From a virus (taxonomy: Duplodnaviria > Caudoviricetes): a stretch of DNA of 64,000 bases. Shown one piece after another: positions 1 through 64,000 of this stretch; the stretch's first letter is position 1; each line of letters begins with the position of its first letter. The notes under the pieces were generated by a model. The model was not told where the DNA came from and searched no databases. It was given only the letters and a program-made list of their open reading frames with translations. The stretch is taken from the IMG/VR virus record IMGVR_UViG_3300028603_000002, positions 32,001 to 96,000 of that record. The stretch is one strand, 5' to 3'. The position numbers were made by a program, and so were the translations under genes.

Positions 1-1
1 A

Positions 2-388
2 AAAAGTAAAAGAAATTCAGAATATGGTAAAGCAATATTAGATATTAATGGTTTACTATTTTCTCCTGGAAGTTTAGGTAAGAATAATTTCTCAGCGACA
101 GATATAGATGCATTAAAAGCAGCCGTATCAAGAGCAGTCAAAAATAATCCAAAATTTGCTGAACAAGAGCCATTAAGATATCCGGGATTATCAGTATCAG
201 CAACATTAAGTGGCATATGGGGATTCCTACCATACAACGCAATTAGAACAACACAAATGTCAACTTCATGGCCTAAAGAATGTTATTTTATGGTTACTAA
301 AGTAAGTCATGAAATATCACCAAATGATTGGATAACAATGTTAGATGGAATATTGGGGTATCATCCAAATATTCAAGAAGTACCTTAA
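2..388 (+). CDS. 3' part of a probable baseplate-hub/tail structural protein (truncated at window start)
   Basis: Open frame 2 ending in TAA at 386-388. C-terminus CYFMVTKVSHEISPNDWITMLDG resembles baseplate hub C-termini. Stop overlaps the next ATG. Confidence 0.45.
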   Translation, partial: KSKRNSEYGKAILDINGLLFSPGSLGKNNFSATDIDALKAAVSRAVKNNPKFAEQEPLRYPGLSVSATLSGIWGFLPYNAIRTTQMSTSWPKECYFMVTKVSHEISPNDWITMLDGILGYHPNIQEVP

Positions 389-948
389 TGAGAGCGCATT
401 ATAATATACATAAAGTCCGAACTGGCTTGTATACTAAAGGTAATGAATTTACATTACCCAGCGGAAAGATGTATGTTGGTGCATATCATGAATTGCCTAA
501 TGGGGAATTTTGGACAAAATTTGTTCCTGAAATTGATAGTCTATTATTAACAAGAGTTGATAGAAATGCTAGTGAAGATGTACTATCATTTAATAGGGTT
601 AGAACTCCATTAGCAAATAATTATATTAATCCAGTATCTTATTATCCGCAACCAACAATCGAAGAAATAAATAGTGGAGTAATGGAAAGATTTTTTGTTC
701 AAAAAAGAAATAATCCATTAAATACTATTCATGAAATAGATGTAGAACAATATAATTCTATCAATACTGAAAATAAAGTTGGTATTAATGGTGTATTATG
801 GAAGGGAATTTTATTATATTGGCGGATATCAAAGTATGGTAGGGAAGTTTCAGGAGATCTTAATAGAAAAGAAATTATAAAAGCATCAAGAATCTTCCCA
901 GGAATTGCTACTTATTTAAGAGATGTTTTAGAGTTATACAAGCATTAA
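388..948 (+). CDS. Hypothetical phage protein (likely start is ATG 388, not 328)
   Basis: TAATG overlap with the upstream stop; LYTKGNEF..G..YVGAYH motif typical of large-phage proteins. Confidence 0.6.
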   Translation: MRAHYNIHKVRTGLYTKGNEFTLPSGKMYVGAYHELPNGEFWTKFVPEIDSLLLTRVDRNASEDVLSFNRVRTPLANNYINPVSYYPQPTIEEINSGVMERFFVQKRNNPLNTIHEIDVEQYNSINTENKVGINGVLWKGILLYWRISKYGREVSGDLNRKEIIKASRIFPGIATYLRDVLELYKH

Positions 949-953
949 GTTTT

Positions 954-2246
954 ATGGTAAATTTATTAAGATTAGATAATGAATCTGATCTAAGTTCCAT
1001 TAAGGATGAAGTATGTTTTAGCGTAGTCGTCCAGGCAGATCAGAAACTACACGCTTATAATCAATGTATCGATGATAACGACAATCCAATAAGCTTAGTT
1101 TACTTCTATTTTCCACGCATAGGACAAGAGTTTTTAGTAGGAGTAGATATTGTGGATATGGATAGCTTTACAATTGATTACATTAAAGATATACTATCCC
1201 AAAACAAATCTATTTGTTATAATTCAAAGGTACTTTTTGATAAAAGTATAATTGATTATGAAGTGTTGTATTGGGTTCATAATTTTGAACGATTAGAATT
1301 TTATGAATTTGAATCAAAAATTAATTGGTATTATTACACACACAAAGATTTGAATAGATTGAATATTCATATACCTTTAATGGTGTTATTGGAGTATTGT
1401 AGAAATATAAGAAGGCATTATAATGGTTATATGAATTTAAAAGTTACTAAAACTGTAAAATTCTATAATTACGCATTTCATGAATTTAATAGGATTGAAA
1501 AGAATGGTATTAACTTATGTATGGCAAATGAAAATAGAATTGTATATTCACAATATAATTTCTTTACTTCAACTGGAAGGCCAAGTAATGCTTTTAATAA
1601 TGTTAACTTTGCAGCTATAAATAAGAAAACAGGCGTTAGAAAATATTTTACTAGCAGATATGAAAATGGCAGATTAGTTGAATTTGATTATAAAAGTTTT
1701 CATTTACATTTACTTGCTGATGTAATAGGATATAAATTTCCTGAAAAAGATGTACATACATATTTAGGAAAATTATATTTTAATGTTGAGGAATTAACAG
1801 ATGATCAATATGAACAATCAAAAAATATAACTTTTAAGAATTTATATGGTGAGGTTGCAGATGAATACAAAGATTTGGAATTCTTTCAAAAGATAAATAA
1901 GTTTTCAGAAGATCTATATGATTCTTATTTAAAAAATGGATATGTAGAATCTAGATATTCGAAGTTGAAAATAAAGAATATACACGAACCTAATAAATTG
2001 AAATTATTAAGTTATTATACTCAAAACCTTGAAACTGAATTCAATATACAAAATCTAAAGAAGATAAATGATTTTATTGAAGGTAGAAATATACAATTGA
2101 TACTGTATACTTACGATTCATTTTTATTCGATTGTATGAATTATGATGGAGTTGAGGAGGATTTACATTATATTTATAGTATATTGGAGATGAATAGATT
2201 TCCAGTTAAAGTTAAACGCGGCAGCAATTATCATAATTTAAAGTAA
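954..2246 (+). CDS. Divergent family A DNA polymerase-like protein
   Basis: TSTGRPSN..NFAAINK; motif A FDYKSFHLHLL; motif B SKNITFKNLYG; motif C YTYDSFLFD. Confidence 0.8.
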   Translation: MVNLLRLDNESDLSSIKDEVCFSVVVQADQKLHAYNQCIDDNDNPISLVYFYFPRIGQEFLVGVDIVDMDSFTIDYIKDILSQNKSICYNSKVLFDKSIIDYEVLYWVHNFERLEFYEFESKINWYYYTHKDLNRLNIHIPLMVLLEYCRNIRRHYNGYMNLKVTKTVKFYNYAFHEFNRIEKNGINLCMANENRIVYSQYNFFTSTGRPSNAFNNVNFAAINKKTGVRKYFTSRYENGRLVEFDYKSFHLHLLADVIGYKFPEKDVHTYLGKLYFNVEELTDDQYEQSKNITFKNLYGEVADEYKDLEFFQKINKFSEDLYDSYLKNGYVESRYSKLKIKNIHEPNKLKLLSYYTQNLETEFNIQNLKKINDFIEGRNIQLILYTYDSFLFDCMNYDGVEEDLHYIYSILEMNRFPVKVKRGSNYHNLK

Positions 2247-2261
2247 AATCGAGGTTAATGA

Positions 2262-2642
2262 GTGCACGATTACAAGTTAGTATGTACTTTTGCAAATAAA
2301 AATGATTTTGGTCTAGTTGAAAAAATTATTTTAGATTACGCAATTGTTGATAGAAACATTTATATTTATACATCTACCGAAGATGATTCACGCTTATATT
2401 TTACATATTGTATACCCACTGAATGCCAGTTAAAACCAAATACAATATATATACATAGAAAGAATATAACAAATACATTTTTTACAATCAATTCACTTAA
2501 TATATTAATACAACGAATTAATAATGGGGTATTAGATAAAAATTATGAAATTGATTGGTTTAATTATAAAGACTCAATAATATTAGTGGCAAATAATATA
2601 TTGAATATTGATAAAATAGAAAAATACAAAATAATTTGCTGA
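2262..2642 (+). CDS. Hypothetical protein
   Basis: GTG-start ORF between the polA-like gene and ssb; IHRK..TNT.FTINSLN motif. Confidence 0.6.
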   Translation: MHDYKLVCTFANKNDFGLVEKIILDYAIVDRNIYIYTSTEDDSRLYFTYCIPTECQLKPNTIYIHRKNITNTFFTINSLNILIQRINNGVLDKNYEIDWFNYKDSIILVANNILNIDKIEKYKIIC

Positions 2643-2718
2643 AAATATTTTGTTATTAGTTTAGAACTTATTAATTTTATAGGAAATTTTAATTTTGAAT
2701 TTTTAAAAATATGCAGTT

Positions 2719-3600
2719 ATGGATTTAAATCGAATCAAAAAGAAGTTAGATCAATTTAGCTCAGGCGGCGGATCATCTGATTTATTGTGGAGGCCTAAAG
2801 AAGGCAAACAAACAGTAAGGATAGTGCCTTATAAACACGACCCTGAATGGCCCTTTATTGAATTACAATTTTATTATAAATTAGTTAAAGGTAAAACTAT
2901 TGTATCTCCTATGTCATTTGGTAATGCAGATCCTGTAGTTGAATTTGCTGAAAAGTTAAAAACTACTGGTAAAAAGGAAGATTGGATTGCAGGGCAGAAT
3001 TTATTACCAAAAATAAGAATTTACGCACCCGTAATTGTAAGAGGGGAAGAAGATGAAGGTGTTAAATTTTGGGGATTTGGTCCGCAGGTTTATACAGATA
3101 TAATGAAAACTATTGATGATCCTGATTATGGGGATATAACTGATCTTAAAAATGGTAGGGATATTACTATTGAATACGAGAAAAAACCTGGTGAGAAATG
3201 GCCAACAACTACATTAAGAGTTAAACCAAATATATCTAGAGCAGTAGAAACAGCAGAGCATTTAGAGTATATTAAAAATGTTCCTAATCTAAAAGAATCT
3301 TGGAAAGAACCATCATATGAAGAATTGAAAGAATATCTAAGACAATATCTAGAAACTGATAATAGTTCTGATAATGATGAGGACGAAGAAGAAACAACTA
3401 CTCCTAAAAAATCAACAAAAAGTAAAAAGACTGATGATGATGAATTTTTAGCAGAATTGATGAAAGGCAATGCTAAGGGTGAAGAGGCTCCGGAAGAAGA
3501 AGTGAAAGCCGCCGAGGAAAAACAAGCCAAGGAAAAGGCTGCTAAGAAGCCAGATGCAAAAGCAATTGAGCAAGCATTCGAGTCATTTTTTAACGATTAA
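2719..3600 (+). CDS. Single-stranded DNA-binding protein (T4 gp32-like)
   Basis: W.PKEGKQTVRIVP, VKFWGFG, DYGDITD..GRDITI, acidic C-terminal tail; lies next to uvsX. Confidence 0.85.
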   Translation: MDLNRIKKKLDQFSSGGGSSDLLWRPKEGKQTVRIVPYKHDPEWPFIELQFYYKLVKGKTIVSPMSFGNADPVVEFAEKLKTTGKKEDWIAGQNLLPKIRIYAPVIVRGEEDEGVKFWGFGPQVYTDIMKTIDDPDYGDITDLKNGRDITIEYEKKPGEKWPTTTLRVKPNISRAVETAEHLEYIKNVPNLKESWKEPSYEELKEYLRQYLETDNSSDNDEDEEETTTPKKSTKSKKTDDDEFLAELMKGNAKGEEAPEEEVKAAEEKQAKEKAAKKPDAKAIEQAFESFFND

Positions 3601-3617
3601 TTAAGTAGGAGGCCTTA

Positions 3618-4802
3618 ATGGCGAAAAAGAAGAAAGCAGAGACTGTATCCGAGCTTGAAGATACATTGGCTAATGATATCATTAATGCTATCAATAGTAA
3701 TTTTTCCAAAAGTAAATATAAAACTGCATATCATTTAACTGATCCTGAAGCAATAAGCGATATTAGTGGATGGATTAGTACTGGATGTTCAATGTTAGAT
3801 TTAGCTATTAGCAACAGACCACATGGTGGACTTCCAATTGGAAGGATTACTGAAATAACTGGGATGGAGGCGTCAGGAAAATCTTTATTAGCTGCACATG
3901 CACTAGCAGATACACAAAGACAAGGAGGATTGGCAGTGTATATTGATACTGAAGCAGCGGTATCTCGGGAATTTTTAGAAGCTATTGGAATTGATGTTGA
4001 TACAATGTTATATATCCCATTGGAAACATTGGAAGATATATTTGAAACGATTGAATTAATAATTACTAAGGTTCGAGCATCTAATAAGGATAAAATTGTT
4101 ACTATTGTCACTGATAGTGTTATGGGTGCTACTACTAGAACTGAATTGGCTGGGGAATATGAAAAACAGGGTTGGAATACAGATAAATCAATTATCTTAA
4201 GTATGGCAATGCGAAAGATTACTAATATGATTGCAGCCCAGAAGATATGTTTAATTTTTACCAACCAATTAAGAACTAATTTAGGAGTTACTTTTGGTGA
4301 AAAATTTAGTACAAGCGGTGGTAAAGCACTCGCATTTCATTCGTCTGTAAGATTACGGTTAGCTGGCCAAGGACAAATAAAAATAGATGATTCAGTTGTT
4401 GGTATAAAAACTAAAGCTATTGTTAAGAAAAATAGATTAGGTCCACCATTAAGAACTGTAATATATGATATCTATTTTAGTTCTGGTATCGACAATTATG
4501 GTGCCTGGTTAACATTTCTCAAAGATTTGGGTGAAGTAAAGACAGGTGGTGCATGGTACACATTAACTTTAGATAAAGAAATGGATATAATTAAGAATCC
4601 AGAAACTGCTGAAGTAGTGTCTTTATCTGAAATTAAATTTTTAGCTAAAAACTTCCCTAGTTTATTAGAAATGAATCCTAATTTAAAAGAATACATATAT
4701 GATAAAATTTGTGAAAAGTATATCATGAAGTATAAAATTAACAAGGATTTTTCTATTGATGATGTTACTATTACAGATGATTTTGAAGGTGAAGAAAGCT
4801 AA
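3618..4802 (+). CDS. uvsX: RecA/UvsX recombinase
   Basis: GRITEITGMEASGKS Walker A, YIDTEAA, IFTNQLR, SGGKALAFHSSVRL, KNRLGPP. Confidence 0.95.
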   Translation: MAKKKKAETVSELEDTLANDIINAINSNFSKSKYKTAYHLTDPEAISDISGWISTGCSMLDLAISNRPHGGLPIGRITEITGMEASGKSLLAAHALADTQRQGGLAVYIDTEAAVSREFLEAIGIDVDTMLYIPLETLEDIFETIELIITKVRASNKDKIVTIVTDSVMGATTRTELAGEYEKQGWNTDKSIILSMAMRKITNMIAAQKICLIFTNQLRTNLGVTFGEKFSTSGGKALAFHSSVRLRLAGQGQIKIDDSVVGIKTKAIVKKNRLGPPLRTVIYDIYFSSGIDNYGAWLTFLKDLGEVKTGGAWYTLTLDKEMDIIKNPETAEVVSLSEIKFLAKNFPSLLEMNPNLKEYIYDKICEKYIMKYKINKDFSIDDVTITDDFEGEES

Positions 4803-4804
4803 TC

Positions 4805-5839
4805 GTGAATCAACAATATTTAGATTTATTTAATAGTCTTGATAATGGACAACGCAATAGAAATGATTGTGTAGTTATTGTAGATGGTCTTAATACCTTT
4901 ATACGAGTATTTTCAGTAGTCCCAAGTCTAAATGATGATGGAGAACATATTGGAGGAATAACTGGTTTCTTAAAATCAATAGGTTATTTAATACGTCAAT
5001 TTAATGCTACAAGATGTATTATTGTATTTGATGGAGAAGGTGGCTCTTTAAGAAGAAGGAGGATTTATTCTGAATACAAAAATAACAGAAAACCATCGAA
5101 TTATAATAGGTTGGATGATTTTGGTTCTGATGAAGATCTTGAACAATCTATGAGGAGACAGATTAGAAGAATAGGTGATTATTTATCTATAATGCCAGTA
5201 GATGTAATTCAGATTGATAAGGTAGAAGCGGATGATGTAATAGCAACTTTAGCAGTAGATTATTTCCAAAATAAAAGCAATGAAATAATAATTAATTCTA
5301 CCGATAAAGATTTCATACAATTAATTAATTCTAAGATTAAAGTATGGAGTCCTACAAAGAAGCTATTATACGATGAAGATAACCTGAAAAAGGTTTTTAA
5401 AGTTAGCAAGGGAAATTATTTATTGTATAGAGTATTAACTGGTGATAAATCAGATAATATTGATGGGGTAAAAGGATTGGGTTTAAAAACTCTAATCAAA
5501 AGATTTCCAGGAATTGTTACCGAACCATATACAATAGACAGACTATTAAATGAATGTAAACAATATATAGATAATGGTGAAAAATATAAAATTTATACAC
5601 AAATTTTAGAAGCAGAAAAGATAATTCGAAGGAATTATGAATTAATGCAGTTAAATACTAGCATTATTAATGGGAGTATTCTTTTAAAGATTTATGAAAA
5701 GTTAGATAATTCAACACCAGAATTAGATACAGTTCAATTTAAAAGAATGTTTTTACAGGATAAATTATATAGTGATATTAGAGATATTGATACTTGGTTG
5801 AGAAATAGTTTGAATAGATTACTTATTTATGGAAAATGA
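4805..5839 (+). CDS. 5'-3' exonuclease / T4 RNase H-like flap nuclease
   Basis: IVDGLNTF, VFDG, YKNNR, EADDVIA, STDKDFIQL, GDKSDNIDGVKGLG. Confidence 0.92.
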   Translation: MNQQYLDLFNSLDNGQRNRNDCVVIVDGLNTFIRVFSVVPSLNDDGEHIGGITGFLKSIGYLIRQFNATRCIIVFDGEGGSLRRRRIYSEYKNNRKPSNYNRLDDFGSDEDLEQSMRRQIRRIGDYLSIMPVDVIQIDKVEADDVIATLAVDYFQNKSNEIIINSTDKDFIQLINSKIKVWSPTKKLLYDEDNLKKVFKVSKGNYLLYRVLTGDKSDNIDGVKGLGLKTLIKRFPGIVTEPYTIDRLLNECKQYIDNGEKYKIYTQILEAEKIIRRNYELMQLNTSIINGSILLKIYEKLDNSTPELDTVQFKRMFLQDKLYSDIRDIDTWLRNSLNRLLIYGK

Positions 5840-7190
5840 TGGAAAATTTAACTATTTATTTCAAATTAAGGTATTATCATTACTACTAACAAATAAAAGT
5901 TTCGTAGCTGAAATATTCGACCTACTTAAAACAGAATATTTTCCTTCCGAATCAGTTCAATGGCTTACAGAAAAAATCTTAAGTTATTATAATGAATATA
6001 AAACATTGCCGACTTTTGATGTGTTGCGCAATGAGGTTAGCAAGATAGATGATCCTTTAGTTAAAGAAGAAGTAAATAAACATTTAAAATTAGCAATTGA
6101 AAAAATCGGATCTGATGATATTGATTATGTTAAAGACCAAGCCCATGAATTTTGTTTAAATCAAGAATTAAAAAATGCCATTATAAAATCAGTAAATCTA
6201 TTGAAATTAGGTAAGTATGAAGAGATACGTGATGGTATTGACAGGGCATTGAAACTTGGAGCAAATAGAGATATTGGATTAGATTATAAAGTAGCTGTAG
6301 AAGACAGATACAACGATGAAAATAGAAATACTATTGCTACTGGATGGCCTGTAATTAATGATTTGATGAAGGGTGGGTTATCTCATGGTGAATTAGGATG
6401 CGTAGTTGCCCCATCTGGAACTGGAAAATCTTGGGTGTTAACTCATTTAGCATATTCTGCATTAAAAGCTGGGCATAATGTTGTCTATTATACATTAGAA
6501 TTGAATGATAGATATGTAGCTAGGAGAGTGGATGCAATGGTTACTGGTATATCTTTAGATGAACTTGGAGATAATATTGAAAAGATAAAGAAATATACCA
6601 AAAAATTACCAGGTGAGTTGATTGTTAAATGGTTTCCAACTAAAAGTGTTTCTATATTAGGCATTAGAGCCCAATTGGAAAAAATGGCAATGATAGGTAA
6701 AAAACCCGCTCTTGTTATTATAGATTATGCTGATTTAATGAAAGTACCTAAAGGCGGAGATAAACATGAAGCATTACAAGATTTATACGAAGAGTTAAGG
6801 GGATTATCAGGAGAGATGAAAGTTCCGATCTGGACCGCATCACAGACAAATAGATCTGGTATTAATAAAGCGGAAATAGAAGCAGATTCAATATCAGAAA
6901 GTTATGGTAAAGTTTTTACTGCAGATTTTGTATTATCATTATCCAGGACTTCGAGGGATGTGTTAACAAAATCAGCCAGATTTTATATTATGAAAAGTAG
7001 GTTAGGTGCAGATAAGATGTTATTGAATTCTAAAATGGATACTGATAATGGATTCATTGAAATATATGCTCCCAATACAGCAGAATCAAATGAAGTAGAA
7101 AAGAAAATAGGTAATGAAGAATCACATGAAAAAGAATATTTAAGAAATAGATTAGCAGATTTAATGGGTAATGTAGGAAAAAATAACTGA
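5829..7190 (+). CDS. Replicative DnaB-like helicase (T4 gp41-like)
   Basis: APSGTGKS Walker A, YYTLEL, IIDYADL, WTASQTNR, KSRLG. Confidence 0.93.
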   Translation: MENDGKFNYLFQIKVLSLLLTNKSFVAEIFDLLKTEYFPSESVQWLTEKILSYYNEYKTLPTFDVLRNEVSKIDDPLVKEEVNKHLKLAIEKIGSDDIDYVKDQAHEFCLNQELKNAIIKSVNLLKLGKYEEIRDGIDRALKLGANRDIGLDYKVAVEDRYNDENRNTIATGWPVINDLMKGGLSHGELGCVVAPSGTGKSWVLTHLAYSALKAGHNVVYYTLELNDRYVARRVDAMVTGISLDELGDNIEKIKKYTKKLPGELIVKWFPTKSVSILGIRAQLEKMAMIGKKPALVIIDYADLMKVPKGGDKHEALQDLYEELRGLSGEMKVPIWTASQTNRSGINKAEIEADSISESYGKVFTADFVLSLSRTSRDVLTKSARFYIMKSRLGADKMLLNSKMDTDNGFIEIYAPNTAESNEVEKKIGNEESHEKEYLRNRLADLMGNVGKNN

Positions 7191-7217
7191 ATTTAAATAA
7201 TTATAAATAGAGGTATT

Positions 7218-7616
7218 ATGAAGATTATATTTAATGAAAATCAACAACCGTATTCATATTTGAAGGATTATAATTTCAACTGTTGTGCAATAAAAGATTC
7301 TTCTTCCGGGGAGTTATCTTTTTATTCAGGCAAGTTAATTTTTGAATTCACATCTTCGGAAGAAACAATTGTTAATATTGTTAATGAACAGCTGAAAATT
7401 GGTGGAATAAATTTAGATACATTAATTAATTCCATCAATAATTCATTATTAGTAGGATCAGGCGAAGTAAAATTACAAGAGGGTAGTAAGTTAAGACTTG
7501 TTCAAATGGGAGATAAATTTTCTATTAGCAATTTTTTAACGATGTTAAATACTATCCTTAGTAATGCTATTCAAGATTTAGATATTGAAGTTACATCTAT
7601 AGAATTCAACGTGTAA
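7218..7616 (+). CDS. Hypothetical protein
   Basis: ORF preceded by TATAAATA and GAGG. Confidence 0.55.
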   Translation: MKIIFNENQQPYSYLKDYNFNCCAIKDSSSGELSFYSGKLIFEFTSSEETIVNIVNEQLKIGGINLDTLINSINNSLLVGSGEVKLQEGSKLRLVQMGDKFSISNFLTMLNTILSNAIQDLDIEVTSIEFNV

Positions 7617-7646
7617 TAATTATTGTTTAGATATAGGAGGGTGTAA

Positions 7647-8159
7647 ATGCACCAAAGTTCAAAGAATACTTCGCTACACAATATACGACTAGTTAAATTT
7701 TTTTTAGATAAAGCATATCCAAATGGATATACTGTCGAAAAATTAATTGAAGATAATTTAATTGACGGAATTTTATTAAGTGAATTAGCAGTATCTATTT
7801 GTAGTAATATTGATTTATGTGATGTTGGTGTTTACCAAGATTTAGTTGATGGGACAGATGTTAAGACTGCAACAGTAGTAAAATGTAAATTTATTTCTAA
7901 AAAGGGAATTACTGGATATCATTTTGCTGCTCGTATTCAACATATAAGAAATAAGATAGGAGCATTAAGATGTATAGTATACAACAAATATAGTTTAAGG
8001 TGGCATTATTTTTTTATTACAGAAGACGCATGCGGTAATAATGATAGTATTAAAATAACGTTTGATATAAAGACTCAGTTACCAAAGGGAAAATGGGCAA
8101 AATATGAAGTTGATAGTTTTGAAGATATATGTAAACAAATAAAAAAAGAGGGACAATAA
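7647..8159 (+). CDS. Hypothetical protein, possible PD-(D/E)XK restriction-like endonuclease
   Basis: SELAVS...QDLVDGTDVKT fits E...D..D.K spacing; GGAGG upstream. Confidence 0.4.
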   Translation: MHQSSKNTSLHNIRLVKFFLDKAYPNGYTVEKLIEDNLIDGILLSELAVSICSNIDLCDVGVYQDLVDGTDVKTATVVKCKFISKKGITGYHFAARIQHIRNKIGALRCIVYNKYSLRWHYFFITEDACGNNDSIKITFDIKTQLPKGKWAKYEVDSFEDICKQIKKEGQ

Positions 8160-10018
8160 TGGATATTAGCCAGAAAATATTATCTGATATTGGTGTATAT
8201 AACAAATATGCAAAGTATTTGAAAGAATTGAAGAGGAGAGAAACATTTGAAGAAATTGTTTCTAGAAATATAGGAATGCACCAAAAAAAATATCCTGAAT
8301 TTAAGAAAGAAATATATAACGCATATAAAGGAGTATACGAGAAGAAGTATTTACCATCAATGAGAAGTTTTCAATTTGCTGGTAAGCCAATAGAAGTGAA
8401 CCCATCAAGAATGTATAATTGCGCTTATTTACCAATTGATGATTGGAGAGCATTTTCAGAAGTCATGTTCTTGCTTTTAGGCGGCTGTGGTGTGGGATAT
8501 TCTGTTCAAAAACATCATATAGAACAATTACCAGAAATAGCAAGACCTAATACTAAAAAGACTCGCCGATTTTTAATATCAGATAATATTGAAGGTTGGG
8601 CCGATGCTATAAAAATGCTGATGAAATCTTATTTTAAAGGTGGATCAACAATAAGATTTGATTTTAGCGATATTCGTCCTAAAGGTGCAGAATTAGTTAC
8701 AGCAGGAGGTAAAGCACCAGGACCACAACCACTAAAAGAATGTTTAGTTAAGATTGATGGTATACTAAATCAAAAAGAAAATGGCGAACAATTAACATCA
8801 TTAGAAATACATGATATTATTTGTCATATTGCAGATGCTGTATTAAGTGGTGGTATTAGGAGAGCTGCATTAATTTCATTATTTAGTGCTGATGATGGAG
8901 ATATGATATCTTGTAAAACAGGCAATTGGTGGGAATTGAATCCACAAAGAGGTAGGGCGAATAATAGTGCCGTTTTACTAAGACGCAAGATAGATAAGAA
9001 ATTTTTCATGAATTTGTGGGAAAGAATACAAGCAAGCAATGCAGGCGAACCCGGCATCTTTTTTAGCAATGATAAAGAATATGGGACGAATCCATGCTGT
9101 GAAGTGTCCCTGCGACCATATCAATTTTGTAATTTAGTTGAAATAAATACATCAACTATTGAATCGCAGGAAGATTTTAATGAGAGAGTAAAATGTGCAA
9201 CTATAATTGCAACATTACAAGCATCCTATACCGATTATCATTATCTACGCCCAGTATGGAGAAGAACCACGGAGAAAGATGCGCTAATCGGAATTGGACT
9301 AACAGGCATTGCGAGTAATAAATTAAAGGATATTGATTTAAAACAAGCAGTCCAAGTTGCAATTGAAACAAATAAAGAATGGGCAGAAAAATTAGGTACT
9401 AACCCAGCTGCAAGAATCACTACTGTTAAACCGTCGGGCACTACATCAATAGTATTGGGAACCAGTTCAGGAGTACACGCTTGGCATGATGAATATTATT
9501 TCAGAAGAATGCGAATAGGAAAAAATGAATCATTGTATAAATATTTAAAAGATAAAATGCCTGAGTTGGTAGAAGATGAATACTTTAAACCAGATTTAAT
9601 GTCAGTTATATCAATACCACAAAAAGCACCAGAAAATGCAATATTGAGAAATAAAGAAACTGCAATAGAATTATTAGAAAGAGTTAAATGGTTAAGTATA
9701 AACTGGATAAAACCAGGTCATATATCAGGAGCAAATACAAATAATGTGTCTGCTACTATTAATCTTAAAGAAGATGATTGGGATGAAGTAGGTGAATGGA
9801 TGTGGAATAATAGAGATTATTTTAATGGCTTATCAGTATTACCCTATGACGGAGGAACTTATATACAAGCTCCATTTGAAACAATTACAAAAGAGCAATA
9901 TGAAGAAGCGTATTCTTATTTATCACAAATTGATTTAAGTGAAGTTATTGAGGAGGAAGACAATACAACATTAAAAGAAGAATTAGCGTGTGTAGGTGAT
10001 GGTTGTGAGGTATTTTGA
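8159..10018 (+). CDS. nrdJ: Class II (adenosylcobalamin-dependent) ribonucleotide reductase
   Basis: LPSMR, YNCAY, GGIRRAALI, TNPCCEV, TTVKPSGT, C-terminal CVGDGC redox pair; no beta subunit nearby. Confidence 0.92.
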   Translation: MDISQKILSDIGVYNKYAKYLKELKRRETFEEIVSRNIGMHQKKYPEFKKEIYNAYKGVYEKKYLPSMRSFQFAGKPIEVNPSRMYNCAYLPIDDWRAFSEVMFLLLGGCGVGYSVQKHHIEQLPEIARPNTKKTRRFLISDNIEGWADAIKMLMKSYFKGGSTIRFDFSDIRPKGAELVTAGGKAPGPQPLKECLVKIDGILNQKENGEQLTSLEIHDIICHIADAVLSGGIRRAALISLFSADDGDMISCKTGNWWELNPQRGRANNSAVLLRRKIDKKFFMNLWERIQASNAGEPGIFFSNDKEYGTNPCCEVSLRPYQFCNLVEINTSTIESQEDFNERVKCATIIATLQASYTDYHYLRPVWRRTTEKDALIGIGLTGIASNKLKDIDLKQAVQVAIETNKEWAEKLGTNPAARITTVKPSGTTSIVLGTSSGVHAWHDEYYFRRMRIGKNESLYKYLKDKMPELVEDEYFKPDLMSVISIPQKAPENAILRNKETAIELLERVKWLSINWIKPGHISGANTNNVSATINLKEDDWDEVGEWMWNNRDYFNGLSVLPYDGGTYIQAPFETITKEQYEEAYSYLSQIDLSEVIEEEDNTTLKEELACVGDGCEVF

Positions 10019-10073
10019 TTTGGATATATGAAAAGTATTTTTTAATTTTATAGGGTTGAAAAATAAATAGAAA

Positions 10074-10313
10074 ATGAGGATAATTTTATTTACTTCTGAT
10101 AGTTGTAGTCCATGTAGAAGAGTAAATCAATATTTAAATTCAGGAGCATATAACGGTCCTCCCATTATAACAATGGATGCACGAAAATTCAGAGATATTG
10201 CAATTGAATATTCTATAACATCTATACCTACATTATTTGTAGATGATAATGGAGAAGAAAGAAAATTTCATGGGGCAGACATTATTATCGATCATTTAAA
10301 ATCATTGAAATGA
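10074..10313 (+). CDS. Thioredoxin/glutaredoxin-like protein
   Basis: CSPC motif and SIPTL; follows nrdJ. Confidence 0.85.
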   Translation: MRIILFTSDSCSPCRRVNQYLNSGAYNGPPIITMDARKFRDIAIEYSITSIPTLFVDDNGEERKFHGADIIIDHLKSLK

Positions 10314-10468
10314 CTGAATTTTTGAGACATTTCTTTGGATTGTGTGGTGAAGCACATCCAAATATATTAAATATATTCCTGTATTCAACACCAATTGTAT
10401 ATATAGGGATTAAAATAAAATCATACCTAACAAGTTTTAAACATCAAAATCATGATGAAGTTTCATAA
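10310..10468 (+). CDS. Small hypothetical protein (52 aa, MTEFLRHFFGLCGEAHP...), not in the ORF track
   Basis: ATGA overlap with the thioredoxin stop; fills the gap to queE. Confidence 0.55.
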   Translation: MTEFLRHFFGLCGEAHPNILNIFLYSTPIVYIGIKIKSYLTSFKHQNHDEVS

Positions 10469-11279
10469 GGATAAATTATTAATATCCGAAGATTTTTACA
10501 GCATCCAGGGCGAAGGGATAACAAGTGGCTATCCGTCTTATTTTATCCGTGTTGCAAATTGTAATTTGAATTGTGGCGCGACTCCATCCTTAGTAAATAA
10601 GTTTAAGAAGGGAGAAGAAACTGCTACACCTGGAAATTTTATTGGGGATCTACATAGCCAAGGAAAGGCCTCATGGACATGCGACACGATCCCTGTTTGG
10701 GCACGAGGAGAAAATCATGATTTTGATTATCTAATTAATAGGTGGAAAGAACAAGGAATATATGATGATATAGCAAGTGGTCTAATACACCTTATATGGA
10801 CTGGTGGAGAACCAACACTACCACCACACCAAACAAGCATATTTAATTTTTATAAACATTGGATTAAATTGGATCCTTCTATAAAACCATTTATTGAAAT
10901 TGAAACAAATGGTACATTAGAAATTGATAATTCATTATTTAGTTTATTGGATCAAATTAATTGCAGTCCTAAATTAGGTAATAGTGGAATGAGTCCATCA
11001 CAACGCATAGTTCCAAAAGCTATTGAATGTATAAAGGAACATTACAATTATCAATTTAAGTTTGTAATTAGTACTGAGGATGATATTTTTGAAATGTTTA
11101 ATACATTTATTGAACCATTTAGCATACCTTTAAAGAAAGTAGTTTGCATGCCTGGATTAGATGACCAAAATAATTTCCATGAACGAACTAGATTTGTTAT
11201 GGAAATGGCAAAAAAGTATAAGTTTATTGGATTAACTAGACTCCATGTTTCGGCATGGGATCGTACAACTGGCGTTTAA
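10452..11279 (+). CDS. queE: 7-carboxy-7-deazaguanine synthase (radical SAM)
   Basis: SEDFYSIQGEG, FIRVANCNLNC...WTCDT, TGGEP, IETNGT, CSPKL, RLHV. Confidence 0.9.
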   Translation: MMKFHKDKLLISEDFYSIQGEGITSGYPSYFIRVANCNLNCGATPSLVNKFKKGEETATPGNFIGDLHSQGKASWTCDTIPVWARGENHDFDYLINRWKEQGIYDDIASGLIHLIWTGGEPTLPPHQTSIFNFYKHWIKLDPSIKPFIEIETNGTLEIDNSLFSLLDQINCSPKLGNSGMSPSQRIVPKAIECIKEHYNYQFKFVISTEDDIFEMFNTFIEPFSIPLKKVVCMPGLDDQNNFHERTRFVMEMAKKYKFIGLTRLHVSAWDRTTGV

Positions 11280-11500
11280 TGGTTATCTTATCATGGATTG
11301 CCACTATACTAATCCTCGCAGGTTGTATTGCAAATGCTAGAAAACATCATGTTTTGGCGGTAGTATTATGGACACTTGGTGATATATCATGGATAATTTT
11401 TGATATTTACATTGCTAATTATAGTCACATTGTATTAAGTTCAGCAATAATATTCATAAATTTATATGCTATAAAGAATTTGAAGAACGATACAAACTAG
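11279..11500 (+). CDS. Small 3-TM membrane protein (PnuC/SemiSWEET-like half transporter), paralog 1
   Basis: Three hydrophobic segments; likely start at ATG 11279 overlapping the queE stop; near-identical to the next ORF. Confidence 0.6.
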   Translation: MVILSWIATILILAGCIANARKHHVLAVVLWTLGDISWIIFDIYIANYSHIVLSSAIIFINLYAIKNLKNDTN

Positions 11501-11506
11501 TATTTT

Positions 11507-11749
11507 ATGACTTTATCTACTTTAATGATAATATTTTCTTGGGCTGCAACTGCTCTTGTTTTAATTGCTTTTATAGTTAATGCCCGCAAATATCATAGAC
11601 TTGCAGTGTGGTTGTGGATAATTGGAGATATATTATGGATAATTTTTGATATTTACATTGCTAATTTTAGCCATTTGGTATTAAGTTCTGTAATAATTTT
11701 TATAAATTTATATGCAATATACAACTTAAAAAAAAATGGCCCGAGTTAA
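11507..11749 (+). CDS. Small 3-TM membrane protein, paralog 2
   Basis: Shares SW.AT...NARK.H.LAV.LW..GDI.WIIFDIYIAN.SH.VLSS.IIFINLYAI with the previous ORF. Confidence 0.6.
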   Translation: MTLSTLMIIFSWAATALVLIAFIVNARKYHRLAVWLWIIGDILWIIFDIYIANFSHLVLSSVIIFINLYAIYNLKKNGPS

Positions 11750-12206
11750 TGTCGGTATTGATCCCAAATATTTAGCAGACCAACACTTGATTGCAGAATC
11801 AGTGGAAATAATAATGATTACAGGTGGATTGAAGAAAAATAATTTTAAAATTAAAAGTGCGATACCTCCCTTCTTTAAAATGGGGAAAGGACATATAAAC
11901 TTTTTTAAAAATAAAATTGTTTATTTGAAGAGAAGGTTAGATGAAGTAAATAAAGAAATGGATAATAGAGGGTTTAAAAATAGTACTAATATTGATTTGG
12001 ATGAATATCCTGAAGATTTATTAAATGATTGGGAACCTTCTAAAATTGATTCAGAAATTATTAGAAGGCGAGTTGTTGAAAGATTAATTACTAGAATAAA
12101 GGGTAAACCTGGTTCTAAATTTTATAGATATAATCGAGTATTAATAGGAGATAAAATAGATATCTTCGCAAATGAATTAAATAATTCTAAGTTGTATTTC
12201 GTATGA
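11736..12206 (+). CDS. denV: Pyrimidine-dimer DNA glycosylase (T4 endonuclease V family)
   Basis: MARVN...LADQHLIAE..E, MGKGHINFF.NK..YL..R, EM..RGF. Confidence 0.85.
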   Translation: MARVNVGIDPKYLADQHLIAESVEIIMITGGLKKNNFKIKSAIPPFFKMGKGHINFFKNKIVYLKRRLDEVNKEMDNRGFKNSTNIDLDEYPEDLLNDWEPSKIDSEIIRRRVVERLITRIKGKPGSKFYRYNRVLIGDKIDIFANELNNSKLYFV

Positions 12207-12823
12207 TGTTAAAAACAGCAAATTCAAATATAATTCTTGATGATCAAGAACGCAATAAAATGATATTAGATGCGGCAGAAGCATATGGTAATTTTTTAGA
12301 TGCCTTAAAAATAGATTGGAGAAACGACCCTAATTCAGCAGACACTCCATTAAGAGTAGCTAAATCATATGTTAATGATTTAATTGCGGGTTGTTATACA
12401 AACCCACCAAAAATTACAAGATTTCCAAATGATCAACATTATAATGGTATAGTATTTTGCGGTGATATAGATGTAAAATCTTTGTGCAGTCATCATAACC
12501 TCCCATTTTTTGGTAAGGCTTATGTTGCATACATCCCAGATGAAAATGGAACAGTAATTGGTTTAAGTAAATTGAACCGAGTAGTAGAATGGTATGCAAG
12601 AAGACCACAAATACAAGAACAATTAACAACTCAAATACATGATCAATTGAATGATGTCATTTCGGATAATGCAGGTATTGCAGTCATGATTAAAGCAAAG
12701 CATATGTGTTCATGTTTACGGGGGGTGAAACATGACAGTTATATGGTTACTAGTAAATTGAGCGGGGCATTTTATAATGATGCATCTGCCAAAGGTGAAT
12801 TTTTTGAATTTATTAAATCTTAA
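12203..12823 (+). CDS. folE: GTP cyclohydrolase I
   Basis: DTPLRVAK, SLCSHH..PF.G, GLSKLNR, RRPQIQEQLT, HMCSCLRGV. Confidence 0.95.
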   Translation: MMLKTANSNIILDDQERNKMILDAAEAYGNFLDALKIDWRNDPNSADTPLRVAKSYVNDLIAGCYTNPPKITRFPNDQHYNGIVFCGDIDVKSLCSHHNLPFFGKAYVAYIPDENGTVIGLSKLNRVVEWYARRPQIQEQLTTQIHDQLNDVISDNAGIAVMIKAKHMCSCLRGVKHDSYMVTSKLSGAFYNDASAKGEFFEFIKS

Positions 12824-12826
12824 ACA

Positions 12827-13489
12827 ATGAATAATAAATCAAATAAAATTTCTGTGATATTGTTTACAGGTGGGATGGATTCAACAGTTGTTGCACACCA
12901 ATCTAAAGAAAAGGGTAATGATGTTTATTGTTTAACATTGTCGCAGGGTGGTTTAAATTCAATTGAAGTTGAGAAATCAAAACAACTATGTAGCCATCTG
13001 GGGGTAAAAAGTATAATATATGATATGTCTTCATATTCAGACTTAGTTGATAAACAAGTCACTAATTCATGTGGGTATAGTGAGGGAAATGAAGATGATA
13101 TTGTTAATAATTTTATTCCTAATCGCAATGCAATATTTATACTTTTAGGACATTCTCTATGCCAGAATATAATGAGAAGGAAGTCTGTAGATAAGGGTGA
13201 GGTATTGTTAGGTATGTTAAGCAGCGACCCGGATTATCCTGATTCAAGGCTAGAATTTTTTCAGGGAATGACACGTGTATTAAATATGGGGTCTTTAGAA
13301 GGCACTATTGAAGTAGGTGTTCCTTTATGGGATTACTCAAAATATGAAGTCTATAAGTATTTAAAAGAAAATAAAATACCAATTGAAATGACGTGGAGTT
13401 GTAATGAAAATGAACCTATTCCATGTGGTAAATGTTATGGGTGTACACAAAGAAAAAGACTTAATAAACAATATAATATTCAAATATGA
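12827..13489 (+). CDS. queC: QueC-family ATP pyrophosphatase, paralog 1
   Basis: LFTGGMDS PP-loop, IPNRNAIF, YPDSRLEF, TWSC..PCGKCYGC zinc site. Confidence 0.85.
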   Translation: MNNKSNKISVILFTGGMDSTVVAHQSKEKGNDVYCLTLSQGGLNSIEVEKSKQLCSHLGVKSIIYDMSSYSDLVDKQVTNSCGYSEGNEDDIVNNFIPNRNAIFILLGHSLCQNIMRRKSVDKGEVLLGMLSSDPDYPDSRLEFFQGMTRVLNMGSLEGTIEVGVPLWDYSKYEVYKYLKENKIPIEMTWSCNENEPIPCGKCYGCTQRKRLNKQYNIQI

Positions 13490-14148
13490 AAAAGTGCATT
13501 TTATTAGCTTCAGGTGGTTTAGATACTCAAATATCTATGGCAATGTTAAATGAAGATGGATATGACATACTACCTATCTATTTTGATTATGGGCAACAAA
13601 CATCAAAAAAAGAAATTCCTGCATTAAAAAAATATTCCAACAGCATATTAGGTAAAGACCCAGAAATAAGGAAATTGGATAATTATACGAGTGTATTGGA
13701 GAATATGTGGGCATTGTCTGGTGATGTTTCAGAGACATATAATGATAAAGAAAAAATATTCATCCCAGGTAGAAATATCATGTTTTTGTTATTTTCAGCT
13801 GTGATTGGATATTATGATAATCGTTATGAATTAGTATTATCATTGCATAAATCAGATACAATTTCTGGAGATTGTAAAATTGATTTTACAGAAGCATTTC
13901 AACATGCTTTAACATTAGGTATGAGCACACCCAAATATCCAGTAGAATATAAAATCATCGCCCCTTTAAAAGATATGGAGAAATGGGAGGCAATACAGGT
14001 TGGTGCTTCATTAGGTATTGATTTTTCTGAGTCGTGGAGTTGTGATGATAGCAAAGAAGAACATTGCGGAGTATGTCAACAATGTACTGAACGCAAAAAA
14101 ATGTTTAATAAAGCGAATATTACAGATCCTACAATTTATTTACAATGA
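13486..14148 (+). CDS. queC: QueC-family ATP pyrophosphatase, paralog 2
   Basis: ASGGLDT, FDYGQ, IPGRNIMF, DC..DF, SWSC..HCGVCQQCTERK. Confidence 0.85.
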   Translation: MKKCILLASGGLDTQISMAMLNEDGYDILPIYFDYGQQTSKKEIPALKKYSNSILGKDPEIRKLDNYTSVLENMWALSGDVSETYNDKEKIFIPGRNIMFLLFSAVIGYYDNRYELVLSLHKSDTISGDCKIDFTEAFQHALTLGMSTPKYPVEYKIIAPLKDMEKWEAIQVGASLGIDFSESWSCDDSKEEHCGVCQQCTERKKMFNKANITDPTIYLQ

Positions 14149-15113
14149 ATTTAAAGGATAAGTTAGATGAATTTACTTATTTAAATAAGACCGTTAAAAA
14201 TTCTGAAGTTTTTAAGTTGGGTGTTACTGAGTATAATTTATACGCAAAATTTGAATTTCAATTATTTGGTGGTAGTATTAAGGCCCGAGCTGCATATGAA
14301 ATATTGGAAGATGGTATTAATAGGGGTGTAATAAATGAAAATACAACTATAATAGAATCATCTTCTGGTAATTTTGCAATTGCAATGTCGATGTTTTGTA
14401 AAAAATTAGGTTTGAAATTTATTGCGGTTGTTGATATATTAACTAATCCTAATGCTATTAAATTTTTGAAGTTTTTTGCTCATGAGGTTGTTGTTATTAA
14501 CGAAAGAGATGATAGGGGAGGTTTTTTATTAAATCGACTTAAATATATCAAAGAGTATACATCAAACAATAAAAATATATATTGGACAAATCAATATGAA
14601 AATGAATGCAATTATCTTGCACATTACAAATATACCGCGGAAGAAATAATAGAACAAGTACCTAATTTAGATATCATATTCATTGGGGCAGGAACTTGCG
14701 GGACGTTATCAGGGGTATCAAGAAAATTAAAAGAATACAATCCTAAAATCAAGGTTGTTGCAGTTGATGTTGAGGGTTCTTCAATATTTGGGTTGATACC
14801 TAAAACTCGTTTTATCCCAGGTATGGCTTCAAGTATAAAACCACCTTTATTGAATAGAGCTTTGTATGATGAGATAATGATTATAAGCGAGGAAGAAATA
14901 ATTTATTCTTGTTATAGCTTACTTGAAAAACATATGATATTTGGTGGTGGGTCTTGTGGTGCAGTTTTTGCTGCAATTGAAAGATCATTTATATCATCGC
15001 GAATCCCATTAAATTCAAATGTATTATTTTTATGTCCTGACGGTGGTCGGTTTTATATTGATACTATTTATAACAAAGAGTGGGTAAAAGAAACATATAA
15101 TATAGAAATATGA
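14145..15113 (+). CDS. sbnA: SbnA-like PLP enzyme (ACEGA synthase, cysteine synthase fold)
   Basis: GGSIKARAA PLP lysine, ESSSGNFAIA, SbnA-type D.RGGFLLNRL loop, YWTNQYEN..N..AH, GAGTCGT; paired with sbnB. Confidence 0.85.
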   Translation: MNLKDKLDEFTYLNKTVKNSEVFKLGVTEYNLYAKFEFQLFGGSIKARAAYEILEDGINRGVINENTTIIESSSGNFAIAMSMFCKKLGLKFIAVVDILTNPNAIKFLKFFAHEVVVINERDDRGGFLLNRLKYIKEYTSNNKNIYWTNQYENECNYLAHYKYTAEEIIEQVPNLDIIFIGAGTCGTLSGVSRKLKEYNPKIKVVAVDVEGSSIFGLIPKTRFIPGMASSIKPPLLNRALYDEIMIISEEEIIYSCYSLLEKHMIFGGGSCGAVFAAIERSFISSRIPLNSNVLFLCPDGGRFYIDTIYNKEWVKETYNIEI

Positions 15114-15985
15114 AAGTTATTACAGAATTACCAGAATATAGTTGGAGTGAATTGATAGATATAATTGGAATGGTAGTTGCAGAAAATGATTTCTGTCAAC
15201 CGATTAAACCATATTTATCATTTCCAGATCCAAGCGCAAGAATTATTGCAATGCCTGCCGCAGTTGGTGGTTCGATAAGAAAAGCAGGTATAAAGTGGAT
15301 ATCTAGTTTCCCAGAAAATCATAATAAGGGATTACCACGAGCTCATTCCGTTTTAATTTTAAATGATTATGACACTGGTGTTCCATTGATTACATTTAAT
15401 ACAGCGGAATTAAGTGCTTTGCGTACCGCCGCTGTAACGGGTTATTTTTTACACCAGTATATGATGTTTAATGAAGATTTAAACTCCCTGGGTATTATTG
15501 GTTATGGTCCTATTGGGCAATGTCATGAAAGTATGATACAGACTATTTTTCCATTTGTGAAAATAATGATTTGTGATCAAAAACATATTACAAATTCAAA
15601 ATGGGAAACATATACAAACTATAAAAATATGATTGGGAATGTTGATGGTATTATTACATGTACTGCAGGATCTGATTCTAATCATTATATTGAAGAAATA
15701 ACTGATAATATAAAAGTATTTTTAAATATATCATTGAGAGATATGAAAATATCAAAATCAAATTTTGAGTATTTTGATAGGTGGGTAGTTGATTCGTGGG
15801 ATGAAGTTAATCGACATGGTACTGATTTTTCTTTATTTGAAAAGAATTACAAATTTAACAATGAACAATGGTCTACACTCTTTGACATGGATGAAACATT
15901 TTTGAAAGGTAAAATATGTTTTAATCCAATGGGTATGGCATGTTTTGACATTGCAATTGCATCATATTTTTTAAATAAATTATAG
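15110..15985 (+). CDS. sbnB: SbnB-like NAD-dependent 2,3-diaminopropionate-forming dehydrogenase (ornithine cyclodeaminase fold)
   Basis: QPIKPYL.FPD..ARIIAMPA.VGG...AGIKWISSFPEN...GLPRAHSVLILND, SALRTAA, GYGPIG, NPMGMACFDIA. Confidence 0.87.
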   Translation: MKVITELPEYSWSELIDIIGMVVAENDFCQPIKPYLSFPDPSARIIAMPAAVGGSIRKAGIKWISSFPENHNKGLPRAHSVLILNDYDTGVPLITFNTAELSALRTAAVTGYFLHQYMMFNEDLNSLGIIGYGPIGQCHESMIQTIFPFVKIMICDQKHITNSKWETYTNYKNMIGNVDGIITCTAGSDSNHYIEEITDNIKVFLNISLRDMKISKSNFEYFDRWVVDSWDEVNRHGTDFSLFEKNYKFNNEQWSTLFDMDETFLKGKICFNPMGMACFDIAIASYFLNKL

Positions 15986-15990
15986 CAATA

Positions 15991-17166
15991 ATGGATAAAA
16001 AATTTATATATATACCATCTTTAAGTGCAGGTGGATATAAACAATATTTAATAGAAGATAAAATATTAGTGCACTCGGGAATCAACTCAAGATTTTATTC
16101 AGATGATTTTCCTGAAAATTTTAGATACAAAAATTTTCTATTAACTGCCGGACACTTGTATAAAAAGAAAAATATACGAGAAGAAATGGGTTTAGAAGAT
16201 TCATTTGTATTTGGTGATTCAGGTGGTTTCCAGTTTGCCTCTGGTGCAAAGGTCTTTGATAAAACTATAAGGCATGAATTATTTACTTTTTTGGAAGGAA
16301 ATTGTGATATTGCAGCAAATTTAGATATTCCGCCTAAAATGACTTTAGCTTCAAAATTTGATGAATGTCTAGAATTATCAATTGATAATTTTAAATATTT
16401 CTATGATAATCAAAGTGGCAAAGTTAAATACTTAAATATCTTGCATGGAACAACACCGGAACAATTTATCCATTGGTATGATGGTATAAAGGATTTTGAA
16501 TTTTCTGGATGGGCAACTGGTACTGCATTTAAACTTGTTAATTGGATGTATACATTACATACATTGATATCTAACAGAGAATTTGAAAAAATAAGCTGTG
16601 AATATTTTCATATTTTTGGTGTTTCATCACCCTTTGATTTTTTAATAGCAGCAAAGATTCAGGAATGTATTAACAAGTATCATGATGGTAGAGTAACAAT
16701 TACAGTAGATTCAAGTTCACCTGGGTTAGGTGCTGTGTATGGATACTATTATCATCATGTTGATTATAATAAACAATCATTTAAGAAAATGAGGTTTTTT
16801 AAAGGGAACGATATTGTGTACCCAGATGCACCATTACCATGTACAATTGGTTGTCCTGCATGCAAGAATTCCAGCATTAAACATTTTAATACATATGATA
16901 CAATGATGACAAATCATGTTGTATTACACAATACACTTATTTTTGCCAAAGCCGCCGCAGATGCAAATGATTTAATAAAAGTACCAAGTGAGGTATTAGA
17001 AGTGTTAGTTGGTAGAAACATAATAAAAATATTGAAAAGTATTGAATTAATGTTTGTAGAAAATAGTTTGCATGTATATAATAAGTTTAAACAATTATAT
17101 TTGAAGTATGGTGGTGACCATGAAAGTGAGCAAGAAGTAAAACATAATTTTTTTAATTTTAATTGA
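15991..17166 (+). CDS. dpdA: TGT/DpdA-family guanine transglycosylase (probably inserts 7-deazaguanine into DNA)
   Basis: FGDSGGFQ, NLDIPP, HIFGVS, VDSSS, C..GCPAC...HN zinc site; lies between the que genes and PolB. Confidence 0.8.
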   Translation: MDKKFIYIPSLSAGGYKQYLIEDKILVHSGINSRFYSDDFPENFRYKNFLLTAGHLYKKKNIREEMGLEDSFVFGDSGGFQFASGAKVFDKTIRHELFTFLEGNCDIAANLDIPPKMTLASKFDECLELSIDNFKYFYDNQSGKVKYLNILHGTTPEQFIHWYDGIKDFEFSGWATGTAFKLVNWMYTLHTLISNREFEKISCEYFHIFGVSSPFDFLIAAKIQECINKYHDGRVTITVDSSSPGLGAVYGYYYHHVDYNKQSFKKMRFFKGNDIVYPDAPLPCTIGCPACKNSSIKHFNTYDTMMTNHVVLHNTLIFAKAAADANDLIKVPSEVLEVLVGRNIIKILKSIELMFVENSLHVYNKFKQLYLKYGGDHESEQEVKHNFFNFN

Positions 17167-19640
17167 TGTACCAGAATATATACTACGATAAAGACGAAAA
17201 GATAATGCATCTGTGGGATGATGAGTTGGGGTATAAGAAATTCCCATGGAAGAATTATGCGTTTAAATTAAATCATAATGGTGAATATAAAACATTATTT
17301 GGAGACAAAGTTACCAAAGTTAGAAAATATCATTATAATGATAGTAATATATTTCAATCTGATGTAGATCCTGAGACGGCATATATAGTCGAAAATTATT
17401 TAGACTCTGATGAAATTTCAATAAATCATAGAATATTATGGTATGATATTGAAGTAGAAAAAACAGATTCCTTTAGTACAGCACAAGAAGCAAGAAATAA
17501 AATAATATCAGTTACGCTATGGTGTAATACAGATTCGAAGTTTATAACATTAATTCTTGGAAATAAATTTGATGTTAAATCAGCCAGAGAAAATTTTGAA
17601 TTACATTTCTTTGACAATGAAGAAGATTTATTAGAAGCATTTGTTGATTTGTGGGTATCATATAACCCAACTATCATAAGTGGATGGAACATTGATTATT
17701 TTGATACACCATATACAATTAATAGAATCAAAAAAATACTAGGTGATTATGATGCTAATAGATTATCTCCTATTAAACAGATAAAAATGGAATCCGATGG
17801 TCGGTATAGTATAAAAGGAATTACTAATTTAGATTATTTGTTTCTTTATAAAAGATTCACTCAGAATGAATTACCTAAATATTCACTCGATTATGTAGCA
17901 AAAGAAGAATTGGGAAGAGGCAAGATTGAATATGAAGGATCATTACAGCAATTATATGAAAATAATCCTGAATTATTTATAGAATACAATATTATTGATG
18001 TCGATCTACCAATTGCATTAGATAATAAATTACAATTAATTGAATTAGTTTTAACTATATGCCACGAGTGTCATGTCCCATACAACGCAATATGGCATAC
18101 AAGTCACTATTTAGATGGTGCTGCTATAACATTCTTAAATAGAAAAAATATAGTAGTACCAAATAAGAAATATAATACAGGTGATGGTACCCAAGCTCAA
18201 GGTGCATATGTAAAAGATCCACAGGTTGGTTATTATAAATGGGTATATGATTTAGATTTAAAAGCACTATATCCATCCACAATGCGTTCATTGAATATCT
18301 CCCCAGAGACTAAAGTGGGAAAAATATATAATTGGGACGAGGCGACATTTTTAAAGGATGTCGATATAACATATGATGTAGAGATACAAAATAACAGAGG
18401 AAATATTGATAAAGAAAATCTAAAAACTTTCTTTGAAGAAAATCAAATTTCAATTGCTAGCAATGGTGTATTATATAGTACTAAAAATGTTGGTTTTGTT
18501 CCTGAGATACTTGAATACTGGGATAATGAACGTACTGTATTCAAGGATAAGATGAAAGAGTATAAAAGGAAAGGCGATGACGAAAAAGGAAAATATTATT
18601 ATCTTCGTCAATGGTCAAAAAAGATTATCAGCAATTCATTTTACGGTGTATTGTTGTTAGAAACTTTCAGATTTTATGATAAAGATAATGGCGAAGCAAT
18701 AACATTGACTGGGCAATCGGTTATTAAATTTACAACTAAAGTAGCAAATAGTGTTTATAATAAAGAACTTGGAACTGTAGGGAAAGATTATTGTATTTAT
18801 ACTGACACAGATAGTGTATTTTACACTTCATTGCCGTTTATTGAGAGAGACGGTATTGACCCAGATAATGATGATGAATCAATAAAGAAAACATTAGAAG
18901 TAGCTGATTTGGCACAATCTACAATAAATGCAGCATATGATGAATATGCAAGAAGATTACATAATATTGATAAACATTGTTTTATTATTAAACAAGAAGT
19001 TGTTGCAAGAAGAGCATTATTTGTAGCTAAGAAAAGATACACTCAATGGATGGTATATGAAGAAGGTGTGTCTGTTAATAAAATGGATGTTAAAGGATTA
19101 GATACTGTAAGATCAGATTTCCCGCAATCTTTTAGGACTATTGTAGAGAAGTTATTTGAAATGGTTTTACATGATAAAGAACAAGATGAAGTAGAAAAAT
19201 TAATAGTTGATTTTAAAAAGAAGAATGTAGAGAATGAGTTATATTCACGCATGCGCCCAACTGGTGTAAAAAATATAACTAAATACAAATTTGATAATAG
19301 AGACATATTCCATTTTATGAAAGGAACACCGGTTCATGTAAAAGCAGCATTATCATATAATGATTTCTTAGAATATAAGAATGTAAGGGGATATAAGTCA
19401 ATAACAGATGGTGATAAGATAGTATATGCTTATTTAAGAGATAACCCGTTAAAACTATCCGCAATAGCATTACCAGTGGATGATGTGCCGAAAGAAGTAG
19501 AAGATTTTGTGTATAATTATATTGATGATGCACAAATTTTTGACAGTTTATTAAAAGATAAAATACAAAAAATATTTACTGCCCGCGGATGGGGGCAAAT
19601 AATTTTAAACAATACAATAAAACAATTCTTTGAATTATGA
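17163..19640 (+). CDS. Family B DNA polymerase (T4 gp43-like)
   Basis: YDIEV and GWNIDYFD exonuclease motifs; DLKALYPS, KIISNSFYG, YTDTDS, KKRY. Confidence 0.96.
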   Translation: MMYQNIYYDKDEKIMHLWDDELGYKKFPWKNYAFKLNHNGEYKTLFGDKVTKVRKYHYNDSNIFQSDVDPETAYIVENYLDSDEISINHRILWYDIEVEKTDSFSTAQEARNKIISVTLWCNTDSKFITLILGNKFDVKSARENFELHFFDNEEDLLEAFVDLWVSYNPTIISGWNIDYFDTPYTINRIKKILGDYDANRLSPIKQIKMESDGRYSIKGITNLDYLFLYKRFTQNELPKYSLDYVAKEELGRGKIEYEGSLQQLYENNPELFIEYNIIDVDLPIALDNKLQLIELVLTICHECHVPYNAIWHTSHYLDGAAITFLNRKNIVVPNKKYNTGDGTQAQGAYVKDPQVGYYKWVYDLDLKALYPSTMRSLNISPETKVGKIYNWDEATFLKDVDITYDVEIQNNRGNIDKENLKTFFEENQISIASNGVLYSTKNVGFVPEILEYWDNERTVFKDKMKEYKRKGDDEKGKYYYLRQWSKKIISNSFYGVLLLETFRFYDKDNGEAITLTGQSVIKFTTKVANSVYNKELGTVGKDYCIYTDTDSVFYTSLPFIERDGIDPDNDDESIKKTLEVADLAQSTINAAYDEYARRLHNIDKHCFIIKQEVVARRALFVAKKRYTQWMVYEEGVSVNKMDVKGLDTVRSDFPQSFRTIVEKLFEMVLHDKEQDEVEKLIVDFKKKNVENELYSRMRPTGVKNITKYKFDNRDIFHFMKGTPVHVKAALSYNDFLEYKNVRGYKSITDGDKIVYAYLRDNPLKLSAIALPVDDVPKEVEDFVYNYIDDAQIFDSLLKDKIQKIFTARGWGQIILNNTIKQFFEL

Positions 19641-20338
19641 AAAAAGTAGATTTATTAAACATGATTAAGAAGTATCATTTAAATGGTACTTGTGAAAGTT
19701 GTATATTCGATTGTACAGTGGATAATTATGCCACGGTCACCGTAGCCCCCGAAGAGAAAAATATGGTTGCAATAGTTACTTGTACTTTACCTGAATTACC
19801 AAATTCAAAATTGGGTATTTATGAGACAAGCAAATTGCTGAAATTAATATCAATTCTTGATGATGAAATTAAAATATCAATTGATGATTCAGTTTTTCAA
19901 TTGTCAGATGGTAAAATAGAATCTAATTTTATTTTAAGTGATTTAGAAATTATACCTAAACCACCAGCTATCAAGGAAATTCCTGAAATGGATATTGAAA
20001 TAGAGTTAACACCAGAATTCAGAACTAATTTCTTAAAGGCATGCAATGCTCTAACAGATAATGTTAATTTTGGTATTGTTGTAGAAGATGGGAAGATAAA
20101 TGTTATACTGAACTATTCATTACACAATGTAACTAACATTAAAATACCGGCAGCTGGTACAATTCATAATGAAATTGAACCTATTAAGTTCTATATTAAT
20201 TACTTGAAAGAAATATTACTAGCAAACTCAGAATATGAAACTAGCAAGTTTTTAATATCCGGTGCTGGATTAGCAAAAATAGCATTTACAGGAAAAGATT
20301 ATGAAGCACAATATTACTTAGTTAAATTACAAGACTAA
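19637..20338 (+). CDS. Sliding clamp (gp45-like)
   Basis: Position between PolB and clamp loader; LGIYETSKLL, C-terminal YYLV; size. Confidence 0.75.
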   Translation: MKKVDLLNMIKKYHLNGTCESCIFDCTVDNYATVTVAPEEKNMVAIVTCTLPELPNSKLGIYETSKLLKLISILDDEIKISIDDSVFQLSDGKIESNFILSDLEIIPKPPAIKEIPEMDIEIELTPEFRTNFLKACNALTDNVNFGIVVEDGKINVILNYSLHNVTNIKIPAAGTIHNEIEPIKFYINYLKEILLANSEYETSKFLISGAGLAKIAFTGKDYEAQYYLVKLQD

Positions 20339-21252
20339 TGAGTACAAATAGTTTATGGGTAGAAATGTTTAGACCCACTACTTTAGAGAATTATATTGGA
20401 AATGAACATTTGAAAGAGAAAGTTCAGAGGTATATTGATACTCAAGATGTTCCACACCTACTATTTTATGGTCGAGCTGGAACTGGTAAGACGACATTAG
20501 CTAAAATTATTGCTAATTCAGTAGATGCTGATATTATGTATATCAATGCATCTGATGAAAATAATGTTGAAACAGTTAGGACAAAGGTAAAGGGGTTCGC
20601 GTCTACCATTGGATTTAAGAAATGGAAAATTATAATTCTTGATGAAAGTGACTATATCACGTCTAATGGTCAGGCAGCGTTAAGAAACCTAATGGAAACA
20701 TTTTCAAAGAATACTAGATTTGTTTTAACTTGTAATTATGTTGAGAAAATTATAGATCCTATTCAAAGCAGATGTCAAACATTTGAAATTCATCCACCAT
20801 CTAAAATAGATGTTGCAAAAAGAATAGTGCAAATAATGAAGGAATTGGATGTGGAATTTACAAACCAAGATTTGGCGCATATAATCAACTTAACATATCC
20901 AGATATAAGACGGGTATTAAATTCATGCCAACGTTCTGTAATAGATGGTGTATTACAAGTAACTAGCACTGATGTCGTTAGGTCTAGCTATATTGATGAT
21001 ATCATAGAGGAATTGAAAGCAAAGGGGAATGCTAAAGATAAGTTTCAAAATATAAGAAAGATAATAGCAGATTCAAAAGTTCGAGATTTCACATCGTTGT
21101 ATAAAGAATTGTATGATAAAGTTGAAGATTACTCAAAAGATATCCCAGCATCAATACTAACAATTGCAGAACATCAAATTAATGATGTGCATATAGTTGA
21201 TAAAGAAATAAATGTTGCTGCAATGTTGTTAAAAATAATTGAACAGAAATGA
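20338..21252 (+). CDS. Clamp loader ATPase subunit (gp44/RFC-like)
   Basis: LWVEMFRP, GRAGTGKTT, INASDE, ILDESD, QAALRNLME, SRC. Confidence 0.93.
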   Translation: MSTNSLWVEMFRPTTLENYIGNEHLKEKVQRYIDTQDVPHLLFYGRAGTGKTTLAKIIANSVDADIMYINASDENNVETVRTKVKGFASTIGFKKWKIIILDESDYITSNGQAALRNLMETFSKNTRFVLTCNYVEKIIDPIQSRCQTFEIHPPSKIDVAKRIVQIMKELDVEFTNQDLAHIINLTYPDIRRVLNSCQRSVIDGVLQVTSTDVVRSSYIDDIIEELKAKGNAKDKFQNIRKIIADSKVRDFTSLYKELYDKVEDYSKDIPASILTIAEHQINDVHIVDKEINVAAMLLKIIEQK

Positions 21253-21674
21253 GTATTTTTGATCATATTAATAATTTAACTTACAAGAAAGTACCGTGGG
21301 AAAAGTTAAATGAATCTGAAAAGAAATCATTTAGTCCTTATATGACTGATAGAATTTTCAGTATGAATAGTGATCTGTTACCAATTGTGAATTTCTTACA
21401 GCGATATACAGTTGGAGAACTAACTCCGGAATTTGTATATAAATTGTATTATCATTTAATGCCCAAAAAGAAAATATATACAAAATATATTAAAGGGGCA
21501 ACAAAGGAAAAATACAAAAAAGAGTTAGTTGAAATTATGAAAAAATATTATCAATTAGCATCATATGAAGTTATTGATTATTTAGATATATTGATGGATG
21601 AAAATCCTAATGAAGTAATTAATATAATTACTAAATACGGATATACTAAAAAAGAGGCTAAGAAATTATTATGA
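21249..21674 (+). CDS. Clamp loader small subunit (gp62-like)
   Basis: MSIFDHINNL, FSPYM.DRIFSM, KYIK; follows the gp44-like gene. Confidence 0.75.
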   Translation: MSIFDHINNLTYKKVPWEKLNESEKKSFSPYMTDRIFSMNSDLLPIVNFLQRYTVGELTPEFVYKLYYHLMPKKKIYTKYIKGATKEKYKKELVEIMKKYYQLASYEVIDYLDILMDENPNEVINIITKYGYTKKEAKKLL

Positions 21675-22384
21675 AAGTAGGATTAGTTTTGCATGGTTTA
21701 GTTGGAAGTATAACGGGAAAGAATTATCAGATGATGGGTGGAAGTGATAAAGTATTGGAACACTCATCTGAACATAATATAAAAAATATAATTAATCAAT
21801 ATGATACAGATGTATATGTACATACTTGGAGTGTTGAGTTAGAAGAACAAATTAATGAAGTGTACAAGCCAGTGAAAATGGAAGCAACGGAACAAATACA
21901 ATTTGAAGTTCCTGATTATATTAAGGCAGATCATAAAAGAGCATTTGCACATTTAAGTAGGTGGTATTCATTTATGAGAGCAGTTGATTTAATATCATCA
22001 AATGATTATACACATATAATTGTTCAGAGATTTGATTTAGTTTGGAATGTTGTTCCTAAGTTTGAAGAAATGGATCCTAATTATGTATGGACAGGAATAA
22101 TACCGTTAAACCATTCATATGAATGGTGTGATAGGTGGATATGTAGTTCGTATGAAAACATGAAAAAGTTTGCTACTTTATATGAAAAAATTCCCAATTA
22201 TATGGCTACAAATGGAGATTTACCATCATCAAAACAATATGGTGGAATATCAAGTCATAAATTAACTAATCATCATGCAAAGAAATTAGCTTTGGAAGGA
22301 AAAAGAAAGTATACATTTGGTGGATATAGTTTACAACAGAATGATTATAATGAGGTTAGGCGCCAATACTATGGAGATAATTAA
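21671..22384 (+). CDS. Putative glycosyltransferase-like protein
   Basis: GLVLHG, DVYVHTW, SRWYS, IIVQRFDL pattern seen in viral glycan loci. Confidence 0.45.
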   Translation: MKVGLVLHGLVGSITGKNYQMMGGSDKVLEHSSEHNIKNIINQYDTDVYVHTWSVELEEQINEVYKPVKMEATEQIQFEVPDYIKADHKRAFAHLSRWYSFMRAVDLISSNDYTHIIVQRFDLVWNVVPKFEEMDPNYVWTGIIPLNHSYEWCDRWICSSYENMKKFATLYEKIPNYMATNGDLPSSKQYGGISSHKLTNHHAKKLALEGKRKYTFGGYSLQQNDYNEVRRQYYGDN

Positions 22385-22395
22385 CAAAGTATATT

Positions 22396-22758
22396 ATGGA
22401 AACAATAGATAAACCATGGGGCTTATATGAGGCAATAATTGCTATTGATAATATCAATCAATTTACATTGAAGCGAATAATAATAGATCCTGAAGAACAT
22501 CCATCGGATCAAAAACATGCACATAGAAATGAAATTTGGATGGTATATGCTGGAGTAGGCACATTGATTACTGAATCAGATGCAGGAAAAAATGTAATAA
22601 TAATTCGTGAAGGAGATGTTGTTCATATTGAAAAAAATACTTGGCATTTAATTATTAGCAGTGGGGATGAACCATTGGAATTCTTTGAAATACAATATGG
22701 TGAGCTGTGCGCCGAGGAGGATATAACGAGAAGATTTGACAAATATGAAAGAGAATAG
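22396..22758 (+). CDS. Cupin, mannose-6-phosphate isomerase type II C-terminal-like
   Basis: KPWG.Y, S.QKH.HRNEIW, WH.I, EIQYG...EEDI.R. Confidence 0.85.
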   Translation: METIDKPWGLYEAIIAIDNINQFTLKRIIIDPEEHPSDQKHAHRNEIWMVYAGVGTLITESDAGKNVIIIREGDVVHIEKNTWHLIISSGDEPLEFFEIQYGELCAEEDITRRFDKYERE

Positions 22759-24340
22759 AATTAAGAGAGTATTCATACCAACTGCAGGGATAGGTAGTAG
22801 GTTAGGTGAATTGACTATGGTGTTTAACAAGTGTATGTTACCATATAGAGGCAGACCTGCTATACATGCTATTATCCAAGCATATCCTGGTGAATGTGAA
22901 TTTATAATTGCATTGGGTTATGGTGGAGATATAGTGATGGATTATCTAATTACAGTATTCCCTGATAAAAAATTTAAATTTATTTTTATTAAAAAATATG
23001 ACCCATCAGAAGGTGGTAGTTTATTAGAAACATTATATCAATGCAGAGAACATTTCAACCAACCATTTATATTCCACGCAGCAGATAGTATTACACCCAG
23101 AGGATTTAACGTAAATAGTAAACATAATGTCATATTAACCAGTGAAAAATTAAATATTGATAAGTATACGAAATTAACAGTTGGTAAAAGTAAAGTAAAA
23201 GAGATTAAGGTTGATAGATATGATATAGACACTTATATGATAGGTGTTTATTCAATCATAGATTATAAGAAATTTGTTAAAGGCATCAATTATAATTACA
23301 AACATATTACTAATACAAGTGACACAGCTGTATTAGATTATATGATGAATAAAAAATGTAAGTTTGAATATTTACATATCGGTACTGGGTTTTGGGTTGA
23401 TTATGGAGATCCAATACAGGTAGAAAAACATATGAAAGATAATGTATTAGGTCTAAATACATTACCTAAAAAGAATCAAATGATATATCGATATAAAGAT
23501 CAAATTATTAAAGTATTTTCAGAACCATGGAAAAGTAGAAAGTTATATGAAACGTATAAAGTTTTGAAACCTAGTGGATTAATGGTGGATGTAGTCAATT
23601 ATTCAAAATATACATTTATAACAAAATATGCTCCAGGAATTACATTAAGAAAACATTTAGAAGGGAATTTAAATGATATATCTTTCTATAATGTTTTGGA
23701 AAAATTTCATGCTGATAATATAATCAAAAGTACACCTAAACAGAAAAGAGAATTCGTTGAGAAATTCTATATTGAAAAAACAAGAAATCGAGTCGCTGAA
23801 TTTTTAAGAACTGATCCGGTGAATGATATCGTATTAGATGATAAATTTTCGATTAATGGTATTGAAATAGATAGCATAACAGATCTGTTAGATAGGTTAT
23901 TCGAATATTTACGAACAATGGATTTATTTAATGTAACTTGTGGAAAAGTACATGGAGATTTAGTCTTAGATAATATCATTATTAATGGTAATGATATTAA
24001 ATTTATTGATTGGAGAGAAGAAACAATAGAAGGAGTACATGGTTACGGCGATCAAGTATATGATATAGCAAAATTATTACATAGTTGTTGTTTTGATCAT
24101 AATAATTTTAATGATTCACATCTTTTATTAGTAAAGAATCAACATGTAATAGTTCAAATGGTAGGACATAACTCTAAATTAATGAATATCTTAGATAATC
24201 TCCCATTGAAATACTTGCATATTTTAGTTGGGTTGATTTGGTTAAATATGTCACCATTGCATGGTAGGGAATATGGAAGATATTTATTCTTTGCTGGATT
24301 ACATAGAATAGCATTTTGGTTAAACGAAGACGATGAATAG
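22736..24340 (+). CDS. Sugar nucleotidyltransferase fused to an APH-like kinase
   Basis: N-terminal IPTAGIGSRL..NK.MLP; C-terminal HGDLVLDNII, FIDWR, YDIAKL. Confidence 0.8.
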   Translation: MTNMKENRIKRVFIPTAGIGSRLGELTMVFNKCMLPYRGRPAIHAIIQAYPGECEFIIALGYGGDIVMDYLITVFPDKKFKFIFIKKYDPSEGGSLLETLYQCREHFNQPFIFHAADSITPRGFNVNSKHNVILTSEKLNIDKYTKLTVGKSKVKEIKVDRYDIDTYMIGVYSIIDYKKFVKGINYNYKHITNTSDTAVLDYMMNKKCKFEYLHIGTGFWVDYGDPIQVEKHMKDNVLGLNTLPKKNQMIYRYKDQIIKVFSEPWKSRKLYETYKVLKPSGLMVDVVNYSKYTFITKYAPGITLRKHLEGNLNDISFYNVLEKFHADNIIKSTPKQKREFVEKFYIEKTRNRVAEFLRTDPVNDIVLDDKFSINGIEIDSITDLLDRLFEYLRTMDLFNVTCGKVHGDLVLDNIIINGNDIKFIDWREETIEGVHGYGDQVYDIAKLLHSCCFDHNNFNDSHLLLVKNQHVIVQMVGHNSKLMNILDNLPLKYLHILVGLIWLNMSPLHGREYGRYLFFAGLHRIAFWLNEDDE

Positions 24341-24860
24341 AACATTACAAAAAGCGTGCGAAGTATCATTGCATAATGATTTCACACATGTACTTGAATT
24401 TGGAGTATATAAAGGTGGCACATTAAAACAACTATCTAAATTTTATAATTCAACTGTACATGGATTTGATTCTTTTGAAGGTTTGCCTGAAGATTGGGTT
24501 GGTACTAACCACAAGAAAGGAGGCATGAGTGCTGGTGGAAGAATACCTGAAATACCAAATTGTAAGATCTGGAAGGGTTGGTTTGAGAATACTATTCCAG
24601 AATACTTAAAAGAGTATAAAGGTCCAATTAAACTATTGCATATTGATTGTGATTTATATAGTAGCACAAAAACAATATTAGAACTATTAAATGATAATAT
24701 AGTTAGTGGTACAATATTATGTTTTGATGAATGGTATTATAATCATAATCCAAAGTACAAAGACCACGAACAGAAAGCATTTTTTGAATGGATAGGAGAT
24801 AGGGAATTTGTATTGGAATTACCAATTGAAGATGAACGACAAATAGTACATATATTATGA
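24333..24860 (+). CDS. TylF/MycF-family methyltransferase
   Basis: LEFGVYKG, GFDSFEGLPEDW, KGWFENT, LHIDCDLYSST, FDE. Confidence 0.85.
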   Translation: MNRTLQKACEVSLHNDFTHVLEFGVYKGGTLKQLSKFYNSTVHGFDSFEGLPEDWVGTNHKKGGMSAGGRIPEIPNCKIWKGWFENTIPEYLKEYKGPIKLLHIDCDLYSSTKTILELLNDNIVSGTILCFDEWYYNHNPKYKDHEQKAFFEWIGDREFVLELPIEDERQIVHIL

Positions 24861-25840
24861 TATATATAGGATTGATGAACCCTATAATAACTAGGGCAGT
24901 TTTAAATTTCAATAAAAAACACAATGAATATCTAGGCTTGATAATCAGTACATCCCAGTTTAGTCATTGTGGAGGATATTATCCATCAAAATATGATTTT
25001 AATTACACCTTGAAATTAATAAAAGATATTGATTCACATATTAGAATTGGCAGAGATCATTATGATTCATTGGATAATGATTTACATTGCAGCGATATTG
25101 GAATAGTTGATTATATACATATTGATCCAATTTATGACAGCAATGGCAAGAAAAATGATATCATCGGTTATACGTCAGATGTTATTTATATGATGAACGA
25201 ACTAGTAAAATTTGATAAGAAGATTAAATTTGAAATCGGCACTGAACAAAGATTATTGAAATTTAGTATACAAGATTTTGATTATTTCTTAAGTAATATT
25301 CAACAAGTATACGGAGAGGATAAGTTAGAGTACATAGTAGTTCAAAGCAATGAAGATTTATCATATAACAATTTATTGACACAACAAGCTCCTGAAATTA
25401 CTTACGATGATTCTGCTAGATATCATCAAATGATAACAATAGCTAAAGAATACTATCCCAATGTTAAATTGAAACAACACAACCAAGATTTTGTCCCTGC
25501 CAATGATATAAGAAATAAATTGAACCTTAATTTTGGTGGATCTAATTTAGATGCTATAAATTTAGGTCCACAAATAGCTCAAATGTTTAATGAGATTGTG
25601 TATGAGGAATTAAACCCAACCCGGAGAATAGAAGTAGTTAGAAGAATACTTAAGAATGAAGCATTTAAAAAGTGGTGTACATATAATAATATAATGGATA
25701 CAACACCAGAAAAAATGTTTACTTTATTTGCACATTATATTTATAAGGAATTAGATTATTCAATAGATCACAATAGCATATTTGAAAAATTTTATCCTGA
25801 ATTTGAAAAATTTATTTTAGAAAGATTGCCTGGAGGATAA
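24857..25840 (+). CDS. GatZ/KbaZ-like TIM-barrel sugar epimerase/aldolase
   Basis: GRDH, IHIDP, EIGTEQ, KQHNQDF, AINLGPQ. Confidence 0.55.
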   Translation: MIYIGLMNPIITRAVLNFNKKHNEYLGLIISTSQFSHCGGYYPSKYDFNYTLKLIKDIDSHIRIGRDHYDSLDNDLHCSDIGIVDYIHIDPIYDSNGKKNDIIGYTSDVIYMMNELVKFDKKIKFEIGTEQRLLKFSIQDFDYFLSNIQQVYGEDKLEYIVVQSNEDLSYNNLLTQQAPEITYDDSARYHQMITIAKEYYPNVKLKQHNQDFVPANDIRNKLNLNFGGSNLDAINLGPQIAQMFNEIVYEELNPTRRIEVVRRILKNEAFKKWCTYNNIMDTTPEKMFTLFAHYIYKELDYSIDHNSIFEKFYPEFEKFILERLPGG

Positions 25841-25842
25841 GC

Positions 25843-26214
25843 ATGATTTTAGCAGTTGATTTAGATGATACATTATGTAAACGACCACCTGATAATCAAA
25901 TAATAAATTTAAATGGTTGGGACTTTAGAATTTATAAGTATACACTGTGCACACCAATAATAAAAAATATTCAGTATGTGAATAAATTAAAAAGAACAAT
26001 TAAAAAATGTAAAATGTACATTTATACTTCCAGGGGAATGTCATCATTTAAAGGAGATATTGATTTAATAGAAGCTAATTTGAGAAGCATTACTGAAACA
26101 CAATTAAATCAGTGGAATGTAAATTACGACAAATTAATATTTGGAAAGTTACATTATGATTTAATAATTGATGATAAAAGTATAAATTTATCTGATATAA
26201 ATTTTAAATTCTGA
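25843..26214 (+). CDS. HAD phosphatase (capsule-biosynthesis type)
   Basis: DLDDTLC, YTSRG, LIFGK, IDDK. Confidence 0.8.
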   Translation: MILAVDLDDTLCKRPPDNQIINLNGWDFRIYKYTLCTPIIKNIQYVNKLKRTIKKCKMYIYTSRGMSSFKGDIDLIEANLRSITETQLNQWNVNYDKLIFGKLHYDLIIDDKSINLSDINFKF

Positions 26215-26232
26215 AAAATAATTATTAATTTT

Positions 26233-26457
26233 ATGGACATGAAGAAGGGAAGATTATACAAAAAGAAAAAAGAGCTGAATGATGCTTATTATATTTTCCT
26301 TGGAGATAGCGGTTTACCTGAGTTAGGGACGTTTTTATGTGTTGTCCCTATTAATGATACCCGATTAAGAATAGTCTCGGTAGAACTAAGGAAAGCAAGT
26401 GAAATGAAGATTGTATCAGAAGAAGAATTTCGTAACTATATAGATGTATCTTGGTAA
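26233..26457 (+). CDS. Hypothetical protein
   Basis: ORF track; overlaps queD start. Confidence 0.5.
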   Translation: MDMKKGRLYKKKKELNDAYYIFLGDSGLPELGTFLCVVPINDTRLRIVSVELRKASEMKIVSEEEFRNYIDVSW

Positions 26458-27011
26458 TGTGGTTAATTGATAAAACATTTGAATTTGATTATGGTCATAG
26501 AGTTTGGACTCAAAAACTAAATTCTGACTTTAGTATTGATAATAGATGTGTATGTAGACATTTACACGGTCACCGAGGAAAAGTACATGTTTATTTAAAA
26601 TCAGATACTTTAGATGAAACTGGGATGGTTACTGATTTTAAACATTTGAATTGGTTTAAGAAATTCTTAGATGATGTGTTGGATCATAAAATGATTCTTG
26701 ATATGGATGATCCAACATTATTTTTATTGTATTCATTAGCTACTGAACATTATTTAATAGAAAATAAAGAATTTAATTATTATACAGTAGATATAGCAAA
26801 ATTAGAAACTGATTTAGGTGATACTTTTACTGATGCTGAAATGGAATTATATGAGGGATTAGTAATAGTTAACTTTGTACCGACATCAGAAAACTTAGCA
26901 AAGTGGTTAGCAGAAATAACGTCTAAGAAAATGAAAGAAATGGGGGTGAATGTAAGTCATATTGAATTCTTTGAAACTCCAAAAAGTAGAAGTACATATT
27001 ATATTGATTAA
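26451..27011 (+). CDS. queD: 6-carboxy-5,6,7,8-tetrahydropterin synthase
   Basis: FDYGHRV, CRHLHGH, DFK, LDHK, PTSENLA, ETP. Confidence 0.92.
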   Translation: MVMWLIDKTFEFDYGHRVWTQKLNSDFSIDNRCVCRHLHGHRGKVHVYLKSDTLDETGMVTDFKHLNWFKKFLDDVLDHKMILDMDDPTLFLLYSLATEHYLIENKEFNYYTVDIAKLETDLGDTFTDAEMELYEGLVIVNFVPTSENLAKWLAEITSKKMKEMGVNVSHIEFFETPKSRSTYYID

Positions 27012-27028
27012 CAATAAAAATTGAAGTT

Positions 27029-27235
27029 ATGACAGAATCATGTTATTATTTAGTAAAGGTAAAAATTCATATTATAGATGATGGTAAAGCAAAAGACGCT
27101 ACTGAACAACATCTTGTTAAAGCTGTATCAGTAGTTGATTGTGATGTAAAGATTAATGAACATTATGAAAATATGATGCATGATTGGCAGATAGTATCTG
27201 TCGCTGAAACTAAAATAATGGATGTTATTGAATGA
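27029..27235 (+). CDS. DUF4494-like protein
   Basis: Y.VKVK....DGK.K..TEQ.LV.AVS pattern of this Bacteroidota family. Confidence 0.65.
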   Translation: MTESCYYLVKVKIHIIDDGKAKDATEQHLVKAVSVVDCDVKINEHYENMMHDWQIVSVAETKIMDVIE

Positions 27236-28311
27236 AAATAATTCTAATAGAGTCTGCTGACAAACAACATAGGTATAGGAAGAGGTGGGATATGATAGTA
27301 ATGTCAGCACTGAAAAGTTTGGGGTATGATGTATTCCAAACTGGGGTGTTAGATAGCATTGGATTTGAGCATTTTGAAATGGCGGAAGCTGAACATAGTA
27401 GCAGACAATTACAAAGAATACTTTCATATTTAAATTTTGAATTTAGTTTAGATGATAAAAATGTAGATGAATTAGTAATTTTTATTAATGAATATGCCTA
27501 TAATGCAGCAATATTAGAATTGAAAAGATATGCTGATTTAAATAGGAGGAATTGGAAATTTATTGGTCTATGGCCTACAAAATTAATTTTTAATAAAAAG
27601 CACCCATATTCTAGAAGTAGAAGATTGGATGCGTGGTCGATGAAATTTGAACATTTATTATTTCAGACATATGATGCTAATATTTTCAATCATGAATTTG
27701 CAAAGACGCTTTTCTTAAAGAAGAGAAAAATAAGAAAAGAGGAATTAGTTAAAAAAGCACATTATATTGGGGAGCCGTTTGAATATCTAACAGAAATTGC
27801 GAAGGAATACAATCTGGAAAATAAGGAGGATATAATTCTAATTCCAGCAGGTATAGATGCAGACCATCAAATTAGAATTATTGAAATATTCAAAAGAGAA
27901 TTGCCAAAATATGAATTTATTTATTTAAATGATAATAAATTAGATAGGAAACAGTATTATCAAATGCTTGCTAAAGCTAAAATGATGTTATCAATTAATA
28001 CATATGATTATTATGATGATACTTTTTTAAGTTTCGAAGCATTGGCATTCAAAGTAATACCATTAGCACCAGAGTTCACACGCTTGGGAAGAACACTTCC
28101 CAGAATGTTATATACATTTGATTACTGGATTGTAATGCCACCCATGATCAATTTTGTTCGACAGAGAGGAGATATACAGAAAAAGATATCAAATTTAATG
28201 GATAATTATGAGAGTCTTACACATTATTTAGTAGAGGATACTGAAAAAATGAAACAGAGATATAGTATAGATAAATTAATTGATGTTATAGAAAAATTAA
28301 AAGAAGAGTAA
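27232..28311 (+). CDS. Divergent GT-B glycosyltransferase-like protein
   Basis: C-terminal YYQMLAKAKMMLS...FEALAFKVIPLAP; near queD. Confidence 0.55.
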   Translation: MKIILIESADKQHRYRKRWDMIVMSALKSLGYDVFQTGVLDSIGFEHFEMAEAEHSSRQLQRILSYLNFEFSLDDKNVDELVIFINEYAYNAAILELKRYADLNRRNWKFIGLWPTKLIFNKKHPYSRSRRLDAWSMKFEHLLFQTYDANIFNHEFAKTLFLKKRKIRKEELVKKAHYIGEPFEYLTEIAKEYNLENKEDIILIPAGIDADHQIRIIEIFKRELPKYEFIYLNDNKLDRKQYYQMLAKAKMMLSINTYDYYDDTFLSFEALAFKVIPLAPEFTRLGRTLPRMLYTFDYWIVMPPMINFVRQRGDIQKKISNLMDNYESLTHYLVEDTEKMKQRYSIDKLIDVIEKLKEE

Positions 28312-28313
28312 TT

Positions 28314-28589
28314 ATGGAAAATAATAAGATGAATGTAAATTTAAATCTAAATGAAACTACTGCTATACAATGTGATAATTGTAATGGTGAAATATTTGTT
28401 CCTGTTTTAATGTTAAGAAAAATACCGGCATTGTTAACAGGCACTTCACAGCCACAATTAGTACCAATACAAGTATTCAAATGTGATATTTGCAATGCAT
28501 TAATGGAAGAAATGTGGCCTAAGAATTTACCAAAACCAGGAGTAAAAATAAATATGTCAAATTCACCGAATGATACTAATAATGATTAA
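28314..28589 (+). CDS. Small zinc-ribbon protein
   Basis: CDNC...CDIC. Confidence 0.6.
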   Translation: MENNKMNVNLNLNETTAIQCDNCNGEIFVPVLMLRKIPALLTGTSQPQLVPIQVFKCDICNALMEEMWPKNLPKPGVKINMSNSPNDTNND

Positions 28590-28742
28590 ATAAATAGATT
28601 ATGAAAAAAAGTTCTAAAAAAAGATGGTGGTTGAATACAAAACCATTGTACAAAGAATTTGGAGAAAGTAAATTCAAAAGAGTTAAGAGAAGCGAAACAA
28701 TTCGACCTTCAGATAGAATTGAAAGGTTATTGAAAAAGGAGT

Positions 28743-29708
28743 ATGCCAAGTCATAATAAGCTGTTGAAGAAAATTGAGGAGATAAAGAATATTGGTTATA
28801 ACAAGGATGAAAAAATAGTTAGTTACAGCCAATATAGTAAATATCAAACATGTCCTCATAGATGGAAGCTAGAATATATAGACAAACATAAGTTTCCGGA
28901 TCCAAATATCAATTTAGTATTTGGGACTGCAATGCACGAAGTAATACAATTCTATTTACATAATGTTTATAATAAGAGTGTTAAATATGCAGACGAGAAT
29001 ATAGATCTTGAAAATCTATTAATGTTCTCAATGAAGAAAAATTACCAAAAAGAGTTTGATAAGAATGGTATAAATTTTTCAACGATGGAGGAGGTAGTTG
29101 ATTATTATGAAGATGGTTGTGCAATATTACATTTCTTTAAAAATAACAGGTCGAATTATTTCAATTCAAGAAAGTTAGAATATATTGGAATTGAAATTCC
29201 TCTTATATATACACCTATAGAAAGTCTACCAAATGTTAAATTACGCGCATATTTAGATTTGATATTTTATGATAAGGCTGCAAAACGGTATAAGATCATA
29301 GATATAAAGACTAGCAAATCTGGATGGAATAAATGGCAGAAAAAAGATAAAAGCAAAACTGATCAAGTATTATTGTATAAATATTATTTTTCTAAATTAT
29401 ATGATATTGATATTCAAGATGTAGATGTAGAGTTTTTTATAGTTAGAAGAAAAATAGAAACAGACTACGATTTTCCATTAAAAAGAATACAAGAATTTAA
29501 ACCCGCAGATGGTTCAATATCAATTAATAAATTTGTAAGGAATTTCGAGAAGTTTATTACAAATAGTTTTACAACGGAGGGATATAATAAAGAAGCTGAA
29601 TATCCTGCAGTTTGTGGTGAAAAGGGATGGAATTGTACATTTTGTCCATTTAATGAAAAAGAGAATTTATGCCCAAAAAGTAAGAGAATAACCAGCATTT
29701 CAAATTGA
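28743..29708 (+). CDS. PD-(D/E)XK (RecB/Cas4-like) exonuclease with 4-Cys cluster
   Basis: SYSQ...CP, FGTAMHE, YLDL, IIDIKTS, Q..LY, C..C...C. Confidence 0.85.
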   Translation: MPSHNKLLKKIEEIKNIGYNKDEKIVSYSQYSKYQTCPHRWKLEYIDKHKFPDPNINLVFGTAMHEVIQFYLHNVYNKSVKYADENIDLENLLMFSMKKNYQKEFDKNGINFSTMEEVVDYYEDGCAILHFFKNNRSNYFNSRKLEYIGIEIPLIYTPIESLPNVKLRAYLDLIFYDKAAKRYKIIDIKTSKSGWNKWQKKDKSKTDQVLLYKYYFSKLYDIDIQDVDVEFFIVRRKIETDYDFPLKRIQEFKPADGSISINKFVRNFEKFITNSFTTEGYNKEAEYPAVCGEKGWNCTFCPFNEKENLCPKSKRITSISN

Positions 29709-29741
29709 TTTTTGTATATATATTATTGAAAATAAAGTTAC

Positions 29742-30275
29742 ATGAGGAATAAAGTTGTATGTGAATATAATTGTTTAATGTTAGATGTTGAATTAAACAA
29801 TTGGTCTAATTGGGAAGATATAATAACACCAACCGACATCTACATTTCTGATACCATTCCTGGTTTAGAACCAACTCCACATATCACTCTTCTGCATGGA
29901 ATTGAACCTAATACACGATTAAATGAATTTGGTCATATACTACCACGAGCAAATGAATATAATGTCGAAGTAGGTGGATTACAATATTTTAACAAGTCTA
30001 CATATGATGTATTATTTTTAAAAGTAAAATGTTCTTTAATTAATGAAGTTAATTTAAAATTAAAAGAAACAATAAAATACCACCCCACCTTCCCAGTATA
30101 TACTCCACATATAACAATAGCATATTTAAAACCTGGAAAGGCAAATAAGTATGTATATAGCATACCTATAGTTAATAAACATATAAAGGCAATAAATTAT
30201 ACATATTCAACAACAAAAAATAGACCATACAGATTTAAGGAGTTTTATGGAACAACAACTACCAAAGTTAATTAA
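29742..30275 (+). CDS. 2H phosphoesterase, Acb1/T4 gp57B-like
   Basis: Two HxT motifs (PHITLLHG, PHITIAYLKPG), CLML, GLE. Confidence 0.75.
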   Translation: MRNKVVCEYNCLMLDVELNNWSNWEDIITPTDIYISDTIPGLEPTPHITLLHGIEPNTRLNEFGHILPRANEYNVEVGGLQYFNKSTYDVLFLKVKCSLINEVNLKLKETIKYHPTFPVYTPHITIAYLKPGKANKYVYSIPIVNKHIKAINYTYSTTKNRPYRFKEFYGTTTTKVN

Positions 30276-31743
30276 GGTCAACAGAGATAGACCAAAAAAG
30301 AAAAAAATACTATTATTAAGCGATGACTTAACAATGCATTCTGGCATTGCTACAATGTCAAAAGAATTTGTAATAGGTACAGCCGAACATTATGATTGGG
30401 TTCAGATAGCAGCAGGAATAGATCATCCTAAACACGGGCAATTTGAAGATTTTTCAAATAGTATAAATGAATTATTAGGAATTGATCATTCATATGTAAA
30501 ATTGTATTATCACAATGGATATGGCAATCCTCCTGTATTGCGTGAAATAATTGCATTAGAGAAACCAGATTTAATTTTACATTTTACAGACCCTAGATTC
30601 TGGGGGTGGTTGTATTCAATTGAAGATGAGATTAGGAAGTATTATAAGATACCAATTGCTTATTATAATATTTGGGATGCACCACCAGCTCCATTATGGA
30701 ACTATCCATTCTATAAGTCATGTGATTTAATAATGAATATTAGTAAACAAACACATGCACTAACAAAGATAGTTCTTAGGGATGAATATGCTGATTTAGA
30801 TGAAGGTGAAACAAAGAAAAAGAATACAGATGTTCTATTATCTTATGTTCCTCATGGGATAAATGAAAAAATGTTTTATCCTATCAATGAAGATTCAGAA
30901 GTTTATAAGGATTATTTAAAATTTAAGGAAGAATTCTATTCTAAGAATCCAAATGCTAATTTTATTGTATTTTGGAATAACAGGAATGCTGCAAGAAAAC
31001 AACCAGCGGATGTGATATTAGGATTCAAATATTTTTGTGATAAATTGTCAAAGGCAGATGCAAAGAAATGTGTATTATTAATGCATACTCAAATTATTGA
31101 TATGCACGGTACTGATTTAATGTCTATTAAACAAGATTTATGTCCTGATTATAATGTTATATTCTCAGATCATCCAGTTGATACTCATGTAATGAATTTC
31201 TTTTACAATGTATCGGATGTTACTGTCAACATTGCTAATAATGAAGGGTTTGGATTATCTGGTGCTGAATCATTAATGTCAGGAACAATGATAATTAATA
31301 ATGTTACTGGTGGATTACAGGATCAATGTGGTTTCTTAGATGAGAAACTTAACCCGATTAAAGTAACAAAAGAATTTGTATCAAATCATACTGGAAAATA
31401 TAAGAATCATGGATCGTGGGCTAGACCAATTTATCCAACATCCAGATCATTACAAGGATCTCCTCCTACACCATACATATTCAATGATAAAATTACATTT
31501 ACTGATTTAGCAGATGCTTTATTTGATGTATATGAGTACGGTCCTGAAGCTAGAAAAGTTCGTGGATTGGAAGGAAGGGAGTTTGTACTATCAAAAGAGT
31601 CGGGGATGAGTGCAACAGAAATGTGTAATAGAATGAAGAAATCAATTGATTATTTATTTGATACATGGAAACCAAATGAGAAATGGATTGTTAAACGCGC
31701 TAAGAAATATGTAGCACCAAAAAATATGGGAATAGTTATATGA
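30247..31743 (+). CDS. GT4 glycosyltransferase
   Basis: SGIAT, PHGI, NRNAARK, NEGFGLSGAESL. Confidence 0.85.
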   Translation: MEQQLPKLIKVNRDRPKKKKILLLSDDLTMHSGIATMSKEFVIGTAEHYDWVQIAAGIDHPKHGQFEDFSNSINELLGIDHSYVKLYYHNGYGNPPVLREIIALEKPDLILHFTDPRFWGWLYSIEDEIRKYYKIPIAYYNIWDAPPAPLWNYPFYKSCDLIMNISKQTHALTKIVLRDEYADLDEGETKKKNTDVLLSYVPHGINEKMFYPINEDSEVYKDYLKFKEEFYSKNPNANFIVFWNNRNAARKQPADVILGFKYFCDKLSKADAKKCVLLMHTQIIDMHGTDLMSIKQDLCPDYNVIFSDHPVDTHVMNFFYNVSDVTVNIANNEGFGLSGAESLMSGTMIINNVTGGLQDQCGFLDEKLNPIKVTKEFVSNHTGKYKNHGSWARPIYPTSRSLQGSPPTPYIFNDKITFTDLADALFDVYEYGPEARKVRGLEGREFVLSKESGMSATEMCNRMKKSIDYLFDTWKPNEKWIVKRAKKYVAPKNMGIVI

Positions 31744-33029
31744 ATATTATAGTAGCAGCACCAGTTAGGACAAGGTCAGGATACGGAGCCAGATCAAGAG
31801 ATATAGTTAAAGCATTAATTGCCAATGAAAAATATGATGTAAAAGTAATACCATTAAGATGGGGTAATACTCCCGAAACTGCATTGGATTCTAACAATGA
31901 AGAAGATCGTAAAATTTTAGATAGGTTAATTAACCCAAAAATCAATGAAAATAATAGACCTGATATTTTCATACATATTACAATACCTAATGAATTTGAA
32001 CCTGTAGGTAAGTTTAATATTGGTATAACAGCAGGTATAGAAACTACCCAATGCAAGGCAGAATGGATTGAAGGGTGTAATAAAATGGATCTTGTTTTAG
32101 TCAGTAGTAATCATTCTAAGAATGTGTTTGAATCTATTAAATACGACAAGAAAGATCAACAAGGAAATGTGTTAGGTATAGTGAAGTTAGAAAAACCAAT
32201 GGAGGTTTTATTTGAAGGAATTGATTTAGATGTTTACAATAAAAAAAATATAGTAAATATTACTAATAAATTAGAAGATATTGAAGAAGAGTTTTGTTTC
32301 TTATTTGTTGGTCATTGGTTGCAAGGAAATATAGGCGAAGACAGAAAGGATATAGGAATGTTAATTAAAACATTTTTAGAAACATTTGTTAAAAAAGCAG
32401 AACGCAATAGACCAGCATTAGTATTAAAAGTATCACATGCAGGTTTTTCAGAAACTGAATTATATGATATTGAAAAGAAAATAAATCATATTATTCTAAA
32501 TGTTGAAGCTGAGCATGGTACTAATCTACCAAGTATTTATATTGTATATGGTGATATGACTGATACAGAAATGAATTCATTATATCATCATCCTAAGATA
32601 AAGACAATGATTTCATTTTCAAAGGGAGAAGGATTCGGTAGGCCATTATTAGAATTTATGACGACTGGAAAGCCAGTTATGACTAGTAATTGGTCAGGCC
32701 CAGTAGATTTTGTTAATCCAGATTACAATATACTATTACCTGGTAGATTAACTAAGGTACCAGGAGGAGCTTCCAATGATTGGATAATAAGAGGCAGTGA
32801 ATGGTTTACAGTTGATTATAAATTTGCTTCAATGTTAATGAATAATATAATTAAAAACTATAAACAATTATCTGATATAAGTAGAAAGAATACTAAACAT
32901 GTTTCTGATAATTTTTCATTACCTTTAATGGCAGAAAAGTTATACGAGTATATAGATAAACAAAAATCACTACAACCAGAACCAATTGATAAGATGAAAA
33001 TTACGTTGCCAAAATTAACAAAAGTATGA
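31740..33029 (+). CDS. GT4 glycosyltransferase
   Basis: SGYGARSR, FLFVGHW, DRKD, KGEGFGRPLLEF. Confidence 0.85.
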   Translation: MNIIVAAPVRTRSGYGARSRDIVKALIANEKYDVKVIPLRWGNTPETALDSNNEEDRKILDRLINPKINENNRPDIFIHITIPNEFEPVGKFNIGITAGIETTQCKAEWIEGCNKMDLVLVSSNHSKNVFESIKYDKKDQQGNVLGIVKLEKPMEVLFEGIDLDVYNKKNIVNITNKLEDIEEEFCFLFVGHWLQGNIGEDRKDIGMLIKTFLETFVKKAERNRPALVLKVSHAGFSETELYDIEKKINHIILNVEAEHGTNLPSIYIVYGDMTDTEMNSLYHHPKIKTMISFSKGEGFGRPLLEFMTTGKPVMTSNWSGPVDFVNPDYNILLPGRLTKVPGGASNDWIIRGSEWFTVDYKFASMLMNNIIKNYKQLSDISRKNTKHVSDNFSLPLMAEKLYEYIDKQKSLQPEPIDKMKITLPKLTKV

Positions 33030-33526
33030 GAATACACTATGATGATTTTTCACCTATTACTGGGAATAAATGTGTTCTAAAGGAACGAACTTTATATGAG
33101 GCAAATGATCCTGGTGCATATTATGGTTTATGTATGGAGAGTGGTTATTCAACTATATATGGTCTTCATAAAGAGGGAACTAATAGTTTAGATTTTTATC
33201 TTGTTAATGTTCCGGAACGATTCAAAAAAGATGCTATAACTGATAAGAATGGCAATCGATGGCACAGGGTACCATTCTTTTCCGATAAAGCAGTATTATA
33301 CCCAGAAGGTTCTAATTGGATTATTCAGGAAATGATGGAAAAAGATTCACCTGAAATTACAGAAGAAGAAATGGGATTGACAATTAAAGTAATGAAAGAA
33401 ACTCTTGATGAATCCAATCCTGAATATGTTTTATTAGTACCGAATCCTGAAAAGAAAACTATATATGAAAAATTTGAAGAAGCACATTACGATTTCTTAA
33501 AACTTCAAAATGAAGAAAATGATTAA
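33026..33526 (+). CDS. Hypothetical protein
   Basis: ORF coupled within the glycosyltransferase cluster. Confidence 0.55.
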   Translation: MRIHYDDFSPITGNKCVLKERTLYEANDPGAYYGLCMESGYSTIYGLHKEGTNSLDFYLVNVPERFKKDAITDKNGNRWHRVPFFSDKAVLYPEGSNWIIQEMMEKDSPEITEEEMGLTIKVMKETLDESNPEYVLLVPNPEKKTIYEKFEEAHYDFLKLQNEEND

Positions 33527-34316
33527 AATAACGTATGCAGTAACAGTCTGCAATGAAGAAGAAGAATTCAGAGATTTAATGGATTGTTTATTGGAAAATA
33601 TCAATCCCACAGAATCTGAAATTTTAATTCAAATTGATTCAAGTAATACAACTGATGAAATTAGGAAATATGCTGATTTATATTTAAATTCTTTTGGGAT
33701 GGATGATAGTTATACTATTACAGTAACAGAATTTCCACTGAATAAGAATTTTGCTAACTTTAAAAATAATTTATTTGCACATGCACACGGTGAATGGATA
33801 TTTCAATTAGATGCGGATGAATTACCTCCAGAAAAAGTGTTGCAAAATATAGATGAGGTAATAAATAATGCAGATAATGAAAATATTGATTGTATAATAT
33901 TTCCAAGAATTAATATTGTGGAAGGAATTACAGAATACTTAGTTAATAAATGGAAATGGAATCTTGGAAAACTACAATTAGATGAAATGGTTGTAGAAAA
34001 AGAAGCAAGTGATATACCTCCAGAATATTATCAGACATTAGAGAAATTTAATTTTATTATAGAAACTAATGGTAATGTTGTAAAATATTACCAACCTGTA
34101 ATAAACTTTCCAGATTACCAAATGAGAATGTATAGAAATAATGGCAAGTTAAAATGGGTAGGAAAGGTACATGAGAAGATTGAAGCAATAGATGGAAGTA
34201 AAGTAGAAGCTGGAGCATTAAGTCAACAAATTGAAGTGTGTATTACACATAATAAAAATATAGACAGACAAATTAAACAGAACGATTTCTACAAACAATT
34301 GCTTGGTAATGGTTAA
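33510..34316 (+). CDS. GT2 glycosyltransferase
   Basis: AVTVCNEE, FANFKN, IFQLDADE, PDYQMR, GKVHE. Confidence 0.85.
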   Translation: MKKMIKITYAVTVCNEEEEFRDLMDCLLENINPTESEILIQIDSSNTTDEIRKYADLYLNSFGMDDSYTITVTEFPLNKNFANFKNNLFAHAHGEWIFQLDADELPPEKVLQNIDEVINNADNENIDCIIFPRINIVEGITEYLVNKWKWNLGKLQLDEMVVEKEASDIPPEYYQTLEKFNFIIETNGNVVKYYQPVINFPDYQMRMYRNNGKLKWVGKVHEKIEAIDGSKVEAGALSQQIEVCITHNKNIDRQIKQNDFYKQLLGNG

Positions 34317-35343
34317 TGTGCAGCTTGTCAATTGGAATAAGGGAAGGAATCAACCAACCTTTAGACCTTTCTTATCATTAGGACATTTATTTTCTACTTA
34401 TGGTATTAATATTGTTGATAGCAAATCTAATATCTTATGTATTGGAATGGCAGATTTTATCGACAAAAAAAAGTCATTAGAAGAATCAGTAGAATACGGG
34501 GTTAATAATATACGAAAAATACTAGACGAAAATCCACAGGCTAAAAGAGTGTTCCTTTTTGATGGGTCAGATTCTACTTCTATAATGGGAGCTTATGAAG
34601 TCTTTGAGCAAATGAGAAACGATGTTGAATTTCTCTTTAAGCCCCAAAAATTAAAAACCAAAAATTTATATTTGCCCAAATATCCTCACGGTAAATGGTT
34701 CTGGAAAAAATATGATGATGTAAAGTACAATTCATTCGGTTATGATTTATCTAATGAAATGTTTGATAGAATTAAATTAACTGGTTGGAATTTAGGATAT
34801 TATACTGATTACTTACATAATAGACTACCTATATTTGATTCCGGTGCTAAACAATATGATGTCTGTGCGGTATATCAATCAAAACATGATTATAATACTG
34901 ATTTTAATATTGAAAATTCTGACTTATATACTAAACATAGACAGGAACCTATTGAATATTTAAAGAATACTAATTTAAAGTATATAGATGGTAAATTAGC
35001 ATTTGATGAATATGTTGATTGTCTAGTTAGCAGTAGGATATGCATATCTCCATTTGGAATGGGTGAAATTTGTTTTAGAGATTTTGAATGTGTTCAATAT
35101 GGAGTTCCGTTTATTAAAATGAATATGGATAATGTAGATACATATCCGAATTTTTATACAAGTGGTATTACTTATGTTAGTTGTAATGACTGGAGTGAAT
35201 TGCCATCTACAATAGAAAAATATATGGATTCGTTAGGAAATAATTTATTAAATGAAATCACCAGGGTTACAAGAGACACATATTCAAAATTATATAATGT
35301 CGAGAATATCATACTGTATTGGAAAAAAATACTAAATATATGA
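34303..35343 (+). CDS. GT-B glycosyltransferase-like protein
   Basis: SRICISPFGMGEICFRDFE. Confidence 0.7.
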   Translation: MVMVNVQLVNWNKGRNQPTFRPFLSLGHLFSTYGINIVDSKSNILCIGMADFIDKKKSLEESVEYGVNNIRKILDENPQAKRVFLFDGSDSTSIMGAYEVFEQMRNDVEFLFKPQKLKTKNLYLPKYPHGKWFWKKYDDVKYNSFGYDLSNEMFDRIKLTGWNLGYYTDYLHNRLPIFDSGAKQYDVCAVYQSKHDYNTDFNIENSDLYTKHRQEPIEYLKNTNLKYIDGKLAFDEYVDCLVSSRICISPFGMGEICFRDFECVQYGVPFIKMNMDNVDTYPNFYTSGITYVSCNDWSELPSTIEKYMDSLGNNLLNEITRVTRDTYSKLYNVENIILYWKKILNI

Positions 35344-36137
35344 ATTATGTATTTTGGGTTGGAGTTAAATCTAAAGATTCTGTTATACGAGAGAAGCATG
35401 GGGATTTTAAATATTTGGACATATCTGAAAAATTCTGGAGAAGATGGTGTAAGAAACATAATGTTGAATTTGTTCCATATACAATAGATAATACAACTGA
35501 ATTAGATAATAATAAACATAAAGTTACTTGGACTAGATGGTTCGATATTATGGATATCTTACCTGAATCTTTAACTGGTTGGAGGTGGATAGTAGATGGT
35601 TCTTCACTTATAATCAATGATCCATTACCACCATGGGAAGTTGTTGATTTAGATGAGAATAAAGTACATGGATTCAGATCTTTAGAAAATTTAAGATGGA
35701 TTCATGAAGGAATAGCAGGATACACAAAAAAGTTATTTCCAGATCTTAAATTTGATTTTGGGAAATATATATCCTGCGGTAACCAAGTATTCACCGAAAA
35801 ACATTATTGGTTTTTAAAGGAATTGAAAAAATACTACTTTGAAAACTACGATGATATAATGTCGCTGCAACACGGAAGTGTGAAGAGAGGTACAGATCAA
35901 CCAGTATATAATTGTCTATTACAAAAATATGATAATATACACACCGCAGATCAAATACCACCAGATTATATGATAACTCATATTAACAGATTTCATTGGG
36001 ATGGCCATAATTGGCAGATAAATGATACTACACCATTCTTTATCAAGTATGGAAAAGTATTATTTTTTAGTGGATTTGTAAATAGAGGAGATAGATACCA
36101 ATTAATGGAATATGTAAATCAGAATTATAATGTCTAA
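35319..36137 (+). CDS. GT-A (GT8-like) glycosyltransferase-like protein
   Basis: W..WCKKH, YISCG, TDQPVYN; similar to the next ORF. Confidence 0.55.
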   Translation: MEKNTKYMNYVFWVGVKSKDSVIREKHGDFKYLDISEKFWRRWCKKHNVEFVPYTIDNTTELDNNKHKVTWTRWFDIMDILPESLTGWRWIVDGSSLIINDPLPPWEVVDLDENKVHGFRSLENLRWIHEGIAGYTKKLFPDLKFDFGKYISCGNQVFTEKHYWFLKELKKYYFENYDDIMSLQHGSVKRGTDQPVYNCLLQKYDNIHTADQIPPDYMITHINRFHWDGHNWQINDTTPFFIKYGKVLFFSGFVNRGDRYQLMEYVNQNYNV

Positions 36138-36897
36138 TGTGATAGTTCAAATACAAGTAAATAGGGATGATAGGGCAAAGAGTCAGAAGTATGAATACTC
36201 CCGGAAATCTTGGTCTGAATATGCGAAGAAGAATGGTTTGGAATATTTTGTATTGGAAGATGAAATTGAAGGTTGCCCATTAAAACCTCAATGGTATAAA
36301 CTATTTATTCCTAAACTATTAGATGATAATTATGCACGAATATTATATGTTGATTCAGATACAATAGTACACCCAAAGGCACCCAATATATTTGATTTAG
36401 TAGCAGATGATGAATTTGGAGTGGTGAGGAATTATGGTAGCATGGAGTGGGTATGTAGATCATGTGAATTATTTCATATAATGTTTAATGAAATAAAGGA
36501 AAGTATTTCAACTGCATTTACAACGTTACCAGGTCCACTATCACCATTTAAGTATTTTAATAGTGGTCTAATGTTATTCAACAAACAGAAATATGAAAAG
36601 GAATTTGATAGTATTATTGATTTTGTTTTTTCAGAATATCCAACACTTGATAAATATTTGAAATATTATGTGGGGAATGACCAACCAATTTTAAATTATT
36701 TCTCATATTATAGAAATTTTAAAATGAAATATTTACCTTACGAATTTAATATGCAGGATATGCATAGATTCGAGTTATTAGGTAATGATATGCTACATAC
36801 AAAAATGGGTTGGGTATATCATTTTAATGCAGGGGTGAAACCGTCACCCGGAGAATGGATGTCTGCTACGTATAAATATTTAAATTCAGAACTATGA
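36130..36897 (+). CDS. GT8-like glycosyltransferase
   Basis: LYVDSD DxD motif, YFNSGLM, DQPILNY, HF. Confidence 0.8.
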   Translation: MSNVIVQIQVNRDDRAKSQKYEYSRKSWSEYAKKNGLEYFVLEDEIEGCPLKPQWYKLFIPKLLDDNYARILYVDSDTIVHPKAPNIFDLVADDEFGVVRNYGSMEWVCRSCELFHIMFNEIKESISTAFTTLPGPLSPFKYFNSGLMLFNKQKYEKEFDSIIDFVFSEYPTLDKYLKYYVGNDQPILNYFSYYRNFKMKYLPYEFNMQDMHRFELLGNDMLHTKMGWVYHFNAGVKPSPGEWMSATYKYLNSEL

Positions 36898-37919
36898 AAA
36901 TTGTAATTGGTACAAATATAATGTTTTATGAGTATGGAATGTTAGATGATTATCTAACATCTATCAAAAATGCTATTGATACAGTTAAAGAAGAAGATGA
37001 CATTCGTGTAGAATTAGATTTCTTTATAAATTGCGATCAAACATTTGAAAAATTTGACGGTGACATTGATAAGCATTGTCTTGAAATGAAGGATAAAATT
37101 AGAGGATATTTTGATTATGCAAGAACAAAAAATTATGTAAATGGAACAATACATTCATCAGATTCAATGATATTCTACGAACCACCTCCTGTTACAATGA
37201 CATCTTATAGAAGGTGGTTAAATACTGAATATTCACATTATGATTATGTTATATGGGGAGAAACAGATTGTTTAGTACCACACGTAATATTTCATGCACT
37301 TAAACAATTAAGATTAAAAACAAATTCATTAGAAATATATAGATACATTGCTACATTTGCTACAAGAAAAATGTGGGATGAATCATGGAAACCATTAGAA
37401 TTAGATATTTTTGAAGATAAAGAATATTACGAAAGCACAGATCCAAGAAGTAAAACTGAATTGCATAGTATTAGAAGATACATGACAATAGATGAAATGA
37501 ATAAAATAAATTCAAAAGTAGAGGATCTAAAGATAAACTCTATCACTTCTCCTAAATTTGACGGTAGTATCTTAGTTATAACGGGTGATCTAATCCAAGC
37601 GGGTGCTAATATCCCTTCTGGATTTTGGGGCTTATCTGGGGAGGATACGGCGTTTATGCAGAGTTGTATGAACGTAATGAAAACTCATTACGTTCAATTT
37701 ATCTTCAAAAACATATTAAAGGTTCATAATAGAGAACATCCATTGAAGAGACAAAAGGTTTTAACAATAGATGGGGAACCGAGCACACAAGAAAATAAAG
37801 GTTCATTGTATAATAAAGTGCGTGATGTCAATAAATACAATTTGGCGACATTAACTAATCCGTCATTATTAAGAAAGAAAATGATATCATATACTGAATT
37901 TATTAAAGAAAATAATTAA
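36894..37919 (+). CDS. GT-A-like protein
   Basis: WGETD, GEDTAF; glycosyltransferase-cluster context. Confidence 0.5.
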   Translation: MKIVIGTNIMFYEYGMLDDYLTSIKNAIDTVKEEDDIRVELDFFINCDQTFEKFDGDIDKHCLEMKDKIRGYFDYARTKNYVNGTIHSSDSMIFYEPPPVTMTSYRRWLNTEYSHYDYVIWGETDCLVPHVIFHALKQLRLKTNSLEIYRYIATFATRKMWDESWKPLELDIFEDKEYYESTDPRSKTELHSIRRYMTIDEMNKINSKVEDLKINSITSPKFDGSILVITGDLIQAGANIPSGFWGLSGEDTAFMQSCMNVMKTHYVQFIFKNILKVHNREHPLKRQKVLTIDGEPSTQENKGSLYNKVRDVNKYNLATLTNPSLLRKKMISYTEFIKENN

Positions 37920-37928
37920 TTTTAATCC

Positions 37929-38612
37929 ATGGGATACATACTACCAGAAATATACAATAGCATATGTAAGTTAACCTTGCAACCAATGCCAAAGGTATTC
38001 ATTGAAACTGGGACGTTTAAGGGTGGCATACCATTTAGATGTTTGGAGGAAAAAATAGGATTGAAAGATTTTGATAAGTGGTACACAGTTGAATTAGGAG
38101 GAGAAATATGTAAAATAGCAAGTACACGATACAAAATGTTTGAAAAGTATTATAGTGGAGAAATGCCATGGCCCCACTATAAAGTATTTCACACAAATGA
38201 ACCCGATGATGATTTTGTTGGAGTAGGATCTTATTTTGAAAATAAATTAAATTTATTCCAAGGAGATAGTAAAGAAGTATTGCAAGACATATTACTTGGA
38301 GTTGATGAACCATGCTGTTTTTGGTTAGATGCTCATGCGGGGGCATCTAAATATGCTAGAGGAGAAGAAGACGTACCATTATTTGGGGAGTTAGAATGCA
38401 TAGCACATCATCATATAAAGAATCATATAATTGCAATTGATGATCCACATCTATTTGGAACTAATCAAAAAGGAATGTGTGATTATACAAATATAACATT
38501 AGAAAAGATAACAAAGATCATAAAAGATATTAATCCTGATTATGGAGTTGATATTTTTAAACCATACGGTATGGAAATGTTAATAGCAGCATTAAACTTA
38601 GAACCTCAATGA
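37929..38612 (+). CDS. Class I SAM-dependent methyltransferase-like protein
   Basis: FIETGT..G, GDS, FWLDAH, IDD. Confidence 0.7.
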   Translation: MGYILPEIYNSICKLTLQPMPKVFIETGTFKGGIPFRCLEEKIGLKDFDKWYTVELGGEICKIASTRYKMFEKYYSGEMPWPHYKVFHTNEPDDDFVGVGSYFENKLNLFQGDSKEVLQDILLGVDEPCCFWLDAHAGASKYARGEEDVPLFGELECIAHHHIKNHIIAIDDPHLFGTNQKGMCDYTNITLEKITKIIKDINPDYGVDIFKPYGMEMLIAALNLEPQ

Positions 38613-39535
38613 AAAAGATATTAGTTCTACATCAACCATTCCCAATGGGAAATTTTGGATTGAATCGATATATTGCTAATATATTAAGTGGTGATCCATA
38701 CAACTATGAAGTACACACATTACAACAATTAAATATACAATATCAATTAGAAAATCATAAAGTAATAGATAATTACGTCAAGATGATTAATGATGCTAAT
38801 TTTGATTGTATATATTATGAGATGTTAGATGCTACTACATTTGGAATTGTAAAAAGGTTGAATTGTGAAAATAGGATATTAACAGTTGCCAGCGGGGGCA
38901 TATGGGGATTTGAAAATATATTATTGAAGGCCGGTGTATACTATGATAAAATATACACGAACAGCAAAGAATTTTATAGGTCTGTGGATACTACAATTCC
39001 AAGTGGATATTTCAAATATTATCCATCAAGATTAAAGAAATTTCATACTGATAAAGTTTGGAATGACCACCGTGCGGTATTTGTAGGAATGGGTAATCAT
39101 AGAAGAATCTCCCCAGAATATAAATTGGAAAGAGATTTGTTTTTTGATAATGATATACCATTGACAATTTATGGCACTGGATGGAAAGGCCATCCAAAAT
39201 ATGCAAATCTAGTTCTATCAGATAGTAGTTTAGACAAGATATATACAGCAGCGCATTATGCAGTTGGAATGATAGCTACACAACAACGAGAACATGGAAT
39301 GATTAATAATAGGTATGTTGAAGCAATTGCATGCGGTACAAGAGTAATAACACCCAATTACGATATTGAATGGGGACCAATTGAAGAGTATTTAGATATA
39401 GTAGATACACCGGAACAAGTACAAGAAATATTAACTGAAAATATAACTGAAAAACCAACGGTAAATTCAGAAAAGTTAATTGAAGAGATTAATAATAGAT
39501 TTTTTAATACATTAGATGAACTAATTAAATTATGA
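38609..39535 (+). CDS. CgeB-like GT-B glycosyltransferase
   Basis: FVG, IYGTGW, INNRYVEAIACG. Confidence 0.7.
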   Translation: MKKILVLHQPFPMGNFGLNRYIANILSGDPYNYEVHTLQQLNIQYQLENHKVIDNYVKMINDANFDCIYYEMLDATTFGIVKRLNCENRILTVASGGIWGFENILLKAGVYYDKIYTNSKEFYRSVDTTIPSGYFKYYPSRLKKFHTDKVWNDHRAVFVGMGNHRRISPEYKLERDLFFDNDIPLTIYGTGWKGHPKYANLVLSDSSLDKIYTAAHYAVGMIATQQREHGMINNRYVEAIACGTRVITPNYDIEWGPIEEYLDIVDTPEQVQEILTENITEKPTVNSEKLIEEINNRFFNTLDELIKL

Positions 39536-40506
39536 ATGAAGACTTAGTTTTTATTGTTGAAGGAACTTCGGAATATATACATCATGTAGACAGAAAGCAT
39601 ACAAACTTAAGAACAGATTTGGCGTGGATATCTTCTATGAAAGCAAGGGTTATTAATCCACCTTTTATTAGAAAACATCTTAATGAATTTAAAGCGAAGA
39701 AAGCAATTGCTATAATACCTAAATTAAGCGCACACGATTTTATTGAATTATTAAAAGAAATTAGGCCAAATATTGGTGAATTATATATCATGCAGGAAGG
39801 TCCTAATTGGTATTGGCAGGATTGGCCTATAGAAACACAGCTTGAATACTTTCAATTTTTATGCGATCCTTATCTAAGTGATGCTATTTTAGTACACAAC
39901 CAAAATGATATATCTTACTATCGTGGATTGTTGAATAGGGACGCTATTTATACAATGCCAAGTTTAATGATAACTGATTCATTACAATTTGATATAAAAA
40001 GCAAAGAGGAGAGAGAGGGAGTTATTATAGGTGGAAATTTCGTAAGTTGGTATGGTGGGTTTGATAGTATGATGATAGCATTGCATTTAAATGATGAAGT
40101 ATATGTTCCATCAATGGGTAGAATGCAAAAGGGAGAAAGTAAAATAGGTAATTTAAAACAGATACCATATATGGAATGGAACAAATGGATGGAAGTTTTA
40201 AATACTAAAAAATATGCTGTTCATTTAATGAGAACATTCGCAGCAGGCACATTTGCATTGAATTGTGCTTATTTAGGAATACCATGTATAGGTTATGATT
40301 ATTTGGACACACAAAAATTATGCTTCCCAGAATTATCAGTTGATACAGGAGATATGCAAACAGCAAGGGAGATAGCAATAGAATTAAAAGATGATAGTTT
40401 TTATGATGAGGTATCAAAATATGCAAAACAAGCATATAAAAAATATTTTAGCGAAGAAGCATTTATTTCAAAAATGAAGTTAATTGGAATACTAGATGAA
40501 AACTGA
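39532..40506 (+). CDS. GT-B glycosyltransferase-like protein
   Basis: AAGTFALNCAYLGIPCIG. Confidence 0.65.
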   Translation: MNEDLVFIVEGTSEYIHHVDRKHTNLRTDLAWISSMKARVINPPFIRKHLNEFKAKKAIAIIPKLSAHDFIELLKEIRPNIGELYIMQEGPNWYWQDWPIETQLEYFQFLCDPYLSDAILVHNQNDISYYRGLLNRDAIYTMPSLMITDSLQFDIKSKEEREGVIIGGNFVSWYGGFDSMMIALHLNDEVYVPSMGRMQKGESKIGNLKQIPYMEWNKWMEVLNTKKYAVHLMRTFAAGTFALNCAYLGIPCIGYDYLDTQKLCFPELSVDTGDMQTAREIAIELKDDSFYDEVSKYAKQAYKKYFSEEAFISKMKLIGILDEN

Positions 40507-40921
40507 TATAGCCAAATTACACAAATTACATTTAGATAATTTAGACATTCTTAGAATATCTGGAAGAAGAATTGGTAAAACATTATATTTGGTTCATAGT
40601 ATTATAGGACATATTATGGTTACTGATAGTGAAGATGTCATTGTGGTGGTTAATTATATGCAAAGGGCGGTAGAAATATCTAGAATGATTGTAGAGGTAG
40701 CAAGAGATGAATATGGATTAGAAACGAAAATAGATTTAAAGTCAAGAAGAATCATTTTTGATGGTTGTACTAGCAGTGTAAAGATATTAACACCTGATTA
40801 TTATAATTTTTTATCACAAGCGCAGACTAATCGGCATAGTTATTTGTATATTGATTTTGGTAATGTAGTATCAATACAAACAGTTTTAGAAACATTAAAA
40901 AATGCAAAATATGAAAATTAG
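40496..40921 (+). CDS. Small protein with terminase-like Walker A
   Basis: SGRRIGKT; only 141 aa. Confidence 0.5.
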   Translation: MKTDIAKLHKLHLDNLDILRISGRRIGKTLYLVHSIIGHIMVTDSEDVIVVVNYMQRAVEISRMIVEVARDEYGLETKIDLKSRRIIFDGCTSSVKILTPDYYNFLSQAQTNRHSYLYIDFGNVVSIQTVLETLKNAKYEN

Positions 40922-42317
40922 CTTTATACAACCATCAAGAAATAACTTGCGTTACTTGAAGTGGTCTTATGATTCAATAAGAAAGAATCAGGGAGATCAC
41001 GAAGTTCAAATATGTATTGCTGATGATGCTTCAACAGATGGTACAAAAGAGTGGTTGGAAGAAGTTAGTAAGACTGATAAGAATTTAGATTATATTGTCA
41101 ATGATACTGGGAAGAGATTGGGTCATACAATACTATATGATAGGTTAGTAAAAGAGGTAGCAAAATATGAATTGTGTATGATCTACCATGCAGATATGTT
41201 TTTATGTCCTGGAGCATTGGATGCTATTGAGAAGCATATGTATAGTGGGATATATACAATTAATGTTGGGACGACACCTGCAAAAGAATTATCCGATCTA
41301 TTCGAAAAAATACAAAGCGAATATAATAATTCTACTAATCGTGATAAACTGCGTACCGAGATTGATGCATTGGGAGTTCCGTATACTTACGATAAATATG
41401 GTATTGCTAATGTAAAAACAATAGTATCTCTTACAAGAATTGAACCACCATTACACCCCGAAGGACCAGAAAAAATAATAGCTGACTTCGGTACTGAACC
41501 TGAAGATTTTAACGAAGATGGATTATTAAAATTTGTAAAAAATCTTAGAAAAGAAAATGAAGGTAAAACTACTGAAGGGATATTTGCACCATGGGCATTT
41601 TGGAAAAGCGAGTTTTTAGAAATTGGTGGTCATGACCCATTATACAAACCTCAATCGAAAGAAGACAGCGACATTTTTAATAGATTCCAACTTAATGGCA
41701 CTAAATTCATACAGACGTGGGAAGGGTTTGTATATCATATGACCTGCCGAGGCAGTAGAAGAAATACACATGATGGAGCACCAAATATTCAAACCAATAA
41801 CCCAGAATGGGAAGCACAGAATATACGTTCAACCCGCAATTTTATTAGAAAATGGGGTTCATTTGTGAAGCATGACGAATACATGAAACCAATTGTGTTG
41901 CCTAAATATCATACTACATTTATTTTGAAAAATATTGTGCCTCCAATTGGTGTAATATCTTATTTTGAACCTTGGTGTAATGTATTGATATTTGATAATA
42001 AGAATAATGTTAAGGAACAATACATAGAACAAGAACAACAAAATACATTGTATGATTTAAATAAAAGACTACGCCCAGATTTATTTGATCAAAAAGTAGA
42101 AGATGTAATTAATAATGAATATCATGATGTAGTAGTTGAAATACCACTTAATACATTAACTGATACTGATATACAATACATTTTTAATATTCCAAGATTA
42201 GTAAAAGATGCGGCAGAATTAAAAAATTGGTACCAGATTGGCAACATACTATTATACATTGATAAGAAAATAGATACTGTAAATGAATTGATAGTAAATA
42301 AAGAAGTGTATGAGTAA
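40902..42317 (+). CDS. GT2 glycosyltransferase
   Basis: ISFIQPSRN, DDASTDGT, HADM, GGHD, EDSDIF. Confidence 0.85.
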   Translation: MQNMKISFIQPSRNNLRYLKWSYDSIRKNQGDHEVQICIADDASTDGTKEWLEEVSKTDKNLDYIVNDTGKRLGHTILYDRLVKEVAKYELCMIYHADMFLCPGALDAIEKHMYSGIYTINVGTTPAKELSDLFEKIQSEYNNSTNRDKLRTEIDALGVPYTYDKYGIANVKTIVSLTRIEPPLHPEGPEKIIADFGTEPEDFNEDGLLKFVKNLRKENEGKTTEGIFAPWAFWKSEFLEIGGHDPLYKPQSKEDSDIFNRFQLNGTKFIQTWEGFVYHMTCRGSRRNTHDGAPNIQTNNPEWEAQNIRSTRNFIRKWGSFVKHDEYMKPIVLPKYHTTFILKNIVPPIGVISYFEPWCNVLIFDNKNNVKEQYIEQEQQNTLYDLNKRLRPDLFDQKVEDVINNEYHDVVVEIPLNTLTDTDIQYIFNIPRLVKDAAELKNWYQIGNILLYIDKKIDTVNELIVNKEVYE

Positions 42318-42357
42318 TAATTAAATTGTTAATTTATATTTATATACGGAGGAAAAC

Positions 42358-42879
42358 ATGTATTATTTCGATTCAGATTTTTTACAATACTATTTAGATC
42401 AAGGAATACAACCGAAAGTGTTAGTAGGTGGTAGGTTCTTAGATATACCATCAAAGGAAGATATCTCAGATCCACAGAAAGGTTATGGTATTGATGAAAG
42501 AGGACAAACACATAGTTTTGATTATAGAATGATTGAAAAATTAATAGCGGGGCAATTTGAGATGGATTTAGGATCTTTACAAACTCATATAGACGGAGAA
42601 GAAGAACCAGAAGAACCAGAAGGCGATGAAAGTATGGAAGATCAAGCATCTATAGATGCGGCTCCAGAAGAAGAAGAACCACCGCAAGAAGGTAAAAGCA
42701 ATAAAACACTTGGTAGAATTTTTGAGGTAACAAATAGAAACTCAGAACTTTATAAATGTAAAGGGGTTATTGTAGAGAATGATACCGGCGGTTTATTGAT
42801 AAAAATACACGAAAGTCCAAAATCAAAATATTTCGCAAAAATAAAATATGTGAGTTATTTAGATGGAAAAGTTAGATGA
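42358..42879 (+). CDS. Acidic hypothetical protein
   Basis: Preceded by TATTTAT and GGAGG. Confidence 0.55.
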   Translation: MYYFDSDFLQYYLDQGIQPKVLVGGRFLDIPSKEDISDPQKGYGIDERGQTHSFDYRMIEKLIAGQFEMDLGSLQTHIDGEEEPEEPEGDESMEDQASIDAAPEEEEPPQEGKSNKTLGRIFEVTNRNSELYKCKGVIVENDTGGLLIKIHESPKSKYFAKIKYVSYLDGKVR

Positions 42880-43078
42880 TGGTTATATGGAAGATATAAT
42901 GGAAGATATGTTCTTATTAATGGCTCAGGAAAATATACCTTGGCCAGAAAAATTTGGATTATATGAAAAAAAATCATTACTTTTAAAGATGAAAGAGTAT
43001 TTTTCTCATTGTGAACAATTTGAAAAGTGTTCATTTCTAACAAGTAAACTAGAAGAAATTATTTCAAATGAGCAATGA
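42863..43078 (+). CDS. Small hypothetical protein (UVR-like EQFEKC helix)
   Basis: ORF track. Confidence 0.5.
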   Translation: MEKLDDGYMEDIMEDMFLLMAQENIPWPEKFGLYEKKSLLLKMKEYFSHCEQFEKCSFLTSKLEEIISNEQ

Positions 43079-43355
43079 CGATTGTGGAAATTGTAAGAAA
43101 GATGGTAAATCAGATCTGAAGTTAGAGCTATTCTTAGAATACAGTCCTAATACTTCTGATGCATCATACACGGAAAGTCTTAGAAAAGTATTTGGATATG
43201 GTGAATATCAGTCCAAATTAGTATTAGACATAGCAAAAAAGAATGGTAGCGTGTCGATTTATGAATCAACAAGAGACGATGTATTGAATATAACAACCAA
43301 ATTAGCATTGGAATCAATACCACATCGAGTTGAAACAGTAAGTAAAATAGTCTAA
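43068..43355 (+). CDS. Divergent ClpS-like protein
   Basis: Length and pattern L.KVFGY...Q......A.KNG.VSI..S resemble the ClpS core; N-degron pocket residues not evident. Confidence 0.4.
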   Translation: MSNDDCGNCKKDGKSDLKLELFLEYSPNTSDASYTESLRKVFGYGEYQSKLVLDIAKKNGSVSIYESTRDDVLNITTKLALESIPHRVETVSKIV

Positions 43356-43356
43356 T

Positions 43357-43710
43357 ATGAGTGTTTTATTCAGTATATTAGTACCAACAATAGCAATAAT
43401 GCAATTAGCAGAAATAATTGCTAATACTGATTTATTAGATCCAATACGAGATCGATTAAAAAGTTATGGTACTATATTCTCTAAGAATTATTATGGAATT
43501 ATACATATAATTGGAGAATTATTCTTATTATTTTATAAGTTTTTATCTTGCTGTTTTTGTATACAGATATGGACATCATTAATATACATAATATATATAG
43601 ATATACCATTAGAAGATATTTATAGTAGTGGATATGTTTTAACAGATGTAATCATCAATACTTTATTTATATCTGCATTATCATGGGCATCTAAAAGATA
43701 TTTAGCATAA
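43357..43710 (+). CDS. Membrane protein (DUF1360-like)
   Basis: TM segments, P.R, LSC.FC..IW. Confidence 0.55.
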   Translation: MSVLFSILVPTIAIMQLAEIIANTDLLDPIRDRLKSYGTIFSKNYYGIIHIIGELFLLFYKFLSCCFCIQIWTSLIYIIYIDIPLEDIYSSGYVLTDVIINTLFISALSWASKRYLA

Positions 43711-43711
43711 T

Positions 43712-44242
43712 ATGAAAAGAAGAGTAGCATACAGGTTAATGGAAGATGAGATTAGATATGCTATGGCGAATAGCAGAAATAATATGGAAGCTGCGAGATT
43801 TTTACATATACATCATTTAACATGGGCAAAATATGCGAAGATGTATATAGATCCGGAAACAAATTTGACTCTATACGAATACCATAAACGATATGGTAAA
43901 CTTAATGCAAAAAGAGCGGCACCTAATGAAATAACAGCTGAGCAAGAAATAAAGAAAATACTAGTAAATAAAACAGGAAAGACTCCATTAAAAATAATTA
44001 AAGCTAAATTAATTAGATCCGGTGTATTGCCGGAAATGTGTCAATACTGTGGATTTCATGAACGAAGATTAACAGATCAAACAGCCCCATTACAATTAGT
44101 TTTCAAAGATGGAAATAAGAAAAATTTGAGCTTAGATAATTTTGAGTTAGTATGTTATAATTGCTACTACTTAATGTTTGATGATATCTTTGAAAAATCA
44201 ACACTTAAAGTACCAAAATTCAGTGAAGGAGGAAATTACTGA
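43712..44242 (+). CDS. HTH plus degenerate HNH-like protein
   Basis: CQYCG...LQLVFKDGNKKN..LDN..LVCYNC; catalytic His absent. Confidence 0.65.
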   Translation: MKRRVAYRLMEDEIRYAMANSRNNMEAARFLHIHHLTWAKYAKMYIDPETNLTLYEYHKRYGKLNAKRAAPNEITAEQEIKKILVNKTGKTPLKIIKAKLIRSGVLPEMCQYCGFHERRLTDQTAPLQLVFKDGNKKNLSLDNFELVCYNCYYLMFDDIFEKSTLKVPKFSEGGNY

Positions 44243-44475
44243 TGACAATAGATTCAATTTATGATTGGTTAATAAATCATGCTCCAAAAAACGGCACTAC
44301 AGCAATTTGGCAGAACTTGGCATCACATATTATGTTGATGAATGAATTAGAGCCTGATAATGTAGAACCTTGTAAAGTTGAGGAGATAAAAAGTTTAGCG
44401 GAGAAATATCAGATTAATATACCTGATGAAACTCATAGAAATATAATGAGTGAATTGCAAAGTTGCAGAGCATGA
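44242..44475 (+). CDS. Hypothetical protein
   Basis: ORF track. Confidence 0.45.
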   Translation: MTIDSIYDWLINHAPKNGTTAIWQNLASHIMLMNELEPDNVEPCKVEEIKSLAEKYQINIPDETHRNIMSELQSCRA

Positions 44476-44568
44476 ATGACAATATATTCGAAAGTTATGG
44501 TAGAGTCATGTTTGACATCTGTAAATTGGAACAGAGGCTGCAAGAATTATATCTAATAAAAGAATCCC

Positions 44569-44991
44569 TTGAACATGAGATTACGAAAAATAATGTTAAC
44601 GATGTTGACGGTGATACTGATACAGAAATCGACCCTAATTCAATCGAGAACTAGCTACAATATATCAGAAAACATTATTGATACTGTAAGTGCAACATGC
44701 TATTATCCAGATCCAAGTCAGACAGATAATACACCATATATAACTGCAGATAATAGCATTATAAATAAAACATCACCAATTAATCATAGATGGATAGCAG
44801 TATCAAGAGATTTATTAGGTGTTTACAATATGGGATGTACAGTTAAAATTTCAAATACTGGAGTATATGATGGGTTATGGGTAGTTAAAGATAAGATGCA
44901 TAAGAGATGGCGTAAGAAAATAGATTTCCTAGTAAACAAAGACAGTTACATTGATTCTTGGGGAGATAGTATAATAATAAAAAGAAAATGA
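44569..44991 (+). CDS. 3D-domain (MltA-like) peptidoglycan-active protein
   Basis: ATCY.P..SQTD.TP.ITA, IAVSRDL, V.D.M..R...IDFL; hydrophobic N-terminus. Confidence 0.75.
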   Translation: MNMRLRKIMLTMLTVILIQKSTLIQSRTSYNISENIIDTVSATCYYPDPSQTDNTPYITADNSIINKTSPINHRWIAVSRDLLGVYNMGCTVKISNTGVYDGLWVVKDKMHKRWRKKIDFLVNKDSYIDSWGDSIIIKRK

Positions 44992-45173
44992 AAAAAGATG
45001 CTTATATAAAAATTTACGTACTGGCAGAAGAACTGAATAGTATATTGAACAAAGGGAAGAAACCAAGTGTGTATTATTTACATAATGCCGACCCTACATT
45101 AGTTGAAATATCTATGCCATCTCATATCGTTGAAGGTTGGGGTGGCCGCCCGAAATCATTACTATTTGGATAA
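44988..45173 (+). CDS. Small hypothetical protein
   Basis: ORF track, ATGA overlap. Confidence 0.5.
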   Translation: MKKDAYIKIYVLAEELNSILNKGKKPSVYYLHNADPTLVEISMPSHIVEGWGGRPKSLLFG

Positions 45174-45433
45174 TGGCTCGTAAGAAGAAAGAAGAGATTG
45201 AAAGGCTGCTTTCTGACATAAATAGTAAAATACTATCATATTACGCCATTCATTGGACCCAACCAGAATGGATATACAGATTCACGAAATTAGCCGATGA
45301 AGTTACAGAGGAAGACTACCAGAGTTACCGTATGCGGGGGTGTAACATGACAAGAAGGATGATTTTTCCATATGATAAAAGAAAACAATATGATACTTTG
45401 TTAAAGAAGAATTCCAAAAAAATCTCGAAATAA
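45173..45433 (+). CDS. Hypothetical protein (likely start ATG 45173)
   Basis: TAATG overlap with the previous stop. Confidence 0.45.
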   Translation: MARKKKEEIERLLSDINSKILSYYAIHWTQPEWIYRFTKLADEVTEEDYQSYRMRGCNMTRRMIFPYDKRKQYDTLLKKNSKKISK

Positions 45434-45465
45434 TTTGGTAATTAGGTATAAATCTTATATCTTTA
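45434..45465 (+). promoter_or_regulatory. Bacteroidota-type promoter TTTGG-N19-TATCTTTA
   Basis: Same spacing at 10019, 53548, 56418, 60580, 62193 and 62847. Confidence 0.75.
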
Positions 45466-45499
45466 TTATGAAATTAAACAAAAACCAATTTTTGAGATT

Positions 45500-46264
45500 A
45501 TGGAATTAGTGAAAAGTTATGATGAATTGTTGAAAGTTGTCCCACAATTGGACAATAAACAACGCCATCCAGATGCCTCCAAACACTACGTGGCAGTAGA
45601 TACTGCAAAAGTAGTTAAAGGATTTATGAATTTAGGATGGCAACCACGTCAGGCATTTTCTAAAAAAGGTAGTTGGGGTCATCATATGATTAAATTAGAG
45701 CATGAAAGTGATCTGAGAGTTGGAGATGATATAATACAAATCGTCATTCAGAATTCATATGATAGAACCAGCAAATTCCAACTTAATGCTGGAGTTTTTC
45801 GAGTTGTTTGTCAAAATGGAATGATTATACCTAAGGAAAACTTAGGAATGGCATCCATCGAACAACGGCATATGGGCTTTGATCCTCAAGAATTTTATAC
45901 AATGGTAAATGAGGTGATGGAAAGTGTATCTAAAGTAGGGAATGTAATCGGATCAATGAAAGCAAAGATCTTATCAACTCCCGAAAAGATAGATTTTGCA
46001 CGAAAAACATCCTTATTGCGAGTTGATGAAAGTGTAGCTGAAACAATCAATTTTGAAGAAATATTGGAACCATCAAGGCCAGAAGATCAATATGATGATT
46101 TGTGGACTGTTTCAAATTTACTTCAAGAGAAGATGATTCGAGGTGGTGTAACGTATGTGACTGATAAAGATCGTTCACGCAGGATGAGAAAATTATCCAA
46201 CTACAAAAGAGAAGTTGAAATTACTGAAGGCATTATGAAACATGCTTTCGAATATTTGAATTAA
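45500..46264 (+). CDS. DUF932/DUF945-family protein
   Basis: HMI.L, NSYDRTS.F...AGVFRVVCQNGMI, RH.G, DLWTV.N.LQE.MIRGG. Confidence 0.8.
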   Translation: MELVKSYDELLKVVPQLDNKQRHPDASKHYVAVDTAKVVKGFMNLGWQPRQAFSKKGSWGHHMIKLEHESDLRVGDDIIQIVIQNSYDRTSKFQLNAGVFRVVCQNGMIIPKENLGMASIEQRHMGFDPQEFYTMVNEVMESVSKVGNVIGSMKAKILSTPEKIDFARKTSLLRVDESVAETINFEEILEPSRPEDQYDDLWTVSNLLQEKMIRGGVTYVTDKDRSRRMRKLSNYKREVEITEGIMKHAFEYLN

Positions 46265-46287
46265 TTGTCCATTTAATAACTAGAGTA

Positions 46288-46318
46288 AGGGGACAATTGA
46301 AAAATTGTCCCTTTTTTT
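46288..46318 (+). terminator. Rho-independent terminator
   Basis: GGGACAATT-gaa-AATTGTCCC followed by a T run. Confidence 0.85.
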
Positions 46319-46329
46319 ATTGAATACGC

Positions 46330-46785
46330 ATGAGAATATTATACAAAAAGGTAAATGGTGATGTTGTAGATATTGTAAAGTACACCAATGAAGTACTTGC
46401 TAAATATCCACATTGTGAAGTAAGGATTGGGACTGATAGTCAAGTACACAGAAAAAGTGTTCGTTATGTTACTGTAATAGCATATAGATGGGGAACAAGG
46501 GGCGTGCACTTAATATACAAGAGTGTAACAGTACCAAAGAAAGGTTTGGATCGTTATACCCGTTTATATAATGAGGCCGTTAGATCAATTGAATTAGCTG
46601 AATATTTAAAAAAAAATGGTATTCTTGTTTCTGGGATTGATATGGACTATAACGGTCAGAAGAAAACACCCTCAACACCAGTTATAGCACCTACGAAGGG
46701 ATGGGCAGAAGGATTAGGTTATACAGTTTACATTAAACCAGATGCACAATTAGCTACTAAAGCAGCAGACGAATTATGTAGATAA
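46330..46785 (+). CDS. RNase H-like YkuK (DUF458) protein
   Basis: IGTDSQ, RL..E..RSIELA, DMDYN, KPD...ATKAAD. Confidence 0.8.
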   Translation: MRILYKKVNGDVVDIVKYTNEVLAKYPHCEVRIGTDSQVHRKSVRYVTVIAYRWGTRGVHLIYKSVTVPKKGLDRYTRLYNEAVRSIELAEYLKKNGILVSGIDMDYNGQKKTPSTPVIAPTKGWAEGLGYTVYIKPDAQLATKAADELCR

Positions 46786-46803
46786 ACCTATATTTATATA
46801 AGT

Positions 46804-47517
46804 ATGGAAAAACTGAGAATATTATATAAAGATGCTTTTTATCAAAATCTCCTTAAAGAAGGAGTATATGATCCCGCAATATTCAAGGCAATATTTATGG
46901 CAGGGGGGCCTGGTTCGGGAAAATCATATATTGCAAAAAAAGTAACAGGGGGATTAGGGTACAAATTCATAAGTTCAGATATTGCTTTTGAACATTTCTT
47001 AAATAAATTAAAGATGTCTCATAAATTGGATAAATTATCTGATGAGGAATTCAATAAAGTAATACGAACTAGAAATAGGGCAAAGGAACTAACTAAGAAA
47101 ATAAAAGCTTCTCATGAAGGTGGGAGATTAGGATTGATATTTGATGGTACAGGGTATGACTATTTAAAGATAAAAAAATTGAGGGATGAAATTACTAAGT
47201 ACGGATATGATACATATATGATTTTTGTGAATACTTCTTTGGATGTAGCATTAGAAAGAAATCAAAAGAGATCAAGAACTGTACCTGAAGACGTAGTGAT
47301 AGGAAAATGGAAAGCAGTGCAAGAAAATATTGGTAAATTTCAAAATTTATTTGGATCTAATTTTACTGTTATTGATAACAATACACCAGATGTTGAAGAA
47401 ACACTTGATTTAGAACGAAAGCAAGTCATGAAATTTACTAAAGCACCCATAAAAAATCCAATTGCGAAACAGTGGATTGATAGAGAATTAGAATTAAAAA
47501 ATAGATTAAGTAAATAA
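46804..47517 (+). CDS. Zeta-toxin-like P-loop kinase
   Basis: AGGPGSGKS, IFDGTG, ALERN..R.R.VP. Confidence 0.75.
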   Translation: MEKLRILYKDAFYQNLLKEGVYDPAIFKAIFMAGGPGSGKSYIAKKVTGGLGYKFISSDIAFEHFLNKLKMSHKLDKLSDEEFNKVIRTRNRAKELTKKIKASHEGGRLGLIFDGTGYDYLKIKKLRDEITKYGYDTYMIFVNTSLDVALERNQKRSRTVPEDVVIGKWKAVQENIGKFQNLFGSNFTVIDNNTPDVEETLDLERKQVMKFTKAPIKNPIAKQWIDRELELKNRLSK

Positions 47518-47650
47518 AAGACATATTTTTTAAAAATATTACTATATTTATTAGTAGAATGAGAAGTAAATATCATATAGATAGTTTGTTTAATATTACA
47601 TGGGTACTGTCTATGTAATAAGGGAGGAATAAGAATCTGACATAGATTTA

Positions 47651-47688
47651 GCCCCTTCCAAAGCAGTTTGAGAGGGGCTTTTTATTTT
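47651..47688 (+). terminator. Rho-independent terminator after a 19-codon leader ORF (47559-47618)
   Basis: GCCCCT...AGGGGC followed by TTTTTATTTT. Confidence 0.7.
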
Positions 47689-47718
47689 GGTGTTGATATT
47701 GTTTAAAGGGAGACAACA

Positions 47719-48084
47719 ATGAAAAAAATACTAACAATTGTCGAACCAGCATTATATTGTAACAATATAGAATCAATATTAACATTAAGTAGAAAGTATA
47801 AAAATGATATTGATATATGGGTAATAACAAATTTGTGCGATGCACATAGCATAAGGATGTTAGAAAAGAAAAGAATCAACTCTTCAAATTTGTATTATGC
47901 CCAAAATAAGCAGGATAAAATACAATTCTGTAAAGAGACTAGTTGTTATCATATAGATGATGACATTAATGATGTTGAAATAATTAAATACGAAGCCAAG
48001 ATTCCAGTTAAATTAATATTTGATAGGAGAATAATTACGGACTATCGCATTTTTTTAGAAAAAAGATTAAAAAAGATTTTGTAG
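47719..48084 (+). CDS. Hypothetical protein (HAD-like remnant)
   Basis: VIT...K...HIDD. Confidence 0.45.
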   Translation: MKKILTIVEPALYCNNIESILTLSRKYKNDIDIWVITNLCDAHSIRMLEKKRINSSNLYYAQNKQDKIQFCKETSCYHIDDDINDVEIIKYEAKIPVKLIFDRRIITDYRIFLEKRLKKIL

Positions 48085-48255
48085 ATATAAAAATGTTATT
48101 TATATTTATGATGTTGAAAAGATATTTGGGTGTTATTATTCTAACACGAAGTTATTTGAAACGCTGGCAGACATAGACGCATACATCTAACCAAGTAATA
48201 CGATCTGGTATGGTAATTTTAGAATTACGAGTCAGGTGTGTATGAGTCATTTTTA

Positions 48256-48329
48256 GTAGGGGTAGCTTAATTGGCGAGAGCACTTGTTTTGGGAACAAGT
48301 AGATGTGGATTCGACTTCCACTCCCTGCA
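48256..48329 (+). tRNA. tRNA-Pro(UGG)
   Basis: Cloverleaf; CTTGT-ttTGGga-ACAAG. Confidence 0.85.
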
Positions 48330-48332
48330 CAA

Positions 48333-48409
48333 AAAATAGAAACATAATATATGTTACTTACATCAATTTCATAGACTGACTTAATTACATATATTGATTA
48401 TTCTATTTT
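48333..48409 (+). ncRNA. ACAU/GAUUA internal-loop motif RNA, copy 1
   Basis: AAAATAGAA-ACAT-AATATATGT-TACTT...ACATATATT-GATTA-TTCTATTTT. Confidence 0.7.
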
Positions 48410-48420
48410 ATTTTAAGAAC

Positions 48421-48536
48421 AAAAAGAAAACATTATTGATGTTACTCTGGATTAATCTCCCGAATGGGGGATTGATAGGTTCGATTCCTATCAGGACCGA
48501 ATGGTCTTGTTATACATCAATTGATTATTTCTTTTT
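48421..48536 (+). ncRNA. ACAU/GAUUA motif RNA, copy 2, with tRNA-like T-arm payload
   Basis: Same motif; the insert has three hairpins including GATAGG-TTCGATT-CCTATC. Confidence 0.7.
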
Positions 48537-48547
48537 TTACAATACAC

Positions 48548-48623
48548 AGCGCGGTGAGTCTGGAGAGGCACCAGGCGCGGTCTCATAAGCCGAACGACGT
48601 GGGTTCGAATCCCACCTGCGCTC
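48548..48623 (+). tRNA. tRNA-Met(CAU), initiator-like
   Basis: AGCGCGG/CTGCGCT acceptor, CGGT-ctCATaa-GCCG, GTTCGAATC. Confidence 0.75.
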
Positions 48624-48670
48624 CTAAAATTTAATTAACTTTTATATTTATTGTTAAAAGGAGTTTCAAT

Positions 48671-48895
48671 ATGGATAAGTACATTTGTACAAAAGAATGG
48701 CCAAGACATGCTAAAGGAGATGTCATTGAGGCATGGGAATATAATAGAATACCACGGGAGATTCAACAAGAACATTTTAAGAAAGTAGAAAAGGAAACTA
48801 AAAAAGAAATTAGGCCTACTGACAAAGGAAAAGGAAAAGTATCATTCACTAAAAAAATTGAAAATGAAGAACCACTGGGTAGTAACAATATCTGA
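48671..48895 (+). CDS. Small hypothetical protein
   Basis: TATTTAT and GGAG upstream. Confidence 0.5.
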   Translation: MDKYICTKEWPRHAKGDVIEAWEYNRIPREIQQEHFKKVEKETKKEIRPTDKGKGKVSFTKKIENEEPLGSNNI

Positions 48896-49034
48896 TGATG
48901 GTAATGTTAAGAAAAAAAGAAAGTTTAAGGGACCTGCAGAAGTAGTAGCAGGACAAGAATATCATAAGCAAATTAAGAAAATGGTAAACATTACTAAACA
49001 TCGTATTAGTAAGAAATACGGATTATAATTATAC

Positions 49035-49406
49035 GGGCCATACAGGAATCGACAGGTATAAGAAGTATATTAGGCGATCCGCACAATGATATTAACGTGC
49101 GTCAAAAAGGTATATCAACACAGAGTTGACAAAAATGTCAGTTTAGATTTGGCACTAGAAGCATTGAAAAATGATACTAGCGGCGGCCGTGCTATTAACA
49201 TGGTTACCAAGCCAGCAGCTTTCGCGGTAGCTGCGTAAACCAAACCGTTCTTCCTGAGCTTTCTACCATGTGTAGGTAGCCAACAATGGTTTTTCTTATT
49301 GTACCCATTAAACAATAAGATGGTGGAGTTGCAGGGTTAGTTTATGATCGTTATTCCTAGTATATGTATTATGTTCTGGATGTGGGTTCGAATCCCACAT
49401 GGTCCA
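49035..49406 (+). ncRNA. ssrA: tmRNA
   Basis: GGGCCAT/ATGGTCC acceptor with G3:U70; GGAATCGAC; 3' T-arm GTGGG-TTCGAAT-CCCAC; tag ORF ending AAFAVAA*. Confidence 0.92.
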
Positions 49407-49480
49407 CTTCAAACATGGAATGGGTCACCTCTAGAGCAGGTGTTGCAATGGGGGTGGCTTTATTAAAAACAAGGAAAGAT

Positions 49481-49990
49481 ATGAAAAAATTAATATTGTT
49501 TATTCTGTTATTAACTGTTACTACATTAAATAGTCAGGCCATAGAACAAAATAAAGTTGATAAAAACATTAAATTGCTTTCCATTCCTATAAATACAGGT
49601 ACTGAACTGACACCAGCTGTGATGGATGTAATAGATCGTGTAGCAATTGAAAATAAGATAAGAAAAGAAGTACAAGCTGAAATGGCAGCTGCTTGTGATG
49701 AAAGGCAATTAGCTATTGAAAAGATGAAGTTGGAAATTGAATGTAGAGGTATTACACCAGGTGAATTAGGAATTGCTCCAGATACTATTTGTGTTGGTTT
49801 AGGATTGTATTCCGAATGGATTGTGCGAGCTATATCTAATACAAGAATTGGTGGTACTTATACCGCATTGTTAGATCCTGCTACATCACTAAGCACACCA
49901 GGCCCATCTGGCACTCTAAGATCACGTACAATTGTAGGATTTGATAAATTTATCCCAGTAGGGACAGTGATTATAATGGCAGAAAAGTAA
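49481..49990 (+). CDS. Secreted hypothetical protein (start at ATG 49481, not 49364)
   Basis: Signal peptide MKKLILFILLLTVTTLNSQA; the upstream extension overlaps tmRNA. Confidence 0.6.
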   Translation: MKKLILFILLLTVTTLNSQAIEQNKVDKNIKLLSIPINTGTELTPAVMDVIDRVAIENKIRKEVQAEMAAACDERQLAIEKMKLEIECRGITPGELGIAPDTICVGLGLYSEWIVRAISNTRIGGTYTALLDPATSLSTPGPSGTLRSRTIVGFDKFIPVGTVIIMAEK

Positions 49991-50192
49991 TTATATTTTT
50001 AGTATGATAGTTTTAAATAAAATATATTATTTAGATCTAGGAAGTTCAAGTCCGGTGGAAGTAAAAACTATATGATTTTTACAAACTGGTGTATTATGTA
50101 AATATCTAAACTCTGCACCTGGTAGGGAAGAGGTTATTGATTACGATTTATTTGAAGAAAGTATTATAAAAGTTCATTAAAACATTTTTAAG

Positions 50193-50363
50193 ATGCCTAG
50201 AAATAACGATCCATTTAAGCCATGGAATGATGTAATGAAAGATACACCATTTGCTCCACATAACGGGCCTGAAGCAGATAATCCATTTAAACCATGGAAT
50301 GATCCTGCAGGAGATACTTCAAGATTAACAGATGAAGAAAAACGTTATTACGGTATAAGATAA
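50193..50363 (+). CDS. 56-aa repeat peptide (3 x D.PF.P[WH]N), not in the ORF track
   Basis: MPRNNDPFKPWNDVMKDTPFAPHNGPEADNPFKPWNDPAG... Confidence 0.6.
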   Translation: MPRNNDPFKPWNDVMKDTPFAPHNGPEADNPFKPWNDPAGDTSRLTDEEKRYYGIR

Positions 50364-50450
50364 CCCCCAGTGGCGAAATAGGCAGTACGCGTAAGACTTA
50401 AAATCTTATTCCTAGAAATGGGAGTGCAGGTTCGATTCCTGCCTGGGGGA
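50364..50450 (+). tRNA. tRNA-Leu(UAA)
   Basis: TAAGA-ctTAAaa-TCTTA, long variable arm. Confidence 0.9.
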
Positions 50451-50531
50451 CTAAATGACTATGTCACGGGTGTTATAAACATAGTCATCAGTTGGAATGT
50501 AGTGAATCACACCCTAACATTCCAACGAACC

Positions 50532-50605
50532 GCCTTCATAGCTCAATAGTGTAGAGTAACTGGCTCTTAACCAGTGGGTTCCGAGTTCGAGTCTCGGTGG
50601 GGGCA
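50532..50605 (+). tRNA. tRNA-Lys(CUU)
   Basis: ACTGG-ctCTTaa-CCAGT. Confidence 0.9.
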
Positions 50606-50664
50606 CTATAAACAGGCTTGGTAAAGCCTCTTGTAATTATTACAACGTAACCAAGTAATTGAAT

Positions 50665-50749
50665 GGTAGGTTGCCAGAGTGGTTAACGGAGCAGTTTGCT
50701 AAACTGTCATCTCGAAAGGGGTGCACTGGTTCGAATCCAGTACCTACCG
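50665..50749 (+). tRNA. tRNA-Ser(GCU)
   Basis: GCAGT-ttGCTaa-ACTGT, long variable arm. Confidence 0.9.
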
Positions 50750-50761
50750 CAATTTAAATAT

Positions 50762-50832
50762 TGCCCTGTAGTATAATGGTAGTATATAGGAATTTGGATC
50801 CTATGGTTTCAGTTCGAATCTGAGCAGGGCGT
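50762..50832 (+). tRNA. tRNA-Gln(UUG)
   Basis: TAGGA-atTTGga-TCCTA. Confidence 0.85.
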
Positions 50833-50840
50833 CTAATAAA

Positions 50841-50912
50841 GTCCCATAAGCATTGATGGCGATGTATCTGTTTTGTAATCAGAATAAGTCGGTTCGAATC
50901 CGGCATGGGGCT
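50841..50912 (+). tRNA. tRNA-Thr(UGU)
   Basis: TCTGt-ttTGTaa-tCAGA; U73. Confidence 0.85.
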
Positions 50913-51083
50913 CAAATAAAAAAATTTAGGATGAGGATGTGGTGAGTATAAGCTCCTAATGTGTAATAAGGAAGAAGTACAAAGAAAAAGGGATTGTAGT
51001 ATTTGTATGAAACAGCCGACACACATGAGAATCCCTGACGCCATTATGGCTAGACCCGTAACCACATCCTTTATTTTAATTAT

Positions 51084-51180
51084 GGAAGAGTAACGCCGTC
51101 AGACTGTAAATCTGATCCGCTTTAACAAATTGGCGTAGTTGGACTTCGCGGTAAGTCGGGTTCGAGTCCCACCTCTTCCA
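51084..51180 (+). tRNA. tRNA-Tyr(GUA)-like, D-armless with enlarged variable arm
   Basis: GGAAGAG/CTCTTCC acceptor, TCAGA-ctGTAaa-TCTGA; only 8 nt between acceptor and anticodon stems. Confidence 0.75.
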
Positions 51181-51189
51181 CTTATATAT

Positions 51190-51262
51190 GGCAACTGAGC
51201 AAGTGAGGTCATTGTGCTGGTCTGAAAAACCAGAGAATCCGGATCGTTACCGGGAGTTGCCG
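51190..51262 (+). tRNA. tRNA-Phe(GAA)
   Basis: CTGGT-ctGAAaa-ACCAG; variant T-loop ATCGTTA. Confidence 0.8.
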
Positions 51263-51275
51263 CAAAATTAAATAC

Positions 51276-51347
51276 GCCTCCATAGTGTAATTGATAGCAT
51301 ATGAGCTTCCAAACCTCAAGGTCCGAGTTTGAATCTTGGTGGGGGTG
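51276..51347 (+). tRNA. tRNA-Trp(CCA)
   Basis: TGAGc-ttCCAaa-cCTCA; G73. Confidence 0.75.
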
Positions 51348-51370
51348 CTAATATAAGTTTTATTTTTTAC

Positions 51371-51444
51371 GGTGTTGCAGCATATTGGTGCATGTTACCC
51401 GCCTGTCACGCGGGGGATTGTGGATTCGAATTCCATCAACACCG
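51371..51444 (+). tRNA. tRNA-Asp(GUC)
   Basis: CCCGC-ctGTCac-GCGGG. Confidence 0.88.
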
Positions 51445-51450
51445 CGATCA

Positions 51451-51524
51451 GCGGGTTACGCATAAGTGATGGTGCACCTGCCTTCCAAGCAGGAAAAGAG
51501 CCAGTTTGATCCTGGCAACCCGCA
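51451..51524 (+). tRNA. tRNA-Gly(UCC)
   Basis: CCTGC-ctTCCaa-GCAGG; GCGGGTT/AACCCGC. Confidence 0.85.
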
Positions 51525-51528
51525 CAAA

Positions 51529-51602
51529 AAATAGAAACATAACACATGTTACTTTATGAATCGTTTATTTCAACCAAACTACATGTGTTGATTATTCTAT
51601 TT
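51529..51602 (+). ncRNA. ACAU/GAUUA motif RNA, copy 3
   Basis: AAATAGAA-ACAT-AACACATGT-TACTT...ACATGTGTT-GATTA-TTCTATTT; compensatory changes relative to copy 1. Confidence 0.7.
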
Positions 51603-51611
51603 ATTTTTAAT

Positions 51612-51684
51612 GGGGGTATAGTTTAACTGGCTAAAATCAGTGATTTGCACTCACTAGATCCGATTTCGATCATCGGTACCTCCA
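51612..51684 (+). tRNA. tRNA-Ala(UGC)
   Basis: AGTGA-ttTGCac-TCACT; G3:U70. Confidence 0.88.
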
Positions 51685-51692
51685 CAAACTTT

Positions 51693-51835
51693 TGCGTGGT
51701 AGTTGAATTGGAATATTATTCGTCCGACGGTAGTATTTTGAAATGAATGACGATTCATTAAGTTTAATACCTTAGAATAATAACAACACTCCCGGCTAGA
51801 GGGAGAGATTGCAGGTTCGACTCCTGTCCACGCAA
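51693..51835 (+). tRNA. tRNA-like RNA with about 70-nt structured D-loop insertion and CUA at the anticodon position
   Basis: TGCGTGG/CCACGCA acceptor, CTCCC-ggCTAga-GGGAG, GCAGG-TTCGACT-CCTGT. Confidence 0.6.
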
Positions 51836-51858
51836 CTATTAACAGGTAACTACTAGAT

Positions 51859-51930
51859 GGCCCGTTCATCTAATGGCTAGGATACGCGACTTTCTATCGC
51901 ACAATGAGGGTTCGATTCCCTCACGGGCTG
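51859..51930 (+). tRNA. tRNA-Glu(UUC)
   Basis: GCGA-ctTTCta-TCGC; Glu-type GGCCCGTTCATCTA 5' end. Confidence 0.8.
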
Positions 51931-51940
51931 CAATAAAAAA

Positions 51941-52014
51941 GAACAGGTACTCAATATTGGCTTTGAGATAGGTCTGCAAAACCTAGAATGTGGGTTCGAT
52001 TCCCACCTTGTTCT
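51941..52014 (+). tRNA. tRNA-Cys(GCA)
   Basis: TAGGT-ctGCAaa-ACCTA; U73. Confidence 0.88.
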
Positions 52015-52021
52015 CAAATTC

Positions 52022-52095
52022 GCCTCTGATGCTCGTATGGTAGAGCACCGGACTTTTAATCCGGGTATAGCTCAGTTCGAATCTGGCCAGGGGCA
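52022..52095 (+). tRNA. tRNA-Lys(UUU)
   Basis: CCGGA-ctTTTaa-TCCGG. Confidence 0.85.
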
Positions 52096-52111
52096 CTAAA
52101 AACATTTTAAT

Positions 52112-52477
52112 ATGAAAACAGGATTTTATAATCTATCAACACTTTCTTTAGAAGAACTAAAGTCTTTTTATAAAGATACAATTCCTCTTTCATATTGTAT
52201 CATGTGTGAATCAAAATACACCACATATAAAAATAAATGGAGATCTGTAGATAATAAATACAATATCAATGATTATATTGAGAGAGTAAATCATGCTAAC
52301 CACAATGTTTGTATAGATAGATCAATTCAAGGAGCTAACCTCCCAGGAACTGAAAGAGGAGAGATTGGATTCAAATTACATGAAACATATGATAGAGACT
52401 GGCATCAAATAACATTCTATACTACATTAGAAAACTTTTATAAATTAGTTGACAAATTTAAACTAAAAGAATTATGA
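52112..52477 (+). CDS. Hypothetical protein
   Basis: ORF track. Confidence 0.55.
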   Translation: MKTGFYNLSTLSLEELKSFYKDTIPLSYCIMCESKYTTYKNKWRSVDNKYNINDYIERVNHANHNVCIDRSIQGANLPGTERGEIGFKLHETYDRDWHQITFYTTLENFYKLVDKFKLKEL

Positions 52478-53169
52478 GATGTTTAGCAGTTGGTGATATA
52501 CACGGCAATTATGATGCATTAATGGATGTATTAGAAAAATGTAATTATGATCCTAATAATGATATGTTAATTGCAATGGGCGATTATACTGATAGAGGAC
52601 CTAAAAACATTGCAGTAGTAGAATTTTTATTATCAATTGGTCATTTTATTGGATTACTTGGAAACCATGATGTTTGGGTAAGAGAATATCTAAATGGAAA
52701 TTATAGTGGAATAGATTGGATATTGAATGGTGGAAAAGTAACATATGATGAATATGAAAAAGCAAAGAAACTTGGTTCATTTGATATTGGTCTACATAAA
52801 GAATTCTTTAATAGTTTACATGAATATTATGTCTTAGAATTGAATGGTAAGAAGTATGGATTCGTCCATGGTGGATTTTATTCGTGGGATGGATTAGGAC
52901 ATGATGATACAGTAAAATATACTTGGTGCAGAGAGTTGTGGGAAGATGTATTTAATGGGCGGAATGAATCAGTAAAAAATCAGTTATCACATTATGATAC
53001 ATTATTTATAGGACATTGCCCGACAAATTTATATGGTGTTAAACCAGATAAACTTCCAGTTAAATATGCAAATGTTATTAACCTAGACCAAGGTATTGCT
53101 TATGAAAATGGAAGATTAACAATATGTGATATAGAAACTGAACAATGTTGGCAATCCAGTAAAAAGTAA
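52474..53169 (+). CDS. Ser/Thr protein phosphatase-type metallophosphoesterase (lambda NinI-like)
   Basis: GDIHG, GDYTDRG, GNHD, NGG, VHGG, GH. Confidence 0.9.
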   Translation: MRCLAVGDIHGNYDALMDVLEKCNYDPNNDMLIAMGDYTDRGPKNIAVVEFLLSIGHFIGLLGNHDVWVREYLNGNYSGIDWILNGGKVTYDEYEKAKKLGSFDIGLHKEFFNSLHEYYVLELNGKKYGFVHGGFYSWDGLGHDDTVKYTWCRELWEDVFNGRNESVKNQLSHYDTLFIGHCPTNLYGVKPDKLPVKYANVINLDQGIAYENGRLTICDIETEQCWQSSKK

Positions 53170-53173
53170 AGTC

Positions 53174-53452
53174 ATGACTTGGAATTTCAGATTAATGCTT
53201 ACAAAACACCAACATCCAACAGGTGATCCTGATAATTCTTATACTATAGGAATACATGAAGTGTATTATGATGAAGATGGGTCACCTAACGGATACCATG
53301 AAAATCCTAGAGAGATGTCGGCAGAAGATATTAAAGGTATGGAATGGTTACTCGATGCTCTTCATGGTGCATTTGATAAACCAGTATTGTGGAATAGTGA
53401 TAGATTTCCAGAAGAAGTATCTAAAGAAGATTTAAAAGCCCTTGTAGCTTAG
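53174..53452 (+). CDS. Conserved hypothetical phage protein
   Basis: MTWNFR...IHEVYYDEDG.P..Y...AF.KPVL; stop lies inside tRNA-Val. Confidence 0.65.
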   Translation: MTWNFRLMLTKHQHPTGDPDNSYTIGIHEVYYDEDGSPNGYHENPREMSAEDIKGMEWLLDALHGAFDKPVLWNSDRFPEEVSKEDLKALVA

Positions 53453-53513
53453 CCTGGTTTAAAGCGCGTATTTTACATGTACGAGATCATTGGTTCGAAT
53501 CCAGTTGAGGGCA
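53438..53513 (+). tRNA. tRNA-Val(UAC)
   Basis: CGTAT-ttTACat-GTACG. Confidence 0.85.
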
Positions 53514-53547
53514 CTAGAAAAATATATGAAAAATATTTCAAGAAATA

Positions 53548-53579
53548 TTTGGTTAATTGGAAAACATTACTTATCTTTA
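53548..53579 (+). promoter_or_regulatory. Promoter TTTGG-N19-TATCTTTA
   Basis: Repeated fixed-spacing motif. Confidence 0.75.
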
Positions 53580-53603
53580 TTATGAAATAAAAGAGTATAA
53601 GTT

Positions 53604-54050
53604 ATGAAAACCGAACAATTAAACGTTCTTCAATTAGTTAGAAAATTCGATAATGGAGATTTTGACAATCCAAGTTTTGAAACTCAATGTGATGCTGGAT
53701 GGTATGATTGGTTTTGTAAACAGACTAGTTTAGCAGGCAAGACTAGAACATTATATAGAAAGGTTAAACAGTTATTGAAAACGAAGAGAATTCAAGAATT
53801 GAACCTTGAAAAAACATATGTGTGGTTCAAAAATAATTGTCCAATGAATGGTAGTTTATATGATGATATCCGATTTGCGGATATTGAGACAGGGCAGGTT
53901 TTATTTACTATAGTACCCAAATGCGGACATAGAATAAGTGAAGGGGAAAGGGCACAAATACATGGCAACCGTTTAAACCCAGATGATGAGTTTATAATGG
54001 ATGTGTACAAAGGTGATTGGAAAGGAGTATTAGAATTTCTTAATAAATAG
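53604..54050 (+). CDS. Conserved hypothetical phage protein
   Basis: AGWYDWFC..SL, YVWFKNNCPMNG.LYDD.R. Confidence 0.7.
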   Translation: MKTEQLNVLQLVRKFDNGDFDNPSFETQCDAGWYDWFCKQTSLAGKTRTLYRKVKQLLKTKRIQELNLEKTYVWFKNNCPMNGSLYDDIRFADIETGQVLFTIVPKCGHRISEGERAQIHGNRLNPDDEFIMDVYKGDWKGVLEFLNK

Positions 54051-54110
54051 TTAACCCATATCAAATCTTCCATCAGGTAACAGCGTATAAGTGGAGACTA
54101 AGGGTTATTA

Positions 54111-54192
54111 AGGCGTATACCAGCCCATCCTGATAAGATGGAGAACTGTAGCAGGTAAGTTGAAAACATGGGTTCGAATCCCATTACGCCTA
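54111..54192 (+). tRNA. tRNA-Ile(GAU)-like, D-armless with enlarged variable arm
   Basis: AGGCGTA/TACGCCT acceptor, CCATC-ctGATaa-GATGG, ATGGG-TTCGAAT-CCCAT; 7-nt D-remnant. Confidence 0.78.
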
Positions 54193-54214
54193 CAAAAAAT
54201 GTTCATTGAAAGAT

Positions 54215-54390
54215 ATAACTGGAACTTCCAGATGAAAGTGAGTGTCGAAAGCTCATTAGATAACGGTACAAGCCCGACCCAATTGGATGCTATCATTGTA
54301 ATCTGATCAGAAGTTATGACCCTCTGCCAATGCATTGTAAAACTTGAACGCAGTTAACAGTAGAGCGAGACGGGTACTCTACACAGTTAT
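54215..54390 (+). ncRNA. Unassigned multi-helix structured RNA
   Basis: ATAACTG/CAGTTAT closure with nested AACTTC/GAAGTT, CAGAT/ATCTG, TGAG/CTCA, GTAGAG/CTCTAC. Confidence 0.55.
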
Positions 54391-54395
54391 TTTTT

Positions 54396-54470
54396 GGACC
54401 TATAGTTCAGTTGGTTTAGAATTACTCGCTCATAACGAGGAGGTCGCAGGTTCGAGTCCTGCTAGGTCCA
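54396..54470 (+). tRNA. tRNA-Met or Ile2 (CAU)
   Basis: CTCG-ctCATaa-CGAG, canonical cloverleaf. Confidence 0.85.
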
Positions 54471-54472
54471 CT

Positions 54473-54559
54473 GTGTACGAATCGGATATGGTTTGCCGAG
54501 TCAGGTTGTGACCCTGGTGTGATGAAAGTCACGTGCGAGTTCGAATCTCGTCGTACACC
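54473..54559 (+). tRNA. tRNA-His(GUG) with long variable arm
   Basis: TCAGG-ttGTGac-CCTGG; C73; extra arm GTGAT-gaaa-GTCAC. Confidence 0.8.
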
Positions 54560-54564
54560 TAATT

Positions 54565-54640
54565 GCCTGGAAAGCTTAAGTCTGGTATAAGCGGCGGTTT
54601 GTTAAACCGAGGATAGTGGGTTCGAATCCTTCTCTAGGCG
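54565..54640 (+). tRNA. tRNA-Asn(GUU)
   Basis: CGGT-ttGTTaa-ACCG; G73. Confidence 0.82.
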
Positions 54641-54734
54641 CAATTTCAAAGTTTAATTATTATGTTAATTCAATTATTATTAATAATTTTATTGTTTATT
54701 GGAGTCTTATACTTCAATACTAGAAAATAAGTAG

Positions 54735-55319
54735 ATGAGAATAATATTCGATATTCATGGAAAGATGCATCGGTATAAACAATTAACAACTGATGTCAAA
54801 AAGAGTGTACAAATAGGTGATTTAGGATTTAAAAGTCAACATGAATGGTTTTTAGCTAATATGGATTGTGATAATCATAAAGTATTATTTGGTAACCATG
54901 ATTATTATCCATATATAAATCTAAAACATTCGTTGGGTGATTTTGCTTTCTATGAAGGAATATTCTTTATACGTGGTGCTGCTTCAATTGATAAAGCATA
55001 TAGAGTTGCTTATAGAGATTGGTTCCCAGAAGAAGAATTGAATTTTAGACAAATGACTGAATGTTTCAATCTTTATAGTGAAATTAAACCAAAGATTGTA
55101 GTTAGTCATGATTGCCCACAAGCTGTATGCAAAGAATTATTCGGGCATCCAGGTTCTCACACAAGAAATTTTTTACAATTATTATTTGAAGAACATCAAC
55201 CTGATATGTGGTTATTTGGCCACCACCATCAAAATGTAGAATTGGTTCTTGATAATACTTATTTTAAATGTGGTGAAGAATTAGAATATTATGATATATC
55301 AGAAAATTTATTAAAATGA
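54735..55319 (+). CDS. Metallophosphoesterase
   Basis: DIHG, GDLG, GNHD, SHDCP, GHHH. Confidence 0.88.
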   Translation: MRIIFDIHGKMHRYKQLTTDVKKSVQIGDLGFKSQHEWFLANMDCDNHKVLFGNHDYYPYINLKHSLGDFAFYEGIFFIRGAASIDKAYRVAYRDWFPEEELNFRQMTECFNLYSEIKPKIVVSHDCPQAVCKELFGHPGSHTRNFLQLLFEEHQPDMWLFGHHHQNVELVLDNTYFKCGEELEYYDISENLLK

Positions 55320-55322
55320 AAA

Positions 55323-55396
55323 GGCGCTATGGCGGAATTGGCATACGCACATGTTTTAGGAACATGGTCTTGTGGGTTCGAGTCCCACTGGCGCTA
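55323..55396 (+). tRNA. tRNA-Leu(UAG) with short variable loop
   Basis: CATGT-ttTAGga-ACATG; variable region only GTCTT. Confidence 0.82.
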
Positions 55397-55401
55397 CTAA
55401 T

Positions 55402-55473
55402 AGCTTCATCGTTCAATTGGAAGGATACATGGCTACGAACCATGAGATGGGGGTTCGAGTCCTCTTGAGGCTA
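55402..55473 (+). tRNA. tRNA-Arg(ACG)
   Basis: CATGG-ctACGaa-CCATG. Confidence 0.88.
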
Positions 55474-55490
55474 CTAATAAAGGATATAAT

Positions 55491-56063
55491 ATGATAGAAA
55501 AAGGATACCAAATAAATGTTAATCAAACTTTAACAGTTATTAATGATGCAATTGAAAATAAAGGATTTCATCTATTAGAATCAGTTTTAGATCATATGAG
55601 GTTTGATCCATTATGTCCTAAATTAGATGGTTGGTTAAGAACATTAACTAAAGATGAGTTAATGAAATTGTTTTCAATGTATATTTCTTTCAGACATAGA
55701 AATGAGAAAAACAAATCAGGAATATTGGAAGATTTTATTGCTGAGTTTGAATTGATTATGGTATCTAAATTTATTGATTTTGATTTTAGATTAAAATTGA
55801 CAAATATTCCGGAATCAAAAACATATATTGATTTTATCAATGAGTATGAAGAACGTATACGAATACTAAGTCTAAAAGAATGTGCTGCAATAGTTGATGA
55901 TATTGAAAGATCACTAGTGTCAATTATACTATTAAAAGAAGATTGTATTAAATTGATTCAATCGGAAGGCGCAATAGATAAATGGAAGTATACAAGAACA
56001 GATAAATATAAAGAAGCGAGAGATATTATTTTAAAGTATACAAAATTAGCTCCCGTCATCTAA
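55491..56063 (+). CDS. Hypothetical protein
   Basis: ORF track; end overlaps tRNA-Arg. Confidence 0.5.
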   Translation: MIEKGYQINVNQTLTVINDAIENKGFHLLESVLDHMRFDPLCPKLDGWLRTLTKDELMKLFSMYISFRHRNEKNKSGILEDFIAEFELIMVSKFIDFDFRLKLTNIPESKTYIDFINEYEERIRILSLKECAAIVDDIERSLVSIILLKEDCIKLIQSEGAIDKWKYTRTDKYKEARDIILKYTKLAPVI

Positions 56064-56120
56064 ATGGAAAGATATGGGTCTTCTAAACCTAACATACCAG
56101 TTCGAGTCTGGTCGGGAGTA
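56049..56120 (+). tRNA. tRNA-Arg(UCU)
   Basis: TGGGT-ctTCTaa-ACCTA. Confidence 0.85.
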
Positions 56121-56125
56121 CAATC

Positions 56126-56215
56126 GGTAGGTGATATTTTTAATGGAAAAATCCCCGTCTTGAAAACGGGTGGATCTCTGAGAAAGGGGTTGGGGTTCGA
56201 GTCCTCCGCCTACCG
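56126..56215 (+). tRNA. tRNA-Ser(UGA)
   Basis: CCCGT-ctTGAaa-ACGGG, long variable arm, G73. Confidence 0.85.
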
Positions 56216-56235
56216 CAAATAAATCTTTAACACAA

Positions 56236-56406
56236 ATGAACGACTACACTATAATGTCCTTCGGAGAACATAAAGGAAAACATCTGAAGGATGTACCTGC
56301 CAGCTATTTCATATATCTACATGAAGAAAACATAGCCTTTGGACCTATTAAAAGATATATAGAAGATAACTTAGATGTATTCTATCACGAAGTTAACCAA
56401 AAATAA
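56236..56406 (+). CDS. DUF3820-like small protein (56 aa), not in the ORF track
   Basis: MSFGEHKGKHLKDVPASYF matches the MPFGKYKG..L.DVP..YL pattern. Confidence 0.7.
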   Translation: MNDYTIMSFGEHKGKHLKDVPASYFIYLHEENIAFGPIKRYIEDNLDVFYHEVNQK

Positions 56407-56417
56407 TAATGAAGATA

Positions 56418-56449
56418 TTTGGATAAGTTAAATACTTTTCTTATCTTTA
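56418..56449 (+). promoter_or_regulatory. Promoter TTTGG-N19-TATCTTTA for the motif-RNA/TROVE-TerD unit
   Basis: Repeated fixed-spacing motif. Confidence 0.75.
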
Positions 56450-56523
56450 TTGTCTAATTAATTATTTGACTTGAATACTTAGTATCATGAAAAGACTTCA
56501 TAACAACATATAACTGAAACAAG

Positions 56524-56647
56524 CAAGGGGTAGTGTAATTGGCAGCACAGGTAAATTACATTACACGATTATTATTTAAAAATAAACATGTTTAGTGTTA
56601 CTCGCTTTCTGGTAGCCCTAGTCCTGGTTCGAATCCAGGCCCCTTGC
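56524..56647 (+). tRNA. tRNA-Gln(CUG) carrying a 52-nt insertion (permuted ACAU/GAUUA motif, copy 4) in the anticodon stem
   Basis: Deleting 56552-56603 yields a canonical cloverleaf with GGGCT-ttCTGgt-AGCCC. Confidence 0.75.
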
Positions 56648-56651
56648 CTAA

Positions 56652-56712
56652 ATTAAACATCTAGCAACTTACTCTTAAATTGACAATTAAATTAGTTGTT
56701 AGGATTATTAAT
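56652..56712 (+). ncRNA. ACAU/GAUUA motif RNA, copy 5, in the 5' leader of the 694-aa gene
   Basis: ATTAA-ACAT-CTAGCAACT-TACTC...AGTTGTTAG-GATTA-TTAAT. Confidence 0.7.
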
Positions 56713-56732
56713 CTTTCTAAATTTTTAAAGTT

Positions 56733-58817
56733 ATGGAAAAACATGAATTGAAGCACAAAATTACTTTCCTAAAAGTTAAAGGGCTTCATGTTAAACAAGG
56801 TTCTGATTCAGGTAATGATAGCCTAGTACATCAAATCAACCATGAGTTGATGGGTATAGGTTATATACTTGAAAAAGACCTATTTGATAGGTTATGTACT
56901 TTAAAAGAAGGGCAGTTAAATAATGTCTATCATGGAATTGTATCCGCTATAAAAGATGTAGTTGGTGATTCTGATGGATATGAGCCTATCTACAGAAACT
57001 TTCCTCAATCAGTATTAAGCAAGTCTCATTTTGAATTATTCGTCAATGCTATAATTCATTATTGGTCACTTGGTACTTGGAGACCCGAGGATGAAGAATT
57101 TCTTAATAGAGAAGTTAAGTTAGAAAAGGTTGAATTTAAACCTGTTAGATTGCTTATCGATGAACAATTCCACAAAGTATTTGAAAACATTGCTTATAGT
57201 GGTGAATCAATAAGTGCTTTTGATAAGGAAGCTATTGATTTTTATATTGATAATTATGATGCTGTGAATATTGAATTGAGTAAAATCAGGTTCAAAGAAA
57301 CTGCATCATATATTGGTAAGAGATTGATGGATAGTAAAATTCAAATGTTACCAACTAAATCTGCTACTACTGTATTGCGTATAATGAGTGCATATTCTGG
57401 AGGTGATGAGGGATTGAAGGAAAATACTAAATTCAAAAATCCATCAACCAGACAGTGTAATATATTACGTAGGACATTGGAGCAATGTTTTGATTTAGAA
57501 GATTCATTCAAAACATATCGTGAACCATGGTTAAGGTTGTTATTTTACTTGAATCCATTAGCTTCGAATAATGTTAAGAAGTACCCAAACCTTGCAGCAT
57601 ATACTAACCTATTAAGGAATGATCCTGGGTTGTTGGAAACATTCAATGCTAAAGTTGAAAAAGCATTGCAACATAAAAGTCCTGGTATATTTGAATTGTT
57701 GAAACACCGTCCAGGAGTATTTACTAGAAGATTAGATCATTTAGTACGGGTATTTGGTGAAGTTGCAATTGATAATTACCTTCAATTATCAAAATTATCA
57801 TTTGCTAATTTAATTGATGCATATAACCATTTCAGAAGTAGAGACAAAGTACAAAATTCCCGTTCTTCCGTAGTTGCATCAAGTAAAAGAAGCAATGCAC
57901 ATTCATATAAAGCATTAGATGCATTAGATTCAAAACTAGTAGTATCTATTACATCAAAGATCCTTAATAGGATGGTTGATATGAAGGTACAAGGTTTTGA
58001 GGATAAGAAAGTATTCATTGATCGTCAATGGTATTTCAAATCAATTCCAACTAATAATAGAGCGGCTGATTTATCATTAACTCAAAATGCATCATTTGAT
58101 TGTGAGTTATATGATGATAAGAAGAAATGTATCAGGATGTATGTACATTGGCCAGGTAGGTTTGATATTGATTTATCAGGTTGGTTGGTAAATGAAGACA
58201 GAACAGAAGTTCAGAAAATTGGTTGGAATGCTAGATATCATGACAGTGATGGTGCAGTTGTTTATTCAGGTGATAATACAGGTTATAGTGCTAAGAATGC
58301 TGAATACTTAGATATCAATATTCCGAAATTAAAGAAGAAGAGTATTGAGTGGGTAATAACTGAGGCTAGAGTATATCGAGGACCCAAGTTCTCAAAATGG
58401 TCAGGTCAAGGTGTCCATACAGGATTCATGGGTATTGATCATCCTGAAGCAAATAATAGATGGCAACCAAAAACATTGGAAAATGCCATTAAGGTAACAG
58501 TTGATACAGGTAATGTTTATTTAATTGCATTCCATATACCGACTATGAATGTTGTTTATTTAAACTTATCCAGTCCAGATAATAATAGTGTTTCAAATGC
58601 TGATACAGTATTGAAATTCCTAGATATGGTTGAACAAAATGCTGCTTTAGATTCCGGAGCTGTCGAATTTAGAATGTTGGAACTAGGTAGAAAGATAACT
58701 ATTGGTCACGCTATACAGATGAGAATGCCAGCATTATCTGATACGTTAGAAGGAGCGGATGTTGTATTTGATGAAAATACACAAGTTGAAGAACTTCTAA
58801 CAATAGTTAATGACTAA
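56733..58817 (+). CDS. ROT/TROVE-like helical plus C-terminal TerD-domain protein (SCO0854/MXAN_6230-like family, RING absent)
   Basis: PIYRNFP..V, NAIIHYW, RPG.FTRRLDHL.R; TerD motifs DIDLS, YSGD, AEYLDI. Confidence 0.7.
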   Translation: MEKHELKHKITFLKVKGLHVKQGSDSGNDSLVHQINHELMGIGYILEKDLFDRLCTLKEGQLNNVYHGIVSAIKDVVGDSDGYEPIYRNFPQSVLSKSHFELFVNAIIHYWSLGTWRPEDEEFLNREVKLEKVEFKPVRLLIDEQFHKVFENIAYSGESISAFDKEAIDFYIDNYDAVNIELSKIRFKETASYIGKRLMDSKIQMLPTKSATTVLRIMSAYSGGDEGLKENTKFKNPSTRQCNILRRTLEQCFDLEDSFKTYREPWLRLLFYLNPLASNNVKKYPNLAAYTNLLRNDPGLLETFNAKVEKALQHKSPGIFELLKHRPGVFTRRLDHLVRVFGEVAIDNYLQLSKLSFANLIDAYNHFRSRDKVQNSRSSVVASSKRSNAHSYKALDALDSKLVVSITSKILNRMVDMKVQGFEDKKVFIDRQWYFKSIPTNNRAADLSLTQNASFDCELYDDKKKCIRMYVHWPGRFDIDLSGWLVNEDRTEVQKIGWNARYHDSDGAVVYSGDNTGYSAKNAEYLDINIPKLKKKSIEWVITEARVYRGPKFSKWSGQGVHTGFMGIDHPEANNRWQPKTLENAIKVTVDTGNVYLIAFHIPTMNVVYLNLSSPDNNSVSNADTVLKFLDMVEQNAALDSGAVEFRMLELGRKITIGHAIQMRMPALSDTLEGADVVFDENTQVEELLTIVND

Positions 58818-58838
58818 TGTTCAATGTGTTTAGGTGTA

Positions 58839-58878
58839 GGGAAGTATTGGAATTGTTATGATTCCTTACTTCCTTTTT
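58839..58878 (+). terminator. Rho-independent terminator
   Basis: GGAAGTA..GGAAT/ATTCC.TACTTCC followed by TTTTT. Confidence 0.65.
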
Positions 58879-58908
58879 AATATTTATTACTAAAATTGAG
58901 GGATATGA

Positions 58909-59436
58909 GTGATATTAGGTATAGACCCAGGAGGGAATGGTGGAATTTGTTTAATGAATCTAAATGGTGAAATTGTTAAGTATAACAAACTACATCCAAA
59001 AGGTTTTGATGACATTAATTCAATAAAGATTCTTTTAGAAGAATATATGACAACTGATGTATCACATATTTTTTTAGAGGATGTACATGCAATGAGAAAT
59101 GTACAAGCATCGGCTACATTTGGTTTAGGATTTGCATGTGGTTTTATTCGTGCTATATGTTTAATTTCAGAAATAGAAATTAAAATGATTCAACCTAAAG
59201 AATGGCAGAAGATAGTTTGGATTGAAAAGGATATGGTCAGAGAACCAACAAAGAGAAAAAAGAAAGATGGTTCATTCGTGATGAAGACACTAACTAAAGA
59301 AACTTCATTAAACAGTGCAAGAAGAATATGGCCGAATGAAACATTTTTTGCAACAAAGAGGTCGTATACACCGCATGATGGTATTATAGATAGTTGTTTA
59401 ATAGCCTTAGCAGGCACAAAAATAATACAGAAATGA
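58909..59436 (+). CDS. RuvC-like Holliday junction resolvase
   Basis: ILGIDPGGNGG, FLEDVHAM, FGLG, PKEWQK, DGIIDS.LIA. Confidence 0.85.
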   Translation: MILGIDPGGNGGICLMNLNGEIVKYNKLHPKGFDDINSIKILLEEYMTTDVSHIFLEDVHAMRNVQASATFGLGFACGFIRAICLISEIEIKMIQPKEWQKIVWIEKDMVREPTKRKKKDGSFVMKTLTKETSLNSARRIWPNETFFATKRSYTPHDGIIDSCLIALAGTKIIQK

Positions 59437-59669
59437 AAGTTATTAGATATCTTCCGGGAGATGTTATTGGTTATGTAGACGCAACATGTGATGAATGTGG
59501 TTGTGACTTTGAGGTTGAATACGAATACGATGATACACCAATGAATAATAATGCAATATCATTTGAACCGGAAACCGTTATTGAAGAATTATTATTAGAT
59601 GATATTGCGGAATTAATGCTATATGATATGGAATCATTAAAAAAAGCTATTGATAGTGTTAGACAATAA
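59433..59669 (+). CDS. Small acidic hypothetical protein
   Basis: ATGA overlap; CDECG. Confidence 0.5.
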   Translation: MKVIRYLPGDVIGYVDATCDECGCDFEVEYEYDDTPMNNNAISFEPETVIEELLLDDIAELMLYDMESLKKAIDSVRQ

Positions 59670-59922
59670 CTACATTCTAAATCTATTATTATACTATGTT
59701 ATCATTGCCATGGTAATAGATTTCCTATTATCCAGGTTACGATTGTACGTAAATGATGTAAATCTAAGCACACATATACCACCAGAATTAAGATTACTAA
59801 TAGCAGCTTGTTGGCCAATATGCGCAGCAATAGCTATATGTATTTTTATAGTGCTTATATTCATATTCATAGGAGGTGTAATATACGGTATTATAGAAAC
59901 AATTAAAAATATGAGAAAATGA
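59650..59922 (+). CDS. Two-TM membrane protein
   Basis: Hydrophobic segments, WP motif. Confidence 0.55.
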   Translation: MIVLDNNYILNLLLYYVIIAMVIDFLLSRLRLYVNDVNLSTHIPPELRLLIAACWPICAAIAICIFIVLIFIFIGGVIYGIIETIKNMRK

Positions 59923-60173
59923 AATACTTATTACTTTTTCTATTGATTATTTTAATATATGGTTGCGCGGAACCATTAAACATACAAGAATGTATAACTG
60001 AAACACCCGCTGGATTTTGGTCGGGTCTTATACATGGTCTTATTGCTCCTTTTACTTTCATAATTAGTTGTTTCAATGATTCGATAACTATGTATGAAGT
60101 AAACAATATAGGTGCCTGGTATGATTTTGGATTTGTACTTGGATCAGGAATACTAGTTGGAAGTTCAAGATAA
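59919..60173 (+). CDS. Small membrane lipoprotein
   Basis: Lipobox IYGC; PAGFWSGL.HG.IAP..F, YE..N.G.WYDFGF.LG. Confidence 0.7.
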   Translation: MKYLLLFLLIILIYGCAEPLNIQECITETPAGFWSGLIHGLIAPFTFIISCFNDSITMYEVNNIGAWYDFGFVLGSGILVGSSR

Positions 60174-60184
60174 AATGCAAAGAA

Positions 60185-60574
60185 ATGAAATTCCTATTTA
60201 AATTAGTTTTAACGGTAGTTTTTTGTTTTAGCATATCCTTTGTTTATTCTCAACAGAACTCACGTTACATTAGAGTATACATAACCAAATCATATGAATA
60301 TGCGGGAAGAGTTGGAGCCAAAATAACATTCGTTGATAATATCTCACAGTGTGATTGTGTTATTAAGTTAACTAAATCAAATAACCAAAGATATATAGCT
60401 AGAGAAGAAGAGTATTGGAATGTAGTTAATAGTATACATATGGCTGATTTAATTGTTAGAGAATATACATATCAATCTAGTTTTAACCATGTTAAATTGG
60501 TGAGGATATATGTAGAAGAAAATCATAATAGAATTATACCAATGAATAAGTTATGTTCAAGGTTTTTTAGGTAG
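60185..60574 (+). CDS. Secreted DUF6150-like protein
   Basis: Signal peptide; repeated V.....AD/CD..V, W.VV. Confidence 0.45.
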   Translation: MKFLFKLVLTVVFCFSISFVYSQQNSRYIRVYITKSYEYAGRVGAKITFVDNISQCDCVIKLTKSNNQRYIAREEEYWNVVNSIHMADLIVREYTYQSSFNHVKLVRIYVEENHNRIIPMNKLCSRFFR

Positions 60575-60614
60575 TATAATTTGGTTAATTCAATTATTTC
60601 TATTATTTTTATAT

Positions 60615-60962
60615 ATGGATTGGAAAAAAGAAGTATACAAAGAAGTTTTAAAACTGGGTGGTGTATTTGAAAATTTGTCTGAAGTATCAGTTGAATATCT
60701 TCAAGTCATACATAGGATCAATAAAAAAATAGGAAATAAATTCCCAGCAACATTGGGGAATAAAGCTGAAGATTTAATTGAGATTTTTGATAATGCTCCA
60801 TTACAAATAACATTTCATAAAGCAGCATTATATACTACAACATTTGAAGAAGAGTATGGTATAAAAATGACGCCTGAATTAATGTATGATTTAGCTTGTA
60901 TAATATGTAACATAGATACGGAGGCACAATGCAGAAGAACAATATCAGCTATTTGTGGATGA
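60615..60962 (+). CDS. Hypothetical protein
   Basis: Preceded by the promoter motif at 60580. Confidence 0.55.
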   Translation: MDWKKEVYKEVLKLGGVFENLSEVSVEYLQVIHRINKKIGNKFPATLGNKAEDLIEIFDNAPLQITFHKAALYTTTFEEEYGIKMTPELMYDLACIICNIDTEAQCRRTISAICG

Positions 60963-61193
60963 ATATGATGAAAGGAACATTAATAAAAAGTACGATGAAT
61001 GACGTTCTTAATGAAATAAAGAAGAAGAAACGTGGAAAAGTACGAAGAAATAAAGAAACTATACGAAAAGCTAAAACCTAATCAGCAAATCATTTTCGAT
61101 CATTATTATGATCCAAATAGATCTATATCGGTTCATTTGCATAATAGTATAGTTGAAATGCTGAAGAGATTGTAAACCAAATTTTTAAACAAT

Positions 61194-61637
61194 ATGAAAA
61201 GTTTTTTATTTACTTTATTAATGTTGTGCAGTGTTTTTGCATTTGCGCAAGAGGAACAATCCTCAAACACTCCAATTAATCAAGGTGATTTTTTGGTAGG
61301 TGCTACACAGATTTCAGGAACTTCAATTTCTGATATTGCTTTCAGTCCTTCAGTTGGATATGCAATAACAGATCAGATAGTACTTGGAGTATCTTCACTA
61401 CAAGGTGGAGACGGTGATTGGTCAGGAGGTATTTTTGGTAGATATTACTTAGATTCTCCTTTCTTTGCTGGTGCTTCTTTAGGTTATGATTCAAATACTG
61501 AAGATGCTCAAGTAGGAATTGCCGGTGGTATTACAGGATTTGTTTGTCGAACAGTATTTTTTGAACCAGTTATTAATATTGCATTTGGTGATGAAACGAC
61601 GTTTGGATTAGCATTAAACTTAGGAATTAGATTTTAA
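61194..61637 (+). CDS. Small outer-membrane beta-barrel protein
   Basis: Signal peptide ..FAFAQ, amphipathic strands, PSVGY, FGRYY, FFEP, C-terminal LGIRF. Confidence 0.8.
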   Translation: MKSFLFTLLMLCSVFAFAQEEQSSNTPINQGDFLVGATQISGTSISDIAFSPSVGYAITDQIVLGVSSLQGGDGDWSGGIFGRYYLDSPFFAGASLGYDSNTEDAQVGIAGGITGFVCRTVFFEPVINIAFGDETTFGLALNLGIRF

Positions 61638-61664
61638 GTTTTCATTTTAATTGATTTATAGTGG

Positions 61665-61700
61665 ATAGGGGTGGATAGTATTATTCATCCCTATTTTTTT
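61665..61700. terminator. Hairpin between convergent genes
   Basis: ATAGGGGTGGATA/TATTCATCCCTAT followed by a T run. Confidence 0.6.
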
Positions 61701-62110
61701 GATTTTGGTGTAATAGAAGATGTGAAAGCAATTGCATTCTCATGAAGGATTTTTGTTAAATGCTCTATTTCCTGAGTTTTTAACAATATTTCCGACTCCA
61801 GAGTAAATATCAATTTATCTTTTTCAGAAATAATGGCATCTTTTGATTCAATTGCTACTTTCAGTATTTCAACTTGATGTGATAAAGTAACAATCTTTTC
61901 ATGAAGATTTTTAATCTGATCGGTCATAGACACAATAGATGATAGATACTCGTCGGATATATTCTTAACTGTTGTAAATTCAGATGATGAAGTATCAACA
62001 TCTTTCTGACGTCTTCTAAACTTATAGAAAGCTAAGGTAGAAATAATTCCAATTAGTATATTGATTAGAGAAGTTAAATAAGGTGATAGTAAATCAATAA
62101 TTGGTTGCAT
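61691..62110 (-). CDS. N-terminal TM plus coiled-coil protein (holin-like architecture); only credible minus-strand gene
   Basis: Single TM, RRRQK, heptad repeats; TATTTAT upstream on the minus strand. Confidence 0.65.
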   Translation of the reverse strand: MQPIIDLLSPYLTSLINILIGIISTLAFYKFRRRQKDVDTSSSEFTTVKNISDEYLSSIVSMTDQIKNLHEKIVTLSHQVEILKVAIESKDAIISEKDKLIFTLESEILLKTQEIEHLTKILHENAIAFTSSITPKSKK

Positions 62111-62192
62111 GTATATTATCTCGTTATTTTTTGTGGTGATCTCTTTAATAAATATATAGTTGTAAACCCTACTTAATGATATACAAAAAATA

Positions 62193-62224
62193 TTTGGAAA
62201 TTTAATTTTTTTTATTTATCTTTA
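62193..62224 (+). promoter_or_regulatory. Promoter TTTGG-N19-TATCTTTA
   Basis: Repeated fixed-spacing motif. Confidence 0.7.
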
Positions 62225-62241
62225 TTGAAAATTTACATTAT

Positions 62242-62484
62242 ATGTCGAAGTATAACACTATTGATAGGAAGATTAAAGTGCATCATGTGCGACATGCTGG
62301 CAATTTATCACAATTAGAAGAAGCGATTGATAAATGTATTAGCGAAATTAAAAAATTACATGGTGATTTGTATGAAATAACCGATATACAAATAACGGGA
62401 GGCGTCGAGAACGGATGCGGACATACTGCATTCATCATTTATACAGTACCAAATTCTTGGGAAGATTCGGATGGGCCGGCTTAA
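62242..62484 (+). CDS. Hypothetical protein
   Basis: ORF after promoter. Confidence 0.55.
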   Translation: MSKYNTIDRKIKVHHVRHAGNLSQLEEAIDKCISEIKKLHGDLYEITDIQITGGVENGCGHTAFIIYTVPNSWEDSDGPA

Positions 62485-62512
62485 CATATTACTAACATAA
62501 AATATTTTAATC

Positions 62513-62824
62513 ATGAAAGTACATTTTGAAAACAACGAAGAGTACACGTTTAAATTCTATCAGCGTTCTCCAAATTCAGTAACAAGTAAAATCAGTACAA
62601 TTGCTAAAACTAAATCGGCTATACAAAAACCAGGGACTTCTTGTGTTTTATTAAAAGGAGATCAAAAGTTGGATGAAGTGCATTTAGCATTGCATCACAA
62701 AGATAGATTTGAAAGAAAGGTTGGTAGGAAGTATGCATTAATTGAAATTATGGATAGGCAACAATTCACAAGAGAACAACGCAAGAAAATCTGGAATGAG
62801 TATCTGAAGAAACATAAAGTATAG
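62513..62824 (+). CDS. Hypothetical phage protein
   Basis: KDRFERKVGRKYAL...R..IW..Y motif common in phages. Confidence 0.6.
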   Translation: MKVHFENNEEYTFKFYQRSPNSVTSKISTIAKTKSAIQKPGTSCVLLKGDQKLDEVHLALHHKDRFERKVGRKYALIEIMDRQQFTREQRKKIWNEYLKKHKV

Positions 62825-62846
62825 ATGAAAAATATCTGACCAGATA

Positions 62847-62878
62847 TTTGGCTATTTGCTATATTTTACTTATCTTTA
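62847..62878 (+). promoter_or_regulatory. Promoter TTTGG-N19-TATCTTTA
   Basis: Repeated motif; implies the next gene starts at ATG 62898. Confidence 0.7.
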
Positions 62879-62897
62879 TTATAGAAATAATGAAGAG

Positions 62898-63290
62898 ATG
62901 AAATTACATACCTTTAGAAACTTGCTAATAGTAGAGATAAATGATATCAAAAAGATGTCCACTCCAGATGAATTAGCAAGATTAACTACCGAGAACCTAC
63001 AGAGCACGAGTCTAACGCATTCAATTTTTGGGCAGTTAACTGGATACTCATTATCAGATAGAGCCCAGGATATTCAACCTAAAGTGTTTGGAGGGTTAAA
63101 TTTTACACACAGTGATGGTTGGAAGTTAGATATAGAAGCAGGACAATATACTATACTTGAAAGGTATATGATGCTAGCAAACAAAACATCCCAGGAAAAT
63201 GTTATTAGATATTTAAAGGGTGAAGTGGACACTCTAATCCTAGATTTCACGAACATATCACAATATTTAGTAAACGATGAGACAATATAA
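62898..63290 (+). CDS. Hypothetical protein
   Basis: ATG downstream of promoter; SIFGQLTG motif. Confidence 0.55.
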   Translation: MKLHTFRNLLIVEINDIKKMSTPDELARLTTENLQSTSLTHSIFGQLTGYSLSDRAQDIQPKVFGGLNFTHSDGWKLDIEAGQYTILERYMMLANKTSQENVIRYLKGEVDTLILDFTNISQYLVNDETI

Positions 63291-63516
63291 GAAATGGGAT
63301 GATGTAGAGAAAGGGTGCAAAGCATTGATAAGATGGATAGTTAGTTGTGAAACGAAGGAGCAGTTGAGAAATGTCGGGTTATTTGCAGCTAAGTATATCG
63401 ATACAATACCTGATTATTATATAAATATGCGTATTCTATCAAATTACATAGGTAGGATTATTCAAGCACTTGACATGAAAAAAGATGAAATCAGACGAGC
63501 GACAAAAAATTCATGA
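63277..63516 (+). CDS. Hypothetical protein
   Basis: ORF track. Confidence 0.5.
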   Translation: MRQYKKWDDVEKGCKALIRWIVSCETKEQLRNVGLFAAKYIDTIPDYYINMRILSNYIGRIIQALDMKKDEIRRATKNS

Positions 63517-64000
63517 TTTTGCTAAAGTTAATTTAGCCAATTACAATTATACTATCATAGATTTTATAATTGACGCACATGGCGATCAAAAACGCAAATA
63601 TACAGGTGAACCATATGTATATCACCCTATACAGGTTTCTTCTATTTGTGAAAAGTATGGTATTGATTTATATGGGTGCATTGCTGCATTGTTGCATGAT
63701 GTTGTGGAAGATACCGACCGTGGTTTTAATGATATACATAACATGCTAACTACTGTACTGGTTAAAAGACGTTCTATCAGTTTCGTAATGAAATACGTTA
63801 TTGATTTAACTGATGTTTATGATAAAACAGCATATCCGGAATTAAATCGGAGAGAACGTAAATCATTAGAAAGGAATAGATTGGCTCAAATAGATTCAGT
63901 TTCACAATCTATTAAATACGCAGATATCATACATAATACATCTTCAATTATATTACACGATCCTAATTTTGCTAAAGTATATCTGAAAGAAATAAAAGAT
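63485..64000 (+). CDS. HD-domain small alarmone hydrolase (SpoT/MESH1-like), truncated at window end, not in the ORF track
   Basis: AHGDQKRKYTGEPYVYHP, AALLHDVVEDT, LTD, IKYADIIHN. Confidence 0.88.
   Translation, partial: MKSDERQKIHDFAKVNLANYNYTIIDFIIDAHGDQKRKYTGEPYVYHPIQVSSICEKYGIDLYGCIAALLHDVVEDTDRGFNDIHNMLTTVLVKRRSISFVMKYVIDLTDVYDKTAYPELNRRERKSLERNRLAQIDSVSQSIKYADIIHNTSSIILHDPNFAKVYLKEIKD

What the first reader, a model, noticed from the sequence alone, without database searches (positions are those of the whole stretch)
56524..56647. tRNA-Gln(CUG) with a precise 52-nt motif insertion in the anticodon stem
Removing 56552-56603 gives a canonical cloverleaf: CAAGGGG-TA-GTGT-AATTGGCA-GCAC-A-GGGCT-TTCTGGT-AGCCC-TAGT-CCTGG-TTCGAAT-CCAGG-CCCCTTG-C. 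The insert lies between tRNA positions 28 and 29 and is the permuted ACAU/GAUUA motif. It is too short for a group I or II intron and I see no clear bulge-helix-bulge. It is either a new kind of protein-spliced tRNA intron or a permanent tRNA-aptamer chimera that tethers a tRNA or decoy to the neighbouring protein.
Basis: seen in the sequence. Interest (0 to 1): 0.8.

Follow-up and report, generated by a model that had tools for sequence, protein, structure and literature searches.

The report
tRNA carrying a Ro-like protein handle
This phage gene encodes a complete tRNA-shaped RNA with an extra conserved hairpin grafted into its anticodon stem; the same hairpin recurs next to a Ro60-shaped protein gene in many phages and bacteria, so it is most likely the protein's binding handle on a tRNA-mimic partner RNA rather than a broken tRNA or an ordinary intron.

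Summary
Window 56524-56647(+) is a full cloverleaf once 56552-56603 is removed (Gln, CUG), and the 52-nt insert is a circular permutation of a covarying motif (P1, ACAU/GAUUA loop, 9-bp P2, UACUY) present four more times in the window. It is not decay. A covariance model built only from other loci finds it at 92 bits (E 8e-20). At least 20 tRNA-like genes in phage and bacterial loci carry the same hairpin in the anticodon stem (28/29 or 29/30) or loop. All lie upstream of homologues (40-51% identity) of the adjacent 694-aa protein. That protein has a C-terminal TerD domain and a helical part whose best long structural matches are Ro60 proteins. The same handle also closes circularly permuted tRNA-like RNAs and simple hairpins, including one in the protein's own mRNA leader.

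The best reading is a permanent Y-RNA-like tRNA mimic tethered to a Ro-like protein (about 0.6). Splicing is not excluded (about 0.2): removal restores a perfect 5-bp stem in 15 of 16 cases. Against it, loop lengths and anticodons vary between related copies, splice distances are not fixed, and two complete phage genomes encode no RtcB and this one no splicing endonuclease. No RNA data could be obtained. This scan has flagged the same RNA-protein system before on other DNA.

The parts
56412..56452 (+). Promoter-like repeat (TTTG ... TATCTTTAT) about 70 nt upstream of the tRNA-like gene. It probably starts the transcription unit of chimera, leader motif and protein gene.
   Evidence: It belongs to repeat family D5, with copies at 53542, 62187 and 62841. 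Promoter function is inferred, not tested.
56524..56551 (+). 5' part of the tRNA-like body: acceptor 5' strand, U8, D arm, position 26 and positions 27-28 of the anticodon stem.
56552..56603 (+). The inserted handle. It comprises linker UAAAUU (56552-57), P2' (56558-66), GAUUA (56567-71), capped P1 hairpin (56572-85), ACAU (56586-89), P2 (56590-98) and UACUC (56599-603).
   Evidence: P2 and P1 covary across 16 chimeras.
56604..56647 (+). 3' part of the tRNA-like body: positions 29-31, anticodon loop UUCUGGU, positions 39-43, variable loop, T arm, acceptor 3' strand and discriminator C.
56652..56712 (+). Unpermuted copy of the handle with a short loop. It starts a few nt after the tRNA-like 3' end and ends 21 nt before the start codon, in the leader of the protein mRNA.
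   Evidence: A copy sits in the same place in nearly all homologous loci.
56733..58817 (+). A 694-aa protein (P0001) with an N-terminal helical domain resembling the Ro60 ring and a C-terminal TerD domain. It is the presumed partner of the handle.
48333..48409 (+). Unpermuted handle with a short loop, directly after tRNA-Pro.
48421..48536 (+). Unpermuted handle whose payload holds a T arm flanked by two hairpins (a tRNA-like payload), just before tRNA-Met.
51529..51602 (+). Unpermuted handle with a short loop, wedged between two tRNA genes.

Best explanation
The gene encodes a stable chimeric small RNA. It is a complete, correctly folding tRNA body, Gln-like with a CUG anticodon hairpin, and a 52-nt hairpin branches off the 5' strand of its anticodon stem as a three-way junction. 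That hairpin is the shared handle of a family of small RNAs. Its parts are P1, an asymmetric ACAU/GAUUA internal loop closed by a G-U pair, a 9-bp P2 and single-stranded UACUY. The handle most likely binds the Ro60-shaped, TerD-containing protein encoded 86 nt downstream. The particle would then resemble a Ro60/Y-RNA particle, with the handle docking the protein and the tRNA part serving as the displayed module. That module could act as bait, decoy or adaptor for enzymes or defence nucleases that recognise tRNAs. The RNA is probably cut out of the promoter-to-protein transcript by RNase P and RNase Z like any tRNA. That cut would also free the mRNA, whose leader carries a second handle, possibly for feedback control. 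Shown here: the structure, its conservation and covariation, the exclusive genomic linkage to the protein family, and the existence of simple-hairpin and permuted-tRNA forms. Inferred: protein binding, processing, persistence of the hairpin in the mature RNA, and the biological role.
For: (1) Conservation. A leave-one-out model finds the element at 92.4 bits, and it is the only such element in the complete 171.9-kb phage genome. At least 20 chimeras occur in phage contigs, in a named Myxococcales genome (L055) and in an 897-kb, 62% G+C (presumably bacterial) metagenome contig (L026). (2) Covariation. In 16 chimeras 96.4% of cells pair, against 61% when shuffled. The acceptor, D and T stems pair in 100% of cells, and 8 of 9 P2 pairs show compensatory changes. 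RNAalifold independently predicts the same fold. U8, A14, G18, G19, A21 and the GGUUCGA...UCC core of the T arm are invariant, so a true L-shaped tRNA fold is under selection. (3) Linkage. All motif copies found lie on the protein's strand within about 2 kb upstream of P0001 homologues, and usually one sits just before the start codon. (4) The handle works without a tRNA. Of 69 distinct unpermuted copies, 51 are plain hairpins with 15-43-nt loops. Of the 18 with long payloads, 16 contain a T arm and several are clearly circularly permuted tRNA-like RNAs with the same junction. This is the architecture of bacterial Y RNAs, which are encoded upstream of Ro60 and carry tRNA-like domains in either orientation (PMC4201824). 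(5) The protein. The AlphaFold model is confident (pLDDT 90.7). TerD matches the C-terminal domain at Z 12.9. Three Ro60 structures match at Z 11.9, 10.2 and 9.1 over 289-315 residues, and the next unrelated hit scores 6.0. (6) The anticodon is not conserved among related bodies: Pro UGG versus Gln UUG at 79% identity, two Myxococcales paralogues at 85%, and Gly UCC versus an 8-nt loop at 81%. Loops of 8 or 9 nt and one C33 also occur. (7) No RtcB, Rnl2-type ligase or tRNA splicing endonuclease is encoded in this complete phage, and no RtcB in a second complete 345-kb phage that carries a chimera.
Against: No RNA-level data were available, so persistence of the hairpin in the mature RNA is not shown. 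Conceptual removal restores a perfect 5-bp stem in 15 of 16 chimeras and a canonical 7-nt loop with U33 in about 11. In L019 the hairpin sits in the anticodon loop, yet removal regenerates the same CUUAUAA loop seen in two other Ile(UAU)-type chimeras. Selection on a spliced decoder would produce exactly this pattern. The Ro60 resemblance is at fold level only. Pfam TROVE does not hit the protein or the genome. Foldseek did not list Ro60. The N-terminal domain folded alone (pLDDT 75.8) matches Ro60 only at Z 7.6, which ties by Z with generic helical repeats, although over 242 rather than about 90 residues. Binding of the protein to the RNA is inferred from gene linkage alone.
Confidence: 0.6

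Rival explanations
1. The handle is an excision signal that works like the archaeal bulge-helix-bulge motif. In tRNA genes it would be removed as a short intron and the halves ligated, giving a working tRNA-Gln(CUG). Around permuted tRNA-like payloads it would bring the ends together for cutting and circularisation, followed by RNase P/Z opening of the acceptor loop. The adjacent protein would guide or chaperone the reaction, and a host nuclease and ligase would do the chemistry.
For: Removal restores 5/5 stem pairs in 15 of 16 cases and a canonical loop in most, and ARAGORN then calls all 14 tested as tRNAs. The insertion positions (28/29, 29/30, in the loop) and the coexistence of intron-like and permuted-tRNA arrangements parallel the archaeal and red-algal BHB systems reviewed in PMC4090602 (listed; the parallel itself rests on my own knowledge). 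Ile(UAU), Lys and Gln types are typical useful phage tRNAs. CAG makes up 20% of Gln codons here, and no other CUG tRNA is present.
Against: The distance from UACU to the second exon varies from 0 to 2 nt, and the 5' linker from 4 to 8 nt, so no fixed ruler exists. Loops of 8 and 9 nt, one C33, one unrestorable loop and changing anticodons in related bodies do not fit decoders. Most copies are plain hairpins with nothing to splice. This phage encodes no splicing endonuclease, RtcB or Rnl2 ligase. Ro60-type proteins are not known nucleases. No known ribozyme family matches.
Confidence: 0.2
2. The tRNA body is only a production scaffold. It supplies RNase P/Z processing sites and stability so that the handle hairpin is made as a defined small RNA, and the tRNA-like part has no partner of its own.
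For: In this window every handle copy abuts tRNA genes or lies inside one, so tRNA processing would release all of them. From my own knowledge, engineered tRNA scaffolds work this way.
Against: A scaffold would not need an intact anticodon hairpin. Yet a 5-bp stem and a roughly 7-nt loop are kept next to the junction in both topologies. The Myxococcales loci keep the full tRNA shape without any tRNA array nearby.
Confidence: 0.15
3. It is a dead tRNA-Gln gene disrupted by a small mobile or repeat element.
For: tRNA finders do not call it, and the insert is a repeat family member.
Against: The same arrangement is conserved with compensatory changes across loci whose proteins are only 40-51% identical, from AT-rich phages to GC-rich Myxococcales. 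All stems and tertiary nucleotides are intact.
Confidence: 0.03

Closest known systems
Bacterial and phage Y RNAs (YrlA, YrlB, Yrn1) with Ro60/Rsr (Chen et al. 2014, PMC4201824)
   Same: Several small RNAs are encoded just upstream of a ring-shaped RNA-binding protein gene. They share a conserved protein-binding stem, and at least one carries a tRNA-like domain with T and D arms. The tRNA-like domain occurs in different orientations relative to the RNA ends. M. smegmatis YrlA is cut by RNase P in vitro and is cleaved and CCA-tailed in vivo.
   Different: The handle sequence (ACAU/GAUUA, UACUY) is unrelated to the Y-RNA helix, and neither the Rfam YrlA model nor any other family matches it. The protein has no Pfam TROVE hit and carries TerD where Ro60 has a vWA domain. 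This copy is a complete tRNA with free acceptor ends and its own anticodon hairpin, and the handle is an internal capped hairpin rather than the paired RNA termini.
Archaeal non-canonical tRNA introns and permuted or split tRNA genes processed through the bulge-helix-bulge motif (review PMC4090602)
   Same: A short insert lies in the anticodon stem at positions such as 28/29 or 29/30 or in the loop. One RNA motif is used both inside tRNAs and around permuted tRNAs.
   Different: No BHB geometry is present, and the phage encodes no splicing endonuclease. The host range is bacterial and phage. The motif also occurs as plain hairpins and in an mRNA leader. Excision is not shown.
Group I self-splicing introns in bacterial and phage tRNA genes
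   Same: They interrupt a bacterial-type tRNA gene in the anticodon arm.
   Different: The insert is 52 nt rather than 200 nt or more. It has no group I core and no Rfam intron match. It lies in the stem rather than the loop.
Engineered tRNA scaffolds for producing recombinant RNA (from my own knowledge; not checked in the library)
   Same: A foreign hairpin is grafted onto the anticodon arm of a tRNA, and the tRNA body provides folding, processing and stability.
   Different: This case is natural and conserved, it keeps the anticodon hairpin, and it is linked to a dedicated protein.

Membership tests
Canonical decoding tRNA gene | Acceptor, D and T arms with the conserved tertiary nucleotides | tested here: met
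   The acceptor has 7 bp, the D stem 4 bp and the T stem 5 bp. U8, A14, G18, G19, A21 and the T-loop core are present and invariant across 18 relatives.
Canonical decoding tRNA gene | Uninterrupted 5-bp anticodon stem with a 7-nt loop in the gene as encoded, and recognition by tRNA finders | tested here: not met
   A 52-nt insert lies between positions 28 and 29. ARAGORN and Rfam tRNA do not call the window copy. It is called only after the insert is deleted.
Group I intron in tRNA | A catalytic core of about 200 nt or more (P3-P9) that matches the Rfam Intron_gpI model | tested here: not met
   The insert is 52 nt and gives no such Rfam match even at E up to 10.
BHB (archaeal/eukaryal type) tRNA intron | A bulge-helix-bulge at the exon-intron junctions | tested here: not met
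   The junction linkers are 4-8 nt on the 5' side and UACU plus 0-2 nt on the 3' side, with no 3-4-3 geometry.
BHB (archaeal/eukaryal type) tRNA intron | A tRNA splicing endonuclease is available | tested here: not met
   PF01974 is absent from the complete phage genome, while the control archaeal genomes gave hits. The host genome could not be tested.
Y RNA (Rfam YrlA, RF02553) | Match to the family covariance model | tested here: not met
   No match was found in the window or in 13 related loci, at gathering scores or at E up to 10.
Y RNA (functional class) | Encoded next to the partner protein gene, with a conserved stem and a tRNA-like module | tested here: met
   The linkage is with the P0001 family, not with a canonical Ro60.
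Y RNA (functional class) | Physically bound by the ring protein | not testable with these tools
   This needs co-immunoprecipitation or a gel-shift assay.
Ro60/TROVE protein (for the neighbour P0001) | Pfam TROVE domain (PF05731) | tested here: not met
   There is no hit for P0001, for 56 family members, or in the genome.
Ro60/TROVE protein (for the neighbour P0001) | Ro60-like helical ring fold | tested here: inconclusive
   With the full model, three Ro60 structures score Z 9.1-11.9 over 289-315 residues, and the next unrelated hit scores 6.0. With the N-terminal domain folded alone, Rsr scores Z 7.6 over 242 residues, which ties by Z with generic repeat proteins. Foldseek did not list Ro60.
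Ro60/TROVE protein (for the neighbour P0001) | C-terminal vWA domain with a MIDAS site | tested here: not met
   The C-terminal domain is TerD.
ACAU/GAUUA handle RNAs (family defined in this scan) | P1, an ACAU//GAUUA internal loop, a 9-bp covarying P2 and UACUY, on the strand of and upstream of a P0001 homologue | tested here: met
   The window copy is the circularly permuted form with a capped P1.

The most novel reading that the evidence does not exclude
The handle could be a bacterial and phage counterpart of the archaeal bulge-helix-bulge signal. On this reading a Ro-like/TerD protein recognises it and directs excision and ligation. The genes would then be the first protein-dependent tRNA introns and permuted tRNA genes in bacteria and their viruses, and the phage could switch tRNA supply on during infection.
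Probability: 0.15. Interest if true: 0.95.

Novelty: new variant of a known kind. Interest (0 to 1): 0.7.

Why it matters
If the main reading is right, phages and some bacteria make complete tRNAs that are permanently tagged with a docking hairpin for a Ro60-shaped protein. This would extend the Ro60/Y-RNA principle of a ring protein with a tRNA-mimic adaptor. The extension involves a protein family of about 1,800 clusters at 50% identity that has no annotation, and an RNA family that is absent from Rfam. It also gives a concrete handle on a long-standing question, namely what the tRNA-like part of Y RNAs is for. In this family the tRNA part is complete and varies in its anticodon loop, as a bait or decoy for anticodon-directed enzymes would. 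It matters for annotation too, because the window copy, and every chimera in the seven related loci scanned with ARAGORN, went uncalled. The family is also a natural precedent for tRNA-scaffolded RNA display. If the hairpin is instead excised, it would be a new class of tRNA intron.

Tried and rejected
- Phage GenBank collection: no similar DNA was found.
- Viral contig scan with the single protein found nothing, and the diverse alignment A1 was too divergent to seed a scan. The closer alignment A2 worked.
- Rfam at permissive thresholds gave only chance-level hits (snoRNAs, SpF41) over the region.
- Known small ribozymes, group I introns and BHB introns were considered and rejected.
- Enzyme families: RtcB, Rnl2-type ligase, tRNA intron endonuclease and TROVE are absent from the phage genome. 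The T4 Rnl1 search is uninformative because its controls were silent.
- ARAGORN on all trial deletions was too permissive to define the boundaries. An explicit stem and loop enumeration replaced it.
- Alternative pairing: the minimum-energy fold of the 124-nt RNA pairs the insert's 5' arm with the D arm over 11 bp (z-score only -2). This pairing is not conserved in the relatives, so I treat it as incidental.
- An apparent in-frame stop in the L012 homologue was only the codon before the start codon, so there is no recoding.
- Gene neighbours in the bacterial-type loci L055 and L026 gave no functional clue.

Full report
**Setting**

The window is bases 32001-96000 of a complete 171.9-kb virus record with terminal repeats. 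It has 31% G+C. Between 48 and 56 kb it carries a tRNA island of 22 ARAGORN tRNAs and a tmRNA, and Rfam finds two further tRNAs that ARAGORN missed.

**The observation**

The flagged stretch 56524-56647 is not called by either tRNA program. Deleting 56552-56603 gives a 72-nt cloverleaf that ARAGORN calls tRNA-Gln(ctg). An explicit enumeration finds one solution with five stem pairs and a 7-nt loop, which places the insert between positions 28 and 29. The body resembles the phage's own intact tRNA-Gln(UUG) in its D arm and in having G37.

**The insert is a permuted copy of a structured module**

Four other copies in the window read P1, ACAU, 9-bp P2, UACUY, a variable payload, P2', GAUUA, P1'. 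In the insert the order is P2', GAUUA, capped P1, ACAU, P2, UACUC. The open end therefore faces the tRNA. P1 and P2 differ in sequence between copies but stay paired.

**It is conserved, not decay**

- The downstream 694-aa protein (P0001) has no Pfam hit. It does have more than 170 homologues at 41-51% identity and about 1,800 clusters at 50% identity.
- Loci of homologues were fetched from ENA/Logan assemblies, viral contigs, metagenomes and genomes. They show the same RNAs just upstream of the gene and on its strand.
- Of 83 ACAT-N9-TACT sites on that strand, 62 have a partner with at least 8 of 9 pairs, against 3 in the control. Only 11 such sites lie on the other strand, and none of them is paired.
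- Sixteen permuted copies all lie inside tRNA-like genes. A covariance model then found more, in L026, L014/L015/L044, L028 and L021.
- Across the 16, 96.4% of cells pair, against 61% when shuffled and 33-46% when the partners are slid by 1-3 columns. The acceptor, D and T stems pair in 100% of cells, and 8 of 9 P2 pairs show double changes. RNAalifold predicts the same fold.
- A model built without the window sequence scores the window element at 92.4 bits, E 8e-20. Ordinary tRNAs reach at most 50.5 bits, and no second chimera exists in the genome.
- Two chimeras sit in front of the homologue in a GC-rich Myxococcales chromosome, so the arrangement is not specific to phages.

**The neighbouring protein**

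- The AlphaFold model is confident (pLDDT 90.7, pTM 0.90).
- The C-terminal 170 residues are a TerD domain.
- An exhaustive structural search ranks three Ro60 structures at Z 11.9, 10.2 and 9.1 over 289-315 residues. These are the Xenopus protein, the Thermus phage phiLo protein and Deinococcus Rsr. The next unrelated hit scores 6.0.
- Folded alone with a shallower alignment (pLDDT 75.8), the helical domain still has Rsr on top. The score is only Z 7.6 and ties by Z with generic helical repeats, although the Rsr alignment is 2.5 times longer.
- I therefore call the protein Ro60-shaped. Homology to Ro60 is not established.

**What the other copies say**

Among 69 distinct unpermuted copies, 51 are plain hairpins with short A-rich loops. 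Sixteen of the 18 long payloads contain a T arm. Several are evident circularly permuted tRNAs. Their order is anticodon hairpin, T arm, acceptor stem closed by a loop, then D arm, and they meet the handle at the same junction as in the chimeras. This is the architecture reported for bacterial Y RNAs. Those RNAs lie upstream of Ro60, come as several per locus, carry tRNA-like domains in either orientation, and in M. smegmatis YrlA is cut by RNase P in vitro and is cleaved and CCA-tailed in vivo (PMC4201824). The window chimera is the same architecture with the chain break moved from P1 to the acceptor end.

**Intron or permanent chimera?**

For excision:
- Removal restores 5/5 stem pairs in 15 of 16 chimeras and a canonical loop in most.
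- One hairpin lies in the anticodon loop, yet its removal regenerates the same CUUAUAA loop seen in two stem-inserted Ile(UAU)-type chimeras.

Against excision:
- The distances from the conserved nucleotides to the would-be splice sites vary.
- Loops of 8 and 9 nt, one C33 and one unrestorable loop occur.
- Related bodies carry different anticodons.
- Most handle copies have nothing to splice.
- The complete phage lacks RtcB, an Rnl2-type ligase and a splicing endonuclease, and a second complete phage with a chimera lacks RtcB.

A three-way junction equally explains why both halves of the anticodon stem stay paired. I put the permanent tRNA-mimic reading at about 0.6, excision at about 0.2, a mere processing scaffold at about 0.15 and a pseudogene at about 0.03. 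No RNA data could be obtained.

**Mechanism proposed (inferred)**

A promoter-like repeat at 56412-56452 would drive one transcript. RNase P and RNase Z would release the 124-nt chimera. The remaining mRNA would begin with the leader handle at 56652-56712, which ends 21 nt before the start codon and is a likely feedback site. The protein would dock on the handle and carry the tRNA-shaped module.

**Novelty**

Rfam 15 has no model for the handle. My literature searches found nothing describing a TerD-fused Ro-like protein with such RNAs. Earlier notes of this scan describe the same RNA-protein system in other genomes, including cloverleafs with an extra arm. They agree with this reading but are not independent evidence.

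Noticed in passing
window 51693-51835 (+): A 143-nt tRNA-like gene with a good acceptor stem and T arm but about 70 extra nt between the D region and the T arm. These include a hairpin at 51742-51760 and a CUCCC/GGGAG arm. ARAGORN and Rfam at gathering scores do not call it, and my models score it about 33 bits. It does not contain the ACAU/GAUUA handle.
   Followed up: partly
window 45408, 48051, 53522, 56392, 62187, 62821 (+): A repeated 40-70-nt element (ATATTTGG ... TTATCTTTATTA) lies upstream of genes. It looks like a phage promoter of the TTTG / TAnnTTTG (Bacteroidota) type, and one copy precedes the chimera.
   Followed up: no
window 49035-49409 (+): A phage-encoded tmRNA (Rfam, 54 bits) lies inside the tRNA island. 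ARAGORN did not report it.
   Followed up: no
window 52474-53169 and 54735-55319 (+): Two calcineurin-like phosphoesterase genes are embedded in the tRNA island. They may be RNA-end healing enzymes.
   Followed up: no
window 56523 and 56647: G at position -1 can pair with the discriminator C73, giving an 8-bp acceptor stem as in tRNA-His. The same G(-1)/C73 potential exists in the two Myxococcales chimeras of the same D-arm class (L055). The first pair, C1-G72, is unusual for a bacterial tRNA.
   Followed up: partly
window 56533-56543 with 56555-56565: The 5' arm of the insert is complementary to the D arm over 11 bp, with one G-U pair. The minimum-energy fold uses this pairing (z-score -2). 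It is only partly present in L037 and L010 and absent in L055b, so it is probably incidental, although a conformational switch is possible.
   Followed up: partly
L010 1560-1690: A structured-looking 130-nt stretch closed by a 10-bp stem lies just upstream of the first chimera. It is not the handle and is not a tRNA.
   Followed up: no
L010 6465-8655: A Thg1-like gene and an RNA ligase gene lie 2-4 kb downstream of the P0001 homologue in that contig. This hints at a link to tRNA end repair in some relatives.
   Followed up: no
L028 6815-7005 and L012 7430-7524: Further tRNA-model hits of unusual length (191 and 95 nt) lie downstream of the protein gene in related phages. They may carry other inserts.
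   Followed up: no
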